A stretch of DNA of 64,000 nucleotides from an uncultured Pseudomonadota bacterium (GTDB taxonomy: Bacteria; Oederibacteriota; Muellerivitia; Muellerivitales; Muellerivitaceae). The stretch covers positions 384,001 through 448,000 of the forward strand of contig CAVYRH010000004.1 in the NCBI GenBank assembly GCA_963770835.1, given 5' to 3'. Below are positions 1-64,000 of the stretch, one piece after another. A program made the translations under genes and the position numbers. Numbering within the stretch: position 1 is the stretch's first letter; each line of letters starts with the position of its first letter. The notes under the pieces are model-generated. The model was not told the DNA's origin and ran no database searches. It saw only the letters and a list, made by a program, of their open reading frames with translations.

Positions 1-1263
1 CTTAGCCCTACGCCCACGACTACCCTGCCCAATACGGCGACTTTAACCGCGACATCCACCGCAACCCGTACCGCCACGGCAACCACCACGAATACCGCCA
101 GCAACAGCCCAACTGCCACCTCCCCATTGACCCCGACCGGGACAGCCACCAACAGCCCCACCGGCACCTCGACGGCAACGGCCACCCATACGCCGACGGT
201 TACGCCGGCCAATACATTGACGGCTACGCCGTCAAGTACTCCTACGGGCACGGCTACCGCGACGCTGGTCAACACCGGAACCCCGACCAGGACCAGTACC
301 TTGACCCCCACTTCCACCGCCACGGCTTCGACTACGGCGACCCCTACCCTCACGCGGACGCTAACGCCGGCAAACACAGCTACCGCCACGGCTACGCCTT
401 CGGCTTCGCCAACTCAAACCGCCACTTCAACGGCGTCGGTGACTCCCACTTTCAGCCCCACGCCGGTGACGGTTTCGGCCTCGCAAGGGTTGAGCCCGCC
501 GGGTAACTCCATCCAAATTCCGGGGGCTTCCGGGGTACCCATCCAACAGATCCAGGTGAACAATCCCAGCGGCAATCCGGTGACGCTCACCAGTATCACC
601 CTCTCCGAGACGGGAACCCCTCCCACCGGGATCACATCGATCAATTTATCAGTCAATGGAACGCTTATCGCCACCGCCGCCTTCAGCGGGCCGGACGCCA
701 CCCTCAGCTTCAACAGCGCCATTCCGGGGGCCAATGGAGCAGTGACCTACGAAGTCACCGCGAACTTCTCCTCCTCTTCACCGGCGGGGAACTATTCCTT
801 CAGCGCCACGGACGCCACGGGAAGCAACGGCCAGGCCCTTCTCTTTACCGGATTGCCCGTTCCAGGCGCCACGGTCACCATCGCCGCCGCCACGCCGACT
901 TATACCCCCAGTGCGTCGGCCACCCCAACGACCACTAAAACTTTAACGCCACCGCCGACGGCCACGGCTACCCGGACCCCGGCCCCTCCGGCCAAACCAG
1001 TGCTTTATCCCAACCCCGTTTCCACGGGGGGAGTGGCTCAGCTCAATCCGGGGTTGACGTTTGAATCGAACGTGAGCATCGAGATCTTCACGACCGCCTT
1101 CCGGAAGGTAGCGGATTTAACTTATTACAATGTCCAACCGGGGGTCAGCGTGCCCATTCCTTTGGCCGATGAGTGGGGAACGCCCTTGGCCAACGGCCTT
1201 TACTATGTGGTGGTGCAAACCAACCGGGGCCGGAATATCCTCAAATTGCTGGTCCTGCGGTAA
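1..1263 (+). CDS. Thr/Pro-rich secreted protein with an Ig-like domain and a T9SS/FlgD-like C-terminal domain (5' partial)
   Basis: Frame is open from base 1. Long T/P/A linkers; C-terminus YPNP...[10 protein letters not shown]...KLLVLR. Confidence 0.8.
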
Positions 1264-1519
1264 TTACCACTCCGCTTTGAACCGCGACCCGCGGGTTTAA
1301 TAATCCATCCCCGCAATTCCGGGAAATTCCGGTCCCAAGTCAAAAAAGAACCTGCCGGGGGCAGGGATTCGTCAAATTTGCGCCGGGCTTCCGCCAAGGG
1401 GCTTCCTTCTTTCCGGGCTTTTCCCTTACAAAACCACAATAAAACCACGCCTTTTTCTGGAATCAAAATTGCTTTATTCAATCCATATTTCGAATTCAGT
1501 ATTGAGGAGGGGATGATCT

Positions 1520-2590
1520 ATGAAATTATGGACCCTGGTTTTTTTGGCCGCTGTTCTTTTGGGCATACCGCTGGCTTGTACCAAACCTTTTAGCACCCCC
1601 CTATCGCCTTCCTCGGCGCCCCCGGTGGCTTCCGCCACCGCCACTTCAACCCCCACCTCCACCACCACGAACCAGGCCACCGGAACCCCCACCTCAACCG
1701 TCACCTGTTCGCCCACTCCAACCCCCCTGGCCGGGTCGTCCTGGACCTTTCAGACCCTCCCTGGTCTCCAGAGCTGGTGCTCGGTGACCTATGGGAAAGG
1801 AATTTTTGTGGCGATTTCAAAGGCGAGCGCGGTGGCCGCGACATCGCCCGACGGGGTCAATTGGACGGCCCAAAACCTGCCCAGTTCTCAACAATGGGTT
1901 TCGGTGACCTTTGGGAACGGTGTCTTTGTGGCGGTCGCGCAAAACAGCGCGGTGGCGGCAACCTCGCCGGATGGAATCAATTGGACGACCCAAACCCTTC
2001 CTAGTTCCGAAGCCTGGTCTTCGGTGACCTACGGCAACGGGGTCTTTACCGTGGTGAGTTGGTCGGCGGCGGCGGCGACCTCGCCGGACGGGGCCACTTG
2101 GACGGCCCAAACCCTTCCCAGTTCGCAGACCTGGATGTCCGTGGCCTATGGGAATGGGGTCTTTGTGGCGGTTTCTTATGGCGGTCCGGCAGGGGGCGGA
2201 AGCACCGTGGCGGCGACCTCGCCAGACGGGGCTACCTGGGCGGCCCAAACCCTTTCCAGCTCGCAAAGCTGGCAGGGCGTGACCTATGGGAATGGATTGT
2301 TCGTGGCGGTTTCGGGTGTGAGCAGCACGGTGGCTGCGACATCGCCGGACGGGGTCAATTGGACGAACCAAACACTTCCCAGCGCACAGGACTGGTATGC
2401 GGTGGGCTATGGGAACGGGACGTTCAAGGTGGTGACTTACGGCGGTTCGGCGGCGGCCACTTCGCCCGATGGAGTTCATTGGACGGCCGAGATCCTTCCC
2501 CTTTACCAGGATTGGATGTCCGTGGCCTACGGGAGCGGGGTCTTCCTGACGGTTGGGGAAAGAGGTACGGTGGCAGCAACGATGCCTTGA
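1520..2590 (+). CDS. Lipoprotein with ~7 BNR/Asp-box-like repeats (beta-propeller)
   Basis: SD GAGGAGG; lipobox-like LAC; Thr/Pro linker; repeats WxSVTYGNGVFVAV...AATSPDGxNWT. Confidence 0.8.
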   Translation: MKLWTLVFLAAVLLGIPLACTKPFSTPLSPSSAPPVASATATSTPTSTTTNQATGTPTSTVTCSPTPTPLAGSSWTFQTLPGLQSWCSVTYGKGIFVAISKASAVAATSPDGVNWTAQNLPSSQQWVSVTFGNGVFVAVAQNSAVAATSPDGINWTTQTLPSSEAWSSVTYGNGVFTVVSWSAAAATSPDGATWTAQTLPSSQTWMSVAYGNGVFVAVSYGGPAGGGSTVAATSPDGATWAAQTLSSSQSWQGVTYGNGLFVAVSGVSSTVAATSPDGVNWTNQTLPSAQDWYAVGYGNGTFKVVTYGGSAAATSPDGVHWTAEILPLYQDWMSVAYGSGVFLTVGERGTVAATMP

Positions 2591-2776
2591 GGGCGTTGCG
2601 CTTAGGATTACTATTTTTACGGCTCGGTGTTCCGCCGCGGAACATCCCTGCCGCTTTCCCGGGGTTTGAAGGGGTATCGTAGGGGGCTTTTCCCCTACGA
2701 GTGCGAAGCACGGGGGGAATGGTATAATTCCTCCGTTGATCTTTTGTAGGAAGAAGAGCCGGTTATACGGGGCCCT

Positions 2777-3178
2777 ATGAAAAATCCATCCTTCCTCGAC
2801 AATTGCCGGTCCAATGGGTTATCGCTCATCGGGGCGGCCCTGATCATGGCCACGATCCTGGGCTCGGCAGCCTGGTACGACCATACCCATCCCCATTATT
2901 GGACCTATGAAACCCATTCCCCGGTGGATGTCAGCCGGCAGGCCATGAAGGATTACCAGGTGGGCCGGTACCAGGAGGCGGAGATGGGCTTCCGGGCCGC
3001 CACCGTTTTGGAACCCACCCGCATGGAGCATTGGTACAACCTGGGGAACGCCTGCTTCAAGCAGGGCAAATACCAGGATGCCATCGTGGCCTACCTGAAG
3101 GCCTATGACCTGGCCCCTTCCGACCCCGATATCCGCTACAACCTGAACCTCGCCTGGCGGCGGATGGCGGGGGGCTAA
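2777..3178 (+). CDS. Membrane-anchored TPR protein
   Basis: N-terminal TM helix; TPR motif WYNLGNACFKQGKYQDAIVAY. Confidence 0.8.
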   Translation: MKNPSFLDNCRSNGLSLIGAALIMATILGSAAWYDHTHPHYWTYETHSPVDVSRQAMKDYQVGRYQEAEMGFRAATVLEPTRMEHWYNLGNACFKQGKYQDAIVAYLKAYDLAPSDPDIRYNLNLAWRRMAGG

Positions 3179-3341
3179 AGGTTTTGAGCCCCCCATTTCC
3201 GGCCTGATTGCTTTGGCCATGCCCACCTATTTGGTTTTGATCCCCGCCGCCGTGAGCCTCATGGTTCCCGCAATCTTTAACATATCGATGCCCTTCAAAT
3301 TGAGACTACATTTGTGGTAACATTTTCCTGGAGGTGATTCC

Positions 3342-3575
3342 ATGAAAGTCGCATCAGTCCGTGATTTCAAAACCAAAGCCACCCAATTCCTGAACAGCGA
3401 GGAAGAAGTGGTCGTGACGCGCCACGGCAAGCCCATCGCCGTTTTGACCCACGTTAAATCCAATTCCGTGGATTCACTCCTGTTGGAACTTCGGGCCGTC
3501 CTTAAAAGCGCGGGGATTTCCAAAAAAGAAGCCCTTGCCGCCCTGGAGGAAGCCCGCCAAGAGGTCTACCGTTAA
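3342..3575 (+). CDS. Phd/YefM-family antitoxin
   Basis: SD GGAGGT; VVVTRHGKPIAVL signature; directly upstream of a PIN gene. Confidence 0.85.
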   Translation: MKVASVRDFKTKATQFLNSEEEVVVTRHGKPIAVLTHVKSNSVDSLLLELRAVLKSAGISKKEALAALEEARQEVYR

Positions 3576-3993
3576 GGTCATCCTGGACGCCAACATATTG
3601 GTTTCGGCGGCTTTCGGCGGGGTGCCGGCGCGGGCAACCGCGAGGGCTTTCCGGGAGGAAGTCTGGACCTGCCCTGAGATCAACCAGGAGCTCCTGGCCC
3701 TCGGGCGCCACCTGCCCAAGCGCCTTTCGCAACAACAGCTTTCCATTTGGAATTCCGCCCTGCTCCCGCTCATTTCGAGGATGAAAATAGGCCAGGCCGG
3801 CCGCCGCCTTTCCTTATCCCGTGACCCGAAGGATGATATCTACCTGTCTTTGGCCCGGGCTGTCCCCGCCGATTTCCTTGTAACGGGCGACAAGGACCTT
3901 CTTTCGATCCGCAAGGAAAAATTGGAGCCGGTTGGTTTGGGAAACTTGGGGGTCGTCACACCCAGGGAATTCCTATCACGGGTTGAGCCGTGA
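3535..3993 (+). CDS. PIN-domain (VapC-like) toxin; start uncertain
   Basis: VILDANILVSA, RDPKDD and LVTGDKDLL PIN motifs; overlaps the antitoxin. Confidence 0.85.
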   Translation: MPPWRKPAKRSTVKVILDANILVSAAFGGVPARATARAFREEVWTCPEINQELLALGRHLPKRLSQQQLSIWNSALLPLISRMKIGQAGRRLSLSRDPKDDIYLSLARAVPADFLVTGDKDLLSIRKEKLEPVGLGNLGVVTPREFLSRVEP

Positions 3994-4096
3994 AGTGAGA
4001 GCCGCGACTTGTGGTAGTGTCCTAATTTGACCCAGCAAAGCCTGTTTCGGGCTTGATTTTTAGTTCCTTTGGAATGTCAACGAGATAAAATTTCAA

Positions 4097-4278
4097 CGGA
4101 ACTATGTACTTGGCACAGCAACCCAATAAACCCTCGCCCCTTGGGGGAGAGGGTAGGGTGAGGGGTGCTTTTAATTAGCTACATCACCCTCACCCCGGCC
4201 CTCTCCCCTCAAGGGAGAGGGAGTAACCACGGCTAAAAGGCCAGTCTTAAAACGTGCTTTGCCAAGTGCATAGTTCCG
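4097..4278. mobile_element. MITE, 182 bp, with 19-bp TIRs and an 8-bp target duplication
   Basis: CGGAACTATGTACTTGGCA (4097-4115) versus TGCCAAGTGCATAGTTCCG (4260-4278), 1 mismatch; AATTTCAA at 4089-4096 and 4279-4286. Confidence 0.85.
4131..4222. repeat. REP-like nested palindrome (CCCTCTCCC...GGGAGAGGG / GGGTGAGGG...CCCTCACCC)
   Basis: Two hairpins inside the MITE; the same family recurs at 8846-8999. Confidence 0.8.
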
Positions 4279-4287
4279 AATTTCAAT

Positions 4288-4470
4288 ATGGATTTTCCTA
4301 CAGGTTTTGGAATTTTTCTTGCTGCCTTGGGTGCCGCTTTGACCATTTATCCCATACATAAATGGTCAGAAAAAAGGAGAAAAGCTGTTTCCCTTTGTAT
4401 TCTTGTTGTCTCTATTTTTTTTATTTTGTTATTCCCTGTGATAAAAAATTTTAGGGATTTATATACTTAA
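4288..4470 (+). CDS. Small AT-rich two-TM protein
   Basis: 60 aa with two hydrophobic segments separated by a basic loop; no family recognised. Confidence 0.35.
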   Translation: MDFPTGFGIFLAALGAALTIYPIHKWSEKRRKAVSLCILVVSIFFILLFPVIKNFRDLYT

Positions 4471-4495
4471 ATCCCGAAAACAAAAAAAGTTTATT

Positions 4496-4580
4496 AACCG
4501 CCGATGGACGCCGATGAAGCAAAAAAATTCACCCATGGTTTAAGCCGTTATCGGCGTCCATCGGTTGTTGATCGGCGGTT
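4496..4580. repeat. Period-9 inverted-repeat element
   Basis: ACCGCCGATGGACGCCGATG ... ATCGGCGTCCATCGG...ATCGGCGGT. Confidence 0.75.
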
Positions 4581-4707
4581 CATAAGTCTTTTAGGGAGCT
4601 AAATAAATAATTCCCCAAAATCCCCTTAATGGCACCTTCTGAAACTCCCAGGTCTAAAATCCGGCTTTGGCCTATAATTCAGTATTCCATCCGCTAAAGG
4701 TGCGTTT

Positions 4708-5638
4708 GTGCGCTTAAAGTATTTCCGTTTCCTATTGGCCGTTCCCTTGGTTTTGACAGGGATGGCAGGCAAGGCGGTTTCAAAACCCGTGTCGAAAACC
4801 TTCCAAAATCCCATCCTCACCGGCTTCCATCCCGACCCCAGCGTTTGCCGGGTGGGGGAGGATTTTTACCTCACGAACTCCACCTTCGAGTTCTTCCCGG
4901 GCCTTCCCATCTACCACAGCCGCGACCTGGTCCATTGGGATCAGGTCGGCAACGCCTTGGACCGGCCCAGCCAGCTTCCCCTTAAGGGGGCGACGGACTC
5001 CGGCGGCCTCTACGCGCCGACGCTGCGCTATTGGAAGGGGACCTTCTACCTGGTCTGCGATAACGTCAGCGGGGGAGGGAATTTCATCGTCACCGCCAAG
5101 GACCCGGCGGGCCCCTGGTCCGAACCGGTCTGGGTGAACGACTACGGGATCGACGGCTCCCTATTCTTCGACGATGACGGGAAGATCTATTACCACCGGG
5201 CGGGCGCCGACAACGGGAACGGCATTTCCCAGGGGGAATTGGACCCTTCCACCCTGAAGCTCAAGGCACCCTTGAGGAAGATCTGGGAATATCCGGGCGA
5301 ATGGAACGAAGGCCCCCATCTCTATAAGGTCAACGGGACCTACTATCTGATTTCCGCGACCGGCGGCACCGAAAGCCACCACCAGGAAGTCGTGGCCCGA
5401 TCCAAAAGCCCTTGGGGCCCCTTCGAATCCAGCCCCCACAACCCGATGCTGACCGAGCGTGACGACCTGAAAAGCCCCATCCAATGCGCCGGCCACGCAG
5501 ACCTGTTCAACGCCCCCGATGGAACCTGGTGGGCGGTTTTCCTGGGGACTAGGCCCCAAGACGGAATGTCCGTGCTGGGCCGGGAGACCTTCCTGGCGCC
5601 GGTGGAGTGGACGAAGGATGGCTGGCCCATCGTGGGCA
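4708..5638 (+). CDS. GH43 beta-xylosidase/arabinofuranosidase, exon 1 (signal peptide and catalytic domain)
   Basis: NPILTGFHPDPSVCRVGEDFYL, YAPTLRY, EGPHLYK, GHADL, LGRETFLAPVEW-GWP; homology-like sequence stops abruptly after GWPIVG. Confidence 0.9.
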
Positions 5639-6439
5639 TCGTGCCAGAGGAGGGTTTGCAGAGCCAGCAGGTGAGGGAGTAGGCCGATGAGGGTCAACCC
5701 AAGTCCTGACCAGGTAATCACCAGAGAGCCTGGAAGTCAGCCCCCGGCGTAGGATCGAGAGGTCCTGCCCGAAACGGGGTCATAAACCTCATTTAGTGAG
5801 GGAACAATCCAGCAGTCCGCAACATCAAGTGAATCCTGCCGCTTCGTGAATGGGACACCGAAAGGTGCAAGGGGATGCCGAGCCGCGTGTCTACTGGCGA
5901 AGGCCACGATCCCGCTGAAGAATCTGGTAGCAAGCGGGGCAAGTCCTCCGGAGTATGGGGAACGGAATGTTGGAAAGGCTATGCAAGCAAGCTGGGAGAT
6001 CCTACCCGCCAAAAGACTTGCCGCTATAAGGCTAAAACCGAAAAGAGGCAAGGGTGGGAGGAAGTCGGAGGGGGTCACAGTACCGATGAAGGGGTGGACA
6101 ACAAAACCACCCTGAGGGAAGGACCCCTGCTTCAACCATGTGTCTCAAAGAAGGTAGGCGCTGGAGCATGCCCCAAAAAGGGCCAACAACTCTGTAGTAC
6201 CAAAGCGCGAGGCCTTTGACAACAGGCACTATGCCGAGCGGCCAAGGGGGAAGTCGAACCTGTAAAGCCGCCGGAGGAGAGGTTGTCGGAAAGCCGTATG
6301 ATCGAAAAGGTCACGTACGGTTTGACGAGGGGGCGCTGGAAACGAAGTGATGAGGGAACCTCGTTGGGGCACGGAACCGGAAACGGGGAAACAGATCAAG
6401 GAACCCTCTGCACACCATCGCGCCAGTGCTCTACTCTGC
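5639..6439 (+). ncRNA. ORF-less group II intron, 801 nt (boundaries +/-2 nt)
   Basis: D5 at 6290-6323 (AAAGCCGTATGATCGAAAAGGTCACGTACGGTTT, AGC triad). D6 pairs 6327-6339 with 6423-6436, with bulged A6433. D3-like segment at 6061-6133; GTGCC at 5641. Removal joins the GH43 halves in frame. Confidence 0.9.
6168..6246 (+). pseudogene. Remnant N-terminus of a group II intron-encoded RT
   Basis: ATG...MPQKGPTTL*, then after a frameshift KARGL*QQALCRAAK. This resembles the KVRxLQRxLYxAAK start of intron RTs and lies in the D4 position. Confidence 0.6.
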
Positions 6440-7611
6440 AGGACCATCACGTGGCTTTGGAAATGGAAGCGCCCAAGCTCCCACCACCCCCTCGTATGCC
6501 GAAGCCCGGCGACCGTGAGAACTTCAGCGCAAGGGGGTTGGGGCCCAGGTGGCTCCATATCCGCAATTTCGACCCGAAGAATTTCTCGTTTGAGGAGCGC
6601 GAAGGCTACCTGCGTATTCGGGCCGCGAAGGATAGCCTCGACAACCGTTGGGAAGGACCGGCTTTCGTGGGCCAACGCCAACCCGCTTTCCGTTTCACCG
6701 CCCGCACCGAAATGGAATTCGCTCCCCAACAAGACGGGGAAGAAGCGGGTCTTTGCGTGAGGGCCAACGAGGGCAACCATTACGAGATCGGCATAAGGAA
6801 GTTCGAAGGGAAGACCCAGCTATTCGTGCGCAACCGGATTATGAACCGGGAATATCTGATGGCCCAAGAGCCGGTGGCCTTAGGCCCGGTCCAATTGGAG
6901 ATATCGGGGTCCGAGGAGAAGTACCAGTTCGCCTGGTCCGCCGACGGCAAAACCTGGTCCACCCTCGCGGTTTGCCCCACCGCCGACCTTTCCCGGGAAA
7001 AAGCCGGGGGCTTTACCGGTACCACCCTCGGCCTCTACGCCACCGCCAACGGTAGGGATTCCCAGGCCTACGCGGATTTCGAGTGGTTTGAACTGCGTCC
7101 CGGTGTTGCCCCCCAACAAGGCCCGCTTACGCGCCGCCCCTCACCGACCCCATTAACCCCCTCGGACCATTGGCGAATCCTCACGAACCGGGAGGACTAC
7201 CGGGACAAGGCGGGTCTGGATTGGTCCTGGGATGTGGGTTATTCGGGAGGTGAGACCAACCGGAGCTGGGGGGGTATCGGGGGGGCCACGGACCAGGAGC
7301 TTTTCCAGCACGAGCGCTTCGGCAAGGATTTCAGCTATACCCTTCCCGTCTTGCCGGGCAAGTACCAGGTCCGCCTCAAATTCGTGGAGACGGCCGTGAA
7401 GAACAAGGGGGAAAGGGTCTTCGACGTCCTCATCAACGGGAAAAAGGCCCTGACTGGTTTTGACATCCTCCAAGAGGCGGGTGGCCCCGATAAGGCCCTC
7501 GAGAAGACATTCCGGGACGTCGCCCCCGACGCCCAGGGACAGATCACCCTTCGGTTCATCGCGTCCGCCGGGGACGCCAAGGTCTGCGCCATCGAGATCG
7601 AGCGCCAATAA
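6440..7611 (+). CDS. GH43 exon 2: beta-sandwich (GH43 C-terminal) domain plus malectin domain
   Basis: EEAGLCV and GGFTGTTLGLYA; malectin motifs ERFGKDFSY, VRLKFVE, RVFDVLING, AIEI. In frame with exon 1 (spliced product ~700 aa). Confidence 0.85.
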
Positions 7612-7637
7612 AAAAGGATATTTTTAGGAGGCCTTCC

Positions 7638-7844
7638 GTGGGCACAATTAGTTTGAGACTACCCGAAAACCTTCACCGTTCGGTACGGGCTTTGGCGGGA
7701 AAAGAGCATGTTTCGATCAATCAAATGATAACGTTGGCCCTCGCGGAAAAAATTTCGGCTTTGATGGCCGACGAATATTTGGGCGGCCGGGCCAAGCGCG
7801 GAGTTGGGCCTAAAGGCGGCCAGTGGATCAGTGAAGTATGTTGA
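7638..7844 (+). pseudogene. HicB-like/RHH antitoxin, probably C-terminally truncated at ~7802
   Basis: SD AGGAGG; ISLRLPENLH...VSINQMITLALAEKISAL...RAKRG, then unrelated sequence; no toxin partner. Confidence 0.65.
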
Positions 7845-8040
7845 TGTGGAGACATACCACGGGGACATAAGTGAGGTGGGCTACACCAAATTGAAAGAGC
7901 CGTTCCATTATCAAAAGGAATTCCGGTTGTCCCTAACATTCAATGACACCGCACCAGACGAATATATCCTTGATATTGGTTCTATTAGAGACATTGCCGA
8001 AACACAACTCCTGATCCAACCAAAAGCGGTGGTGGATTGA
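7804..8040 (+). pseudogene. Lower-GC gene fragment of unknown function
   Basis: Protein-like reading (YQKEFRL...ILDIGSIRDIA) without a credible start or SD. Confidence 0.45.
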
Positions 8041-8177
8041 TGCAGGAGAACAATCGTAAACAAAGGATCAGGACTGTAGTTTGCACTTTTCCCACTACCC
8101 GCAATGTTTTGTTTGAACAAACCGATATTTTGACCCAACTATTTTGACCCAACGCCGACATCCGAATGGGAGACCCC

Positions 8178-8750
8178 ATGACCCCGTCTTTTGAAACGGC
8201 CCTCGCGTCCTGGCACGATTTCTACCTGCTCGTGGGAACAGGCGCCTTCACATTGATCGGCCTCATGTTCGTTGCCGTGACCTTCGGCGCACACCTCATG
8301 ACTCAAAAGAACTTGGTGATTGCGCGCGCTTTCCTCGATCCCACCGTCATCCATTTCGTCCAGGTGCTCGTCATCTCGGGGATAGCGCTCGTGCCCGGGA
8401 TGGGGCATGAGCTTTTCGGCGGCTTGTTGGTGGCTGTCGGGGTGTTGAGCCTGTTGGTGCTCGTCCAAGTCCACGAGGGCTTGCGGACCGCCCAAGACCA
8501 GTACAACGACATGGAACTGGCGGATTGGGTGACCGGGTTCATCATCCCGTTGGTGGTCTATATCGGGTTCGTGGGCTGTGGCATTGCTTTTTGGATGGGA
8601 CAGATGGCCTTCAGCCTGCTCGCGGTTTTGACCATCATCATCCTGCTCATCAGCATTTATAGCGCCTGGGAACTCATCCTGTGGTTCGCGGTCATGCGCA
8701 AGCCCAACGTTCCTCGAAAGAACCGGGTTAGGAAAAGCTCAAGGGCCTAA
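8178..8750 (+). CDS. Integral membrane protein (~5 TM)
   Basis: WHDFYLLVGTGAFTLIGLMFVAV followed by several hydrophobic helices; SD GGAG before ATG 8178. Confidence 0.8.
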   Translation: MTPSFETALASWHDFYLLVGTGAFTLIGLMFVAVTFGAHLMTQKNLVIARAFLDPTVIHFVQVLVISGIALVPGMGHELFGGLLVAVGVLSLLVLVQVHEGLRTAQDQYNDMELADWVTGFIIPLVVYIGFVGCGIAFWMGQMAFSLLAVLTIIILLISIYSAWELILWFAVMRKPNVPRKNRVRKSSRA

Positions 8751-8845
8751 CCGGCCCGGTCCTTATTCTGCTGATAAACCCCAGAACAAATGAGTCAGGC
8801 CCATAGTTTATATATAAGGGCACCTCTAAAAATAACTTCAACGGC

Positions 8846-9024
8846 ACCCCTCACCCTAATCTTCTCCCGCAAGGGGCGAGGGGAATGGGGAATTTGCAGG
8901 TCTTTTACACCTTCTCCCTTGAGGGGAGAAGGCCGGGATGAGGGTGGTTTTGGTAAGCAAAGGCACCCTCACCCTACCCTCTCCCCTTGAGGGAGAGGGT
9001 TTCTTATGCCAAGTGCACAGTTCC
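8846..9024. repeat. REP-like palindrome cluster ending in a copy of the MITE right TIR
   Basis: Three CCCTCTCCC/GGGAGAGGG-type hairpins; TGCCAAGTGCACAGTTCC at 9007-9024. Confidence 0.75.
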
Positions 9025-9374
9025 AATTTTATATATAAGCTGTTCATCCAAATCCTTGCTCGCGTCCCCAAATCCCTAAATACCCCGAATCTTTTACGCC
9101 CCTTTAAAAAAACAGCTTCCCGGCGAATCAGGTTAAACATTCGTAGGATTAGGCAAATGTTTTGCCTTCGGGGAAGCGCCAACCCAAGACATCGCGAAAC
9201 TGCGCGAGCAAATGGTGGGGGCCCGCGAGCAATTGGCAGGGGTTGGCGAGGCTTAATTGAAACAGCGGTTTCGAATGATATTCGTCATAGAGGCGGCCCC
9301 GGGCTGCCTTTACTATTTTATGGGGACGATTTTGAAAGGCCGGGGAGGTAAAATAGTCCTGATTCGAAGAAATC

Positions 9375-9477
9375 AAGTTTTAAGTTCGCAATGTTAAGTT
9401 CTAAGTTTCGGAAGTTTTTGAAACGGAGTTTCAAAAACACACCTTAACTTAAAACTAAGAACTCAAAACTGAAAACT
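9375..9477. repeat. Period-7 inverted-repeat element
   Basis: AAGTTTT AAGTTCG ... TAAGTTC TAAGTTT facing AAAACTA AGAACTC AAAACTG AAAACT. Confidence 0.7.
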
Positions 9478-9496
9478 GATTTTAAGGAAGCCCGCC

Positions 9497-11392
9497 ATGA
9501 GCGTCACGGATACCGCCAAACACCTCAACGAAAAAGAAAAAGAATCCCTGGACGTGGCCGAGGGGGCCCGGGAAACGGAATGGACCCAGCCTTCCTTCGT
9601 GGCCGAGCTGTTCATGGGCCGGTTTAGGACCGGCCTGATTTCCCCCTATCCCCTGCAATCCGCGGAGGACAAAGCCGTCGGCGACGAGTTCATGAGGCGC
9701 CTGGAGACCTTCCTCACGGACAACCTGGACCCGGACGAGGTGGACAAGACCGGGGACCTTCCGAAGAAAGTCATCGAGGGGCTGGCCCAACTGGGCTGCT
9801 GGGGCATGAAGATTCCCAAGGAATACGGCGGCCTGGGGCTTTCCCAGATCAACTACAACCGCGCGGTGGCCCTGGTGGCCTCCTATTGCGGCTCGACGGC
9901 CGTGTGGCTTTCGGCCCACCAGTCCATCGGGGTGCCACAGCCCCTGAAGCTTTTCGGAACCGAGGCGCAAAAGAAAAAGTATTTCCCCCAATTCGCCAAG
10001 GGCGCGGTCTCGGCTTTCGCCCTGACCGAGGCCGACGCGGGCAGCGATCCCGCCCACATGGCCACCACCGCCGAACCCTCCACGGACGGCAAAACCTGGA
10101 CGATCAACGGCTCCAAACTCTGGTGCACCAACGGCCTGGTGGCCGACGTGATGGCGGTCATGGCCCGCACGCCCCCCAAAACGGTGAACGGCAAGGAGAA
10201 AAAGCAAATCACGGCCTTCATCGTGGAAAAGGGAACGCCGGGCATCGAATACGTGAGCCGCTGCGACTTCATGGGCATCCGCGCCATCCAAAACGGCGTC
10301 ATCCGATTCAACAACGTGAAGGTGCCCTCCGAAAACATCCTTTGGGGCGAGGGCCAAGGCCTGAAGCTGGCCTTGATCACACTCAACACCGGGCGCCTCA
10401 CCCTTCCCGCCGCCTCGGCGGGCATGAGCAAGCAGGCCCTGCAGATCGCCCGCAACTGGGGCAAGGAGCGCGTGCAGTGGGGCCAGCCCGTGGGCAAGCA
10501 TGAGGCCGGGGCGGTCAAGATCGCCGCCATGGCCGCCTCCACCTTCGCGCAGGAAGCCATGACCTATTACACTTCCGCCCTCGTGGACAAGGGCGGTGCG
10601 GACATCCGCCTGGAAGCCGCCATGGCCAAGCTTTTCTGCAGCGAGGCCTCCTGGAAGATCGTGGACGACCTGATGCAGTTGCGCGGCGGGCGCGGCTATG
10701 AGACGGCCCAATCCCTGCGGACCCGGGGCGAGAAGGGCTACGCGGTGGAGCGCATGATGCGCGATTCCCGAATCAACCGCATCATCGAGGGCACCACCGA
10801 GATACAGCACCTCTTCATCGCGCGCGAAGCGCTCGACAAGCACATGCGTCTGGCCATGGACCTGTTGAACCCCAAGGCCCCGATGGGCCGGAAGATGAAC
10901 GCCCTGGTCAAATGCCTCCTGTTCTATCCCTTCTGGTACCTGAGGATGTGGCTGCCGACGGGGCTCTGGCCCCGCTTCGCGGGCTACGGTTCCCTGGCCA
11001 AGCACATGCGTTTCGTGGAATGCCGGTCCCGCAAACTGGCCCGCACCTTGTTCCACCAGATGGTCAAGTTCGGCCCCAAGCTGGAGCGGCGCCAGAATAT
11101 CCTGGCCCGGCTGGTGGAGGTGGGCACGGAACTTTTCGCCATGGCCACTTCCTGCACCAAGGCCGTGGAACTGGAGAAACAAAACCCCGGCGAAAAGGGC
11201 CCCCGGGAACTGGCCGACCTCTTCTGCCGCCAGGCCCGCCTGCGCATCAAAAATTATTTCAAGGCCGTCTGCCACAACACCGACGTGAGGGATTCCAAAG
11301 CCGCGGTGAAGGCCATGGACGGCGGCTATGAGTGGCTGGAAAAGGGAATCATCGTGGACGACGGACAAGGCTTTAAAGGAAAGAAAGGCTAA
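9497..11392 (+). CDS. Acyl-CoA dehydrogenase (long VLCAD/ACAD9-like)
   Basis: AFALTEADAGSD, INGSKLWCTNG, QLRGGRGY, RINRIIEGTTEI, plus a C-terminal extension. Confidence 0.92.
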   Translation: MSVTDTAKHLNEKEKESLDVAEGARETEWTQPSFVAELFMGRFRTGLISPYPLQSAEDKAVGDEFMRRLETFLTDNLDPDEVDKTGDLPKKVIEGLAQLGCWGMKIPKEYGGLGLSQINYNRAVALVASYCGSTAVWLSAHQSIGVPQPLKLFGTEAQKKKYFPQFAKGAVSAFALTEADAGSDPAHMATTAEPSTDGKTWTINGSKLWCTNGLVADVMAVMARTPPKTVNGKEKKQITAFIVEKGTPGIEYVSRCDFMGIRAIQNGVIRFNNVKVPSENILWGEGQGLKLALITLNTGRLTLPAASAGMSKQALQIARNWGKERVQWGQPVGKHEAGAVKIAAMAASTFAQEAMTYYTSALVDKGGADIRLEAAMAKLFCSEASWKIVDDLMQLRGGRGYETAQSLRTRGEKGYAVERMMRDSRINRIIEGTTEIQHLFIAREALDKHMRLAMDLLNPKAPMGRKMNALVKCLLFYPFWYLRMWLPTGLWPRFAGYGSLAKHMRFVECRSRKLARTLFHQMVKFGPKLERRQNILARLVEVGTELFAMATSCTKAVELEKQNPGEKGPRELADLFCRQARLRIKNYFKAVCHNTDVRDSKAAVKAMDGGYEWLEKGIIVDDGQGFKGKKG

Positions 11393-11398
11393 TCTTTC

Positions 11399-11490
11399 AC
11401 CACAGAGTACACAGAGGTCACAGAGTTTAAATTCGGAATGATTTCACAAAAGATTTTTTTTAACTCTGTGTACTCCGTGAACTCTGTGGT
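11399..11490. repeat. Period-9 inverted-repeat element
   Basis: ACCACAGAG TACACAGAG GTCACAGAG ... CTCTGTGTA CTCCGTGAA CTCTGTGGT. Confidence 0.85.
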
Positions 11491-11505
11491 TCAAGGGGTT
11501 TTTAT

Positions 11506-12024
11506 TTGAGAATACGTCCCGGAACAACCGACGATATTGAGGAAGTCTCCCGCGTTTACGCGCAGGCATGGCGGGAAACCTACCAGGGCCTGGCCCCGGA
11601 CCCCTTCGTCAACGGCATGACGGCGGGCGCCGCCGCGCAGATTTTCCGGGACAGCCTTCCCTCCGACACCCATTCCTACTTTTTCCACGTGGCCGAGGCG
11701 CCCCAGCGGCGCCTGGTGGGTTTCGCGGACGGCGGCAAGGAGAGAACCCACCCCGAGAGCGGCCTGGGCGAGCTTTACGCCATTTACATGCTGAAGGAAT
11801 TCCAAATGAAGGGGACGGGCCGCCTGCTTTTCGAGGCGGCGGTGGAAAGCCTGATCCTGTCGGGCATGAATTCCATGGTCGTTTGGGTCCTGGAAATTAG
11901 CCCTTACCGGAAGTTTTACGAATCCCTCCATGGAACCCTGCAGCCCGGCTTCAAGCAATTGAACGTGGCGGGTGAAACCCTTCGGCTGGTGTCCTACCTT
12001 TGGAGCGATTTAAACAGCCTGTAA
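11506..12024 (+). CDS. GNAT acetyltransferase
   Basis: AWRETYQG, ELYAIY, QMKGTGRLL, RKFYESL. Confidence 0.88.
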   Translation: MRIRPGTTDDIEEVSRVYAQAWRETYQGLAPDPFVNGMTAGAAAQIFRDSLPSDTHSYFFHVAEAPQRRLVGFADGGKERTHPESGLGELYAIYMLKEFQMKGTGRLLFEAAVESLILSGMNSMVVWVLEISPYRKFYESLHGTLQPGFKQLNVAGETLRLVSYLWSDLNSL

Positions 12025-12152
12025 ACCCGATCCATCACCAAGTTAAATGGTTTCCGATTTTTAACAGGGGATTCATAGCTTCTCCACCTCCCAGGCGGGT
12101 AAAATCCTCCCCGTTCCATCATTTTGAGGATTCGTTTTGAGGGAGGCTTCTT

Positions 12153-13094
12153 ATGTTGAACCGCAACGGATTTGTTTTTTTACTAGTCCTCGGGGTTTTC
12201 ACTTGGACTGGTTGTGGAAAGAACCTCGCTCCTTCCAGCCCCAGTAGCGGTTCCAACTCTCCTTCTTTTGCCTTCCAGTTCAATTACGGCGACGAGGGCT
12301 TTTCCGGCACTGGGAACGGCCAGTTTGAAAATCCTTACGGCGTGGCCGTCTATAACAACTGGCTTTTTGTCAGTGATTTCGGCGGCCGCGTCCAAAAATT
12401 CGACTTGAACGGGAATTTTTTGGCGGCCTACACCGGCAACCCCAGCAAGCATTTTTTCGCCCCGCAAGGACTTGCCATCGACAAAAACGGAATCCTCTAT
12501 GTCAGCGATACGGGAAACAACCAAATCCAAGAAATCGACGCCAACGGCAATTACCTGGCGACGCTCGGGAGCGGGACCGCGGACGCGGTCCTGGGCGATT
12601 TTTCGTTTCCCTTGGGCATCGCCGTCGACAGCCAGTCCAATATTTACGTCGCGGACCATACCAATGAAAGGCTGGAAAAATGCAGCCAGACCGGATCAGG
12701 CTGCGTGACCGTGGGTTCCTATAGCTACGTGGCCGGAGTGGCAGTGGACCGATCGAACAACGTCTGGGTGACCGATGAGACCGCCAGTAAAATCTACGAA
12801 TACAGCTCCTCCCTTTCGCTTTTGAATACCTACGGGACCGTCGGATCGGCGGCGGGTGACATCTACTACCCCCGGGGCATCGCGTTGGGGACCGACGGGA
12901 ATTTGTTGGTAGCGGATTACGGTAATTACCGGGTGGACAGGTTCAGCACCAGTTGGAGCTACCTGGGGACGGTCGGGACCCAAGGCCCGGGCAGCGCCCC
13001 GGGCCAGTTTGCTCTTCCAAACTTCATTGCCATGGACGCGGGCGGAAACGTCTATGTCAGCGACTTTACGAACCAAGTCGTTATGAAGTTTTAA
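12153..13094 (+). CDS. NHL-repeat lipoprotein (6-bladed propeller)
   Basis: Lipobox-like WTGC; GQFENPYGVAV and PQGLAIDKNGILYVSDTGN repeats. Confidence 0.88.
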   Translation: MLNRNGFVFLLVLGVFTWTGCGKNLAPSSPSSGSNSPSFAFQFNYGDEGFSGTGNGQFENPYGVAVYNNWLFVSDFGGRVQKFDLNGNFLAAYTGNPSKHFFAPQGLAIDKNGILYVSDTGNNQIQEIDANGNYLATLGSGTADAVLGDFSFPLGIAVDSQSNIYVADHTNERLEKCSQTGSGCVTVGSYSYVAGVAVDRSNNVWVTDETASKIYEYSSSLSLLNTYGTVGSAAGDIYYPRGIALGTDGNLLVADYGNYRVDRFSTSWSYLGTVGTQGPGSAPGQFALPNFIAMDAGGNVYVSDFTNQVVMKF

Positions 13095-13113
13095 AAGGCC
13101 GCTTCCTTTCAAA

Positions 13114-13147
13114 AGCCACCCCGACCTATGATGGGGTGGCTTTTTTA
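13114..13147 (+). terminator. Intrinsic terminator
   Basis: AGCCACCCC-loop-GGGGTGGCT followed by a T-tract. Confidence 0.75.
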
Positions 13148-13163
13148 TTTTTAAGGAGAGCCC

Positions 13164-14279
13164 ATGTCCCACGCCACGCCGGAAGGAACGAAGAAATACG
13201 CCGCGCGGTTTCCGGAGTTCGAAAAGGCCGGGCATTACCGGGACTTCATGGGGCTCACCGTTTCCTCCCTCGGCCTGGGGACCTACCTGGGCCGCCCGGA
13301 CGAGATTGACGATAAGCTTTACGTCGAAGCGGCCAAAACCGCGCTGACTTCCGGCATCAACCTGATCGATTCCGCCATCAACTACCGCTGCATGCGAAGC
13401 GAAAGAAACATCGGGCAGGCCCTTCGGGAGCTGATCGCCGAAGGACGGATCACGCGCGAAGAGGTGGTCATCTGCACCAAGGGCGGGTTCATCCCCTTCG
13501 ACGGGACGCCCGCCGCCGATTTTTCCCAATATTTGCAGGATACCTACGTCAAAACCAAGATTTGCAAGCCCGACGACGTGGTGGCGGGCTGCCACTGCAT
13601 GACCCCCTCCTACCTCAACAGCCAAGTGGAAAAGTCCCTGCAAAACCTGGGGCTGGACTGTATCGACCTTTATTACTTGCACAACCCGGAGATGCAACTG
13701 GACGAGGTTCCCCGGACGGATTTCCTCTACCGCTTGGACCAAGCCTTCGAGGAATTGGAAAGACTGGCGCAAATGGGGAAAATACAGGCTTACGGCACCG
13801 CCACCTGGAACGGTTACCGCGTTCCTTCCAACAGCCAGGATTACCTGTCACTCCACGATGTTTTGAAAACCGCCGAAAAGGCGGGCCGGGGGTCTTCCCA
13901 TTTCAAGGCGATCCAGCTTCCGTATAATTTGGGCATGGCCGAGGCCTACGGGATGCCCAACCAGGTGTTGGGTTCCCAAACCGTTTCCCTTTTGGAGGCC
14001 GCGAAGGCCAACGGTATCGCGGTCTTCACCAGCGCCTCCATCCTCCAGTCCCGCCTTACCCGGAACCTGCCGCCGGTGGTGGCCGAGATTTTTACGGGCC
14101 TTGAAACCGACGCCCAAAGGGCCATCCAGTTTGTGCGCTCCACGCCGGGGGTTACCGCCGCGCTGGTGGGTATGAAGCGCAAGGAACACGTGGAGGAAAA
14201 CATAAAGGTGGCCAATGTGGCCCCTGCATCGGGTGAAAAAGTCGCGGAACTATTTAATGAAGAGGGTTCGCGTTCCTAA
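13164..14279 (+). CDS. Aldo/keto reductase
   Basis: SSLGLGTY, GINLIDSAINY, CTKGG, IDLYYLHNPE. Confidence 0.88.
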   Translation: MSHATPEGTKKYAARFPEFEKAGHYRDFMGLTVSSLGLGTYLGRPDEIDDKLYVEAAKTALTSGINLIDSAINYRCMRSERNIGQALRELIAEGRITREEVVICTKGGFIPFDGTPAADFSQYLQDTYVKTKICKPDDVVAGCHCMTPSYLNSQVEKSLQNLGLDCIDLYYLHNPEMQLDEVPRTDFLYRLDQAFEELERLAQMGKIQAYGTATWNGYRVPSNSQDYLSLHDVLKTAEKAGRGSSHFKAIQLPYNLGMAEAYGMPNQVLGSQTVSLLEAAKANGIAVFTSASILQSRLTRNLPPVVAEIFTGLETDAQRAIQFVRSTPGVTAALVGMKRKEHVEENIKVANVAPASGEKVAELFNEEGSRS

Positions 14280-14315
14280 GTTTGCCTAGTTCCGAATCTC
14301 CCCCAGGATTTTCCC

Positions 14316-14840
14316 ATGGACAACCGGATTGAAATCCTCAAGGCCGACATCACCACTTTAAAAGTGGACGCCATCGTCAACGCGGCCAACCGGGGACTCC
14401 TGGGCGGCGGCGGGGTGGACGGGGCCATCCACCGGGCGGCCGGGCCCGGGCTTTTGGAGGAGTGCCGCAAACTGGGCGGCTGTGAAACGGGCCAATGTAA
14501 GGTGACGAAGGGCTACGGCCTGCCCGCCCCATGGGTGATCCACGCGGTGGGCCCGGTTTGGACCGGCGGGGGAAAGGGGGAGGAAGGGCTTTTGGCCTCC
14601 TGCTACCGCAATGCCCTGGACCTCGCGGGGAAAATGTCCCTCAAGACCATCGCCTTCCCGGCCATCAGCTGCGGCGTTTACGGCTTTCCCATACCCCGGG
14701 CCTGCGCCATCGCCTGGGAGGAAATCCAGGAAGGCTTATCGCGCCATCCATCCCTGGAAAAAGTCACCCTGGCTTGTTTTGGGGACGAAGTTTATGAGGC
14801 TTATCGGCGCCTGGCTTCTGCGTTTGCACAGGAACCTTAA
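14316..14840 (+). CDS. ymdB: Macro-domain O-acetyl-ADP-ribose deacetylase
   Basis: DAIVNAAN...[28 protein letters not shown]. Confidence 0.9.
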
Positions 14841-15418
14841 GGGCAGGTGTTGACCACCATTTCAAGAGTAAAGCTTGAAGTGGTCGAGGCGGGAAAAGCC
14901 GGCGGGAAGGCCGCCCAAGTATAGGCGACATACCGGAGGTTCCCCGAGCCGACAGCGGGGCAGGTATTGGTGTTGCCGGTTTGCTCCAGGGCCAGCCAAT
15001 AAGTGGTGGCCGAAGGCGCGGGAAGCGAGAGGTTGGTCACATCGAGGGTGTTCCAACCCGTGACTGCGTTTTGAGGGACGGAGGCCACGATCAAGTTGCC
15101 CGGGGCGCTGGAGCCGTTGTCATTGTAGACCGCCAGCCAAACCTGTCCGCTGATGGAAAAGCTGCTCACCGGGGTCAAATAAGCCCCCACGCTGATGGCG
15201 GTGGCGGTGGAGGCCAGCGTGACGGGCTGGGCGTAAAGGGTGTTGGCGGACATAAAAAGGTTTGCGGTGAAGCCGGTCGTGACGCCCTGCTGGCTGGGAG
15301 ACGCGCAAAGGGGCGCCGGGGAAGAGGGGGAGGAAGGCGCCGGGGTGGTTTTACTGCCGCAACCCGCGGCGAAAAGCGCCGCGCCGCATAAGGCCAATGC
15401 CCAATTTGAGTTTTTCAT
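14837..15418 (-). CDS. Hypothetical lipoprotein
   Basis: SD GGAG; MKN-hydrophobic-AAGC lipobox; beta-rich domain. Confidence 0.75.
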
Positions 15419-15550
15419 GGTCCTCTCCCAGTGGCGACTTTGACAACGGCGTCACTTTAAACTGAAAAAGGAAAGGACTTCAATGCCCCCGGCAAATCTT
15501 TCTTTGAGGGGAATCGAGAAACAAAGAATAAATCCCACCCGGAAAGGTTT

Positions 15551-16600
15551 TTAACCCTTCAGCGAGGCCATGTCGATGACGAAGCGGTAGCGCACGTCGT
15601 TTTTCAGCATGCGCTCGAAGGAATCGTTGATTTTTTGCATCGGGATGACTTCCACATCGGCCCCCAGGCCATGCTCGGCGCAGAAGTCCAGCATCTCCTG
15701 CGTTTCCTTGATGCTTCCCACCTGCGAGCCCGCCACGGCCCGGCGCTTGGCCGTCAGGGCGAAGGGCAGGATAGCCGGGGACTTCGGCGGAAGCCCCACT
15801 AGGACCAGCGTTCCATCCCGTTTCAAAAGCTCCATATACTTGGTGAAGTCGTGGTCGGCGGAAACGGCATCAATGATCAGGTTGAAATAACCGGCGTACT
15901 CCGTGAAGCTTTTGGGGTCGGACATGTCGACGAAACGCTTGGCTCCCAACCGAAAGGCGTCGTCCTTCTTCTTGGCGGAGGAGCTTAGCACCGTCACTTC
16001 CGCACCCATGGCCGCTGCCAGCTTCACGCCCATGTGCCCCAAGCCCCCCAGCCCCAGAATGGCCACCTTTTTGCCAGGTCCGGCGTTCCAATGCCGTAAG
16101 GGTGAATAGGTCGTGATGCCCGCGCATAGCAAGGGCGCGGCCTCGTGGAGCTTCAGTTTTGGAGAAACCTTGAGGACGTAGTTCTCGTCCGCCACAATTT
16201 TCGTGGAATAACCGCCGTAAGTGGGCTTGCCCGTCTCCTTTTCCACGCCGCCGTAGGTCCAAACGATGGTCCCCTCGCAATACTGTTCCAGTCCTTCCTT
16301 GCAGGACTCGCAGGTTCGGCAGGTGTCCACCAAAACGCCGATCCCCGCCATATCACCCTTCTTGAACTTGGAAACGGAGGATCCCACGGCCTCCACCCGG
16401 CCCACGATTTCGTGGCCCGGCACCATGGGGTAACCGCCGAAGCCCCATTCGTTCTTGACCTGATGCAGGTCCGAGTGGCAGACGCCGCAGAAAAGGATGT
16501 CGATCAAAACGTCGTGGGGCCCAGGTTCCCGGCGCTGCAGGTCGAATGGCTTCAAAGTTTCCTTGGCTTGGTGGGCGGCATAGGCTTTTGCGGATGGCAT
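15551..16600 (-). CDS. Zn/NADP-dependent alcohol dehydrogenase (cinnamyl ADH/YahK family)
   Basis: CGVCHSD, GHEIVG, structural Zn cysteines, GLGGLG, DVRYRFVID. Confidence 0.93.
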   Translation of the reverse strand: MPSAKAYAAHQAKETLKPFDLQRREPGPHDVLIDILFCGVCHSDLHQVKNEWGFGGYPMVPGHEIVGRVEAVGSSVSKFKKGDMAGIGVLVDTCRTCESCKEGLEQYCEGTIVWTYGGVEKETGKPTYGGYSTKIVADENYVLKVSPKLKLHEAAPLLCAGITTYSPLRHWNAGPGKKVAILGLGGLGHMGVKLAAAMGAEVTVLSSSAKKKDDAFRLGAKRFVDMSDPKSFTEYAGYFNLIIDAVSADHDFTKYMELLKRDGTLVLVGLPPKSPAILPFALTAKRRAVAGSQVGSIKETQEMLDFCAEHGLGADVEVIPMQKINDSFERMLKNDVRYRFVIDMASLKG

Positions 16601-16620
16601 ACTTCCCCCTATAAAAATAG

Positions 16621-16713
16621 TTTTGAGTTCTAAGTTTTAAGTTCTGAGTTGTGGTGTGTTTTTGTTTGCTTTTCCCAAACAAAAACATTCCAAAACTTCA
16701 CACTTCAAACTCA
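16621..16713. repeat. Period-7 inverted-repeat element
   Basis: TGAGTTC TAAGTTT TAAGTTC TGAGTT ... AAAACTT CACACTT CAAACTCA. Confidence 0.7.
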
Positions 16714-16833
16714 TCACGTCGAACAGCCTTTAGGGGGATGCTAGTGGATAAAAATGGTAATAGACAAGGGCAGAACCGCGGAAGGATCAAATATTTTCGA
16801 AGGAAGCGCTTTCGGCGGGCGGGGGTTCACTCC

Positions 16834-17481
16834 CTAAGAGGTGTAAGCTTTTTTGGATGGCCTGAGGAAGGGAAACAACAGGATTCCCGTGAGGAAGCCA
16901 CCCACGTGGGCCCAAAAGGCCACCCCGCCCATGTGCGGGTCGGACAGGGTGGCCATGAAATATTGCTCCAGGAACCAGAATCCCACCACGAAAAAGGCGC
17001 GGGCCGGTATGGAAAAGATGGGGAAGATCAGGAAGAAGAACTGCAGCCGCATTTTCTGCCAGGGGAAGATCACCATATAAAGGGCGCAGATGCCCGAGAT
17101 GGCGCCGGAGGCGCCCACCAAGGGAAGGGTGGAATGGGGGTCCACCATGTATTGCAGGTAACAGGCTCCCAGGCCCGAGAGGAAATAAGCCAGGAGGTAG
17201 TTGAAGCGCCCCAGGCGGTCCTCCACGTTGTCGCCGAAGACGTAGAGGAAGTACATGTTGCCGATCAGGTGCAGGAGGTTGGCGTGCAGGAACATGGAGG
17301 AAAAAACGTCCTTGAAATGCGGGTGGGCGGGGGTGAAGCCGTAGTGCCAGATGATCTTCTCGAAGGATGGCCGCATGGCGGTTTTGAAGAAGATATAGCA
17401 GTTCAACATGATGAGGAGGACATTGACCAAGGGGAACTTCTTGGGCGGGTTACCCTCCTGGACGGGCAGAAAGAAAAACAA
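16834..17481 (-). CDS. Rhomboid intramembrane serine protease
   Basis: HANLLHLIGNM, GASG, AHVGGF. Confidence 0.92.
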   Translation of the reverse strand: MFFFLPVQEGNPPKKFPLVNVLLIMLNCYIFFKTAMRPSFEKIIWHYGFTPAHPHFKDVFSSMFLHANLLHLIGNMYFLYVFGDNVEDRLGRFNYLLAYFLSGLGACYLQYMVDPHSTLPLVGASGAISGICALYMVIFPWQKMRLQFFFLIFPIFSIPARAFFVVGFWFLEQYFMATLSDPHMGGVAFWAHVGGFLTGILLFPFLRPSKKAYTS

Positions 17482-17484
17482 AGC

Positions 17485-18183
17485 TCAGGCCTTTGATTTC
17501 TTTTGCGGCATGAGGAAGTGAAGCGCTACCCCCGCCACGAGGGCCCCCAAATGGGCACTCAAGGCGATTCCCGCCGTGGGAATGATGGTAAAGAGAGAAA
17601 TACCGAAGGAGTTCAAGAAGCGTATCAGGAAGGCCAGCTTTGCCCAGGGTGTAAAAGCGATGGCGGCTTGCACCCCCGCCCACAAGACCATCACCCAGAG
17701 GGTGCGGGAAGGGATCTCGAACAAGGGGGCCCCGAAGAAGGAAAAGATCCATTTCATCTTCCCCCAGGGGTACATCAGCAGGTAGATGACGCCCAGGCCG
17801 GTGACGACCCGGGAGGAACCCACCAGGGGGACCACGCCCTGGCGGTGGAAATACCAGTGGGCCAGCTCGCTGGAAAGGGCGATCACCGCATAGGCGATCA
17901 GGTAGTTTATTTTCCCCAGGCGCTGTTCCACGCCTTTTCCGAACATATAAAGGAAGGTCATATTGGTCAAAAGCTGGGCCCAACTGCTGTGAACGAATGG
18001 CCCGGTGAGGATGCCGATGGTGAGGCCGCGCACGGGGATGAAGCCGTAATGGCCCAGGACTTCCAGGAAACCCGGAAGATTGATGGTTTTCAAGGCCACG
18101 ACCACGTTTAAAACGATGATGGCCATGTTGGTCCAGGCGATGTGCTTGGACGCCGGGGTGTCTTCGACGAAGGTGATGAACAA
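17485..18183 (-). CDS. Rhomboid-family protein, degenerate active site
   Basis: HSSWAQLLTNM, GSSR in place of GxSG, SAHLGA. Confidence 0.85.
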   Translation of the reverse strand: MFITFVEDTPASKHIAWTNMAIIVLNVVVALKTINLPGFLEVLGHYGFIPVRGLTIGILTGPFVHSSWAQLLTNMTFLYMFGKGVEQRLGKINYLIAYAVIALSSELAHWYFHRQGVVPLVGSSRVVTGLGVIYLLMYPWGKMKWIFSFFGAPLFEIPSRTLWVMVLWAGVQAAIAFTPWAKLAFLIRFLNSFGISLFTIIPTAGIALSAHLGALVAGVALHFLMPQKKSKA

Positions 18184-18254
18184 GATGGAACCTCGGATGA
18201 AACTGGGATGAGAAGGGATTTTAAAGGTTATAAACCAAAAGCCAAGGAATTTTT

Positions 18255-18358
18255 GCCACAGATGAATGGGATGAATTGGATAAAACCTAAAGCCGACGGA
18301 CGAATTTTTAGATTCTTTTTTAATTTATTTCATCCCAATTATCCCATTCATCTGTGGC
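18255..18358. repeat. Period-9 inverted-repeat element
   Basis: GCCACAGATGAATGGGATGAATTGGAT ... ATCCCAATTATCCCATTCATCTGTGGC. Confidence 0.8.
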
Positions 18359-19539
18359 TAAATTGATTTTTCCGTGGTTGTCCCCCCGATTGCGGCGGCT
18401 TCGACTATGGCCTTTTCGGCCAAGGAGGTTTGTTCCACCGGCAGGACGGCGTTGGGGCTGCGATTGGGCACCTTCCAGACACCCGGAATGGGGGTTTTGC
18501 ATTTCGGGCAGAGGCCGTTGGGCCCCAATTTGTTTTGATAAACCCGAAAACCATAGCGTTCAATGAGCAGTTCGTCGCAGGAGGGGCAATAGGTGTTTTC
18601 GGTAGTTCCCACCTCGCCGGGGCGGTTGCCGGAATACACGTAACGCAAGCCCGCTTCCTTTCCGATTTGATATCCCCGGTTCAATTGTTCCGGACGGGTA
18701 TCGGGGGTGTCCATCATCTTGTAATCGGAATGGAAGGCCGTGATGTGCCAGGGGATGTCGCGATCGACCGAGGCGATGAACTTGGCGATGCCCTTGAGCT
18801 CCGCCTCGCTGTCGTTAAAACCGGGGATCAACAAGGTGACGATTTCCAGCCAGAAGCCCATGGCCTTCAACCGCTCGATGGATTCCAGCACCGGCTTCAA
18901 GGTTCCGCCCATGGTGGAGCGGTAATGCTTGTCGTTGAAGCCCTTCAAATCCACCTTGTACAGGTCCACCCAAGGCCTAATAAATTCCAACACTTCCTTG
19001 GTGGCATTGCCATTGGAAACATAGGAAGTCAGGAGGCCCTTCTTCCGGGCTTCCCGGAAGACTTCGACGGACCATTCACTGGTGATCAAGGGTTCGTTAT
19101 AGGTCGAGGTGACGGTGGGGCATTTATATTGGAGGGCCAATTGCACGATACCCGCCGCGGTCATGTCCTGCGGATAGGCCCCCGCTTCCTCCGAAGCCGG
19201 GTCGTGGAGCGCCTGGCTGGTGATCCAGTTCTGGCAATAGTGGCAATGGTAGTCGCAACCCAGCATTCCATAGGAAAAAGCCTGGGTACCGGGCAGGGCG
19301 TGGAAGAAGGGCTTCTTCTCGATGGGGTCCACCTGAAGGGCCCCCACGTAGTTGCGGGGAACCCTCAAAAACCCGCCCTCGTTGTAACGGACCTTGCAGA
19401 TGCCCTTTTTGCCTTCCGGTATGCGGCAGCGATGGGCGCAGGCGTAGCAGTGCACCCGGTTGTCCGGCAGTTTTTCGTAAAGTTTTCCCCCGGTGGTCCG
19501 CTCCGAGAGCAGTTGTTCGAGCGTCAATACTTCGGTCAT
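18358..19539 (-). CDS. amrS: AmmeMemoRadiSam system radical SAM enzyme
   Basis: N-terminal CxxCxxxC; DPIEKKPFFH; CDYHCHYCQN; C-terminal CPxC ribbons. Confidence 0.9.
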   Translation of the reverse strand: MTEVLTLEQLLSERTTGGKLYEKLPDNRVHCYACAHRCRIPEGKKGICKVRYNEGGFLRVPRNYVGALQVDPIEKKPFFHALPGTQAFSYGMLGCDYHCHYCQNWITSQALHDPASEEAGAYPQDMTAAGIVQLALQYKCPTVTSTYNEPLITSEWSVEVFREARKKGLLTSYVSNGNATKEVLEFIRPWVDLYKVDLKGFNDKHYRSTMGGTLKPVLESIERLKAMGFWLEIVTLLIPGFNDSEAELKGIAKFIASVDRDIPWHITAFHSDYKMMDTPDTRPEQLNRGYQIGKEAGLRYVYSGNRPGEVGTTENTYCPSCDELLIERYGFRVYQNKLGPNGLCPKCKTPIPGVWKVPNRSPNAVLPVEQTSLAEKAIVEAAAIGGTTTEKSI

Positions 19540-19643
19540 AACGATCCTTTCATCTCCATCTTAAGACGGGTTTCAGGGCAAAAACAGGTTCGCCGCGGTT
19601 TAAAAAAAGGTAAAATGACGTTCCTTTCCATGAAGGAGCCCAA

Positions 19644-21050
19644 ATGGCACACCCTGAACCTTCCAAATTCAAATCTTCAAAAGAAAATCTCCCCCCAAAA
19701 GCTTCCTTAGCCGCGAAGCGGGCGCTGGAATCCATGGACTCCCTCTTTCTCCTGGCGGAGGTTTTCCGGGACGAGGCGGGCCTGCGGTTCGTCCGGCTCC
19801 TCAAATGGCTGGCGAAAAAAGACGCGGAAACGCCGAAGGGGATCAAACGCTACGGCGCGTTCTGGCGGTCGCTGGTGGAACAACAGGAATTCGCCCCGCA
19901 TCCCCGGGTGGGGACCATCCTGCAGGATTATTTCCTGGAGCGCCTTTTGGAGGACGGCAACCCCCTCCACCGCAAGGCCGAATTGGCGTCCCTTTCCGAA
20001 ATCAGCCCTTCCCTCCATCAAAGCTATATGAGGGAATTGGACGCCGTCCAAAAGATCCTGAAGGTGGATTGGGAGGCTGAATTCCTGAAAAAATCCGGTT
20101 TGCTGGGCAAGGGGGAAGCCCCCTCCCTGGAAGGCGTTGTGTTACCCAAGCGGGGGAAAGTGATTTCCCCCGCCGCAGAAGCCCGCCGGAAGATCAAGGC
20201 GGAGATTCTTTCCTCAAACCGGGGGAACCCCCTCCTGGCCAACTTGGCGGAGTATTTTCATCGGAACGGTTGGGGCTTGTTTGGCCGTTACCGTGCCTTT
20301 CGTTGGCAGGTGGACGAGAAGGGGAAAGGCCGCTTAGTAGGAGTGGAGGCGGTGGACCCCATCCGCCTGGAGAACCTCATCGGGTACGACGAACAACGCC
20401 AGCCCTTGATCGAGAATATTAAAGCTTTCGTGGCCGGCAAGGGGGCCAACAACGCCCTTCTTTATGGGGAAAGGGGAACCGGAAAATCCTCCACCGTAAA
20501 AGCCCTTTTGAACGCCTACCAGGGCAGGGGTTTGAGGCTGGTGGAAGTGCACCCTTCCCATTTGAACGAGTACCAGGAAATCCTGCCCTTCCTCCGGGGC
20601 CGCCCGGAGAAGTTCATCCTCTTCGTGGACGACCTCTCCTTCGAGGAGAACGAGACTTCCTATAAAGGGCTGAAGGCCCTTTTGGAAGGCGCGGTGGAGG
20701 CCACCCCCAAGAACGTCATCCTCATCGCCACCTCCAACCGGCGGCACTTGATACGGGAGTTTTTCGACGACCGGAAGGGAGGAGTCCAGCAGGGAGGGGA
20801 AATCCACGGGGCGGACACGGTGGAGGAAAAACTATCCCTTTCCGATCGATTCGGCCTGGTCATTTCCTTTTACGCGCCTTCCCAGGAAACTTACCTCAAG
20901 ATGGTGGAAAGCTGGGCCAAGGCCGAAGGGATTAAGATGCCGCCCGTCGAATTGCACGCCCGGGCCCTGCAATGGGAGAAGGCTAACAATGTCCGCTCGG
21001 GCCGCACGGCAAGACAGTTTATAAATGATTTAAAAGGCAAAGTCGATTGA
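19644..21050 (+). CDS. AAA+ ATPase (DUF815 family)
   Basis: LYGERGTGKSS, LFVDDLSFE, ATSNRRHL, SLSDRFG, RSGRTARQF. Confidence 0.9.
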   Translation: MAHPEPSKFKSSKENLPPKASLAAKRALESMDSLFLLAEVFRDEAGLRFVRLLKWLAKKDAETPKGIKRYGAFWRSLVEQQEFAPHPRVGTILQDYFLERLLEDGNPLHRKAELASLSEISPSLHQSYMRELDAVQKILKVDWEAEFLKKSGLLGKGEAPSLEGVVLPKRGKVISPAAEARRKIKAEILSSNRGNPLLANLAEYFHRNGWGLFGRYRAFRWQVDEKGKGRLVGVEAVDPIRLENLIGYDEQRQPLIENIKAFVAGKGANNALLYGERGTGKSSTVKALLNAYQGRGLRLVEVHPSHLNEYQEILPFLRGRPEKFILFVDDLSFEENETSYKGLKALLEGAVEATPKNVILIATSNRRHLIREFFDDRKGGVQQGGEIHGADTVEEKLSLSDRFGLVISFYAPSQETYLKMVESWAKAEGIKMPPVELHARALQWEKANNVRSGRTARQFINDLKGKVD

Positions 21051-21112
21051 ACCACCAAGGCACGCGCCCTGAAGCTACAAACCAGCTTCGAAGCACGAAG
21101 GGCACCAAGAAA
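21050..21112. repeat. Period-9 repeat, left arm only
   Basis: ACCACCAAGGCAC...GCACGAAGGGCACCAAG. Confidence 0.6.
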
Positions 21113-21121
21113 GACGAAAGC

Positions 21122-21195
21122 ATGAGTTTTGAGGACGTCGATAAGGAACTGGATGAAACTGCAAGCCAAGTCGTGGATGCGGTTTTTAAAATCCT
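21122..21195 (+). pseudogene. N-terminal remnant of a GxxExxY-family gene
   Basis: MSFEDVDKELDETASQVVDAVFKI resembles the first helix of the family; truncated before the motif; follows a period-9 arm. Confidence 0.55.
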
Positions 21196-21207
21196 TTGGA
21201 GGTTTGA

Positions 21208-21684
21208 ATGCCGGTTGACCTTTCTGTTTTCAAAGATGCCGCGCCTTACCGGGGCCTGAAGGAGCCGGATTGGAAGGCCCTTTCGGAACTCCTCAAGGAA
21301 GTCCCCCTGAAAACCGGCATACCGGTCTTCAAAGAGAACGACCCGGGGGACGGGTTCTATTGGGTGAGATCGGGAAAGGTCCGCATCAGCCGCCAGGTGA
21401 CGCCGGAAGGGCGCCGGGCAAAACAGGAACAATTGTTGACGGTCCTCACCGCCGGGCAGATCTTCGGCGAAATGGCCCTGGTGGACGGCGAACCCCGTTC
21501 GGCGGACGCCCTGGCGGACAGCGATACCGTTCTTTTTTTCCTTTCCCACGCGGATTACGAGAAACTCAAGCTGAACCAGCCGGCCACCGCCCTGCGCATC
21601 CAGGACATGGTGGTAGTGACCCTTTGTTCCCGCATCCGGGAAGCCAACCGGGCCTTCGAGACCATCCGGTTTTGGTGCACATGA
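21208..21684 (+). CDS. Stand-alone cyclic nucleotide-binding domain protein
   Basis: SD GGAGG; FKENDPGD, FGEMALVDGEPRSA; no HTH domain. Confidence 0.88.
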   Translation: MPVDLSVFKDAAPYRGLKEPDWKALSELLKEVPLKTGIPVFKENDPGDGFYWVRSGKVRISRQVTPEGRRAKQEQLLTVLTAGQIFGEMALVDGEPRSADALADSDTVLFFLSHADYEKLKLNQPATALRIQDMVVVTLCSRIREANRAFETIRFWCT

Positions 21685-22688
21685 AAGGCAGCCGACAGTT
21701 GACAGCTCACAGTTCACAGCTTCGGTTTACGCGGCTATCCGCCCTTTTATGGGGTTTGGCGGCGTTTATTCTCAATGGCGGGGTGGATTCACAAACAACA
21801 CCACTTCCCACCAAGGAAACGGCTCCTAAATCCTCCTTTCCCACCGTGATTCTTTGCGGGAAAAAGCACAATACCCTCTTCTGTGTCCGACATAACAAGG
21901 CCTATTGGGACTACGATTTCGACGGCCCCCTCCTGGACATCGAAACCCTCCCCAATGACTACCTCGTCACCGGAGGGTCCCAACAGGTTTCCCTTTTGAA
22001 AAAGGAGTGGAAAGGCTGTGACCCGGTTTGGGATTGGAGCGAAATTTCAGGCGTTTCGGTGGTCAGCGCGGTCGTGGAGGACTGGGACGAGAATGAAAAC
22101 CCCTCCCTTATCCTTGCCGCCGATTCGCTCAATCAGCGCCTTTTTCTGGCGGACGCCAAATCCCGCAACCAAAAGATCCGGTGGGAATTCAAACTGGCTG
22201 CCCCGCCGTTACGGGTCCACCTTTGCACGGATAGCGGCAATTTCCTGGTTATCCTCAAGGATTCCACGGTCGAGGAAGTTTTCTTCCAAGAAGACAAGAT
22301 CATCTGGCAGTTGGGCAAGGAGGAGGGACTCACGGACGTCCGGGACGCCGTGCGCGACCCCTGGGCCAACACTTACGTGGCCGATGCCGCCACGGGGGAT
22401 GTGATCTGCCTTGGCCCCCAAAAACAGTTGAACTGGAAGACCCACCTCCCCTTCGCGCCCGGCGCTTTCGAGGAGATGTCCCTGGCCCTTTTCCAGGAGA
22501 ACCACAAGCGCATGGTGATGGCGGCGGTGCATTTTTCCGGGACCGGCCCCGAATCCAGGAATGTGATCTATCTATTGAACGCGGAAACGGGCAAGGTGAC
22601 CGCTTGGAATGACCATGACGACAAAGGAGGATATCCGGCTTTCCTGAAGGCAGTGCCGGACAAAGCGGAGTATTACAAGAAACAATGA
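21681..22688 (+). CDS. Hypothetical exported beta-propeller-like protein
   Basis: ATGA overlap with the upstream stop; hydrophobic N-terminus; repeated W-containing beta motifs. Confidence 0.65.
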   Translation: MKGSRQLTAHSSQLRFTRLSALLWGLAAFILNGGVDSQTTPLPTKETAPKSSFPTVILCGKKHNTLFCVRHNKAYWDYDFDGPLLDIETLPNDYLVTGGSQQVSLLKKEWKGCDPVWDWSEISGVSVVSAVVEDWDENENPSLILAADSLNQRLFLADAKSRNQKIRWEFKLAAPPLRVHLCTDSGNFLVILKDSTVEEVFFQEDKIIWQLGKEEGLTDVRDAVRDPWANTYVADAATGDVICLGPQKQLNWKTHLPFAPGAFEEMSLALFQENHKRMVMAAVHFSGTGPESRNVIYLLNAETGKVTAWNDHDDKGGYPAFLKAVPDKAEYYKKQ

Positions 22689-22696
22689 ATCATTTA

Positions 22697-22807
22697 AACC
22701 ACCAAGGTCACCAAGCTCACCAAGAAAGGCCAAAGAGAATTCTTATGAAAAAGTTTAAAGATGTTTGGTTCAATTTTTTCTTGGTGACCTTGGTGGTCTT
22801 GGTGGTT
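22697..22807. repeat. Period-9 inverted-repeat element overlapping the start of the alginate lyase gene
   Basis: ACCACCAAG GTCACCAAG CTCACCAAG ... CTTGGTGAC CTTGGTGGT CTTGGTGGT. Confidence 0.85.
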
Positions 22808-23875
22808 CAAAGGGCTTTCGCAGGCGTTGTCTCCTTGACGGATGCGGAAATCCCCAAGCTCCGGGCCTTGGTAAAGTCATACCCCGAGGCGGGAATATGG
22901 GCGGAAACCATCGAAGGGCAGGCGAAGGAAGCCCTGGGGCAATCCCCCAAACCCATCGTCCAAATTCAAACCGCAGGCAAGCTGAAGGGAAGCGCCGAAA
23001 AAACGGAAACCGAGGAAACCTTGAAGGACATGCCCCGGATGAAGGCGCTGGGCTTGGCCTATGCCCTGACCGGGGAAGAGGCTTACCGGCAAAAGGCGGA
23101 GGCTTTCGTCCTGGCCTGGGCCAAGACCTGCCAGCCGCCGGAAAACCCCATCGACGGCACAAACCTGGAGCCTCTTTTAGAAACCTATGACTTGATCCGC
23201 CCTTCCATGCCGGCCGCCGACCAAAAAACAGTGGACGATTGGGTGAGGTCCCTGGCCCAAACCTTGCTGGCCTCCGATGAGACTTCCAAAAAAACCTATT
23301 GGAACAATTGGAAATCCCACCGGTTGAAAATCGTGGCCATGGCCGCTTTCCTGTTGAATGACGCGGGGTTGGAGAAGCAGGCGTTGGACACCCTGAAAAC
23401 CCTGCTCGGGAAAAACCTCAATCCCGATGGGACCACCCTGGATTTCCTGGAGAGAGACGCCCTTCATTACCAGGTTTATGATTTGGAACCCCTTCTCTGC
23501 ACGGCCATGCTTTACCAAAGGGCGGGGATGTACAACCTTTATGATTGGAAGACGGACCAAGGTGCCTCCATCCGCGAATGCGTTGCTTTCGTCATTCCTT
23601 TCGCTAAGGGTGAAAAGACCCACGCCGAATACGTCCACACCACCGTGAAATTCGACCTCCAGCGCGCCGAGAACAACGAAAAGGGGCATGCTATCGGGGC
23701 TAATTTTGAGCCGAAAGCGGCCGTTCACTGCCTGGAACTCGCGCAATTCTTCAAGCCGGACCTCAAAGAGCTGGTGGGGAGCCTGGAGAATAAACCAGAC
23801 GCGGCTTATCCCACCCTGCAGATTCTCATGAATGAAGTCACCCGCCCGGCCGTGCCTGTTTCTGGAGCTAAATAA
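22745..23875 (+). CDS. Alginate lyase-family (alpha/alpha toroid) secreted protein
   Basis: Signal peptide; LAYALTG, NNWKSHR, RDALHYQVYDL. An alternative start exists at 22685. Confidence 0.75.
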   Translation: MKKFKDVWFNFFLVTLVVLVVQRAFAGVVSLTDAEIPKLRALVKSYPEAGIWAETIEGQAKEALGQSPKPIVQIQTAGKLKGSAEKTETEETLKDMPRMKALGLAYALTGEEAYRQKAEAFVLAWAKTCQPPENPIDGTNLEPLLETYDLIRPSMPAADQKTVDDWVRSLAQTLLASDETSKKTYWNNWKSHRLKIVAMAAFLLNDAGLEKQALDTLKTLLGKNLNPDGTTLDFLERDALHYQVYDLEPLLCTAMLYQRAGMYNLYDWKTDQGASIRECVAFVIPFAKGEKTHAEYVHTTVKFDLQRAENNEKGHAIGANFEPKAAVHCLELAQFFKPDLKELVGSLENKPDAAYPTLQILMNEVTRPAVPVSGAK

Positions 23876-23946
23876 GGTAATTCATTCGATTTTCTTTAAC
23901 GGATTTTAAACAGGATCAAACTGCGAAAGTTGATACAATCCCGGCC

Positions 23947-26004
23947 ATGTATATCCAAAGCCGGTTCCCTTTTCTCCAACGCAGCGCCCTCGTCATCCTT
24001 TTTTTAGGTCTGCACGCTTTTTCGGCCAGGGCCCAAAACACCATGATCCTTTCCCATAATGACATTTCCCGCACCGGATGGAATCCCAACGAAACCTACC
24101 TGGCTCCCTCCAACGTCAACACCGCCGCGGATTTCGGCAAGCTTTTTAGCCAGCCCGTCGATGGGCAGGTTTTTACCCAGCCCCTCTACGTGCCCAACCT
24201 GTCCATCGCGGGCGGTACCCACAACGTGGTTTTCATCGCCACGGAACATGAAAGCGTCTATGCCTTCGACGCCGATGCCAGCCAGGCGCCTTTGTGGCAG
24301 GTGAATTTCGGGGGCGTGGTGGGAGGCACCACCGTCTCCAGCGTGCCTTACGCCGAAACCGCCTCCTGCAACGACATCGGCACGGAATTCGGCATCACGG
24401 GAACACCCGCCATCGATCTTTCGACCAACACCCTTTATGTGACCGCCGAAACCAAGGAAGTCGCCGCCGGGCCCGTCACCAACTACGTGCACCGCCTGCA
24501 TGCCCTGAACCTTTCGACGGGGGCCGAGAAATTCGGGGGCCCGGTCACCATCCAGGCGGCGGTGACGGTCAACGGGTCCATCGCCACCTTCAACGCCCCT
24601 CAGCAGCTCAACCGACCGGGGCTGGTTTTGTCCAACGGGATTGTTTACAGCTTTTGGGGTTCCCATTGCGACGACGGGCTCTATTACGGCTGGGTCCTGG
24701 GCTACAGCGCCTCCAACCTGTCCCTCCAGAAGGTCTTCAACGCCGCGCCCGTTTCCCAAAGCGGCGCCATTTGGGCCTGCGGGGAGGCCCCGCCGATCGA
24801 CTCGAACGGGAACTTCTACCTGACCACCGCCAACGGGTCCTTTGACGTCAACACGGGCGGGGTGGATTACTGCGACAGCGTGATCAAGCTCTCATCCTCC
24901 TCCATGGCCGTGGGGGATTATTTCACCCCCGCCGACCAGGCCTTCCTGGACGACAACGACGAGGATTTCGGCGCGGTGGGCGCCGTGCTCCTGCCCGGTT
25001 CCTTCGGCAGTGCGGCCCATCCGCGACTTTTGACCTGCGGCGACAAGACCGGCGTCATCTACCTGCTGGACATGAACAACCTGGGCGGCTACCTCAACGG
25101 CGCCGGGGGAACCGATGCGGTGGTGCAGGAATTCCAGGGCGCATCCACCACCATCACCTCGGGCTACACCATACCCTCCTGCTATAACGGCACCGTTTAC
25201 TGGGGATTCGTAGGCGACCCCATCCGGGCCTATAACTTCGTGAACGGCCAATATCCCGCCACGGCCAACTCCCTCACCCCCGAAAGCTATGATTTCCCGG
25301 GCGCAATGCCCAGCGTTTCCTCCAACGGCAACACCAACGGCATCCTCTGGGCCATCCAGCCGGGGACCACGGCCACGCTTATCGCCTATGACGCCACCAA
25401 CCTGGCCAATGAACTATACAATTCCAACAATGTGGCGGCGGACGGTATTACCTTCGCCAACAATAAATTCACCCCGCCAACCATCATCAACGGCAAGGTC
25501 TACGTGGCCACCTCGGGGAGCATGGAGGTATTCGGCCTGAAGATCACCGTCACGCCTTTCCCCACGCCTTCCGGGACCCAGACCCCCACGAAGACCCCGA
25601 CTTCTACCCCTTCTCCTACGGTGACTTCAACGGCGACCTCCACGGCTACTTTTACGCCGGCGATCACTTTCACACCCACCCTTACGGGCACCGCAACCAT
25701 CAGTCCCACTCCAACCGCTACGCTCCCACCCGGGTCCGGGCCGGTGATTGCCGTACCTAATATCTTGAAGGATGGACAAACGGTTGCTACCTTCAGGGTG
25801 CCCGAATCCGGGGCCAGTTTGGAAGTCTCCATCTATGATATTGACGGTGAAAAACTGGTGGAGGGCCAGGGGGCGCCGGGCTCCAGCCTTTGTTACTGGA
25901 ACTCCGCGGGTTCAGCCAGCGGGCTTTACCTTGCCCGGGTGAAGGTGACCGACGCGGATGGAAACACCCGCTCGCAGAGCCTCAAGCTGGTTGTTCTCCA
26001 TTAA
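23947..26004 (+). CDS. Secreted PQQ-like beta-propeller protein with Thr/Pro linker and T9SS-like CTD
   Basis: HNDISRTGWNPNE, VDGQVFTQPLYV, GITGTPAID, NGKVYV; C-terminus SGLYLARV...KLVVLH. Confidence 0.8.
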   Translation: MYIQSRFPFLQRSALVILFLGLHAFSARAQNTMILSHNDISRTGWNPNETYLAPSNVNTAADFGKLFSQPVDGQVFTQPLYVPNLSIAGGTHNVVFIATEHESVYAFDADASQAPLWQVNFGGVVGGTTVSSVPYAETASCNDIGTEFGITGTPAIDLSTNTLYVTAETKEVAAGPVTNYVHRLHALNLSTGAEKFGGPVTIQAAVTVNGSIATFNAPQQLNRPGLVLSNGIVYSFWGSHCDDGLYYGWVLGYSASNLSLQKVFNAAPVSQSGAIWACGEAPPIDSNGNFYLTTANGSFDVNTGGVDYCDSVIKLSSSSMAVGDYFTPADQAFLDDNDEDFGAVGAVLLPGSFGSAAHPRLLTCGDKTGVIYLLDMNNLGGYLNGAGGTDAVVQEFQGASTTITSGYTIPSCYNGTVYWGFVGDPIRAYNFVNGQYPATANSLTPESYDFPGAMPSVSSNGNTNGILWAIQPGTTATLIAYDATNLANELYNSNNVAADGITFANNKFTPPTIINGKVYVATSGSMEVFGLKITVTPFPTPSGTQTPTKTPTSTPSPTVTSTATSTATFTPAITFTPTLTGTATISPTPTATLPPGSGPVIAVPNILKDGQTVATFRVPESGASLEVSIYDIDGEKLVEGQGAPGSSLCYWNSAGSASGLYLARVKVTDADGNTRSQSLKLVVLH

Positions 26005-26027
26005 ACGCCGAGGAAAGCCGGTATTTC

Positions 26028-26783
26028 TTGTTCCCGTTGAAAATCATCGAACAACTTTTGAAGACCCGCAAAGTGGCCGTCCTGACCGGCGCGGGCATCT
26101 CCGCTGAATCAGGCATTTCCACCTTCCGGGGCACGGATGGCCTCTGGGACAAGATGGATCCCATGAAAGTCGCCACCCCGCAGGGGTTCGCAGGGGACCC
26201 CAAGGGGGTTTGGGAATGGTACGAAGCCCGGCGGCGCCAGATCGCCGCAGCGGAACCCAACCGGGGCCACGAAGTGATCGCCTGGATGGAGGATTTTTTC
26301 CCCCAAGTCACCCTGGTCACCCAAAACATCGATCGGCTGCACCAAAAGGCGGGGAGCCGCAATCCTATTGAACTTCACGGAAGCTTGTGGATGGTGCGTT
26401 GCACCGGGCAGCCTTCCTGCGGCGAGTGGGAGGAACGGCATGAGCTGGTGAACCTGCCCCCGAAGTGTCCCCAGTGCGGCGCTTTGCTGAGGCCCGCAGT
26501 GGTCTGGTTCGGGGAGCCCCTGCCCTTCCTGCCTTGGGACCAGGCCGAGAAAGCCGCCAAGGAATGCGACGCCTTTTTCATCATCGGCACCTCGGCCCTG
26601 GTTTATCCCGCCGCCATGCTTCCGGAGTACCCCCTGGACCAAGGGAAACTGGTCATTGAGATCAACCCGGAGGAAACGCCCCTTTCCGGACGGGCCACCC
26701 TTTCCCTGCGTTCCAAGGCCGGGGAGGCGTTAGAATCGTTGCGGGAGGCTTTGATTGATGAAAGGCCGGAATCCAACCTGTAA
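26028..26783 (+). CDS. cobB: NAD-dependent protein deacylase (sirtuin, class III-like); start approximate
   Basis: GAGISAESGISTFRG, WYEARR, TQNID, ELHG, RPAVVWFGE, GTSALVYPA. Confidence 0.93.
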   Translation: MFPLKIIEQLLKTRKVAVLTGAGISAESGISTFRGTDGLWDKMDPMKVATPQGFAGDPKGVWEWYEARRRQIAAAEPNRGHEVIAWMEDFFPQVTLVTQNIDRLHQKAGSRNPIELHGSLWMVRCTGQPSCGEWEERHELVNLPPKCPQCGALLRPAVVWFGEPLPFLPWDQAEKAAKECDAFFIIGTSALVYPAAMLPEYPLDQGKLVIEINPEETPLSGRATLSLRSKAGEALESLREALIDERPESNL

Positions 26784-27480
26784 AAATCATCCGGGACGGA
26801 AGATCCTGGGTTCCTGTCATGCCTGCCGGGATTGGTTTTGCCACGAGTGTCTCTTGGAAGGTCCTGAATATTATTATTGTAAAAAAGAAAAATGCCATCG
26901 TGCCTTTCAAAAAGAGACGAAGTTCACTATTAAACCTCAAACACTCAACTGCCCCTCTTGCCTTAAAAGCGCCAAAAGAAATCCCAGGTTTTGTCCCAGC
27001 TGTGGCTACCGGTTAAAGCCGGTTGCGGAAGACGAAATGGACGATTTAGTCACTATCGCCCGTTATGGAACAGCGCTCGAAGCCCATCTTGCCAGGACCA
27101 AATTGGAATCAGAAAATATAGAATCCTATGTGGCTGATGAACACATCATTTCATTGTTCCCGACCCGGGATATCGGCTGGGGCGGAGTGAAGTTAAAAAC
27201 GAAAAAATCGGAAGCTGAGCTCGCGCTTCGGATTTTTCACAATCCGAAAGAAGGTTCCGTTTGGGTGATGCATCCTATAGCCGCGGCTGTTTACGGATTT
27301 CCTGACTTCTTCGGCTTCCTATTGCTGATCGTCTTAACGCCTTTTGCATTTTTGCTTCAATTGATTTTGAAATTTGGTTGGAAGTTTATAAAACTTGCCA
27401 GAAAACCCCAGGCTTTTAAGCCTGGGGATGAATGGCTGCCCGGAGGCCCGACAGGTTTTTTGTCGGGCCGCAGGCCATAA
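26755..27480 (+). CDS. Zn-finger/zinc-ribbon plus DUF2007-like protein; 3' end runs into the IS
   Basis: CKNHP..CxxC..FCxEC; CPSC twice; EAHLARTKLESENIES; the last ~30 codons read through the IS left end. Confidence 0.65.
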   Translation: MMKGRNPTCKNHPGRKILGSCHACRDWFCHECLLEGPEYYYCKKEKCHRAFQKETKFTIKPQTLNCPSCLKSAKRNPRFCPSCGYRLKPVAEDEMDDLVTIARYGTALEAHLARTKLESENIESYVADEHIISLFPTRDIGWGGVKLKTKKSEAELALRIFHNPKEGSVWVMHPIAAAVYGFPDFFGFLLLIVLTPFAFLLQLILKFGWKFIKLARKPQAFKPGDEWLPGGPTGFLSGRRP

Positions 27481-27951
27481 AATATGGCATGCTTTGGTCA
27501 TGTCAAAATACTGGGTAGGGGCACACACCAAGCACCGTCTGCAATTTCATCTCGTTTGGATACCGAAGTACCGGAAGCGAGTCTTGGATAGCAAAATAGC
27601 CGTCCGCCTGCAGGAGCTGTTTAAAGAGGCGGCCCAAGTAAACCGATGGGAAATCCACGAGTTAAATATTCAACGAGATCACGTGCATATGCTGATCCAG
27701 GTTGAGCCAAGGGTGAGTGTAGCCAAAGTAGTACAGATTCTAAAAGGTGGGACAAGTATCAAGATAAGGGAAGAATTTCCAGCTTTGCAGGAGTTCCTTT
27801 GGGGCGATAGTTTTTGGGCGGACGGGTATTTTGCGGAAAGTATAGGTACGGTGCAGGAAGAAATGATTCGCAAGTATATCCGGGAGCAACAGCATGACCA
27901 AAGTATGCTGAAAGGCTGAAACCCCGGGCTTTAGCCCGGGGAGTAGCTTCA
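27390..27951 (+). mobile_element. IS200/IS605-family element, TnpA only (ends approximate)
   Basis: Subterminal hairpins CCCCAGGCTTTTAAGCCTGGGG (27406-27427) and CCCCGGGCTTTAGCCCGGGG (27922-27941) flank tnpA. Confidence 0.85.
27500..27919 (+). CDS. tnpA: IS200/IS605 Y1 transposase
   Basis: HLVWIPKYRK, HUH motif DHVHM, FWADGYF, catalytic Tyr in KYI. Confidence 0.95.
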   Translation: MSKYWVGAHTKHRLQFHLVWIPKYRKRVLDSKIAVRLQELFKEAAQVNRWEIHELNIQRDHVHMLIQVEPRVSVAKVVQILKGGTSIKIREEFPALQEFLWGDSFWADGYFAESIGTVQEEMIRKYIREQQHDQSMLKG

Positions 27952-28013
27952 TTTTGTAATGTTTGGAAGGGGCTCTGGGTAAAAAACGGAGAATTATTGA
28001 GAGGATACCATTG

Positions 28014-29108
28014 ATGAAAGTGTTTTCAAGTTGGGTTCTAATTTTGACTTTTCTTAATGTTGGCTTCCTAGAAGCCACCGAAAGCGCAGGATTTTCCGGG
28101 GACTTGAGCCTGGAAGGCGGCGGCATCCAAGGCCCTTCCAGCCTGGTCCAGAGCTATTCTTATTACCGGCTTTTCCTCCAGGACCAGGGCGACCTGGACC
28201 AGGAATTCTCCTATTGCCTCTCCGGCGAAGCCAATTGGCAGACCTTCACCCCCACCATCTCCATCGCCTGGCCCCTTTACCCCCAGAACAACCTTCTGCG
28301 GCTGGAAAGCAACAACATCGCCACGAGCCGCAACAATGATTATTATGGAGTCGAAATGGACCGGGCCTACCTGCGGTGGGCTTCCGGGCCCCTGGACCTC
28401 TCGACCGGCCTGATCAAGCCCCAGTGGGGAAGTTCCTTTTTCTACCGGCCCACCGATTATTTCTTTCCCCTTTCCCCCCTGCAATGGCAGGGAACCGAAC
28501 CCCTCGGCAGCGAGGGCTTGGACGCCTCCCTATTCCTCTTCGACGACTTGAGCCTGGAAGGAGCGGTGAGGGTTTTGGAGGGGGGGGATACGGAAGGGGT
28601 CGTGCGGCTGGTGGACAAGGGAATTGGCATCACCGTCACTCCCAGCGCCGCCTGGATGACCGGCCGCAACGCCTTCGGCCTGGAATTGGTGGGTACCTTT
28701 CCGACGGTGCAGGTCCGGCTGGAAGGAACCGATTGGCTCTACGCCGACCAGCGTACCGCGGCGAATTGGATCATCGGTTTTTCGACCTCCCATGAGGGCA
28801 TCAAGTACACCGCTGAGATTTTGCGAGATGAAACTGGGGAAATCCTGGGGGCCTATTCCGATATGGTGGGCCAAGCGACTTACGTTTATATGTCGGCGGA
28901 GGGGGCCTTTTTTAAACAGTGGAAGGCTTCCCCGGCGCTGGTGGTTCCTTTGGAAGGGGGCCCTTTCCTTTTCTGGCCCAAGATCAGCTGGGACTTCGCG
29001 CCCCAATGGAGCCTGGGCTTCCAAGGTCAGATTCTGCTGGGGAACTGGAAGGGGCCGTTGGACCTCTACCCTGGTCGCGTCGGGGGATCGCTTTCTTATT
29101 CCCTCTGA
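28014..29108 (+). CDS. Putative outer-membrane beta-barrel protein
   Basis: Signal peptide; MDRAYLRW, WG..FYRPTDYF; amphipathic strands; ends LSYSL. Confidence 0.7.
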   Translation: MKVFSSWVLILTFLNVGFLEATESAGFSGDLSLEGGGIQGPSSLVQSYSYYRLFLQDQGDLDQEFSYCLSGEANWQTFTPTISIAWPLYPQNNLLRLESNNIATSRNNDYYGVEMDRAYLRWASGPLDLSTGLIKPQWGSSFFYRPTDYFFPLSPLQWQGTEPLGSEGLDASLFLFDDLSLEGAVRVLEGGDTEGVVRLVDKGIGITVTPSAAWMTGRNAFGLELVGTFPTVQVRLEGTDWLYADQRTAANWIIGFSTSHEGIKYTAEILRDETGEILGAYSDMVGQATYVYMSAEGAFFKQWKASPALVVPLEGGPFLFWPKISWDFAPQWSLGFQGQILLGNWKGPLDLYPGRVGGSLSYSL

Positions 29109-29111
29109 AAT

Positions 29112-29144
29112 AAAAAAGCCCGTCCCTGTAAGGGAACGGGCTTT
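29112..29144. terminator. Bidirectional intrinsic terminator
   Basis: AAAAAGCCCGT...ACGGGCTTTT between convergent genes. Confidence 0.75.
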
Positions 29145-29157
29145 TACTTGATTGGAT

Positions 29158-30923
29158 TTAAGGTGCGAAAACCTTGATATAGCCGTTCCCGTTGTCATTG
29201 ACGTAGATGTTTCCATTGGAAGCGGTCGCGATCCCTGTGGGTCCGCCGGACCCGAACTGGCTGTTACCCGAGCCCAATCCGCCCCAACCTGTGATGTAAG
29301 TTCCGATATTACTGAAGACCTGAACGTTATTGTTGGTGGAGTCGCAAACGTAAATGTCGGATCCATCGGGATTCGCGGCTACCTGGATGGGGCCTTCAAA
29401 TTGACCCGCCCCGGTGCCGATGCTTCCGATCGTATAAAGAACCGTAGCGGCAGTATTGATTTCCAGCACATTCTTCCCCCCGGTGTTGGCGATGTAGAGG
29501 ACGTTGTAATAGGGGTCATAGGTGATTCCCTGGGGATAACTCATGCCCGTAATCTTGGCCGAGGTGTAGGTCGCCGACCAAGCGCCGCTGGAATTAATGA
29601 CCTGGATGCGGTCATTAAGATAGTCGCACACCCAGACATTACCGCTTCCATCCACGGCCAATCCCTGCGGGCCGTTGAATTGGCCGTTTCCGCTGCCTGA
29701 CGCCGTCACACCACCGGAAGGCAGTTCCCAGGCGAAGGTGCCGTTCGCGTTGAATTTCGTAACCCGGTTGCCGTTGTCGTCGCTCACGTAAACGTTCCCC
29801 GAAGAATCCGCGGCCACGCCGTAAACCGCGTTGAAATCCCCGTTGGCGGTCCCCCCGCTTCCGGTTCCAACGGTCGAAACGGAGGCGCCGGCCAAGTTGG
29901 TCACATAGGCGTAGCGAGCACCAGGCCCCACGTTGTAAATCATTCCCCCGCCTGAGGTGGAAAAAGCCAGCTGGCCATTCATAACGTTAGAGGAAGTGAG
30001 GGTGGAAAGGTAGGAATAGGGGACCGGGGTTAGGGTGATAGTGGGGGTGTTGGTAATGGTGGCGCTGGGGGTTGAGGTGGGGCTTTTGGTCGGCGTCGAG
30101 GTGGCGCTGTTGGTGGAGGTCGGGGTGGAGGTAGGCGTTGTGGTGGGGGTCGAGGTGGGAGCGCAGGTGCCCCCGCAAGATGTCGAAGTGGGAGTTGGTG
30201 TTGGGGTGCCAATAACGATCCCTTGGTTATCCAAATCGTAAACGTTAAGAATACCCGATCCGTTGGCGATGGTATTTGCGGTATTGTCGGCGTCGACGGC
30301 CACCAAATAACCCCCCGGCGAGGGATAGGCGGTGACGGGAATGGAAAAAGGAGAAACCGCGTTGGTCGTATAGGTCGTACTGCCATAGGTTGAAACCAAG
30401 GCCGCAGTTTCGACGTTAATGGAGTTTTCGTTGCCGGATACCGTCCAACTGACCTGGGAACCGCTGGCGGCGACCGTGATGTTGCCCGGTGCCGTCAGGG
30501 TGGCGGAGGCTGTCCCGGCCGAGGTGATGCTGGTGAGGCTGTAGGTTTGGCCGGGCTGATAGGTGAAGGAGCCGGTTGAGGTGTAATAACCGTAGTTTTT
30601 CCCGGAAATATTTACGGTGCTCGAGTAAGGAATTGTTACAGGAGCGGAAACACCGGTCCCCCGAGGATGACGGTGGCGCTGGAATTGGCCGCGCCATTAA
30701 CCTCAAGGTCCAAGTCGACCTCTGAAGAACCCGGGACCCCATTGTTGTCGGACCTTAAAACATCGGCCAGGCCCCAATAAATATTGGGGTTCGGGGTTGG
30801 AGTGATGGTGGGTGTAAAGGTGGCCGTGGGCGCGGCAGGGGCGGAGGGGCTATTTTTTGAGGGGCATCCGGATAAAGCAACCGCAATAACGAATATAAGG
30901 GCTAAGCCCATTCCATAACGCAT
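29158..30923 (-). pseudogene. NHL-repeat lipoprotein with one frameshift at 30658-30662
   Basis: ATG 30923 with SD and LSGC lipobox stops at 30636. Adding one base in the G5 run continues GTGVSAPVTIPY... in frame into the NHL domain (~588 aa). Confidence 0.8.
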
Positions 30924-31184
30924 AGTCAGTCTCCATGAAAAATTTTTTGGAAAATTTGAAAGAAGGCTGGAGTCTACACGCATTACTTCAAAGGTTCTAT
31001 CTTTAATGAATAAAAAAGCCGTAAGTTTATTTTAATTTTGTTGCCCATAATAGGGCGGACCGGGTGGACAGATTTCGGGTTGCTGCTGATATCGGAACCG
31101 GGGTTTGAAGGTTGTTGGTCTGACCTTCCCCGGCCGGGTTTCAAAGGTATAATGCTCCCGCTTTATTTTTTTGAGAGGTTCGCA

Positions 31185-31718
31185 ATGAAAACCCCCGTTC
31201 TCCGTCCCAAGGAATTCCCCGAAAACCTCTTGCTCATCGGCATGTTTGGCAGCGGCAAGAGCACGGTGGGGCGCCTGCTGGCGCAAAAGCTCCGGTACCA
31301 TTTCGTGGACGTGGACCATTTGATCGAGGCCAAGTTCCGCCTGCCCCTTCAAAAGGTATTGGACAAGCTGGGGATGAAGGGCTTCATGAAAATAGAGGAT
31401 GAAACCCTCCAGGCCCTGCGTTACCGGCACTGCGTGATCGCTCCTGGTGGGAGCGCGGTGTATTACCCGAAGGGAATGCGACACTTGAAAAGCCTGGGGC
31501 CCTGCGTTTTCCTGAAGGCCGAACTGGAGGAACTTCAAAAACGCCTGCCCGACTGGTCCAACCGGGGCGTTGTTCGCAGGGGAGGGGAAACCCTACCAGC
31601 CCTTTATAAGGAAAGAGCCCCGCTTTTCAAGAAATACGCCGACCTCACTGTGGAAACGAAAGGCAAATCCACCTCCAAAATAGTCTTGGAAGTTTTAAAG
31701 AATCTTCAAAGCGAATGA
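31185..31718 (+). CDS. aroK: Shikimate kinase
   Basis: LIGMFGSGKSTVG, DVD, GG, ERAPLF; SD GAGG. Confidence 0.85.
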   Translation: MKTPVLRPKEFPENLLLIGMFGSGKSTVGRLLAQKLRYHFVDVDHLIEAKFRLPLQKVLDKLGMKGFMKIEDETLQALRYRHCVIAPGGSAVYYPKGMRHLKSLGPCVFLKAELEELQKRLPDWSNRGVVRRGGETLPALYKERAPLFKKYADLTVETKGKSTSKIVLEVLKNLQSE

Positions 31719-32212
31719 CTCTCCGGTCTCCTTTTTCCAGGTTCGTGCATATTTCCTTCGAAGTCGGGATCGTGATGAAGGGAATCGATGGCGTACTCGA
31801 AGCGCTGGGGGCGTTGTTGTTGTCCTTTCTCTCCCCGGAACAAATAAACCGTGTGATTACTCTCCTGACTCAGCACGAACTCAGCCGGGACCCCAACGAT
31901 TTCATCGCCGGACATCTTTTGTCCGCGGCCCAAGGTTTTTCCGGGGGCACGAAAACATTCGCCATCCTTTACCTCTTTTCCCACGGAGTATTGAAGATCG
32001 GGCTCGTTTGGGCGCTTTTGAGGTCCCAGCTCTGGGCTTATCCCACCGCCATCGGAGTTTTTATCGCCTTCGGGGCGTACCAGATTTACCGTTACGTCCT
32101 TTCGGCCTCACCGGCCATGGTGGTGCTGACGGTCCTGGACGTCCTCGTCATCTGGCTGACTTGGGCCGAGTACCGCCGGCTCAAGGGAGAAAGGGCCCGC
32201 GCACCGGACTGA
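31715..32212 (+). CDS. DUF2127-like membrane protein
   Basis: KGIDGVLE, HELSRDPNDF, YLFSHG, LWAYP. Confidence 0.75.
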   Translation: MTLRSPFSRFVHISFEVGIVMKGIDGVLEALGALLLSFLSPEQINRVITLLTQHELSRDPNDFIAGHLLSAAQGFSGGTKTFAILYLFSHGVLKIGLVWALLRSQLWAYPTAIGVFIAFGAYQIYRYVLSASPAMVVLTVLDVLVIWLTWAEYRRLKGERARAPD

Positions 32213-32265
32213 AAAAATTTATAAACCGGAGGAAAAAGGACAGAAACAGTGGGCCCGGATTTTCC

Positions 32266-34017
32266 TCAGGGCGTCCCGGAAGAAGGATCCATCTCGATGC
32301 GGACGGAGACGCTTAAGGTTTCGGTCCCGCCCCCCTTGAAGAGGGTGCCTGAGGTGGGGGTGGCGTCCAGGTAGTGCCTTCCACAGGCCACCCTGACGTG
32401 GTCCAGGCCCACTACGGTTCCGTTGGTGGGGTCGAAGCCGCACCAGCCGCTCTGGGGCAGGTAGATTTCCACCCAGGCATGGGAGGCGTCGGCCCAGGGT
32501 TTGTTCTCATAGTTGCCCCCTGTGAAGATGTAGCCCACCCGGTAACGCGCGGGCAGGTTCATCAGGCGCGCCATGCAGATGAAGAGATTGGAGAAGTCCT
32601 GGCACACGCCCTGGCGGCTCGCGTAGACCTCGAAGGGTGTGGTGGCGCTGTTGGTGGAACCGCTCACGTAGGCGTAATCATTGTGGATGGTCTGGTTCAT
32701 ATCCAAGAGCGTATCCAAAAGGTCCATGTCGTTTCTTTGGGCGAAGCCCATGGCATAGTCGGTGAGTTCCTTCAACTGGGTCTCGGGAAGTTCGGGCGGT
32801 AAAAGATAAGGAAGCATCATCTGACGCTGGCCGGGCATCCAAACGACCGGCATCTGCTCCCGCTTGGGCAGGCCGGAGAGCCAGCGGGTGGGGCCCTCGG
32901 TCAGCCGCACCCTCGAGAAGGCCTTGATCACCATTTCAGTGAAGGGCTTGTCCACTTCCAATTGAATCGTGGTGTTCCCAAAAACGTCCTGGAATTCCCG
33001 CCGCCTTCCCTCCACCGAAATATCCAGGCGGAAGTCCAGCAGTCCCTGGAAGCGGTCCTCCACGGGCCGCAAGCGCAACAGGTGGAGGGAGCGTTCCACG
33101 GGCATTCGGTAGTGATAGGTGGTCTCATGCGCCACGTTCAAGACGCAGGGGTCGGTCCGCCGGGCCAGGGGAGGGGCAAAGAGGGTGGTCTGCTGGCCCT
33201 GGCTTCCCACCAAGGCCCAGGGGTTTGCCTGGGAAGGATCCGCCACCGAGCTGTCGTACAAAAGGCGGCTCCGGCGGACCACCTTTAGGCTTCCGGGCGG
33301 CAAGGGTTGCCAGTCCTCGCCCGACAAAGGATGGCTGGAAAAGGCGTAAAGCGTGCGGTTGGCGTCCAGGGCGTTGCCCAGGTCGATGGAAAGCATCTCG
33401 CTTTCCAGTAAACCCTCCGGGTGGGGAGGCGTGCGCCGGAGGCTGAAAATCCCGCCACGCCCCTCCCGGTCGCGGTAGGCCAGGTGGTTCTTGCCATCGC
33501 TTAAGACGCAGTTCAACTCCCCCAGGGCGTTGACCTCGGTCAGCCATTGGTGAAGGTCCTTCCAGGGCACATCGGAGAGGCGCCGGGCCTGCCTCAGGAA
33601 AAGCTGGTGAAGGACCCAACAGAAAGCGTGTTCCATGGGGGAGGAGCCCAAGGGCTCGAAGCTAGGGTCCCCGCCCAGGGAAAGGGCGGCCTTGAAGTCG
33701 CCTTTGAGGCTTCCGTTGAAGATAAAAACGAACTGGCGGCCCCCGTAGCTGCGCAGGTAGGGGGGAATGTTCTTTCCTGTCTGCCGCTCGCCGGTCATGG
33801 CGAAAAAGGATGCGGACCTAAAACGGTTCCAGTCGGCCAGGACCCTTTTCAAGTCCTCGTCCCCCGCGCCGGCGCCCCGCAGGAGGGTGGCCGGGCCGTC
33901 GTCGCCGGTATAGCCCACCATACCCCAGTCGCCGGGCAGGGCCGGGTCCGAGGGGGGCTTGAGGCGCAAGGAGGGTGAAGCCACATTATCGAAGGACAGG
34001 GAGAAGAAGTTCTGCAT
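32266..34017 (-). CDS. Class II glutamine amidotransferase-like domain fused to transglutaminase
   Basis: N-terminal Ntn-like domain (WG..Y, FIFNG); GVCQDF, RYRVGY, SHAWVE, FDPTN. Confidence 0.85.
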   Translation of the reverse strand: MQNFFSLSFDNVASPSLRLKPPSDPALPGDWGMVGYTGDDGPATLLRGAGAGDEDLKRVLADWNRFRSASFFAMTGERQTGKNIPPYLRSYGGRQFVFIFNGSLKGDFKAALSLGGDPSFEPLGSSPMEHAFCWVLHQLFLRQARRLSDVPWKDLHQWLTEVNALGELNCVLSDGKNHLAYRDREGRGGIFSLRRTPPHPEGLLESEMLSIDLGNALDANRTLYAFSSHPLSGEDWQPLPPGSLKVVRRSRLLYDSSVADPSQANPWALVGSQGQQTTLFAPPLARRTDPCVLNVAHETTYHYRMPVERSLHLLRLRPVEDRFQGLLDFRLDISVEGRRREFQDVFGNTTIQLEVDKPFTEMVIKAFSRVRLTEGPTRWLSGLPKREQMPVVWMPGQRQMMLPYLLPPELPETQLKELTDYAMGFAQRNDMDLLDTLLDMNQTIHNDYAYVSGSTNSATTPFEVYASRQGVCQDFSNLFICMARLMNLPARYRVGYIFTGGNYENKPWADASHAWVEIYLPQSGWCGFDPTNGTVVGLDHVRVACGRHYLDATPTSGTLFKGGGTETLSVSVRIEMDPSSGTP

Positions 34018-34097
34018 CCGCCTATTCTACTATTGAAACCACCCGAAGTGGACACTCTAATAGGCCCCTAATCCAAATCCGCAACGGGTTTAAACCT

Positions 34098-37000
34098 ATG
34101 GCCACCCAAGTCTTGCTGGAACACACCACCCTTTACCGCTTTGACCGGCCCGTGCGCCTGGGGCCCCATATCATCCGCCTGAAACCCGCGCCGCACTGCC
34201 GCACGCCCATCCTATCCTACTCCCTTTCCATCGTCCCCAAAAAACATTTCCTCAATTGGCAGCAGGACCCTTTCGGCAATTACCTGGCCCGGGTCGTGAT
34301 CCCGGAGGCGGCCGGCGAATTAGAGGTCACGGTTTCCCTGCGGGCGCAGTTGGACCCCATCAATCCATTCGATTTTTTCATCGAGGAGGATTACCTCCAT
34401 TTTCCCTTCAAGTACGAAAAGAAGCTGGCCTCTGACCTTCGTCCCTACCTGACGGTGGAGGAAAAGGGCCCGCTGCTCAAGAAGTTCGTAAAAAGTTTCG
34501 GCCGCAAGAAGCGGCACATGGTCGAGATGCTCTCCGAGGTCAACCAGAAGATCAACCGGCAGAGCCGGTACCTGGTACGGCTGGAACCGGGAGTCCAAAG
34601 TTCCGAGGAAACACTCTCACTTAAAAGCGGATCCTGCCGCGACCTGGCCTGGCTGGCCTGCCAGGCCTTCCGGCACTTAGGGATCGCCGCCCGTTTCGCC
34701 TCCGGCTACCTTATCCAACTGGTGGCGGACGAAGAACCGGTGTCCGGCCCCAAGGGCCCGGAGAAGGATTTCACGGACCTTCACGCCTGGGTGGAAGTCT
34801 ACTTGCCGGGCGCGGGCTGGGTGGGGCTGGACCCCACCTCAGGGTTCTTCGCCAGCGAGGGCCATATCCCCTTGAGCTGCACCCCGCACCCCACCAGCGC
34901 CGCCCCCATCAGCGGCACCCTGGAGGATTGCGAGACCGTCATGGAGCACAGGATGACCCTGAAGCGGGTTTTGGACCCGCCGCGGGCCACCCTTCCCCTG
35001 ACCCCGGACCAATGGGAATCCATCGACCGCCTGGGGGAGGCGGTGGATGACCGCCTCAACCTATTGGGCGTGGGCCTCACCATGGGCGGGGAGCCCACCT
35101 TCGTGTCGGTGGATAACCGCGACGACCCCCAATGGGTCACGGGCGCCCTGGGCGCGGAGAAACTGAAAAAAGGCTGGGAACTGCTCTCCCGCCTCAGGAA
35201 GCGCTTCTCACCGGGCTCCTTGGCCCAGGCCGGCCAGGGCAAATGGTACGGGGGTGAACCCTTGCCCCGCTGGTCCTTGAACTGCTTCTGGCGCGCCGAT
35301 GGCGAGCCGGTTTGGCTGAACGAGCAACTTTTGGCGGACCCTTCGGTTCCCGGTGACGCGCCCTTGAACGGCGCTAAGGCGCTTTTGACCCAATTGGCCC
35401 AGGGCCTGGGGATTCCGCCTTCGCGCATCCTTCCAGCTTATGAGGATGCTGAAGAACACCCCTTGGCGCCGGCCGCCGCTGCTTTGCTCCCCCCGCCCCC
35501 CGAAGTTAAAGGCGCCACCGGACAAGAGCGTAAGCGCCCCCCCAAGAAGCCCAAGGAAGGCACTCCCCAACCCGTGGGTTACGTTTTGCCGCTCAACTGG
35601 AGCCTGGCACAGGAAGGCTGGGCCAGCGAGGCCTGGCGTTTTGAGAAGGGCCATCTTTCCCTCATCGAGGGGGATTCGCCCCTAGGCTACCGCCTGGCCT
35701 TGAACGACATCCTCAAAGATAAACCCCTGGAGCCGGTGCCTTTCGCGCGCGACCCCTTTGAGGATTTCACACCCCTTCCTTCCCACAAGAAGCTGGCGGC
35801 GGCGCCACCCAACCCGCGGTCCGAGGCCAAGGGGGCGGTCCGCACGGCCCTTTGCCTCGAGATCCGGGAGGGGAAGCTCCATGTGTTCCTGCCGCCCCTC
35901 TACCAGTTGGAGCATTTCCTCGAGCTGGTGGCCAAGGTGGAGGCCGCCGCCGCGGCGCTTCATTTGAGCGTGGTGGTGGAAGGCTACGAGCCTCCCTCCG
36001 ACAGCCGCCTTTTGTGCTTCCGCATCACTCCGGACCCGGGCGTGTTGGAGGTCAACATCCATCCCGCCGCCGACTGGGAGAGTCTTCGGGACAACACCGA
36101 GGTCTTATATGAGGAAGCCCGGCAGATCGGCCTGACCGCCGTGAAATTCACCGTCAACGGCAGGCCCGTGGGGACGGGGGGCGGAAGCCACCTGGTTTTG
36201 GGCGCCTCCATCCCGGAAAAGAGCCCCTTCTTTCGCCAGCCCCGGCTGCTGCCCGCCATGATCGCTTATTGGCAGAGGCATCCCAGCCTTTCCTACTTCT
36301 TCACGACCCTTTTTGTGGGGCCCACCAGCCAGGCCCCCCGGCCCGACGAGGCCCGGCATGATTCCCTTTACGAACTGGAAAACGCCATGCGGCGCATCCC
36401 GCCGGAGGGCGACCTGCCCTTTTGGCGCCTGGACCGGCTTTTCCGGCACCTGTTGGTGGACGTCTCCGGCAACACCCACCGCACCGAATTCTGCATCGAC
36501 AAGCTCTACGACCCCAGCTCGGGCCGGGGCCGCCAGGGCCTGCTGGAGCTTCGCGCTTTTGAGATGGCCCCCAACCCCCGCATGGCGCTCCTGCAACAGC
36601 TTTTGGTCCGGGCCCTGGTGGCCCATCTCTACAAAGTCCCGCTCAAATCCAGCCTGGTGCGCTGGGGCACCCGGCTTCACGACCAGTTCCTGCTGCCCTG
36701 GTACCTGTGGGATGACCTGGCGAAGGTCCTGGAGGACTTGTGCCATGACGGCTTTGCCTTCGAGCTGGAATGGTTCCGCGCGCACTTTAACTTCCGTTTT
36801 CCCTCCTGTGGCAAGGTCTTGATCGAGGGGGTCGAGCTGGAAATAAGGCCCGCCCTGGAGCCCTGGCCGGTTTTGGGCGAGGAGGCGGTGGGCTCCACCA
36901 TGAGCCGGGCCATTGACGCCTCCACCGAAAGGGTGCAGGTGACGGTGAAGGACGCCCGGCCCGGGCTGGTGCTCGCCTGTAACGGGCGCCGGGTGCCCTT

Positions 37001-37343
37001 GATGGCCACCACCACACCAGGCCTACAAGTCGCGGGGATCCGCTACAAGGCCTGGGACCAGCCCTTTTCTTTATATGGAGATCTGCCCGCCGTGCCCTTT
37101 TTGGAATTGGACCTGATCGACCCGGACAAGGGGATTTCGCTCGGGGGCTGCGCGCTCCATACTTTCCACCCGGGGGGAAGGGCTTTCGACCTGATGCCGG
37201 TTAACGCGGAGGAGGCCGAGTCCCGCTGGAAGGCGCGCTTCGAACCCCATGGGCGCTCCAGCGGGAAGATGAACGCCCCGCCGGAAGAATCCCACGACGA
37301 TTTTCCCCATACACTAGACTTGAGAAGGCCCCGGACGGTTTAA
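34098..37343 (+). CDS. Transglutaminase plus DUF2126 (amidoligase-like) protein
   Basis: GSCRD, DLHAWVE, TMGGEPTFVS, PDPGVLEVNIHP, NTHRTEFCIDKLY. Confidence 0.9.
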   Translation: MATQVLLEHTTLYRFDRPVRLGPHIIRLKPAPHCRTPILSYSLSIVPKKHFLNWQQDPFGNYLARVVIPEAAGELEVTVSLRAQLDPINPFDFFIEEDYLHFPFKYEKKLASDLRPYLTVEEKGPLLKKFVKSFGRKKRHMVEMLSEVNQKINRQSRYLVRLEPGVQSSEETLSLKSGSCRDLAWLACQAFRHLGIAARFASGYLIQLVADEEPVSGPKGPEKDFTDLHAWVEVYLPGAGWVGLDPTSGFFASEGHIPLSCTPHPTSAAPISGTLEDCETVMEHRMTLKRVLDPPRATLPLTPDQWESIDRLGEAVDDRLNLLGVGLTMGGEPTFVSVDNRDDPQWVTGALGAEKLKKGWELLSRLRKRFSPGSLAQAGQGKWYGGEPLPRWSLNCFWRADGEPVWLNEQLLADPSVPGDAPLNGAKALLTQLAQGLGIPPSRILPAYEDAEEHPLAPAAAALLPPPPEVKGATGQERKRPPKKPKEGTPQPVGYVLPLNWSLAQEGWASEAWRFEKGHLSLIEGDSPLGYRLALNDILKDKPLEPVPFARDPFEDFTPLPSHKKLAAAPPNPRSEAKGAVRTALCLEIREGKLHVFLPPLYQLEHFLELVAKVEAAAAALHLSVVVEGYEPPSDSRLLCFRITPDPGVLEVNIHPAADWESLRDNTEVLYEEARQIGLTAVKFTVNGRPVGTGGGSHLVLGASIPEKSPFFRQPRLLPAMIAYWQRHPSLSYFFTTLFVGPTSQAPRPDEARHDSLYELENAMRRIPPEGDLPFWRLDRLFRHLLVDVSGNTHRTEFCIDKLYDPSSGRGRQGLLELRAFEMAPNPRMALLQQLLVRALVAHLYKVPLKSSLVRWGTRLHDQFLLPWYLWDDLAKVLEDLCHDGFAFELEWFRAHFNFRFPSCGKVLIEGVELEIRPALEPWPVLGEEAVGSTMSRAIDASTERVQVTVKDARPGLVLACNGRRVPLMATTTPGLQVAGIRYKAWDQPFSLYGDLPAVPFLELDLIDPDKGISLGGCALHTFHPGGRAFDLMPVNAEEAESRWKARFEPHGRSSGKMNAPPEESHDDFPHTLDLRRPRTV

Positions 37344-37484
37344 CAGGATGCTGAAAAAGTCCGGAGAACGGACTTTTTCCTACTTATGAACGAGCCACAG
37401 TACAAAAAAACCATATTTTTAGTGGCTCGTTCTATCCCATGGCTGTTGACAGGGTGCTGAAAAATACTTTTTCAGCACCCTGTT
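37342..37484. repeat. MITE-like element with ACAGGRTGCTGAAAAA inverted repeats
   Basis: Copies at 37342-37358 and 37448-37464, inverted copy at 37468-37484; TTAA at both outer ends. Confidence 0.65.
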
Positions 37485-37496
37485 AAGAAGGTGTTT

Positions 37497-38588
37497 ATGG
37501 TCGCGGTGAAAAAGGCGAAATACGACAAGGTGGAGCGGGAAAGGAAACTTTTCCAGCAGCAGGCCCACTTGTACCGGCAGCTCATGGAAGCCATGCGGGA
37601 AGGCCACCCCCAAGGCGAAATCTTCAAGTCGATCATCACGGTGGCCACCAAGGGCCTGGGCTATGACCGCGCGGGCATTTTCCTGGCGGACGAGAACGAC
37701 TCCAGGATCAAACTGGTCATGGGCGTCGACGACAAGGGGAAGTACGACAAACACGCCACCGAATTCCCCCTGGTGGACTCCAAGGGGCAGGACCCCTTTT
37801 CCGACATCTATTTCGGCTACCGGCGGAATTTCCTCCTGAACCGCCCTCCCCTTAAAAACTCCGCCTTACCGTTCAAGAGCAAATCCTACAAGCTCGATTC
37901 CCGCGTCCAAAACCACGCTATCGTGCCCCTGGAAGTGGGCAAGGGGGAAATCATGGGCCTTTTGGCGGTGGATAACCTCTTCACCCACCGCCGCATCACC
38001 CCGGCGGACCTGTCCTCCCTCATGGATTTCGCCACCCAGGCGGGCCTTGCCATCCAATCCATCCAAATGCACCACAAGATCGTGAACCTGACCATCATGG
38101 ATACGCTTACCGAGGTCTTCAACCTGCGCTATTTCGACCGGGTCCTGGACGCGGAAATAAAACGCGCCCAGCGTTATAGCAGCAGCTTCGGGTTGCTTTA
38201 CGTGGACGCGGACCATTTCAAGGCCGTGAACGACGGATGGGGACACGAAGTGGGGGACCAAGTCTTGAAGCACCTGGCCCTGGTGCTGCGGACCGGGGTG
38301 CGCAACATCGACACGGTGGCGCGTATCGGGGGTGAGGAATTCGCCATCATCCTGCCCGAGACCAACCCCAACGGGACGGTTCTGACCGCCAGCCGGCTGG
38401 TCCAAAGCGTGGCGGATGCCGAATTCCCGACCGAGGCCAAAAAGCTCACCGTCAGCGTCGGGATCACCTGCTTTCCCCGCCCTTGCGGCAAGGCCGATGC
38501 CGTCAGGAACCTGGCCGATCGAAGCCTCTATGCCGCCAAAAACGACGGCCGCAACTGCGTCGGGCCTTTTGTTCCATTAAGCTCTTAA
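37497..38588 (+). CDS. GAF-GGDEF diguanylate cyclase
   Basis: GAF domain (IVPL...GLLAVDN); DTLT, DADHFKAVND, RIGGEEF. Confidence 0.9.
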   Translation: MVAVKKAKYDKVERERKLFQQQAHLYRQLMEAMREGHPQGEIFKSIITVATKGLGYDRAGIFLADENDSRIKLVMGVDDKGKYDKHATEFPLVDSKGQDPFSDIYFGYRRNFLLNRPPLKNSALPFKSKSYKLDSRVQNHAIVPLEVGKGEIMGLLAVDNLFTHRRITPADLSSLMDFATQAGLAIQSIQMHHKIVNLTIMDTLTEVFNLRYFDRVLDAEIKRAQRYSSSFGLLYVDADHFKAVNDGWGHEVGDQVLKHLALVLRTGVRNIDTVARIGGEEFAIILPETNPNGTVLTASRLVQSVADAEFPTEAKKLTVSVGITCFPRPCGKADAVRNLADRSLYAAKNDGRNCVGPFVPLSS

Positions 38589-38758
38589 AACAAATTCGTC
38601 CTAACGGCTGTCATAGGATCCTTTACCCAGTTTAAAAGACCTGAAACCAGGGGTAAAAAGCCGGTCCCTGGCTATAATAGGCGGCATGGATTTTATTGGG
38701 TGAGACGCAGATGTAATTGGCGGCGGGCCCCTTCGGGGAATGAAAGCAGGATGGTGAT

Positions 38759-39745
38759 ATGAAAACAGCAGTCATCGGCACAGGCAACATGGGGACGGCC
38801 CTGGCCTGCCTTTTGGCCGACAACGGGCACACCGTGGCCTGCTGGGACCACGTACCGGAAGTGGTGGAAGACATCAAAAAAAACCACGTGAATACCCGGT
38901 TCCTGCCCGAGGTACAGCTACCCTCCAGCGTGACGGCGGACCACCTTTTAAACCATGTCGTGCGGGAAGCCCGGATGGTTTTCATCGCCACGCCTTCCCT
39001 TTATTTCCGCCAGGCAGTCAAGGAATTTTCACCCTTTTCCCCGCCCGAGGCGGTGGTGGTGGGCACTTCCAAGGGATTGGAATCCGCCACCCACAAGCGC
39101 ATGAGCCAGGTTTACGCCGAAGCGACCCTGCACGCCCCCGACCACTATGTGGCGTTGTCCGGCCCCTCCATCGCCGGTGATTTCGCCCGCAAGAGGCCCA
39201 CGGCGGTTGTGATCGCCGGGACCAACCATACCTGCGTGCAAAAGGCGGCCGGGGTGCTGGCCAACCCCTACTTCCGCGTGGAAATCTCCAACGACCCCTT
39301 GGGCGTGGAATGGGGCGGGGTTTTGAAGAACATTTACGGCTTGGGATTCGGCCTTTTGGACGGCCTGAACGGGGACAGCCCCAACCTGAAGGCGGCTTTC
39401 ACGACCATGGCGCTGAAGGAAATCAAGGAAATCGCCGCTTCCATGGGGGCGAAGGAAAAGACCATGGAAGGCTTGGCCGGCCTGGGGGACCTGGTGTCCA
39501 CGGGTTTTTCACCCAATTCCCACAACCGCAAACTGGGCGAGTACTTGGCCCATGGCATGGAGTACGACAAGGCCATCGAGAAAATGGGCGGGGTGGTCCC
39601 CGAGGGAGTGCATACCCTCAAGGTCATCCTGGAGACGGCCGGCGCTTCCACGGAAACGCCCTTGGCCCACCTCATCCAGACCTGCCTGACCCAGCCGGCG
39701 GCCCGGACGAAGTTCGTGGATGAGGTTTGGAAGATCGTATCCTAA
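38759..39745 (+). CDS. gpsA: NAD(P)H-dependent glycerol-3-phosphate dehydrogenase
   Basis: GTGNMGTA, LSGPS, GGVLKNI, GLAGLGDL. Confidence 0.9.
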   Translation: MKTAVIGTGNMGTALACLLADNGHTVACWDHVPEVVEDIKKNHVNTRFLPEVQLPSSVTADHLLNHVVREARMVFIATPSLYFRQAVKEFSPFSPPEAVVVGTSKGLESATHKRMSQVYAEATLHAPDHYVALSGPSIAGDFARKRPTAVVIAGTNHTCVQKAAGVLANPYFRVEISNDPLGVEWGGVLKNIYGLGFGLLDGLNGDSPNLKAAFTTMALKEIKEIAASMGAKEKTMEGLAGLGDLVSTGFSPNSHNRKLGEYLAHGMEYDKAIEKMGGVVPEGVHTLKVILETAGASTETPLAHLIQTCLTQPAARTKFVDEVWKIVS

Positions 39746-39747
39746 AG

Positions 39748-39780
39748 GCAGTTGGCAGCTCGCAGTCGACAGTCGGCAGT
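39748..39780. repeat. Period-7 repeat, single arm
   Basis: GCAGTTG GCAGCTC GCAGTCG ACAGTCG GCAGT. Confidence 0.65.
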
Positions 39781-39812
39781 AAAAGATTGAAAACTATAAA
39801 AAGGTTGACGCC

Positions 39813-40253
39813 TTGCCACTGGAATTCGTATCCCATTATCCCGAATGGCACCACGTCCTGTTCAAGATCAAGGACGCGGACCTGTCCATCCACTTTTACA
39901 GCGAATACCTGGGGATGGGGGCGGTTTCGGACCAAAGGGATGGCGACGGCAAGCGGTGGGTCTGGATGCGGTTCTCCGAAAACCCCTACGCGCCCTTTTT
40001 CGTTTTCGTGGAAGAGCCTCAGTTGAAGGGTTCCCACGGGACGTCCGCCGCCCCCCCGACCTTTTCCTTCCGGTTGCCCGATGTGAAACCCGTGGAGGAA
40101 ATCAGCGCCAAGGCCAAGAAGGACAATTGCCTCATTGAACCGGCCGGGTATGGAGGGCACATCAAGGGGTATTTTTGTGTGATTTCGGACCCCGACGGCA
40201 ATTTTTTGGAATTCTCCTATCAGCTGTCCCCCAAACCGGGGCAAACACAATAA
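39813..40253 (+). CDS. VOC/glyoxalase family protein
   Basis: HHVLF, SIHFY..LG, ISDPDGNFLEFSY. Confidence 0.85.
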   Translation: MPLEFVSHYPEWHHVLFKIKDADLSIHFYSEYLGMGAVSDQRDGDGKRWVWMRFSENPYAPFFVFVEEPQLKGSHGTSAAPPTFSFRLPDVKPVEEISAKAKKDNCLIEPAGYGGHIKGYFCVISDPDGNFLEFSYQLSPKPGQTQ

Positions 40254-40271
40254 AAGGTTAATTTTAAATTC

Positions 40272-41837
40272 ATGAACCCTTCCCACGCCTTCCGGAAAAA
40301 CCTCTGGATTTTGTCCCCCTCCGAAATCCTGACTTCCGCCCTGCTCGTTCTATTTTTCCTCTTGACGATGGGTGCTTGTTTCACTGAAAGGCCCGGCTGG
40401 GAAGCGGCCTTTTGGCAGGCCTTCCTTTCCTGCTTGGTTTGGGCCGGATGGCTTTATTTTGTGGTCGCCGTCCGCCGCCCGCCCCCCATCGGGCTCTGGG
40501 GCCTGGCGCGGGGCCTGGCACCCTGGGGAGGCTTGGTGCTTTGCTACAGCCTGATGAAACCCCTCGTGCCGGTGCTTCATCCCCAGCTTTACGACGCGCA
40601 GTTGCACGGACTGGATTTACGGCTCCTGGGCCGGGGGCCTTCCTTCTTCGAACAATTCCTCATGGGGCGTCCCCGCCTCACCGATTTTTTTTCCGTCTGT
40701 TACCTGGCCCTCTTCGCCTGGCTTTTGGGACTCCTGATTTATCACAGCACCCTCCGGCGCGTCCTCTACCAACGATTTATGTTGGGACTCATCCTGGTTT
40801 ATATCGGCGGGTTTATGGGATATCTCACTTACCCGGCTATCGGCCCACGTTTCGCCTATCCCGACGAGTGGATTTGGTTGAAAGGGGGAGCGGTTTACAG
40901 GGTTGCGGAGTTTTTGATCGTCAACTTGGGATCGCGGTTCGATGTCTTTCCCAGCCTGCACGGCGCCATCTCGGGCTACCTGCTTTTTTGGCAGGCCGCC
41001 CATGACCGCCGTTCGCTGGTGTGGGGCTTGCCCTTAACAATGGGCATCTGGCTTTCCACTTTGTTCCTGGGGTTTCATTACCTGCCCGATTTGATCAGCG
41101 GCGGCCTCTTAGCAGGGGTCAGCGCCTGGTTGGCGCCCCAGATGGAAGTCCTGGTGGGGGCCTACCGGCGATCCCTCCACCCGCCCCGCGTCTGGCTTCT
41201 TTCCCTCACGGAGGGCCACGGCGACTATTACGGAAAACTGGCCGGGCGTTTAAGCGACCTTCTCCCCTTGGGGGGCGAGACCTCCCCGGGGTTCATCTGC
41301 GGGGGAGTGCCGAAAAGCCGGGGAGAAGAGGCCGTCCGCCAGGCCCTGGGGGACCTGGGGGAGGGGCCCTTTTGGCTGAGGCCTTCCGATGTTTCAGGGT
41401 CCAAGAAAAGCACCCTCCAGGCCCTGAAACCCCTCTCGCTCGAACAAGTCGTCCGCGCGGTTTTCGCGCCCCCCACCAAGCGTTATTTCATCGCCCAGAA
41501 AGCGCTGAAGGTCTCGGCGGTCGGGATCTGCCGGTCCTTTCCGCCCCAAGGGCTCAAGCTGACGGACGTGGAAATCCGCATCAATTCTCTGCCCCGGGGA
41601 GACGAACTGATCCTCCGGCTCACCCCCAACCGGACCCTTTTCAAGGGCTGGTTGGATACGCCGTGGAATTATTTCCCACCCTCTTTTCCCTTAAGGGGCT
41701 TTGAGTTGTTCGACGTGGTCAAGCTGACCCGAAAACTGGCGGGCCGATGGGGGAAGTTCACCGAAGTGGAATGGATCCTTTCCGGCGGAAAGGTTTACGT
41801 CCTGGATGGGCGGCCGGTGCTGGAAAAGAGGGAATAG
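40272..41837 (+). CDS. PAP2/Aur1-like membrane phosphotransferase fused to a PEP-synthase N-terminal-like domain
   Basis: PAIGPR, FPSLH, HYLPD; C-terminus YGK..., PGF, EVEW...VYVLDGRPV. Confidence 0.75.
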   Translation: MNPSHAFRKNLWILSPSEILTSALLVLFFLLTMGACFTERPGWEAAFWQAFLSCLVWAGWLYFVVAVRRPPPIGLWGLARGLAPWGGLVLCYSLMKPLVPVLHPQLYDAQLHGLDLRLLGRGPSFFEQFLMGRPRLTDFFSVCYLALFAWLLGLLIYHSTLRRVLYQRFMLGLILVYIGGFMGYLTYPAIGPRFAYPDEWIWLKGGAVYRVAEFLIVNLGSRFDVFPSLHGAISGYLLFWQAAHDRRSLVWGLPLTMGIWLSTLFLGFHYLPDLISGGLLAGVSAWLAPQMEVLVGAYRRSLHPPRVWLLSLTEGHGDYYGKLAGRLSDLLPLGGETSPGFICGGVPKSRGEEAVRQALGDLGEGPFWLRPSDVSGSKKSTLQALKPLSLEQVVRAVFAPPTKRYFIAQKALKVSAVGICRSFPPQGLKLTDVEIRINSLPRGDELILRLTPNRTLFKGWLDTPWNYFPPSFPLRGFELFDVVKLTRKLAGRWGKFTEVEWILSGGKVYVLDGRPVLEKRE

Positions 41838-41859
41838 CTTGCCATCGAAAGTGGTCCGA

Positions 41860-42312
41860 TTGGAAAAACTTTTAATTTTCTTGGTTCTTCTCTTTTCCAT
41901 CGTGGGGGCGCGGAAAGCGCTGGCGGCCAACGAGATAATCACCGTACCAGTTGTCCTGGCCGATTATTACGGCTGGGCTTACACGGAAGCCTTCGAGGAC
42001 CACGCCGATATTTATGGATGGTCCACCGCCGGCGTGGATGCCCTGGGATGGACGCTTTTTTTCGCCGCCAACGACTATGACGCCGGGTTGTTTTTGGTGA
42101 ATACGGCCGGGTTGGCCAAGACCCTCTATCCAGTGGCGACGCTTTTGGGCGCGTCTGATTCCGCCGTCCGGGAAAGGGCCTGGATCGCCGTGGGAACCCA
42201 TACGGCGACTTTGCTGACCCTGGAATTATTGGGCCGTCCGGCCCTCAATGTTCAAACCAGCCTAGGGCCCAGCCGGGACGGTTATGGGGTTTCCCTCGCC
42301 TACAAGTTTTAA
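41860..42312 (+). CDS. Hypothetical exported/membrane protein (start approximate)
   Basis: Signal-like N-terminus; ends GVSLAYKF. Confidence 0.6.
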   Translation: MEKLLIFLVLLFSIVGARKALAANEIITVPVVLADYYGWAYTEAFEDHADIYGWSTAGVDALGWTLFFAANDYDAGLFLVNTAGLAKTLYPVATLLGASDSAVRERAWIAVGTHTATLLTLELLGRPALNVQTSLGPSRDGYGVSLAYKF

Positions 42313-42355
42313 CCACTGATATCGCGAGAGATATTTTCAAAGTCGAGGATGTTGT

Positions 42356-42450
42356 AAATTTTGAATTTTAAATGAAGGTCGCTTTTCGGTTTGGAGTTTA
42401 AAACGAAAAGCTGTCCTTAATTCATAATTAAAAATTTAGAATTTAAAATT
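42356..42450. repeat. AT-rich period-7 inverted-repeat element
   Basis: TAAATTT TGAATTT TAAATG ... TAATTCA TAATTAA AAATTTA GAATTTA AAATT. Confidence 0.65.
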
Positions 42451-42463
42451 CGCCCGAAGGGCG

Positions 42464-43438
42464 CTACTGGAAGTTGTAAACCAACCCCACCGTGTAAGCC
42501 GTGAAGCCCTGTTCCGTCGGCTTGGTGAAGGTTTGGGTTTTTCCCGTAATCGGGCTGAAAACCGTGCCGGCCGAATAATATTGCTGGCCGGCCTGGGCGG
42601 TCAACTGCAGTTGGAAGTCCTTCTGGAAGGTGACTTCCCCCTCCAAGATGGCGGAGGGTATGCGGTCGGATTGATTGATGGTTTTAACGTTTTCGTGGAC
42701 GATGTTCTGGGTTTGAAAGGTATAGTCAATTTCCTGTTGCCCTGTTAAGGAAAAGATCAGGAAGTCCCAAGGGACGAAGGAAACCACTATTCCGCCGCTC
42801 CAATCGCCGGTATCCACCTCAAGTATGGAATCCGGATTGGTGTTGTCCTTGGGATAAATCTGGTTTGCCGGCCCCTGGTGGTTTTCCAAACCCGCGCTTC
42901 CGGTGGGACCCACCGTGAGGGAATCCACAACCTGGAAATTTAAGTTCAGGGTGGAGGCATAAGAAGTCAGGGCGGAGGCGCCATCCTGTAACTGGAAGTT
43001 CAGGGAAGGAAGGAAAATCCCCAACCCCAAACCTCCCTCGCCTGTTATTTCACCGTAGTTCGTGTTGGAACCCTCCAGTAACTGCTGTCCTAGCCCGATT
43101 TCAACGGAAAAATAATCGCCGCTCTCGGTGATGTTATAGGTGCCGGTGAGGTTCAACTCCTTGGTGATTTGGCCCTGGCCTTGCTGGGTGGGCGCGGTGG
43201 AGTAAGTGAAACCCAGTTGCCCGGTCCAATGGGGGATGAAGATTTTTTCCGAAATATCCCCATAGTCGGTTGTGTCGTCGACGCTTTTGGCCGCGGAACC
43301 CGTAACGGCCCCGTTGGCGGCCGGTCCAGGGGCTGGCGCGGCGGAAGCTGGAGTCGGGACGGAAGCAGCTTGCGTTCTCAACGGAACCAAAAACCCGGAA
43401 TAAACCGCCATCAGCCCCAAAAGAAAATAAGTTCTCAT
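42464..43438 (-). CDS. Putative outer-membrane beta-barrel protein (paralog B)
   Basis: Signal peptide; EKIFIP, GGLGLGIFLPSLN, PWDFL; ends YNFQ. Confidence 0.7.
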   Translation of the reverse strand: MRTYFLLGLMAVYSGFLVPLRTQAASVPTPASAAPAPGPAANGAVTGSAAKSVDDTTDYGDISEKIFIPHWTGQLGFTYSTAPTQQGQGQITKELNLTGTYNITESGDYFSVEIGLGQQLLEGSNTNYGEITGEGGLGLGIFLPSLNFQLQDGASALTSYASTLNLNFQVVDSLTVGPTGSAGLENHQGPANQIYPKDNTNPDSILEVDTGDWSGGIVVSFVPWDFLIFSLTGQQEIDYTFQTQNIVHENVKTINQSDRIPSAILEGEVTFQKDFQLQLTAQAGQQYYSAGTVFSPITGKTQTFTKPTEQGFTAYTVGLVYNFQ

Positions 43439-43479
43439 GATCTTGTTCCCGAGGAGATTCAACCGGCAGCCCACCGATA

Positions 43480-44373
43480 TTACTTGAAACTATAGCTGAT
43501 GGAAACCGTGCCGCCCACGAAGTTTTGGGAATTGGCTTCCGTATTGGCCACCAAGCCGCCGGTTTCAACGCTGTAGGAAATCCCCGCCGGATAGTAAATG
43601 GTTCCCGCCTGGGGGGCAATCCCCAGGATGAAATTCTTGAAAATTGTGAAATCCATTCCCAAGGTCAATGTGGCCACCCGGTCCGTATTGGCAAGCTTGT
43701 GGATGATTCCCCGGTAAGTGATGTTGGTGCCGTCGTTCTCATATTCGAGGGTGGGGGAAATGGACCACCAGTCCCAGGGAGTGAAGGTGAAGCCCAGGGA
43801 GGAGGTGGCGGTGGTCGTGTCCACCAGGGCGTTTCCAGGCAGGATCGACATGAGGTCGGAAGCCGGGGTTTGGTGGTAACCCGCCGTCCCCCCGAAGACC
43901 AAGTCGACGGCCAAGGGGTCCCAAAGCTGGAAGTCGAGGGTCAGGTCGCCGCCGATTTGATGCCAGCCTTGTTGGCCGCCCCCCAGGTCCAAGTTCAGCG
44001 AAGGGCTAAAGAATCCCAATCCCAAACCGCCTCCCAAGACAAGGGTTCCGGTGCTGGAAGCAACCCCCTCTATTTTTTGGCGGGAGGTTTGGGCCCCGGC
44101 CGAAAGAAAATGCCCCCCTTCGGTGAGGTGGAAAGTGCCCGTGTACGCCAGGGTATTTGTCGATTGGCCGGCCTGCTGGTTGGCCGAGCTTAATTCGAAT
44201 TCATTCTCGTAATAAGGGGTGAAGAGTTTTTCTTCCGAATCATCGATGGAAGAATCATCGGAGGTTTGAACGGAACTTTTGCCCGCCGCCGGGTTTGTGG
44301 TTTGGGCCCGCAGCGGTGAACCAAGGGCCCCGGCCAGGATCAAGGCTATCCACAAATAGGCGTTCTTTTTCAT
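43480..44373 (-). CDS. Putative outer-membrane beta-barrel protein (paralog A)
   Basis: SD GGAGG; EKLFTP, GGLGLGFFSPSLN, PWDWW; ends YSFK. Confidence 0.7.
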   Translation of the reverse strand: MKKNAYLWIALILAGALGSPLRAQTTNPAAGKSSVQTSDDSSIDDSEEKLFTPYYENEFELSSANQQAGQSTNTLAYTGTFHLTEGGHFLSAGAQTSRQKIEGVASSTGTLVLGGGLGLGFFSPSLNLDLGGGQQGWHQIGGDLTLDFQLWDPLAVDLVFGGTAGYHQTPASDLMSILPGNALVDTTTATSSLGFTFTPWDWWSISPTLEYENDGTNITYRGIIHKLANTDRVATLTLGMDFTIFKNFILGIAPQAGTIYYPAGISYSVETGGLVANTEANSQNFVGGTVSISYSFK

Positions 44374-44505
44374 GCCCTCCCCTTTAACAAAGCGATTTGC
44401 GATTGGCGGCAAAGCTTCAGTTAGGAGTTGGACGGTTCAATCCCTTTAAAAGTTCGGCTGGATTTGACTTCCGGAGCCGAGTCCTCTTTCAATCAAGAAA
44501 AAGGA

Positions 44506-45225
44506 TTATTTTTGGACCTGACTGGCCGGTTCTTCCTTGAGGAAGGTATGGATGCCGCACTCGATCTTCCCGGTACCGGCCCAGCGGCCGGAACGCGGGT
44601 CCTCGCCCAGCTTCACGGGGCGGGTGCAGGTTTCGGGCGAGCAGCCGATGGAAAGATAGCCTTTTTCCCAAAGCGGATGGTAGGGCAAGTCGTATTTTTT
44701 TGCGTAGTCCCAGAGCATCTTGCTAGTCCAGTTGAGCAAGGGGTTCACCTTTACCAGGGTGTCCCGGTAGTTTTCAAGGAAGGGGGCGGCCTGGCGGGTA
44801 GCCGCCTGGTTGCGGCGGATGCCGGTGATCCAGGCTTTGTAATCCTTGAGGGCTTTCTCGAAGGGCGCGATCTTGTTCATGGCGCAGCAGGCATCCGGAT
44901 CCCTCTCGTAAAGCTTGCCGTATTGGGCGAGGAATTGCTCGTGGGGGATTTCGGGCGTCAGCTCGCGCAGATTCAACTTCAAGCGGCTCACCACGTAGTC
45001 CCGATGGTCCAGGGTTTCCTGGAAATGGAAGCCCGTGTTGGTGAAGAGCACGGGGATGTCGGGCTTGATTTGGGTGACCAGGTGCAACAGGACGGCGCTT
45101 TCGGAGCCAAAGGAGGTGGACATGGCCAAGTCCGGGCCGAATTCCCCCGCGGCCCAGCGGACGATATCCTCGGAGGTTTGGGTCTCGAAGTCCCGGTTTA
45201 ACTTTTCGTAATCGTAGGATTTCAT
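44506..45225 (-). CDS. cysH: APS/PAPS reductase
   Basis: TSFG, NTGFHF, CC, WITGIRR, SIGC, ECGIH. Confidence 0.92.
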   Translation of the reverse strand: MKSYDYEKLNRDFETQTSEDIVRWAAGEFGPDLAMSTSFGSESAVLLHLVTQIKPDIPVLFTNTGFHFQETLDHRDYVVSRLKLNLRELTPEIPHEQFLAQYGKLYERDPDACCAMNKIAPFEKALKDYKAWITGIRRNQAATRQAAPFLENYRDTLVKVNPLLNWTSKMLWDYAKKYDLPYHPLWEKGYLSIGCSPETCTRPVKLGEDPRSGRWAGTGKIECGIHTFLKEEPASQVQK

Positions 45226-45354
45226 AAAATCTCCAAGTTCCTCAACGGCCTTCGCAATCATACGTTGCCATGAAGGCAAAGACAAGGAAGGGGAGCCAAA
45301 ACCCTTTTTTTACGGGCCTGGAACGGCGGGGAGCCCCTTGAATCGGTTTTTACG

Positions 45355-45384
45355 TTGACGGTGGGTTAGGGTCCTGGCTATCTT
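45355..45384 (+). promoter_or_regulatory. Candidate sigma70 promoter
   Basis: TTGACG-N18-TATCTT upstream of 45421. Confidence 0.4.
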
Positions 45385-45420
45385 CGACGGCGACTTTCAA
45401 TCAAAACGGCGGGGAAAAGT

Positions 45421-46446
45421 ATGAAAATCTCAAGAATGCTGTTGGCCGTCTCCCTAATCGGGGTAACCCAGGCTCATGCCGATACTTCCCTGAAAGGCAC
45501 CGGCTCCGTACTACCGGCCCCCCTTTATTTAAAATGGATTGCAGAATGGCATCACACTCAAGCGGGTGTCAAAACCCAGTATGAAATAAAAGATTCCTCC
45601 GAAGCAGTCAATAAGGCGTTGAACCATGGTTCGGATTTCGCCGCGACCGACACCCCCTTCACTCTGGAGGAGGAACGCCTGGCACAGAGCCGGGCCATCC
45701 TTCATTTGCCGGTGGCCCTGGAAGCGGTGGCGATCACCTACAACTTACCGGGCGTGTCGACGGGCCTTCAATTGTCGCCGGCCATCCTCTCGGATATTTT
45801 CCGGGGCGTTGTCAAGAAGTGGAACAGCACGGCGATTAAGGAACTAAATCCCGGCGTCGAATTGCCGGACCTGGAAATTCGCGTGGTCCATCGGGAGGAG
45901 GAAAGCAGCCTTCACGATCTTTTCCCCTCTTTCCTGGCGAAACTGGATTCCCAATGGACCTTCAAAAGGGAAAAGGACAAGAAGCTCCATTGGCCGGTGG
46001 GGCAAAACGTGAAGGGGAACGACAAGGTCCTTGAGAAACTGCGCCTATGGCCGGGCACCGTCGCCGCAGTGGATCTTTCCTTCGCGGGACAAAAACACCT
46101 GCCCGTGGCCGCCCTGAAAAATGAGGCGGGAGAATTCGTCCCGCCCTCGGTGGAATCGCTTACCGCCGCCGTTTCCGACCTCCAGAACCTGCCGGAGGAT
46201 TTCCAGGTGAACCTGACCCAATCCCACGCCAAGGGCGCTTATCCCCTTTGCGCTTTTTCCTATTTCTTGGTCCATCAAAATTATTTCAACGTTTATCACG
46301 ACCACAAGAGAGGACAAGCTTTGGTGGATTTCCTGAATTGGGTTTTGACCGATGGCCAGAAGATGGAGGGCGATCTTTCCTACGCGCCCCTGCCGGAGAA
46401 TTTCCTTTCCCAAGTGAGGGAAAAAATAAAAACCATCAAGTATTAA
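45421..46446 (+). CDS. PstS-like periplasmic binding protein with divergent binding residues
   Basis: PAPLY, ITYNLPG, IKELNPGVELP, AYPL, YAPLP; no pstCAB nearby. Confidence 0.8.
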   Translation: MKISRMLLAVSLIGVTQAHADTSLKGTGSVLPAPLYLKWIAEWHHTQAGVKTQYEIKDSSEAVNKALNHGSDFAATDTPFTLEEERLAQSRAILHLPVALEAVAITYNLPGVSTGLQLSPAILSDIFRGVVKKWNSTAIKELNPGVELPDLEIRVVHREEESSLHDLFPSFLAKLDSQWTFKREKDKKLHWPVGQNVKGNDKVLEKLRLWPGTVAAVDLSFAGQKHLPVAALKNEAGEFVPPSVESLTAAVSDLQNLPEDFQVNLTQSHAKGAYPLCAFSYFLVHQNYFNVYHDHKRGQALVDFLNWVLTDGQKMEGDLSYAPLPENFLSQVREKIKTIKY

Positions 46447-47330
46447 TTTTTCCACCCCGGCTCTAACGAAGCTTTCATCCGCCCAATCAGCTGTTCCAAT
46501 TCCTTCCGCATTTCAGATCTGGAAAGCTTGATCCGCTGGCCGTGGCCTGGCAGTACCCATTCGAAGTCAAACCTCAAGAGCCTTTCCATGGATTCGGCCT
46601 GCTTGCGCCAGGAATACCAGGCCACGCTTTGGGAAGCCCCCAATTGCTTGCGCTTCCGGCGCCACCATAAATGGTCCCCAGTGAGGAGGAACCGGTCCTG
46701 GTAAAGCAGCACGCAATGGCCTTCCGTGTGGCCGGGCGTGGGGATGATCTTGAAACCCGGCACTGGTTCCAAAATGTCCATCCCCTGGACGAGGATTTCA
46801 GCACCCGGTTGGGCTCCCTTGTCCTCCTCGTGGATGATCCGCTGGGCCTTGAATCTTTCCGCGTACTTGGCGGCTTCGGCCACATCGTCCTGGTGGGTCA
46901 GGAAGATATAGCGGATTCCGCCGGCTTCCTCGAATTTCTGGACCAAGTGGGGGAGAAACTTTGGGGAATCCACCAGCCAGTTACCCGAGGGATGCCGGAT
47001 GAAGTAACTATTCCCGCCGAAGGATTTCGGAGAGTTGAAGCCGCAGTAAAAAACACCATCTTCGATTTCCAATGGGAAATCGTCCATGATTTCCCCGGAA
47101 TTGTTCTTGTGGAGGGTGCCGATGGAACCGGTAGGGCAGGCCAAGAGGGCCTGCATTGCGGCGCGAGTTTCTGCGAGGCTTAGGGGTTGGTTTTGGACGA
47201 AAGAAGTATCGCCCGCATCGTCAAAAACGCCCGGCGCCAACTGGCGGCAGGTGTCACAGTCGATGCAGGTGGAGTCCACAAAAAACTCGCCTTCGACATT
47301 TTGTGGAACGCTTTTTTTAAAATCCGCCAT
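46443..47330 (-). CDS. Ferredoxin plus metallo-beta-lactamase-fold protein
   Basis: CIDCDTC...CP; THQDD, PGHT, TGDH, PGHG. Confidence 0.88.
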   Translation of the reverse strand: MADFKKSVPQNVEGEFFVDSTCIDCDTCRQLAPGVFDDAGDTSFVQNQPLSLAETRAAMQALLACPTGSIGTLHKNNSGEIMDDFPLEIEDGVFYCGFNSPKSFGGNSYFIRHPSGNWLVDSPKFLPHLVQKFEEAGGIRYIFLTHQDDVAEAAKYAERFKAQRIIHEEDKGAQPGAEILVQGMDILEPVPGFKIIPTPGHTEGHCVLLYQDRFLLTGDHLWWRRKRKQLGASQSVAWYSWRKQAESMERLLRFDFEWVLPGHGQRIKLSRSEMRKELEQLIGRMKASLEPGWKN

Positions 47331-47469
47331 AAAAAACAAACCTTGGGTTTTGCCCTGAAAATAAGTGTTTCCCCAAGTTTGGGACGGGGTTGAAATAAAA
47401 ACAAGGCTCGGTTCAAATAATCCGCTAAAATAAAGCGCCTTACCCTAACTCTTTTTTTCCGAGGTCCCC

Positions 47470-49011
47470 ATGGCAAGCCCCAGTCCCGTGCTTTTGGAAA
47501 ATCCGCTTCGCCAGGGATTGTTCAGCGACCGCGTGCCCGAACCCTGCAGCCTGGTGATTTACGGGGCCTCCGGCGACCTGACCCACCGCAAGCTGGTGCC
47601 GGCCCTCTTCGACCTCTACCAAAAGCACATGCTTCCCACGGCCTTCAACCTGGTTGGCATCTCCCGGTCCAAGATGACCGACGAGGATTTCAAAAAGCAC
47701 CTGAAGGAATCGCTGAAACAAAGCGAATCCCAATTGTCGGATTCCCTTTGGGACAGCTTTTCCCAAAACTTCCACTACCTCTCGGGCAGCTATGACGATT
47801 TTAACGCCTACCAAAGCCTCTCCAAGCTCCTCGACGAACTAGACACGGAAAACGGCACGGCGGCCAACCGCATCTTCTACCTTTCCACCCCCCCCAACGT
47901 CTTCGAGAACATCATCTCCAACCTGGGGGCGGTGGGCTTGAGCCGGGAAGAAAAAGGTTTCGCCCGCATCGTGATTGAAAAGCCCTTCGGCCACGACCTG
48001 GACTCGGCCAAGGAACTCAACCTGAAGGTTAAGGAAGTCTTTAAGGAGAACCAGATCTACCGGATCGACCATTACCTGGGGAAGGAGACGGTCCAAAACC
48101 TCCTGGTGATGCGCTTCGCCAATTCCATCTTCGAGCCCATCTGGGACCGCCGGTACGTGGACCACGTGCAGATCACCGCCTCCGAGGATTTAGGCGTGGG
48201 CAGCCGGGCGGGTTATTACGAAAGCTCCGGGGTCCTCCGGGACATGTTCCAGAACCACCTTTTCCAGGTTATGTGCCTGATCGCCATGGAGCCGCCGGTG
48301 ACCTACGAGGCCAACGCCATCCGCGACGAAAAACTGAAGATCCTGAAATCGATCCGCCCCTTCGACGACCGCACCCTCACCCAATGGGCGGTGCGGGGGC
48401 AGTACGGCCCCGGCTACCTGGCGGGGGCGAAGGTTCCCGGCTACCGGCAGGAGGAGGGGGTCAACCCCAAGTCCATCACACCCACCTACGCCGCCATCAA
48501 AATCTTCCTCGACACTTGGCGCTGGCACGGTGTGCCTTTCCTGCTGCGCTCGGGCAAGCGCCTGCCCAAGCGGGCCACCGAAGTGGCTATCCAGTTCAAG
48601 GAACCGCCCAACCTGATGTTCAAAAACAACGCGACCGAGCTTTCACCCAACGTATTAGTCGTGCGCATCCAGCCGGACGAGGGCATCACGCTGAAGTTCG
48701 AGACCAAGGTGCCGGGCATGACCATGGAAGCCCGCACGGTCAACATGGATTTCCGTTACGGGACCACCTTCGCCGAGGGCACTTCCGAGGCCTACGAGCG
48801 CCTGCTGCTGGACTGCATGCTGGGGGACGCCACCCTTTTCATCCGCGGGGATGAAACCGAGGCGGCCTGGGCGGCTTTGATGCCGGTGATCAGCCGGTGG
48901 GAAACCACTGAACCGGAGGGGGATTTCCCCAATTACGAGGCCGGCAGTTGGGGCCCCGCCGCGGCCGACCACATGCTGGAAAAGCCCTGGCGCAAGTGGC
49001 GCAGGCTCTAA
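47470..49011 (+). CDS. zwf: Glucose-6-phosphate 1-dehydrogenase
   Basis: GASGDL, EKPFG, RIDHYLGKE. Confidence 0.97.
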   Translation: MASPSPVLLENPLRQGLFSDRVPEPCSLVIYGASGDLTHRKLVPALFDLYQKHMLPTAFNLVGISRSKMTDEDFKKHLKESLKQSESQLSDSLWDSFSQNFHYLSGSYDDFNAYQSLSKLLDELDTENGTAANRIFYLSTPPNVFENIISNLGAVGLSREEKGFARIVIEKPFGHDLDSAKELNLKVKEVFKENQIYRIDHYLGKETVQNLLVMRFANSIFEPIWDRRYVDHVQITASEDLGVGSRAGYYESSGVLRDMFQNHLFQVMCLIAMEPPVTYEANAIRDEKLKILKSIRPFDDRTLTQWAVRGQYGPGYLAGAKVPGYRQEEGVNPKSITPTYAAIKIFLDTWRWHGVPFLLRSGKRLPKRATEVAIQFKEPPNLMFKNNATELSPNVLVVRIQPDEGITLKFETKVPGMTMEARTVNMDFRYGTTFAEGTSEAYERLLLDCMLGDATLFIRGDETEAAWAALMPVISRWETTEPEGDFPNYEAGSWGPAAADHMLEKPWRKWRRL

Positions 49012-49014
49012 ATA

Positions 49015-49108
49015 GAGTCGACGGTCGACAGCCCACAGCTGACAGTAAAGGCAGGAGCAGGATTTCCAGGTTTTGCTGTCGACCGTAAGCTGTTGACTGT
49101 GAACTGAC
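49015..49108. repeat. Period-7 inverted-repeat element
   Basis: GAGTCG ACGGTCG ACAGCCC ACAGCTG ACAGT ... CTGTCGA CCGTAAG CTGTTGA CTGTGAA CTG. Confidence 0.75.
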
Positions 49109-49122
49109 GTTCGAGGTGTTGA

Positions 49123-50226
49123 ATGGCCGTTTCAGCCCAATCCATCGAAAAAGACCTGGCCGACCTCTGGAAATCCGGGCCCGACGACAAGAGCCAGGAA
49201 CTGGGGCTTCAAAGAGTCTATACGACCAACCTGGTGGCCTATGCCTCCGGCCATGACGAAGGTTACCGGGTGGAGCAGATCCTGAACGACCTGGCGGAAA
49301 AGCACCCCGGCCGCTACATCCTGGTGCGGCCCGCCGCCGACACCACCGAACCGGCCCTGCGTTCCTATATTTCCGGCCACTGCCTTTTCGGGGCGGGGCG
49401 GGAAAAAAGGGTCTGCTGCGACCTCATCAAGCTGGTGGCCCAGCCCGAGATCATCGAAAATCTCTACGGATTCACCTTCTCGCTACTCATGCCCGACCTG
49501 CCGGTGGAGTTTTGGTGGCCCGGCGACCTGCCCTACGAAAACGCCTTCTTCGAAAAAATGGCCCAAGAGTCCAACCGGGTCTGGGTGGATTCCTCCAAGT
49601 TCAAAAAGCCCGTCCAATCCATCGCCCGGCTCGCCGCCTTTTGGCACAGCCGCTACCCCCACACCTTCCTGGGCGACCTGAACTGGATCCGTATCCAGAG
49701 GTGGCGGTCCCTGATCGCCGAACTTTTTGACGGGGAATGGGCCAAGGCCCTCAAGGGCATCCGCCAGGTCACCATCGAGTACGGGGAAGGCACCCAGCCC
49801 ACCCGGAGCTTTTTCCTGGCCTGCTGGCTGGCCGTCCAACTGGATTGGAAATACCTCGGGCCCCGGCTTTCGGAGTTTTCCGACCGGCTCACTTTTGAGG
49901 CTCCCCAGGGGAAAGTTGAAATCTACTTAAAACCCGTCCCTGTCCCGGAAACAAAATGGGACCGGATCTTCGCCGTGGGGATATCCACCCAGGGGGAGCA
50001 GGAAGGGATTTTCACCGTGGTCCGGGACCAGGACCCCTACTGTGTTATCGCCCGATCGGAAATCATGCACAAAGTGGCCTTTTCCCGGACGGTTTCCTTC
50101 GACCACCTTCATTCCAACGAACTCCTGAACCTGGGTTTGAAGCACTTGGAAGAGGACCCGCTTTGGAAGAAAACCCTCCTCATGGCCGGGTCGGTCCTGG
50201 TCAAACCTAAATTGACGCTGGATTAA
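49123..50226 (+). CDS. opcA: G6PDH assembly protein OpcA
   Basis: NLVAY, HPGR, LLMPDLPVEFWW, VDS, DLNW.R...WR; follows zwf. Confidence 0.88.
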   Translation: MAVSAQSIEKDLADLWKSGPDDKSQELGLQRVYTTNLVAYASGHDEGYRVEQILNDLAEKHPGRYILVRPAADTTEPALRSYISGHCLFGAGREKRVCCDLIKLVAQPEIIENLYGFTFSLLMPDLPVEFWWPGDLPYENAFFEKMAQESNRVWVDSSKFKKPVQSIARLAAFWHSRYPHTFLGDLNWIRIQRWRSLIAELFDGEWAKALKGIRQVTIEYGEGTQPTRSFFLACWLAVQLDWKYLGPRLSEFSDRLTFEAPQGKVEIYLKPVPVPETKWDRIFAVGISTQGEQEGIFTVVRDQDPYCVIARSEIMHKVAFSRTVSFDHLHSNELLNLGLKHLEEDPLWKKTLLMAGSVLVKPKLTLD

Positions 50227-50325
50227 CAGGTTTTCTTTTCTCTCCGCTTGGATTCGACCCAAAGGGGCGCGTAGAATTATCGGGTGGCGGTTGAAGCCGC
50301 TTCCCGCTCGTAGTTGGAGGAAAAA

Positions 50326-51195
50326 ATGGCTCCCAAGAAGAAAGTTTTAGCCCGTCCCAAGGCGGCCAAAGCCAAACCTAGCGCCAAGAAAAATAAAACT
50401 GCCCACAAGGCCAAGCCCTCCAAAACCCTGAAAGCCGGCAAACCTAAGGTTTTACTCTTTCAGCCGGAAATCCGGATCTATCCCACGCCGGAAACCTTGA
50501 TTCAAGAGTCCGCCCACCAAGTCATGCAGATCGCCCGGGAAGCCGCCGACGCCCGGGGGCGCTTCGTGGTGGCCCTTTCGGGCGGTTCCACGCCCAAGGG
50601 TTTGTTCCAACAATTGACCGAAGACCCTTACCGGACCCTCATCCCCTGGGTCAAGACCCATCTTTTCTGGGTGGATGAGCGCCACGTGCCTTTGGACCAT
50701 CAAACCAGCAATTACCGTATGGCGCAGGAATTCCTCCTGTCGAAAGTGCCGATTCCCAAAGAGAACGTGGTTCCCGCCACCAATGGCTCCCTGCCGGTGG
50801 ACAGGGCGGCCTGGGCTTATGAAATAAAGATGAAGAAGTTTTTCGGGGATGGCCCGGTGCCGCGTTTCGACCTTTGCCTGCTGGGAATGGGCGACGACGG
50901 CCATACGGCCAGCCTTTTTCCCGGCGTGCCGCAGGTGAACGAACTGGACAAATGGGTGGTGGGCTATTTCGTGGATGAAGCCCGCAAGGAACGGGTGTCC
51001 CTGACCTTCCCCGTCCTGAACGCCGCCCGCTTTCTCATGGTCTTGGTGGAAGGCGAGAAAAAAGCCGCCATGGTGAAGAATGCATTGGGAGGCCCCTCCG
51101 ATCCGCCCCGCTATCCGATCCAATACCTGCGCCCCACCGAGGGGAAGCTGGTCTTTGAGCTGGACCAGGCCGCGGCCGCTTTGTTAAAAAAATAA
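50326..51195 (+). CDS. pgl: 6-phosphogluconolactonase with a Lys/Ala/Pro-rich N-terminal tail
   Basis: LSGGSTP, DER, SNY, GMGDDGHTASLFP. Confidence 0.93.
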   Translation: MAPKKKVLARPKAAKAKPSAKKNKTAHKAKPSKTLKAGKPKVLLFQPEIRIYPTPETLIQESAHQVMQIAREAADARGRFVVALSGGSTPKGLFQQLTEDPYRTLIPWVKTHLFWVDERHVPLDHQTSNYRMAQEFLLSKVPIPKENVVPATNGSLPVDRAAWAYEIKMKKFFGDGPVPRFDLCLLGMGDDGHTASLFPGVPQVNELDKWVVGYFVDEARKERVSLTFPVLNAARFLMVLVEGEKKAAMVKNALGGPSDPPRYPIQYLRPTEGKLVFELDQAAAALLKK

Positions 51196-51253
51196 TTTTA
51201 CTGTCGTTTCGATTTGGCCAATATTTTCAAAAACAAACTAGTGACAAAGTGAG

Positions 51254-51285
51254 GGAAAAGCCCTGGCTTGCGCCAAGGCTTTTCC
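51254..51285. terminator. Hairpin between convergent genes
   Basis: GGAAAAGCC...GGCTTTTCC. Confidence 0.55.
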
Positions 51286-51304
51286 GAGACGTAAACCGGC
51301 CGCA

Positions 51305-51727
51305 TCAATCGCCGTCTTTGTCCCCGGCCTTCTTCATGCCGCCTTCGGATTTAGAGGTGTTCTCCGCGTCGGCCAATTGAAAATACAGGATGCCTTTGGT
51401 CTTGATAACGGTGCCGGTTAATTCGACCGTTTGGCCCGCCTTGTCCTTAATGGCGTCCCGCCCGGAAGAAAAGTCGGAATTAATGACGGAATAAAGGTTG
51501 CCCTTGGAATCCATCAGCCCAAGGTCCGTTCCATTCATGGCGCATTTCATGGCGCAGGCGGCATGCCCGGCCCCATGGCCTCCATCCTTGCCCATGGCCG
51601 CGTTATGCGCCATGCACTTCAGGCAGACGACTTCATATTTTTGAGTGACCGTTTTGTCCCCGGCATGGGCCAATCCAGCCCAAGCCAGGCAACCTACCAA
51701 AAGTACCGCGATTTTAAGTCCCCGCAT
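51305..51727 (-). CDS. Small secreted Cys/His/Met-rich protein
   Basis: SD GGAGG; AHA cleavage site; CLKCMAH, HGAGHAACAMKC. Confidence 0.75.
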   Translation of the reverse strand: MRGLKIAVLLVGCLAWAGLAHAGDKTVTQKYEVVCLKCMAHNAAMGKDGGHGAGHAACAMKCAMNGTDLGLMDSKGNLYSVINSDFSSGRDAIKDKAGQTVELTGTVIKTKGILYFQLADAENTSKSEGGMKKAGDKDGD

Positions 51728-51949
51728 TTCACAACCTCCTTGTGGAATTCGCCAAAAAGCTCAACCGGCGATTTCCTTAAGTTACGGTTCCAGCGAATGC
51801 GGGGTTACAGGTTTGAATTATTTGTGAAAGAAGTAACACTCACAGCTCTTTCATGGCAGTTCTAGAAAATCAACGGAGTTCCTAGAGCAGGGCCCAGGAT
51901 CGGGATCCATAAAAACGGACTTAACTAGAAGCCCTTTCCCACGCGGCGC

Positions 51950-52450
51950 CTAGGGATAAACCCGGATCCCCACGTTTCCATAAAGATCAAAAGTGGATGT
52001 GTTGGAGATGAACCAAAGGGTCGGCACCACCTGGGCATAGATGTCCAGGGGCGTGCGATGGCCGAAGATATAGTCGAGGCCGATCGGCACCCGGGCACCG
52101 ACGGCGGCGGGATCGGTCAGGCTCAAATCCCCTCCCACGCCGATGTAAAAGGGAAGCGCCCCCGACGCGACATGGAATAGATGGTAATTGTGCCAGAGGT
52201 AGTCCAATTGGAGGATAGTTTGCCCGCCGTTATCGAACTTCACATCGGGTTGGAGCGAATCCACGTAGTTCAACCATAAATTGCCGACAACGCCCCAATT
52301 GCCCGGATAACCGAACTCCACACCCAGCCCAAAGGGACCGCCGCCCCGGACAGGGTCTTCGGAGGATTGGTACCGGGCTTGGGCGGGAGAAAAACCGGCC
52401 GCCCAAAGCAAAACCGTCAAAAGCAAAAGTCTTTTTTTTAAACCTTTCAT
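51950..52450 (-). CDS. Small outer-membrane beta-barrel (DUF3996-like)
   Basis: Signal peptide; FGLGVEFG, DYLWH, FYIGVGG, GARVPIG, VGIRVY. Confidence 0.7.
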   Translation of the reverse strand: MKGLKKRLLLLTVLLWAAGFSPAQARYQSSEDPVRGGGPFGLGVEFGYPGNWGVVGNLWLNYVDSLQPDVKFDNGGQTILQLDYLWHNYHLFHVASGALPFYIGVGGDLSLTDPAAVGARVPIGLDYIFGHRTPLDIYAQVVPTLWFISNTSTFDLYGNVGIRVYP

Positions 52451-52471
52451 GTCCTGCTCCTTTCGAATTTA

Positions 52472-53716
52472 CTAGAACCGGCTGATGTCTCGGCCAAAAA
52501 AGCCGGTCTTGAGCCAGTCAAACAACACCAAAATTTTGTTCTTCCAGCTCATCAGCCGGGTGAAATAAGCCGAACGCCAGAGGAAATAGGTGCCCCGGCC
52601 TTTTCCCTTGATGGCGTTCAAATCCGCGATAGCCGCGTCTTCCCCGATATAGGCCAGCATCCCATGGTGGTTGTACTTGAAGGGCTCCGCGGGTTTACCG
52701 TCCGCCAGCCGGTTCAGGGCCTTGGCCAGGTAATTTCCTTCCTGCATGGCTACCTGGGCCGTGGCGGGGTAGTTTTTTCCTACCACGCAGGCGCAGTCGC
52801 CCATGGCGTAAATATTGTCCTGCTCCTGGACCTTCAGGGTCTGGTCCACCAAAAGGCGGGAGGCCTTGTCCTTGGGCAGGTTGAACTGGCTCACCGCGAT
52901 GGTGGGGCCCAGCCCGGTGGACCAGACCACCATGCCGAAGTGGACTTCCGAACCGTCGTTCAGGATGGCCCGGTCCTTTTCCAGTTTTACCGTGCGGATA
53001 CCGGTGCGCACCTGGATGTTTTGGCGCTGGAAATGTTTTGTCGTGTAATCGCTCAGGCTTTTGTCGAAAGCGCCCAGGATGTGGTCGGCGGCATCCACCA
53101 GTGTGATGCTTACGTCCTCCATCAAGTGCGGGTAGCAGGCGCGGACTTCCTTCATGACGAAATCGTGCAGTTCGGCGGCGAATTCCACGCCCGTGGGTCC
53201 CCCGCCCACGACGGCGAAATGCAAAAGCTGGCGGCGCCTTTCCTGCGGGAGGCCGGGTTCGGAAGCCTGCTCGAAACACTCAATGGTCCGGCGGCGGATC
53301 TTGCGGGCATCCTCGGCGGTCTTGAGGAAGAGAGCGTTTTCGGTGACACCGGGGATGCCGAAGGTGTTCACCTTGGCCCCCACGGCGATGATCAAGATGT
53401 CATAGGCCACGTCGAAGGTTTCCTGGCCCAGGGTGGAGACGAAGCGCACCCATTTATTGGCGGTGTCCAATTCCCGGGCCGAGCCCTGGAAAAACCGCAC
53501 CCCCTTGCAGGCCCTGCGGATGGGCTCGATGATGCTGCGGAATTCCACCGTGCCCACAGTGGAACTTGGCAAGAGCGGCGTGAATAAGAAATGGTTGCGG
53601 GAACTGATGACCGTGAGGTCGTAAAGCCGTTGGTCGAGTTTCTTAAGCAGGCTGAAGCCCGCGAAGCCGGTGCCTAAAATCACCAGCTTGGGTTTGTCCC
53701 GGCGGGCGGATTCCAT
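52472..53716 (-). CDS. ndh: Type II NADH dehydrogenase
   Basis: GTGFAG, FLFTPLL, GGGPTGVE, ATAQVA.QEG. Confidence 0.9.
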   Translation of the reverse strand: MESARRDKPKLVILGTGFAGFSLLKKLDQRLYDLTVISSRNHFLFTPLLPSSTVGTVEFRSIIEPIRRACKGVRFFQGSARELDTANKWVRFVSTLGQETFDVAYDILIIAVGAKVNTFGIPGVTENALFLKTAEDARKIRRRTIECFEQASEPGLPQERRRQLLHFAVVGGGPTGVEFAAELHDFVMKEVRACYPHLMEDVSITLVDAADHILGAFDKSLSDYTTKHFQRQNIQVRTGIRTVKLEKDRAILNDGSEVHFGMVVWSTGLGPTIAVSQFNLPKDKASRLLVDQTLKVQEQDNIYAMGDCACVVGKNYPATAQVAMQEGNYLAKALNRLADGKPAEPFKYNHHGMLAYIGEDAAIADLNAIKGKGRGTYFLWRSAYFTRLMSWKNKILVLFDWLKTGFFGRDISRF

Positions 53717-55720
53717 TTACCCCGCCAGGCTTTCCTTCGCCGCTTTGACCACATTTTCCACCGTGAAACCCAAATTCTTCATCGCAACGCCGCCGGGGGC
53801 GCTGGCGCCGAAATGTTCCAGGGTGACGAACTTCCCCTGATCGCCCGCCCAGCGGTGCCAGCCGAAGGAAGTGGCGGCTTCCACCACCACCCGGGCCTTC
53901 ACGGAAGGTGGAAGAACCTCATCCCGGTAGGCGGCGGATTGGGCGGCAAAAAGCTCCAGCGAGGGGGCGCTGACCACGCGGGCCAGGACACCCTCTTTCT
54001 CCAATAGTTCCTGGGCCTTCACGCAAAGCTGCAATTCCGAGCCGGTGCCGATGAGGATCACCTGGGGCTTCCCGCCCTTGGCTTCCGAAAGGGTATAGGC
54101 GCCCTTCAAGACCCCCGAGGCGGGGGCGAACTTGGAACGGTCGAAGGTCGGCACGGCCTGACGGGAAAAGACCAGGGCCGTGGGCGCGTTCTTGCGCTGG
54201 AGGGCCACCAGCCAGGCATAAGGAACTTCGCCCGAATCCCCCGGGCGGATCACGCAGCCGTTGGGGGTGGCACGCATGGCCGCCAAGGTTTCCACGGGCT
54301 GGTGGGTAGGGCCGTCCTCGCCCTGGCCGATGGAATCGTGCGTGTAGACGAAAATGGATTGCACTCCCATCAGGTGGGCCAGGCGGTAGGCGGGCTTCAT
54401 GTAGTCGTTGAACATCAGGAAGGTGCCGCCGAAGGCGATGACGCCCCCGTGCAGGGCCATGCCGTTCAGGGCCGCGGCCATTCCGTGCTCGCGGATGCCG
54501 AAGTGAAAGATTCGTCCCAGGTGGTTGTCGGCCTCAAAATCCCCACCCTTGTCGATCAAGGTGTCGTTGGAGCCGGCCAGGTCCGCCGAGCCGCCGTAAA
54601 AGAAGGGAACTTCCTTGGCGATGACGTTGAGGGTCTTTCCAGAGGACTGGCGGGTGGCCATGCCCTTCTCATCGGCGGGGAAGACCGGCAGCTTGCTTTC
54701 CAAATCCGCCGGGAGTTCCTTGGCCAGGGCCTGCTGGAACTGCTTGTACTTGTCCGGGTTGGCCTTGGCATAGGCATCCCGGTTGGAATTCCATTCAGCC
54801 TCGGCTTTCTTTCCCTTTTCTACCGATTCCATACAGCGTTTCTTGGCCTCTTCGGGAACATAGAAAGTAGGTTCCTGGGGCCAATGAAAGAATTCCTTAG
54901 TCTTCACTATCATTTCAGGAGGGATGGCACTGCCATGTACCTTGGCGTTGTCCTGAAGTGGGCTTCCGTAACCGATGTGGGACCGCACCGCGATGATGGA
55001 AGGGCGCTTCGTCTCAGCCGCCGCTTCCGCCATGGCCTTGTCGAGCTCATCAAGGTCGTTGGCGTCGGTAACCCGCAAGGTATGCCACCCATAAGCCTCA
55101 TAGCGTTTCAGGACGTCCTCGGAAAAGGCCAGGTTTGTGTCGCCCTCGATGGAAATATGGTTGTCGTCGTAGATCACTTTGAGGTTGGCCAGCTTCAAGT
55201 GGCCGGCTAGGGAGGAGGCCTCGTGGGAGACGCCTTCCTGCAGGTCGCCGTCGGAGGCGATGACCCAGGTTTTGTGGTTCACCAGTTCATCCCCGAACCG
55301 GGCGGCCATGATCCTTTCCCCCATGGCGAAGCCCACGGAAGTGGCGATGCCCTGGCCCAGGGGACCGGTGGTGGTCTCCACCCCCTCGGTGTGGCCGTAT
55401 TCGGGATGGCCGGGGGTCTTGCTGCCCCATTGGCGGAAATTCTTGATCTCCTTCAGGGGCAGGTTGTAGCCGTGCAGGTGGAGAAGGGAGTAGATGAGCA
55501 TGGAACCATGGCCGGCGGACAAGATAAAACGGTCCCGGTCCACCCAATGGGGGTTGGAGGGCGAATGCTTCAGGTGCCGGCTCCAAAGCACGTGGGCGGC
55601 GGGGGCCATGCCCATGGGCATGCCCGGGTGGCCGGAATTGGCCTTCGCGGTGGCGTCCACCGCCAGCATCCGGATGGTGTTGATGGCCAGTTGGTCGGTT
55701 TGATCAAAGGCTTTGGACAT
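53717..55720 (-). CDS. tkt: Transketolase
   Basis: [33 protein letters not shown]. Confidence 0.97.
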
Positions 55721-55857
55721 GGGTTCAATCTCCTTAATGAAAATTGGAAAGGCAGGTTGAGGCAAAGACCGGTGCGGCAAGAGTTCCATATCTTATGAGT
55801 AAGCCCTGATGAAAAAAAGACCTTTGGGGAGGGATATTTGGATTTTTTAACGGAACG

Positions 55858-57396
55858 TTAAAAGGAAACCTGGGTGGCCGCGTAGTAATTGTTGGAGTGC
55901 TGGGAATAGAGGGAATAGCTGGACTGGATTTCCTGGAACTGGTCCCCCAGGACGAAACTCCAGTGGGGAAGGAAGGGAATGCCCATTTCCAGGGTGGCGT
56001 TTTGGAGCCAGTCCGACCGGGGGTTGCCGCTGGCGTCGTAAAAGAAAGGATAGGCCTGCCATTGGGGCGTGTAATTCACCGAGGTGTTCCAGCCCCCTCC
56101 CCATTCCAGGTGGTAGGTCAGGGAAAGGCTGTGAAGGTAGTAACTGTAAAAATCATAAGCAGAGGAATCGGCTAAGCATTGGCGGAAGGAATAGGACAAG
56201 CTCAGGAAATGCGAGGAACCCAGGATGAAGGAGGAAGAGACGGAGCCGATCCAGCTGTTCGTGCCCACTGGCGAGGACAGGAAGAAAACCTCCCGGAGGA
56301 ACTGGGCCTGAACCTGGATCGAGTTGATGCTTTGGAACAGCCATTGGAAGCCGAGGGACCCCTGGTGGTGCTGGTAGTAAACGGCCCCGGAGGAGTTCAA
56401 GCCCAACTGCTCGTCGTAGGAAAAGGGAACCTGCCAATTGGACGGCAGGTGGAGCAGGGACCCCGCCGAGAAGTCGTGGAAACTGTAAATGCTGGTGTTC
56501 TGGCCCGGCGCCTCGTTCAACATCCCGTCCAGGGCGTAGGAAAAATTGGCGATGGTTTTTCCGATCATGGGGGAATAGCCCAGTTGGAGGTGGCCGTATT
56601 GGTTGACGCCGCTGGTGACGGCGGGGGGGGAGCCGGGATAAACCGGGAAGTTTTCCATGGTGGTTTGGCTGCCCCCGCCCTGCAGCCGCATGGAAAAATG
56701 GAAGGGGGAAGAGGAATCGCCCGACTTGAGGGAGGAAAGACGCATCATAGCTTCCATGTTGTAAAGCCCCGCGCTGGGGGACTGGGCCACGTTCAAAAAA
56801 TAATCCTGGGCCTGGAGCGCCCCGCCCTCCTTCTCATAAAGGACCCCCAGGGCGTATTCGGCCCGGAGGTCGTCGGGCTTGAGCTTGAGGCACTCCTTCA
56901 ATTCGGTCTCGGCCCTGCCCCAATCGTCCAGCTTCAGGTAGGTCAGGCCCAGGTTGAAATGAAGCTCCTCTGAGGAAGGGTTGAGGGCTCCGGCTTTGGC
57001 GAACATCTCCTTGGCTTTGTCATACTTGTGCATCCGGTAGAACATCACGCCCTGCTTGAGGAACAACAGGAACTGCAGGTCCTGGATCTCCTGCTGGTCC
57101 AGCTTATCCTTGACCCTTTTGAGGAGGTCCTGGGCTAGAAGCAGGCCCGGCTTGAGGCGCAAGGCCTTTTTGGCGTTGGATTCGGCGGAAGGGAGTTTCC
57201 CCAGCAGGTACTCGCAAAGGGCGGCTCCGTAGAAACCCGCCGGGTTTTCGGGATCCTGGTCGCAGGCCCGGAGGTAAAGGGCCTCGGCTTCCTGGTACCG
57301 GCCGTTGAAATAAGCGGTGTTGCCCTGCAGGACCGGCGAGGGGAGGGAGGCGGAAGCGGAAAAGAAGGGCAAAAAAAAGATAAAAAAAATCGCCAT
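55858..57396 (-). CDS. TPR repeats plus a C-terminal outer-membrane beta-barrel
   Basis: Signal peptide; several TPRs; Tyr/Ser/Gln-rich amphipathic strands; terminal Phe (ATQVSF). Confidence 0.78.
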   Translation of the reverse strand: MAIFFIFFLPFFSASASLPSPVLQGNTAYFNGRYQEAEALYLRACDQDPENPAGFYGAALCEYLLGKLPSAESNAKKALRLKPGLLLAQDLLKRVKDKLDQQEIQDLQFLLFLKQGVMFYRMHKYDKAKEMFAKAGALNPSSEELHFNLGLTYLKLDDWGRAETELKECLKLKPDDLRAEYALGVLYEKEGGALQAQDYFLNVAQSPSAGLYNMEAMMRLSSLKSGDSSSPFHFSMRLQGGGSQTTMENFPVYPGSPPAVTSGVNQYGHLQLGYSPMIGKTIANFSYALDGMLNEAPGQNTSIYSFHDFSAGSLLHLPSNWQVPFSYDEQLGLNSSGAVYYQHHQGSLGFQWLFQSINSIQVQAQFLREVFFLSSPVGTNSWIGSVSSSFILGSSHFLSLSYSFRQCLADSSAYDFYSYYLHSLSLTYHLEWGGGWNTSVNYTPQWQAYPFFYDASGNPRSDWLQNATLEMGIPFLPHWSFVLGDQFQEIQSSYSLYSQHSNNYYAATQVSF

Positions 57397-57557
57397 CCAC
57401 CTTCCGATGACCTTGAGAAGGGGATGAGTTCCCGAAGAATGGCTCCGTCCGCGTTGAACTCCCAAGCCCACCGTCCTTTAAGCCGGAATCTTGGCCGCCG
57501 CTTAAGTTCCCGGTGCGGTCCAGCCTACCACCTGTTAATGTTTTTAGCCCAAAGCGC

Positions 57558-57596
57558 AAAAAACCAAAGGCTTTCCGAAGAGAGGAAAGCCTTTGG
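57558..57596 (-). terminator. Intrinsic terminator after the repeat-protein gene
   Basis: 13-bp perfect stem CCAAAGGCTTTCC/GGAAAGCCTTTGG, followed by T6 on the minus strand. Confidence 0.75.
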
Positions 57597-57657
57597 CAAA
57601 GCTTTTTGCGCTGATTTTTAGGCGGTGAAAAGCACCGCCCTCATTCTTCAGCCCGGC

Positions 57658-58236
57658 TTAGTCGCCGTCGATGTCCGCCACTCCTAGGACCGAGTCAAAC
57701 ATATTCTCGATCTGTTCATGCACCGAAACGCCGGTCGTAGTGGCCACAGCCTGCAAGGTGGGCAGAATGGTCGGGATGCTCTGCTCTAAGGCCTGCAAGG
57801 TGGGCTGCACCGTCGGCAACTCGGTGGCGATGGCGTGCTGCTCGGCGATCTCCGTGGCTACCATGGTTTCCCGCGCCTCGACTGTCGGGGCAATGGTAGC
57901 CTGGAAATTGGCCACAGCCGTCTCACGCGCTTGCACTGTCGGGGCAATTGTCGCCTGGAAATTGGCGACGGCCGTTTCCCTGGCCTGAATGGTCGGGGCA
58001 ACGGTAGCCTGGAAATTGGCCACAGCCGTCTCACGGGCCGCTACGATCGTGGGTTGCGCGGTTTGAAAGGCCGCCACAGCCGTCTGGCGCGCTGAAACCT
58101 GGGTCGGATTTGGCGTAAAATTAGGCATGGGCCCCCAGCCGTGGCCATAGGCGTTCTTTTGTGAGAACACCATTCCCAGCATCAGGGTCACCAACCCCAA
58201 GAATACAAGGCTAAAAAATCTCAGAAGCTTTTTCAC
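57658..58236 (-). CDS. Secreted protein with 18-aa tandem repeats
   Basis: GTG with SD GAGGAGG; signal peptide; ~4.5 copies of ARETAVANFQATIAPTVQ; ends DIDGD. Confidence 0.8.
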   Translation of the reverse strand: MKKLLRFFSLVFLGLVTLMLGMVFSQKNAYGHGWGPMPNFTPNPTQVSARQTAVAAFQTAQPTIVAARETAVANFQATVAPTIQARETAVANFQATIAPTVQARETAVANFQATIAPTVEARETMVATEIAEQHAIATELPTVQPTLQALEQSIPTILPTLQAVATTTGVSVHEQIENMFDSVLGVADIDGD

Positions 58237-58298
58237 AGTTTCCTCCTCGTCCTTCATCAAAGTTAAAAGCCTTGCGGGCTTTTACGCCTTAAGGAATG

Positions 58299-58313
58299 GC
58301 AAGGGATGTGCCA
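58299..58313 (-). promoter_or_regulatory. Sigma54 -24/-12 promoter
   Basis: TGGCAC-ATCCC-TTGC on the minus strand, ~60 nt upstream of GTG 58236, next to a sigma54 activator gene. Confidence 0.85.
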
Positions 58314-58418
58314 GGAAAGCGCGAGCAAGGACCTTGCTTTAACGTTCTAGAGTTTTCCACTTTGTCCTAAATTTCAAACAGCATGCCGAAAATTAGGCCA
58401 CCCCCCGCCTGATCAGGC

Positions 58419-59090
58419 TTATTTCCGAATTTGTTTTTTCAGGGCCAAGAGCTTCGTGCGCGTCTCCTTGTCGGGATCATCGCTGAGGGCGGTATTGATT
58501 TCCTGCAAGGCCTGGGAAGGTTGCCTCAAATCGTGGAAGGCCAAATAAGCCAAGGCATAGTGCGCTTTGGGGGAGGATGGGTCCAATTCCACGGCCTGCC
58601 CGAGCTCCTTTTGCGCGTCGGTAATGCTCTTTTTCTTGTAATGAATCAGGCCTAGGTAGTAGTGCACCATGGCGATCTTGGGGTCCAATGTGTTGGAGTT
58701 TTCCATCTCCGAAAGGGCCTGGTCATAGCGTTTTTGGTCAAAAGCCACCCGGCCCAGGTAGTAGTGGTCGATGGGCATGTCCGGGTCGTGGAAGTTAACC
58801 CATTCGAAGTAACCTTCGGCTTCCGGAAGATGGCGGGTGTAATACTCGATTTCCCCCAGGCAAAAATGAGCCTTCAAGTTTTCCGGATCGTTTTTTAAAA
58901 CCTTCTTGAAACCGCTTTTGGCCTTTTCCCAATGCATGGCTTTCAGGTCGTCGGTGGCGGTGAGGAAAACCTGCTCTTGGTTTTTTTGGGGAGGGGCATC
59001 GGCCCGAACCGCGTGGGTCATTCCCACGACCAAAACCAGAAGCAAGGTTTTGCGGAAATCAAAACGGAATACGGGTTTAATTGATGTCAC
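58419..59090 (-). CDS. Periplasmic TPR protein
   Basis: GTG 59090 with SD GGAGG; signal peptide; repeated HYYLG TPR units. Confidence 0.8.
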   Translation of the reverse strand: MTSIKPVFRFDFRKTLLLVLVVGMTHAVRADAPPQKNQEQVFLTATDDLKAMHWEKAKSGFKKVLKNDPENLKAHFCLGEIEYYTRHLPEAEGYFEWVNFHDPDMPIDHYYLGRVAFDQKRYDQALSEMENSNTLDPKIAMVHYYLGLIHYKKKSITDAQKELGQAVELDPSSPKAHYALAYLAFHDLRQPSQALQEINTALSDDPDKETRTKLLALKKQIRK

Positions 59091-60429
59091 GGCAATGACC
59101 CTCCAGTTGGTATTTTTTAATCTTGTATTGAAGGGCGGAACGGGAAACACCTAACTTTTTGGCCGCTTGGTTTTGGACGCCCTTGTTATCGACCAGTGCT
59201 TGCAAGATCAATGCCTTCTCCATTTCATCCAGGGTGGTGGTGAGATCGCCCCGGAGATGGAACGAGGGTGAAGGGGACTGGGAGGAATCTGGAACCACGT
59301 GCAGTTCGTCCTTATCGCTGAACACCACGGCCCGCTCCAGGAGATTCTGCAGTTCCCGTACATTGCCGGGCCAGGGATAGGCCTCCAAAATTTTCAGGGA
59401 GGCGGCCGTTAAATGCTTCGGGGGTTTACCCATCTGCCGGGAGAAGCGTTCCAAAAAATGGCCGGCCAGGAGGGGGATGTCGCCCTCCCTTTCCCGCAAG
59501 GGCGGGACATGAATGTTGACGACGTTCAGGCGGTAGAAAAGGTCCTCGCGGAAGGTACCGTTCGACACCTTTTCCTTGAGGTCCCGGTTGGTGGCCACGA
59601 TCAAGCGGATGTCCACCTGGATGGTCTGGTTTCCCCCAACCCGCTCCAACTCCCTTTCCTGGAGCACCCTCAGGAGCTTGACCTGGAGGTCCAATGGAAT
59701 CTCCGAAATCTCGTCGAGGAAGAGGGTGCCGCCGTGGGCCATTTCAAAACGGCCCACCTTGCGCTGGGTGGCCCCGGTGAAGGACCCTTTCTCGTGACCG
59801 AACAACTCGCTCTCCAAAAGGGTGGGAGCCAGGGCCGCGCAGTTGACCTTGATGAAGGGGGATGATTTGAAGGGGCTGGACTGGTGGATGGCGTGTGCCA
59901 CCAGCTCCTTGCCTGTGCCGCTTTCGCCGCTGATCAGGACCGTGGTGCGGGCGGGACTGACGCGCCGCACCGCCTCATAAACCTGGCGCATGGCGGGGCT
60001 GTCGCCCACCATTTTGCCCCGGAAAGGATGGAGACCGTCCTTGGAGAAGCGGCTTTCCTCCGCCGGGAACTTCAACCGCAGGGAATGGGCCACCTTCATC
60101 TCCAGTTCCTCCATGGGGAAGGGCTTGGTAAGGAAGTCGTGCGCTCCCAGCTTGATGGCCGTGACGGCATCTTCCACCGTGCCGTAGGCGGTCATCACCA
60201 GGACACTGACCTGGGAGTCGGTTTCCTTGAGGCGGCGCACCAACTCCAGCCCGTCCATGCCGTTCATCCTCAGGTCCGTGATGACCGCGTCGACCTTCCG
60301 GCGGCTCAGCAGGTCCAGCGCCTCCTCCCCCGAGGGCGCGGTGAAGACGTTGTATTGGGCTTCTTCCAGGTAATCCTGGATGGTTTCCAGCATGTCGGGT
60401 TTGTCGTCCACGATGAGGATGGTGCTCAT
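59077..60429 (-). CDS. Sigma54-dependent response regulator (NtrC/ZraR/AtoC family)
   Basis: Receiver domain; GESGTGKE, ESELFGHEKGSFTGA, WPGNVREL; Fis-type HTH. Confidence 0.95.
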   Translation of the reverse strand: MSTILIVDDKPDMLETIQDYLEEAQYNVFTAPSGEEALDLLSRRKVDAVITDLRMNGMDGLELVRRLKETDSQVSVLVMTAYGTVEDAVTAIKLGAHDFLTKPFPMEELEMKVAHSLRLKFPAEESRFSKDGLHPFRGKMVGDSPAMRQVYEAVRRVSPARTTVLISGESGTGKELVAHAIHQSSPFKSSPFIKVNCAALAPTLLESELFGHEKGSFTGATQRKVGRFEMAHGGTLFLDEISEIPLDLQVKLLRVLQERELERVGGNQTIQVDIRLIVATNRDLKEKVSNGTFREDLFYRLNVVNIHVPPLREREGDIPLLAGHFLERFSRQMGKPPKHLTAASLKILEAYPWPGNVRELQNLLERAVVFSDKDELHVVPDSSQSPSPSFHLRGDLTTTLDEMEKALILQALVDNKGVQNQAAKKLGVSRSALQYKIKKYQLEGHCRDIN

Positions 60430-61895
60430 GCCGCCTCCTGTAATGGCAGAATGACCCGGAAAACAGCGCCGCCTTCGGGACGGTTCAAGGCCTCAACCTG
60501 TCCACCGTGGGCGTGGAAGACTTTTTGAGTGAAGGCCAGGCCCAAACCGGTTCCTTCCGGTTTGGTGCTGAAAAAAGGCTTGAAGAGTTTCGGAAAGTCG
60601 GCCGGGGCAATGCCGGGCCCGTTGTCCTCCACTTCGATCATGGCGCGGTTGAGGATCTGCCTTAGGCGAAGGATGAGCCGGCCGCCGACGGGCATGACCT
60701 GCAGGGCGTTCAAACCCAGGTTGTAAAAGCTGTTGTAAAGGAGGTTCCAGTCCGCGGAGAGGGGTTCGCAGGGCCCGAAGTCCCGCAGGATTTCGACATT
60801 CTGACGCTGGGCCTGGTCCGACAGGTCCTGGACGACGCGTAGGAGGAGCTCGGGCAGGGGGAAGGGCTGGCGCTTCAAATGGAAGGCGCGGCTGTATTCG
60901 AGGAACTTGGACACCAGGATATTCAGGTTTTGGACCTGGGACTGGATCTTTTGGGCCGAGGCCTGCAGGTCCAAGTCCTGGTCCTTGACCTTCTTTTGGA
61001 TGCGGTCCACCTGCCCCTGGATGACCCCCAGGGGGTTGCGGATCTCGTGGGCCATTCCGGCAGCTACCAGCTTCATTTCCACCGCCTGGTTTTCGGCTGC
61101 CTGCCTCAGGTAGTTGAGCTCCACTTCGCGGCTGTGGATCCTCAGGAACATGGCCTGCAGGAGCTTGACCCAGCGGCCCAGCTCGTCCGACCGGATGGCA
61201 TCCTCGGGCTGGGGAAACTGCCCCCGCATGACGTCCTCCGTCATCTTGTAAACCAGGTTCAACGGGTGGATCACCCTCTGGGCCACCAGGGCGCCGGCCA
61301 TGCCGCTGACGCAGAGCCCCACCAGGCCCAGCACGATGGAGACACGGGTAAATTCCTGGATGATGTCCAGGTAATGGGGGTCGGCGTCCACCTCGAGGAT
61401 AACCTTCGACACCAGGGGCAGGAGCACGGACTGGTGAAGGAGGCCGAAATCCCCCTTGTGGATGGGAAGCACCACCGGTTTGGTGAGGGCCTTGTTGAGG
61501 ATGCGGTTCTGGTCCTTGCGCCAGTAGGGCTTGAAGCCGGGAAGGGCCTCGCCGGTGGCGTCCATGAGCACGGTCCCCTGCTGATCCAGGAGCACGATGT
61601 TGTCCAGGACCCCCACCTTCAGGAAACCGCGCAATTGCCGGGAGAGCTTGAGGAAAAAAGCGTCGGGGGTGTCGAAAAATCCGGGCTGGAGCTGGGCGGA
61701 AACCTTCGTTTCCAACTGCTGGGCCACCAGCTGCGCCATGGCGAGGAGCTGTTCGCCCATCTTGGCTTCCAAGCGGTGGTAGGCGATCTGATAGACGATA
61801 GCGCCGGTCCCGGCGAAAAGGAATGCCCAAAGCAGGGCATGGAAGAGAAGAAGCTTCGCCTTTAAAGATTTACCTAGGCGGGTCAGATAAACCAT
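60426..61895 (-). CDS. Sensor histidine kinase (2 TM, HAMP)
   Basis: AHEIRNPL, NALQ, DNGPGI, PFFSTK, GTGLGL. Confidence 0.93.
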   Translation of the reverse strand: MVYLTRLGKSLKAKLLLFHALLWAFLFAGTGAIVYQIAYHRLEAKMGEQLLAMAQLVAQQLETKVSAQLQPGFFDTPDAFFLKLSRQLRGFLKVGVLDNIVLLDQQGTVLMDATGEALPGFKPYWRKDQNRILNKALTKPVVLPIHKGDFGLLHQSVLLPLVSKVILEVDADPHYLDIIQEFTRVSIVLGLVGLCVSGMAGALVAQRVIHPLNLVYKMTEDVMRGQFPQPEDAIRSDELGRWVKLLQAMFLRIHSREVELNYLRQAAENQAVEMKLVAAGMAHEIRNPLGVIQGQVDRIQKKVKDQDLDLQASAQKIQSQVQNLNILVSKFLEYSRAFHLKRQPFPLPELLLRVVQDLSDQAQRQNVEILRDFGPCEPLSADWNLLYNSFYNLGLNALQVMPVGGRLILRLRQILNRAMIEVEDNGPGIAPADFPKLFKPFFSTKPEGTGLGLAFTQKVFHAHGGQVEALNRPEGGAVFRVILPLQEAA

Positions 61896-62278
61896 TCAGT
61901 TGTTCCCTGAAATCCATAAGTTAAACATCGAGTCAGTGAAGATTATTTTAACACTCAGTTTGGAACAAAATTCCAGGGGGGAGGGAGAGATAGGAGAAAC
62001 GTTTACAAAAAACGGGTGAATGGGAAACATTAAACCACGTTTAACAAGTCGTTCTTGACGGGTATTGAAGAGACAGAACGACTACTTCTTTTGCCGCGGT
62101 GCCGCGAAGAAAAGCAAATAATCTGAATGAATTCGGAAATAAAACCGAGTCCCCAATGACAACTGGAGCTGGATTTTGTTCAAGTTTTGAGGGAAGGATA
62201 AGACGCTTTTGGCGATCCATGTTCGTCTTATGCCAAAAGAAAATAAGGTGGCTTCTTTTTAGCGGGATTCCCACATGC

Positions 62279-62701
62279 CTAAAGCGGTTTGCGGTTTTGG
62301 AAACCGCCTTGGAGGCTGTGCCAGTGGGTGATCTCCGCTTCCCCTTCCCGCCAACACAAAAAAACGACTTCGCCGCCGCGGCGGCTGTAAAAATCCACAA
62401 GCCCGGTGTCCAAATCCTTCAAATAGGCGCCGAATTGGACCATGATTTCGAGTTTTTCCTCGAATTGACGGGTTTGGTGACGGAGGATTTCCATGTATTG
62501 GGTGACGGCGGCCCGGCCCCGGGGAAAAAGATCCCCTTCCGGGGAAGCGGCGGTCATTTCCTCGATCTCGATCTGGGCCTGGGTGCGCAAAACGACCGAT
62601 CGAAGATCCCGGAGGGACTTGAGGGACAGGCGGATTTGGGGCAAGAGGGCGTTGGCCTCGTCCACCGTCACCATCTTTATTTTTGTCTCATCGCTGGCCA
62701 T
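62279..62701 (-). CDS. DUF2203 family protein
   Basis: TVDEANALLP, LKDLDTGLVDF, LCWREGE..I.HWH, GF..RKPL. Confidence 0.85.
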   Translation of the reverse strand: MASDETKIKMVTVDEANALLPQIRLSLKSLRDLRSVVLRTQAQIEIEEMTAASPEGDLFPRGRAAVTQYMEILRHQTRQFEEKLEIMVQFGAYLKDLDTGLVDFYSRRGGEVVFLCWREGEAEITHWHSLQGGFQNRKPL

Positions 62702-62769
62702 GAAAGTTCCTTGCCGCGCATTGTAACAGGTTTTTGGAAGGTCCCTCAATTGCTCCCGAATATTTTTAA

Positions 62770-62798
62770 TTGACATTTATTTCCATTTGCAATAAATT
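62770..62798 (+). promoter_or_regulatory. Sigma70 promoter with an overlapping Fur/Per-box-like inverted repeat
   Basis: TTGACA-N17-TAAATT; TTTATT..N9..AATAAA palindrome at 62776-62796. Confidence 0.65.
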
Positions 62799-62805
62799 AC
62801 CATTT

Positions 62806-63297
62806 GTGAAAACGGCCCCCCAAAACACAAGGGAGAAAATGAGACATTTTGAGGAACTGTGCCGGCAGCAAGGCGTCCCCTTGACGGTTCAGCGCTGCGT
62901 TATCCTGGAAACCTTGGCCCTGCGCGAGGACCACCCGACGGCGGACCAGGTTTTTGAGGACGTGGCCCACCGACTGCCGGGGTTGTCACGGACCACCGTT
63001 TATCGCGTTTTGGAAACCCTGGTGGAAATGGGCGTCATCCATAAGGCCAATCACTTGGGCTCAGCCGCCCGGTATGACCCTAATACCGAAAGGCACCACC
63101 ATTTAACCTGTCTTTCCTGTCACAAGGTCATGGATATGAAAGAAGAAGCGGTTCGGGAATTGGTCATTCCAAAGGGATCAGCCAAGGGCTTTGAAATCAC
63201 CAATTATTCCGTGCATTTCAAGGGCTATTGCGCTGACTGCCTGAAAAACGGAAAAAATTCCAAGCCCCCGGGGCGGAAGGCCGGTCCAGGCAAATAA
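62806..63297 (+). CDS. perR: Fur-family regulator (PerR-like); alternative start 62839
   Basis: HPTAD, TTVYR, HHHLTCLSC, CADC; upstream of a peroxiredoxin. Confidence 0.8.
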   Translation: MKTAPQNTREKMRHFEELCRQQGVPLTVQRCVILETLALREDHPTADQVFEDVAHRLPGLSRTTVYRVLETLVEMGVIHKANHLGSAARYDPNTERHHHLTCLSCHKVMDMKEEAVRELVIPKGSAKGFEITNYSVHFKGYCADCLKNGKNSKPPGRKAGPGK

Positions 63298-63425
63298 GAA
63301 ACCGACGGACCCGCGATTCCGGGTTTTAAATTTAATTCGAGGGCTTGAACCGGAGCCCTGGGATTTGGATACTACCGGTCTCTTGAAGAAGCGGTGGATT
63401 TAGAAAAGAAAAGGGAGGTTGTGCT

Positions 63426-63947
63426 ATGCCAGTTCAAGTGGGACAAAAAGCCCCTGATTTCCAGGGACAAGCCGTGATGCCGAACGGGGAATTCAAGGAC
63501 GTCAAATTGTCGGATTACAAAGGGAAATGGGTAGTGTTGTTTTTCTATCCCCTGGATTTTACCTTTGTTTGCCCGACCGAAATCAAGGCTTTCAATGAGA
63601 AGTACGATGAGTTCAAGAAGATGGGCGCCGAGGTTATCACGGCCTCGACCGACAGCGTCTACAGCCACAAGGCCTGGCAGGAAGCCACCTTGGGCAAGCT
63701 GAAGTTCCCCCATTTGGCGGATACCGCCCACCATATTTCCCGCGCCTACGGCGTGCTGATCGAGGATAAGGGTATCGCCTTGCGCGGAACCTTTGTCATC
63801 GACCCAGAAGGGAATTTGAAGCATTCAACCGTGAACGACACGGCGGTCGGCCGCAACGTGGAAGAGACCATCCGCACCTTGGCGGCTTTTGAGACTGGCA
63901 AATTGACGGGTTGCGGCTGGACACCCGGAGAGAAGACGTTGAACTAA
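63426..63947 (+). CDS. ahpC: 2-Cys peroxiredoxin
   Basis: FYPLDFTFVCPTE; second Cys in TGCGW. Confidence 0.92.
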   Translation: MPVQVGQKAPDFQGQAVMPNGEFKDVKLSDYKGKWVVLFFYPLDFTFVCPTEIKAFNEKYDEFKKMGAEVITASTDSVYSHKAWQEATLGKLKFPHLADTAHHISRAYGVLIEDKGIALRGTFVIDPEGNLKHSTVNDTAVGRNVEETIRTLAAFETGKLTGCGWTPGEKTLN

Positions 63948-63968
63948 AGTTTTCTTGCGAAAGCTTCT

Positions 63969-64000
63969 AAAGGGCTTCCCCCACGGGGAGGCCCTTTTTT
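63969..64000 (+). terminator. Intrinsic terminator
   Basis: AAGGGCTTCCCC-CAC-GGGGAGGCCCTTTTTT. Confidence 0.8.

Follow-up and report, generated by a model that had tools for sequence, protein, structure and literature searches.

A group II intron interrupts a glycoside hydrolase gene in the window (the whole 64,000-nt stretch of DNA analysed here), and its ends raise the question of how its splice sites are recognized: it begins with UCGUG and ends with GC, and in this it deviates, as a first-pass annotation had pointed out, from GUGYG...AY. That annotation, whose quoted letters are all present where it placed them, took these ends as the mark of a lineage with a short 5′ extension or unusual splice-site recognition. 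The comparisons reported below argue with high confidence for a different answer, namely a IIB intron of ordinary recognition with compensated U·G termini, reverse-spliced into a look-alike of its usual site in the GH43 gene, with lariat splicing presumably kept.

The intron and its host gene

On the forward strand, to which all coordinates refer, the 5′ exon (4708-5638) encodes a beta-xylosidase-like GH43 glycoside hydrolase catalytic domain (PF04616, E 3e-92), and the open reading frame of the 3′ exon (6440-7611) matches GH43_C2 and malectin domains. GH43 relatives that are 70-91% identical have uninterrupted frames of 703-756 codons, and excision of 5639-6439 yields a GGC-AAG-GAC junction within a 710-codon GH43 frame. 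The same 710-codon frame is restored by four equal-length excisions, with Lys, Gln, Met, or Ile at the junction, so that the frame by itself has no power to choose the boundary. Homologs with empty sites, which the first-pass annotation had recommended for this purpose, do select one: at the 17 intron-free GH43 loci that were scored (19 were fetched, and 17 matched the motif), the junction codon specifies Lys in 10, Gly in 3, Asn in 2, His in 1, and Arg in 1, with Ile, Met, and Gln in none of the 17, and two of the intron-free relatives (L055 and L058) read GTG GGC AAG GAC. The segment 5639-6439 is assigned as the intron because it is the sole in-frame option giving AAG, as in the intron-free relatives, which bears out T5639 as the 5′ end and Lys from among the four residues listed as candidates. 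Five further insertion sites, subjected to the frame test, gave short frames only and were uninformative.

The 3′ end at C6439, likewise proposed at the outset, coincides with the end of an Rfam match (RF00029, 6289-6439, 41 bits); group II D1 (5695-5827) and this D5/D6 segment are the only Rfam matches in the window. All 18 family 3′ ends in the source genome (G000) agree with it and read CTCT[AG]C; since the next base is A in 17 copies and G in one, the A that follows the final C is assigned to the exon.

The excised element is an ORF-less intron of 801 nt, as compared with 800 nt in nine sister copies, the extra base lying in an A-run near 6175 in D4. The same domain holds the decayed start of a reverse-transcriptase ORF (6168-6245), as seen against MPEKANNS...LYRAAK of sister introns. 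D5 (6291-6323; Rfam match and fold) contains the catalytic AGC at 6292-6294 and a 5-nt GAAAA loop, and D6 (6327-6436) folds with a bulged branch A6433 at position -7 (z -2.4 for 6292-6441). J2/3 is GGA (6067-6069), and by alignment gamma G6067 pairs with gamma′ C6439; stem I(i) and gamma-gamma′ are invariant inside the family, and the outgroup L093 has AGA in J2/3 and an intron ending in T. The gamma, epsilon, and stem I(i) assignments used here follow the general IIB structure. The element has the AGC triad of D5, the bulged A of D6, an EBS1-IBS1 pairing upstream of the box, and an EBS2-IBS2 pairing, as expected of group IIB, together with the 5-nt D5 loop, extra Id3 bulge, and alpha′ location of IIE/IIF introns; judged by these RNA features, it is an ORF-less, class E/F-like IIB intron. 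The 431-aa protein of sister introns carries RVT_1 and GIIM only, the endonuclease domain being absent. In a protein tree with five named references, from which class E, g4, and basal F references are absent and four protein-less loci were left out, the family proteins group in a clade of their own (99/97) at an open fork, with g1, g2, g3, and unclassified references outside it.

The 5′ box and the pairing with the exons

The box UCGUG (5639-5643) occupies the GUGYG register: relatives start with TCGTG, GCGTG, GTGTG (L037 and L112), or GCGCG (L028) in the same column, always followed by CCAG, the sequence of B.th.I3 starts with GCGTG at its published boundary (PMC3552965, Table S2), and the consensus is elsewhere given as GYGYG (PMC2396441). 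Its first two nucleotides are U1 and C2, and G3-U4 (G5641-T5642) form epsilon, which pairs with epsilon′ AC (5774-5775; usually GC). In alignment A1, which comprises 23 distinct 5′ regions and their exons and excludes L118 (unrelated after its first part) and L112 (interrupted by an insertion), the pairing is present in 23 of 23 rows and is supported by one two-sided change, with G3-U4 facing AC in 22 rows and G3-C4 facing GC in L028. If the intron were instead read as two nucleotides preceding a GTGCC, the second epsilon pair would be a C-A mismatch in 22 of the 23 rows. Because the relatives share the register and the epsilon pairing fits it, UCGUG is the box itself and there is no 5′ extension; the earlier reading of the 5′ boundary was out of register and is hereby corrected. 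Directly downstream, CCAG (5644-5647) constitutes the 5′ strand of stem I(i), the other strand being CTGG (5992-5995); all 23 rows are identical here, so that the stem is conserved but shows no covariation.

The loop of the hairpin 5911-5938, which had been read as EBS1, proves to be alpha′. Its TCTGGT (5923-5928) covaries with alpha, ACCAGA (5720-5725), in the Ib loop: the four core pairs occur in A1 (where L079 is gapped at alpha′) as CCAG/CTGG, CCTG/CAGG, CCCG/CGGG, and CCCA/TGGG, with 11 and 2 two-sided changes and zero broken cells, whereas a fifth pair fails in 11 of 22 rows. A stem-loop tip is the site of alpha′ described for IIE/IIF introns (PMC3753933). The 7-bp match of TCTGGTA with TGCCAGA near the intron's own 5′ end does exist in the window copy, but the meaning attached to it does not hold: 0.22 matches of that quality are expected by chance in 860 nt, four of the seven bases arise from CCAG serving both stem I(i) and alpha, and the suggested covariation of 5923-5929 with 5642-5648 amounts to zero two-sided changes, the central pair being broken in 11 of 22 relatives and the same loop base covarying with alpha in 11 of 22.

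The 5′ exon is contacted by EBS1, TGTCTAC (5888-5894), which forms 7 bp, two of them G-U here, with IBS1, GTGGGCA (5632-5638); 97.5% of cells are paired, two-sided changes occur at 4 of the 7 pairs, and EBS1 follows targets of relatives such as GTGGACA, TATGACA, and ATTGGCA. IBS1 ends at 5638 and the box begins at 5639, so that exon pairing adjoins the intron directly with no spacer. EBS1 is carried by the Id3 hairpin with its internal GA/GAA loop (5877-5904), which is assigned by comparison in A1 and is not recovered in an isolated fold of 5870-5950 (z 0.27). EBS2, ATGGG (5850-5854), in the segment after GTGAA, pairs with IBS2, CCCAT (5626-5630, positions -13 to -9), and in relatives, judged by eye, a change in EBS2 is accompanied by one in the exon, with two registers in use. 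T5947 is a candidate EBS3 for exon A6440, in partial agreement with the relatives: A follows 17 of 18 3′ ends, and the candidate is G with exon C in L111 and mismatched in L073 and L112. Across the whole pairing model, 96.3% of cells in A1 are paired, with two-sided changes in 7 pairs (31 cells); none of 500 shuffles reached as high and slid controls gave 19-39%, figures that are not a probability, since the rows are related.

A second complementarity, that of CCACGAT with the exon sequence ATCGTGG, is likewise real in the window copy, but it is fully Watson-Crick in 4 of 23 relatives and paired in 74.5% of cells, well below EBS1, and relatives that share the target have CAACAAT or CAATAAT in its place; by this comparison it is a linker. 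A lineage with 2 nt added before GTGCC, an EBS1-like loop pairing with the intron's own 5′ end, and CCACGAT reading the exon is thus exceedingly improbable: shifted 5′ sites are known (PMC4424553; PMC4024640), both complementarities occur here, and the combined structure is 77.5% paired against 74.9% in shuffles, but two relatives have canonical GTGTG in the very column of TCGTG, the proposed helix is not conserved and the linker varies in relatives as just described, and the known shifted-site introns are without EBS2 and branch A (PMC4024640), both of which are present. Unusual splice-site recognition fares no better, as homologs show the canonical register, AC ends, EBS1 paired with the exon, and an unconserved internal pairing, the very observations that the first-pass annotation had named as counting against its own proposal.

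The first and penultimate nucleotides

The 3′-terminal GC (6438-6439) places a G at the penultimate position, and this G6438 covaries with U1. The coupling is strict: among 20 distinct complete types, 12 are U1...GC, 8 are G1...AC, and none is mixed. These types derive from 54 complete records, partly redundant, that reduce to 19 distinct types plus L112 (the end of L111 was set by hand), and they come from one family and one same-phylum genome and are mosaic, hence not independent. No columns other than positions 1 and n-1 show this 12/8 split; the two form the sole perfect 5′-3′ pair of 3128 (minor state at least 3) and have the highest mutual information of 9044. Searches with short 5′ patterns, which missed some true ends and gave chance matches, added no complete introns and no mixed types.

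The first and penultimate nucleotides of group II introns form a non-Watson-Crick pair needed for the second step, and in RmInt1 a penultimate G alone impairs that step (PMC4238363; PMC3669008). The pair has been described as corresponding, in group II introns, to the G-G/A-C termini pair of spliceosomal splicing, and U-G termini are listed both for a natural intron, TeI4h, and for a compensatory mutant (PMC8283771, Table 1A); they also occur in UHB.I2 (UUGCG..GU; PMC7923331), in the fungal rnl-576 intron (UUGCG..GGU; PMC12308204), and in aI5gamma double mutants (Chanfreau and Jacquier 1993, as cited in PMC4238363); the available text of PMC6224600 and PMC4748821 has nothing on the pair. In the window intron, contact between U1 and G6438 would replace the usual G·A pair, and given that U·G is a known alternative to G·A, lariat splicing through A6433 should persist and would rejoin the exons as GGC-AAG-GAC. 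The intron is thus a new instance of a known termini variant rather than a new splicing mode. The openly accessible literature searched yielded no report of this lineage or of UCGUG...GC ends.

Shared descent might suffice to explain the coupling if U1 and the penultimate G were each tolerated alone, without compensation. The state does cluster by genome and on the 5′ tree, where 2 to 13 of 500 shuffles gave a value as low, and independent events are few. Against this, a single U·G clade is rejected (p-AU 2.6e-39); the trees need 3-4 (5′ tree), 4 (D5/D6 tree), and 3 (protein tree) changes of state, of which strong branches force 2, 2, and 3, respectively; opposite-state nearest relatives are up to 94.7% identical, whereas same-state types go down to 67-70%; and the 5′ and 3′ trees disagree, which makes the family mosaic, yet the ends are always matched. 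Combined with the defect caused by a penultimate G alone in RmInt1 (PMC4238363), these findings leave descent without compensation an improbable account, and the compensated U·G pair is preferred.

The distribution of the two states among hosts suggests a further, more tentative idea. Across 31 family genomes, 36 3′ ends are GC (G000 14, G027 13, G010 5, G021 3, G030 1) and 15 are AC (G002 5, G000 4, G012 2, and G004, G020, G009, and G030 1 each), and confirmed 5′ ends agree with the 3′ state wherever both are known. Confirmed ends are all U·G in G027, G010, and G021 and all G·A in G002, G012, G020, and G004; G010, G021, G020, and G002 each contain at least two sub-lineages that share a single state, both states occur in G000 and in G030, and one D6 subtype has AC in G000, G012, and G009 but GC in G021. 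It is conceivable, if doubtful, that the termini pair is a switchable module that spreads between co-resident intron sub-lineages within one host; it is rated low because G000 and G030 are mixed, the numbers are small, and horizontal transfer of a whole set could mimic the pattern. If true, it would imply end-specific gene conversion or a preference of the reverse transcriptase resident in the host, mixed ends being removed, and would supply near-isogenic natural pairs for the geometry and cost of G·A as compared with U·G; the first intron base lies within a block of ~37 nt shared with the target palindrome described below. The family in any case offers a clean natural covariation series for a pair whose support, in the literature examined, comes from mutants, a single crystal structure, and isolated introns, and relatives that are 94-95% identical yet differ in the pair make it easy to test.

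Separately, related introns of Leptospira plasmids (L107, L171, L172, and L173) apparently carry ~60 conserved extra 5′ bases, with no GUGYG-like box before CCAG, and on sequence grounds are possibly a true 5′-extended lineage. The L. noguchii copies terminate in GC and those of L. interrogans in AC, with what seems to be the same putative 5′ end, so that a penultimate G may sometimes occur without any visible change at base 1.

Targets, spread and known systems

The source genome contains 20 family 5′ ends and 18 3′ ends. Ten copies are ORF-less (the window copy of 801 nt and nine of 800 nt), two further copies have an IS110-like transposase in D4, and six diverged sisters have a reverse transcriptase, three of these also with the IS110-like insertion; the IS110 label is one that we assign from the look of the protein. 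A 387-codon IS110-like element lies antisense in D4 of five copies (G000:C11:93912, C26:878013, C2:200661, C26:616734, and C3:39444), and the insertion point corresponds to ~6180-6190 of the window, where the reverse-transcriptase ORF has only just begun. Twelve near-identical copies have their first 490 and last 150 nt in common, and the element has therefore spread recently, presumably mobilised in trans by the reverse transcriptases of sister introns.

Insertion usually occurs directly after a 28-bp palindrome, of which the source genome has 78 sites within 5 mismatches, 10 of them occupied; no empty alleles of the cassette sites were found within that genome. The GH43 exon mimics the right arm of this palindrome, matching it at 12 of 13 bases (5626-5638), and the intron would have reverse-spliced there, the site being read through EBS1-IBS1 (7 bp up to the splice site), EBS2-IBS2 (5 bp), and the candidate EBS3 with A. 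When the rule is set at 5 Watson-Crick pairs for EBS2 and 7 pairs for EBS1, with at most 2 G-U and the last two bases fixed as CA, 27 genome sites satisfy it, 3 of them outside palindromes: the GH43 site (then A) is occupied, and the two others (then G or C) are empty. The insertion accordingly illustrates a cassette-targeting intron that obeys its pairing rule in entering a chromosomal gene, the frame of which it leaves unbroken.

Several observations concern the targets of related introns. Co-oriented arrays of the palindrome, spaced at 0.5-2 kb, separate short genes in the manner of integron cassettes (G000 contigs C3, C4, C11, C12, C15, C16, C17, C22, C23, and C26; e.g., C15:1016-27891). 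Three intron lineages share the palindrome at different positions, some palindromes holding two introns: an intron ending CGACCCTAC is inserted after ~base 11 (G000:C3:3660, C11:1950), a G004 intron (L093:~960-2870; GCGCG...CTCTAT) after base 19, and the window family after base 28. A G·A-type sub-lineage (G000:C2:234144, C19:427462, L072-L075, and L079) targets TGACAC-N3-TATGACA with matching EBS2 (GTGTC) and EBS1 (TGTCAT or TGTCTT). Firmicutes relatives (L110, L162, and L163), which start with GCGTG or GTGTG, lie immediately downstream of terminator-like hairpins with T runs, a location usually credited to class C. Nesting also occurs: D3 of one family member (L114:349-3020; G021:C42) houses another group II intron, and L076 lies inside the reverse-transcriptase gene of another intron; at G027:C26:140561-141473 (L175), two partial 5′ halves, one with small indels, lie head to head ~900 bp apart, which may be an assembly artefact. 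A scan of viral contigs with the Id3 pattern gave 36 matches, and among the matches listed all were chance coding matches.

Even with the ends as described, splicing could be so poor in the cell that the copy amounts to a knockout of GH43 by insertion. Poor splicing is frequent among bacterial introns, the source genome has a second GH43 gene of 71% identity (G000:C8), and the 17 scored relatives are without the intron. Contigs from 4 of 22 RNA runs contain intron pieces from relatives and one intron-free allele, with no spliced-exon, lariat, or circle junction among them (best share, 0.19); the single contig spanning the GH43 junction, considered as spliced RNA, differs at 29 letters and belongs to an intron-free relative. 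The ribozyme, on the other hand, is shared without difference by eleven further copies that spread recently; no exon pairing is disrupted, and excision restores the frame exactly. A knockout is accordingly possible but rather unlikely, and it is compatible with the preferred reading, a IIB intron with compensated termini, in all but the last step, the splicing after which GH43 would be expressed.

Among known systems, the closest likeness is to class E/F introns (Pe.th.I2, Ge.ur.I1, and Cl.be.I2; PMC3753933; g1-g4 in PMC3552965), with which the family shares IIB structure, alpha′ at a stem-loop tip, the Id3 bulge, the 5-nt D5 loop, and, in the sister introns, proteins of ~430 aa with reverse-transcriptase and maturase domains only; it differs in its UCGUG...GC ends, in the lack of an ORF here, and in a protein clade that excludes the five named references. 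IIC-attC introns and IIB introns beside attC (PMC4424553; PMC7923331) likewise insert at a repeat dividing gene cassettes, whereas the target here is a 28-bp palindrome read by full EBS1 and EBS2 pairing. C.te.I1 and the fungal rRNA introns with shifted 5′ sites (PMC4024640; PMC4424553) are similar only at first sight, in that bases seem to precede a GUGYG-like word, for the present intron has no spacer, retains EBS2 and the branch A, and is mobile. Finally, TeI4h, UHB.I2, rnl-576, and the aI5gamma double mutants share U1 with a penultimate G, but they are single cases in other classes (IIB and CL1), whereas this family, in which position 2 is also C in place of U, has both states side by side among relatives of up to 95% identity and has changed between them repeatedly.

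Follow-up and report, generated by a model that had tools for sequence, protein, structure and literature searches.

A recently mobile, ORF-less group IIB intron in a GH43 glycosidase gene, and paired changes of the first and penultimate bases among its relatives

The 64,000-nucleotide stretch of DNA analysed here, hereafter the window, carries a GH43 glycosidase gene that is split in two on the forward strand. Exon 1 (4708..5638, +) encodes a hydrophobic N-terminal leader followed by the full GH43 catalytic domain: it covers positions 1-288 of the 288 of the Pfam profile PF04616 (E 3e-92), has 5JOZ (BoGH43B) as its top PDB match (E 6e-98), and holds the three acidic GH43 motifs at motif positions D43, D149 and E201, which presumably play the catalytic roles. 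Exon 2 (6440..7611, +) encodes a GH43_C2 beta-sandwich (PF17851, E 6e-52) and a malectin domain (PF11721, E 1e-20). These matches identify the two frames as halves of one GH43 enzyme, as an earlier sequence-only reading of this DNA had proposed, and removing 5639-6439 gives a protein of 700 aa, the size that it had estimated. Its junction, ...GWPIVG-x-DHHVALEM..., was also right, the residue left as x being now read as Lys; its term "secreted" holds for the hydrophobic N-terminus, recognised by eye, and export itself is putative. With a GH43 propeller bearing the three acidic motifs and a GH43_C2 sandwich, both also found in two-domain enzymes of the BoGH43B type, the joined protein is predicted to be a xylosidase/arabinofuranosidase of that type. 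A full-length, intact paralog, 57% identical, lies on contig C8.

Read through without splicing, the first frame ends at a stop codon within the first 45 intron bases (5680..5682, +), which yields a product of 324 aa made of the catalytic domain and a short intron-coded tail. Upstream, the frame of exon 2 stays open across domains VI and V of the intron (window 6283-7611), with an ATG at 6298, so that gene callers give exon 2 an intron-derived N-terminus and report two broken genes; the split gene is a clean, if modest, case of this kind. A promoter scan found one site against 1.1 expected, and G/C-run hairpin repeats lie on both sides of the locus (window 4130-4225 and 8845-9000).

As judged from its sequence, the insert (5639..6439, +) is a complete and structurally intact group IIB intron from which the RT gene has been deleted. 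The covariance-model check called for by the earlier reading returned two matches above the Rfam gathering score, RF02003 (group-II-D1D4-4) at 5695-5827 (57.8 bits, cut-off 49) and RF00029 (Intron_gpII) at 6289-6439 (41 bits, cut-off 40), which are the sole two Rfam matches within the window. Among eight cuts tried, several restored a frame of 699-701 aa, and the boundaries were therefore set with orthologs. A search of 41 genomes gave 12 related loci, with the junction motif found in 11, and all 11 of these are uninterrupted. Only the cut 5639-6439 restores the junction G-K-D-H-H, which the orthologs of genomes G014 and G004 read with the same bases around it; the match to the intronless homologs is exact. 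The ortholog junction, EBS1, EBS3 and the domain I stem all agree on the ends 5639 and 6439 that had been proposed.

The consensus fold of five ORF-less elements shows the six-domain pattern, with two-sided changes in 40 of 232 pairs, together with a domain V with AGC triad and 2-nt bulge and a bulged A seven bases from the end, as in IIB introns. Counting from the 5' end, the pentamer UCGUG (5639..5643, +) precedes a domain I stem that begins at the sixth base, and the epsilon-prime loop (5770..5775, +) reads AAAC, against AAGC in the Rfam consensus, in every aligned row where the loop was found; it would pair with G3-U4 of the pentamer. Domains II (about 6000-6059) and III (6070-6127) follow at 6000..6127 (+), in agreement between individual folds and consensus structure. 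The shrunken domain IV (6132..6286, +) still holds the ribosome-binding site and the beginning of the RT gene that was lost, with a start remnant at 6168: aligned with RT-bearing relatives, it keeps about the first 25 RT codons and then jumps to the 3' end of the gene, in line with the earlier remark that no RT ORF is present. Domain V (6290..6323, +; AGC triad 6292-6294) had likewise been placed correctly, as both the RF00029 match and the fold indicate, and so had the branch-point A6433, unpaired in the fold of domain VI (6329-6436); Rfam, sister copies and folds together delimit domain VI with its terminal bases, penultimate G6438 and last C6439, at 6329..6439 (+). The insert is 801 nt long, one A more, in a run near 6175, than the 800 nt of the nine other full-length copies in the genome. 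Nearly all read depth lacks this extra A, so the length of 801 nt may be an assembly slip and its being a multiple of three is meaningless.

The target-recognition elements explain why the intron lies where it does. EBS2 (AUGGG, 5850..5854, +) is complementary to IBS2 (CCCAU, 5626..5630, +), where A/G variation among target sites fits the U of EBS2; EBS1 (UGUCUAC, 5888-5894), which stands in the Id3 loop with the delta base G5887 (5887..5894, +), makes seven of seven pairs, two of them G-U, with IBS1 (GUGGGCA, 5632..5638, +); and EBS3 (U5956, +), in the coordination loop, pairs with A6440, the way in which IIB and IIC introns recognise the 3' exon. Pairing at the GH43 site is thus full, and the intron is sense to the gene. 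Across 39 insertions with eight EBS1 sequences, the EBS1 register gives a mean of 6.95 pairs out of 7, against 1.3-3.6 in five other registers. EBS3 covaries with the +1 exon base (U-A 35, C-G 1 and G-C 1 among 40 insertions, the remaining three not scorable). EBS2-IBS2 amounts to five pairs in the lineage of the GH43 intron and is poorer in the second domain I type. The delta base is an invariant G in every row read, and candidate delta-prime and gamma/gamma-prime partners were found by inspection.

The search for sister copies, another suggestion of the earlier reading, revealed 14 5' ends of the ORF-less element in the host genome, corresponding to ten full-length copies, three copies with an IS110 element and one cut by a contig end. 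The alignment of the ten full-length copies has a single variable column, the extra A of the GH43 copy. The usual target, which the earlier reading had missed along with the unusual intron termini, is a 28-bp palindrome: 12 of the 14 copies stand after its right arm and two, the GH43 copy included, at look-alikes. Among the 12 copies with both ends, the GH43 copy alone interrupts a long reading frame. There, the codons W-P-I-V-G-K match the right arm of the palindrome, whose GUGGACA is mimicked by the IBS1 GUGGGCA. The two G-U pairs of this IBS1, against one at most sites, count against the reading given below; the same variant is used at a palindrome site by a relative (L058). By the same pairing rule, 61 empty non-palindrome positions of the genome pair as fully, with A at +1 (the classifier behind this count assigns some reverse-orientation palindromes to "other"), so that an occasional off-target insertion is to be expected.

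The 28-bp palindrome has 81 copies with at most two mismatches in the host genome and forms arrays on contigs C3, C4, C5, C11, C12, C15, C16, C17 and C23. Of 30 other genomes in the family, 26 have it, as does the one genome of the sister family, against none of the 67 others searched. The longest ORF between neighbouring palindromes of the same direction is co-oriented in 38 of 40 cases; the palindrome resembles the sites of integron cassettes in separating co-oriented genes in arrays. No integron integrase of the host genome reaches the TIGR02249 cut-off. A role as a tyrosine-recombinase site was considered and set aside, with no integrase over the cut-off and the site in 0 of 30 recombinase loci.

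The host genome has 18 RT hits, six of them in the clade of the GH43 intron. RT-bearing relatives are therefore present, where the earlier reading had suggested looking for an RT-encoding parent, but in all of the three closest, 92-93% identical in D1-D3, IS110 interrupts the RT gene near codon 8. Intact RT ORFs of the clade number three, on C11, C2 and C19, in introns that are 72-77% identical in D1-D3 to the ORF-less element (two types compared). The C11 RT, with RVT_1 and GIIM and no endonuclease domain, is 66% identical to the broken type. With the nearest RTs broken and the intact ones at about 66% identity, a working maturase today is uncertain. Another genome, G043, has an ORF-less copy 97.6% identical in D1-D3 and ten uninterrupted RT copies. 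The IS110 element (1521 bp) occurs in six copies, two on C26 and one each on C20, C11, C3 and C2, all 100% identical and all inserted at the same CT of intron domain IV (corresponding to window 6190), which they duplicate; three of them break RT genes and the other three lie in ORF-less copies. In the RT tree, the clade (YADD) stands apart from the g2/g3 references B.th.I3, Ni.ha.I1 and an Acidithiobacillus fragment, and its RT is 38-47% identical to six reference RTs. The sole g1 reference is a long branch in an open fork of this tree, which includes no Embleya RT, and g4, D and E references fall outside the comparison.

Together, these observations make it likely, in our judgement, that the GH43 gene was hit off target, through palindrome mimicry, by a non-autonomous and recently mobile IIB intron mobilised in trans. 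An internal deletion of the RT gene would have produced the ORF-less element, and the RT/maturase of related full-length introns would act in trans for both splicing and reverse splicing. EBS2 and EBS1 would recognise the 28-bp palindrome by its right arm, and EBS3 the base that follows; the W-P-I-V-G-K codons, by mimicking that arm, would have allowed a single insertion in sense orientation in the GH43 gene. With maturase present, the 700-aa enzyme would be made; otherwise, translation would stop at 324 aa. The penultimate G would match U1 and so keep the first-penultimate contact for the second splicing step. The insertion itself is a recent off-target landing of a mobile element. That it fell inside the GH43 gene looks accidental, and we judge its position at a domain boundary of the enzyme to be a coincidence of target mimicry. 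A cassette-site intron can in this way spill into ordinary genes by sequence mimicry.

The GH43 copy can probably splice out when a maturase is supplied in trans, since the pairings used in retrohoming also serve splicing; where an intron is well paired with its site, Mohr et al. (PMC2882425, open text) expect it to splice. The earlier claim that a CAZyme depends on RNA splicing goes too far: the insertion is recent, the relatives are intronless, the 57% paralog is intact and the nearest maturases are broken. Nor does the absence of any other lesion in either exon speak for splicing, as had been argued. The intron is identical, bar one base, to nine copies elsewhere, and the insertion is too recent for intact exons to be evidence. 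For the same reason, the dN/dS of both exons against four orthologs (0.14-0.20, with 0.12-0.22 among the orthologs) is no test of function after the insertion.

A dead or nearly dead insertion, which arrived by retrohoming, is now rarely spliced and has knocked out a gene whose loss the C8 paralog makes tolerable, is a reading to be taken seriously, although we put it somewhat below an even chance. It draws on the IS110 interruption of all three nearest RT copies, on the intact paralog, and on the observation that bacterial group II introns mostly act as mobile DNA outside housekeeping genes (PMC4424553, available text). It also draws on sequencing data: contigs of two RNA and two DNA runs contain no 5638-6440 joint. 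The RNA contigs are of intron sequence only, however, and in the RNA runs X13 and X14 small shares (0.10) consist of intron pieces of other strains, with the exons uncovered, so that these runs are silent on splicing and expression and constitute no test of either. No empty allele is listed in the DNA runs X1 and X2, where exon depth is only about 3-8. Against a dead insertion, the ribozyme of the GH43 copy is unchanged with respect to its nine sister copies, three intact RTs of the clade are still in the genome, and some T. elongatus IEPs are described as acting on several non-cognate introns (PMC2882425, open text).

It is improbable that the intron has been domesticated into a switch by which splicing chooses between the 324-aa catalytic form and the 700-aa enzyme. 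The geometry would suit such a role: the intron falls precisely where the catalytic domain gives way to the C-terminal beta-sandwich and malectin domains, exon 1 holds the whole PF04616 profile and the three catalytic motifs, and the stop codon comes early in the intron. Domestication of an ORF-less intron also has a precedent in C.te.I1 (PMC4024640, as far as its accessible text goes). But the GH43 copy has not diverged from its mobile sisters, the 11 relatives with a readable junction have no intron, and target mimicry fully explains the position.

The preferred reading, a trans-mobilised intron at an off-target site, has close published counterparts, here taken from the accessible parts of the cited papers. 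Bacteria have few ORF-less introns, and almost all of these stand beside related IEPs (PMC4424553). The closest case is TeI3 of Thermosynechococcus elongatus (PMC2882425), also a IIB intron that has lost its RT gene, whose ORF-less copies outnumber RT-bearing kin and are inserted at EBS-complementary sites; here too, the RT ORF is gone from domain IV and near-identical copies at such sites coexist with related IEP genes. TeI3 is mobilised in trans, as we infer for the present element, and one copy, TeI3j, lies in a glycosyl transferase gene where ours lies in a GH43 gene. ORF-less, trans-mobilised introns, even in such a gene, are therefore already published. TeI3 differs in being CL/IIB1 with an IEP that has an endonuclease domain, against only RVT_1 and GIIM here, and in its target, which here is usually an array palindrome. 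IIC-attC and attC-adjacent IIB introns (PMC7923331) likewise home to a repeated site that separates gene cassettes; IIC-attC introns have a short EBS1, no EBS2 and an integron attC target, in contrast to the 7-nt EBS1, the EBS2 and the palindrome edge without attC consensus found here. Class F and g1-g4 introns (Toro and Martinez-Abarca 2013, PMC3552965) are similar in being about 2 kb long, with an RT-X of 430-480 aa, a IIB fold and no endonuclease; among them, B.th.I3 (g2) starts GCGUG like some relatives of the present intron, but g2 has FADD where the present RT clade has YADD. C.te.I1 of Clostridium tetani (PMC4024640) likewise lacks an ORF and interrupts a bacterial gene whose product is exported (export being putative here), and is described as domesticated, spliced 8 nt upstream of GUGYG and devoid of a related IEP in its genome. 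By comparison, no such spacer is present in the GH43 intron, which has retained EBS2 and EBS3 and belongs to a set of many mobile copies.

The intron ends, UCGUG...CUCUGC, depart from the consensus GUGYG...AY, to which TeI4h (PMC2882425), B.th.I3 (PMC3552965), UHB.I2 (PMC7923331) and also RmInt1 are exceptions in the accessible text of these papers. A start at GUGCC with a 2-nt 5' extension, comparable to C.te.I1 or to fungal introns that splice upstream of GUGYG, was our initial reading, as GUGCC at 5641 looks like a consensus start. It was dropped and is now very improbable: relatives begin GUGUG and GCGUG in the same register as 5639, taking 5639 as base 1 puts the start of the domain I stem at base 6, G3-U4 of UCGUG suit the epsilon-prime loop, and the published start of B.th.I3 is GCGUG (PMC3552965 Table S2; sequence). 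UCGUG is therefore a variant GUGYG, and neither the register of the relatives nor the consensus fold leaves a spacer of the C.te.I1 type between IBS1 and this motif. That assembly collapsed a repeat into the GH43 gene is scarcely credible: the intron does occur in high copy number, and the GH43 copy differs from the others in a homopolymer, but the junctions are present in DNA contigs of two runs, each from a different study (X2 record 15, 5282-5666; X1 record 7, 6414-6853; each with fewer than 31 letters on the intron side, below the bridging bar, and one run possibly the source sample) and the insertion obeys all three EBS rules.

Over 40 insertions with both ends (five of 52 rows, with one end in view, were left out), the first and penultimate bases are U-G in 31 and G-A in nine, and never mixed, with end classes UC..GC 31, GC..AC 7 and GU..AC 2. 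One element accounts, through its copies, for many of these insertions, and related elements are not independent of each other; collapsed to sequence types, the insertions number 18, of which 12 are U-G and six G-A. The end label requires three changes on the D1-D3 tree and three on the D5-D6 tree, well-supported branches forcing two and three, respectively. Both end states are found in each of three types of domain VI and in the two main types of domain I, although the modules recombine. The C3 (U-G) and C2 (G-A) elements have nearly identical RTs, with branch lengths of 0.008 and 0.035.

We lean towards the view that this lineage has alternated repeatedly between G1/penultimate A and U1/penultimate G, as a natural compensation of the second-step contact. 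The contact, reportedly first described by Chanfreau and Jacquier, links the first and penultimate bases. If true, such exchanges would parallel the paired terminal changes that are also known in spliceosomal introns, and would make near-isogenic natural pairs available, for instance the C3 and C2 elements, which differ at both end positions; with both states among close relatives, the rule becomes testable with four constructs. Mutagenesis supports a contact between these bases in the second splicing step (PMC4238363, PMC3669008, accessible text). TeI4h is itself a U1 intron, whose mobility at 37 C fell from 3.4% to 0.5%, and from 39% to 8.4%, when T1G was introduced, a loss that its authors called surprising (PMC2882425, open text) and that had been left unexplained; the U1-A860 lariat of TeI4h is seen in 6ME0 (PMC12084557, accessible part). 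The paired exchange would predict why T1G alone is harmful. UHB.I2, 5'-UUGCG..GU-3' in the available text of PMC7923331, also combines a U start with a penultimate G. The present intron, by contrast with TeI4h and UHB.I2, departs from the consensus at both of its first two bases (UC), and its close relatives carry either U1 or G1, with the penultimate base changing in step. The ends UCGUG...GC and the paired U1/penultimate-G change are the candidate novelty of this work. Our search of openly accessible text, with subscription papers and figures outside it, found no description of natural U1/penultimate-G covariation, which is a weak indication. U1 introns having so far been known singly, we regard the paired change as mattering more than the split gene. 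The rule is not universal. More distantly related introns on Leptospira plasmids (L268-L271), whose 5' end was read as GUCCCG and whose first domain I segment is long, end in GC in two L. noguchii copies and in AC in two L. interrogans copies, so that a penultimate G does not need U1 everywhere; RmInt1, which ends CC, is also outside it.

Several further observations concern the 28-bp site and its occupants. The genome's sole PF00239 resolvase match, a 287-aa frame (C17:12042-12903), has its end about 20 bases or less from the 28-bp site that closes an array, and a 358-aa ORF with an IS110-like start (labelled by eye) is repeated directly after such sites (C3:45327-47167 and 81920-83904). A second RT intron family, represented by 12 RT hits of a single type, has its insertion point midway along the site (C3:1710, C4:579833, C16:40486 and others), and four ORF-less copies stand in tandem just downstream of one of its members. 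An assignment of this family to class C was rejected, since the RT carries FADD and falls with B.th.I3 (g2) in the tree. Two intron lineages at one 28-bp site, with IS110 at the start of the intron's RT gene, compose a layered conflict. In a third intron lineage (L054 and L062 in G014; L207 and L210 in G004), the intron end is followed directly by the final nine bases of the palindrome, which brings to three or more the lineages inserted at distinct positions of the 28-bp site. A loose 5'-end pattern scan of genome contigs gave matches scattered over unrelated taxa and was left unused. One ORF-less relative, L049 (G002:C90), has a 4-base deletion in domain V and is probably dead. Finally, contig C7 near 172000-179500 carries ORFs that look alphaproteobacterial by eye, possibly a foreign island or bin contamination.
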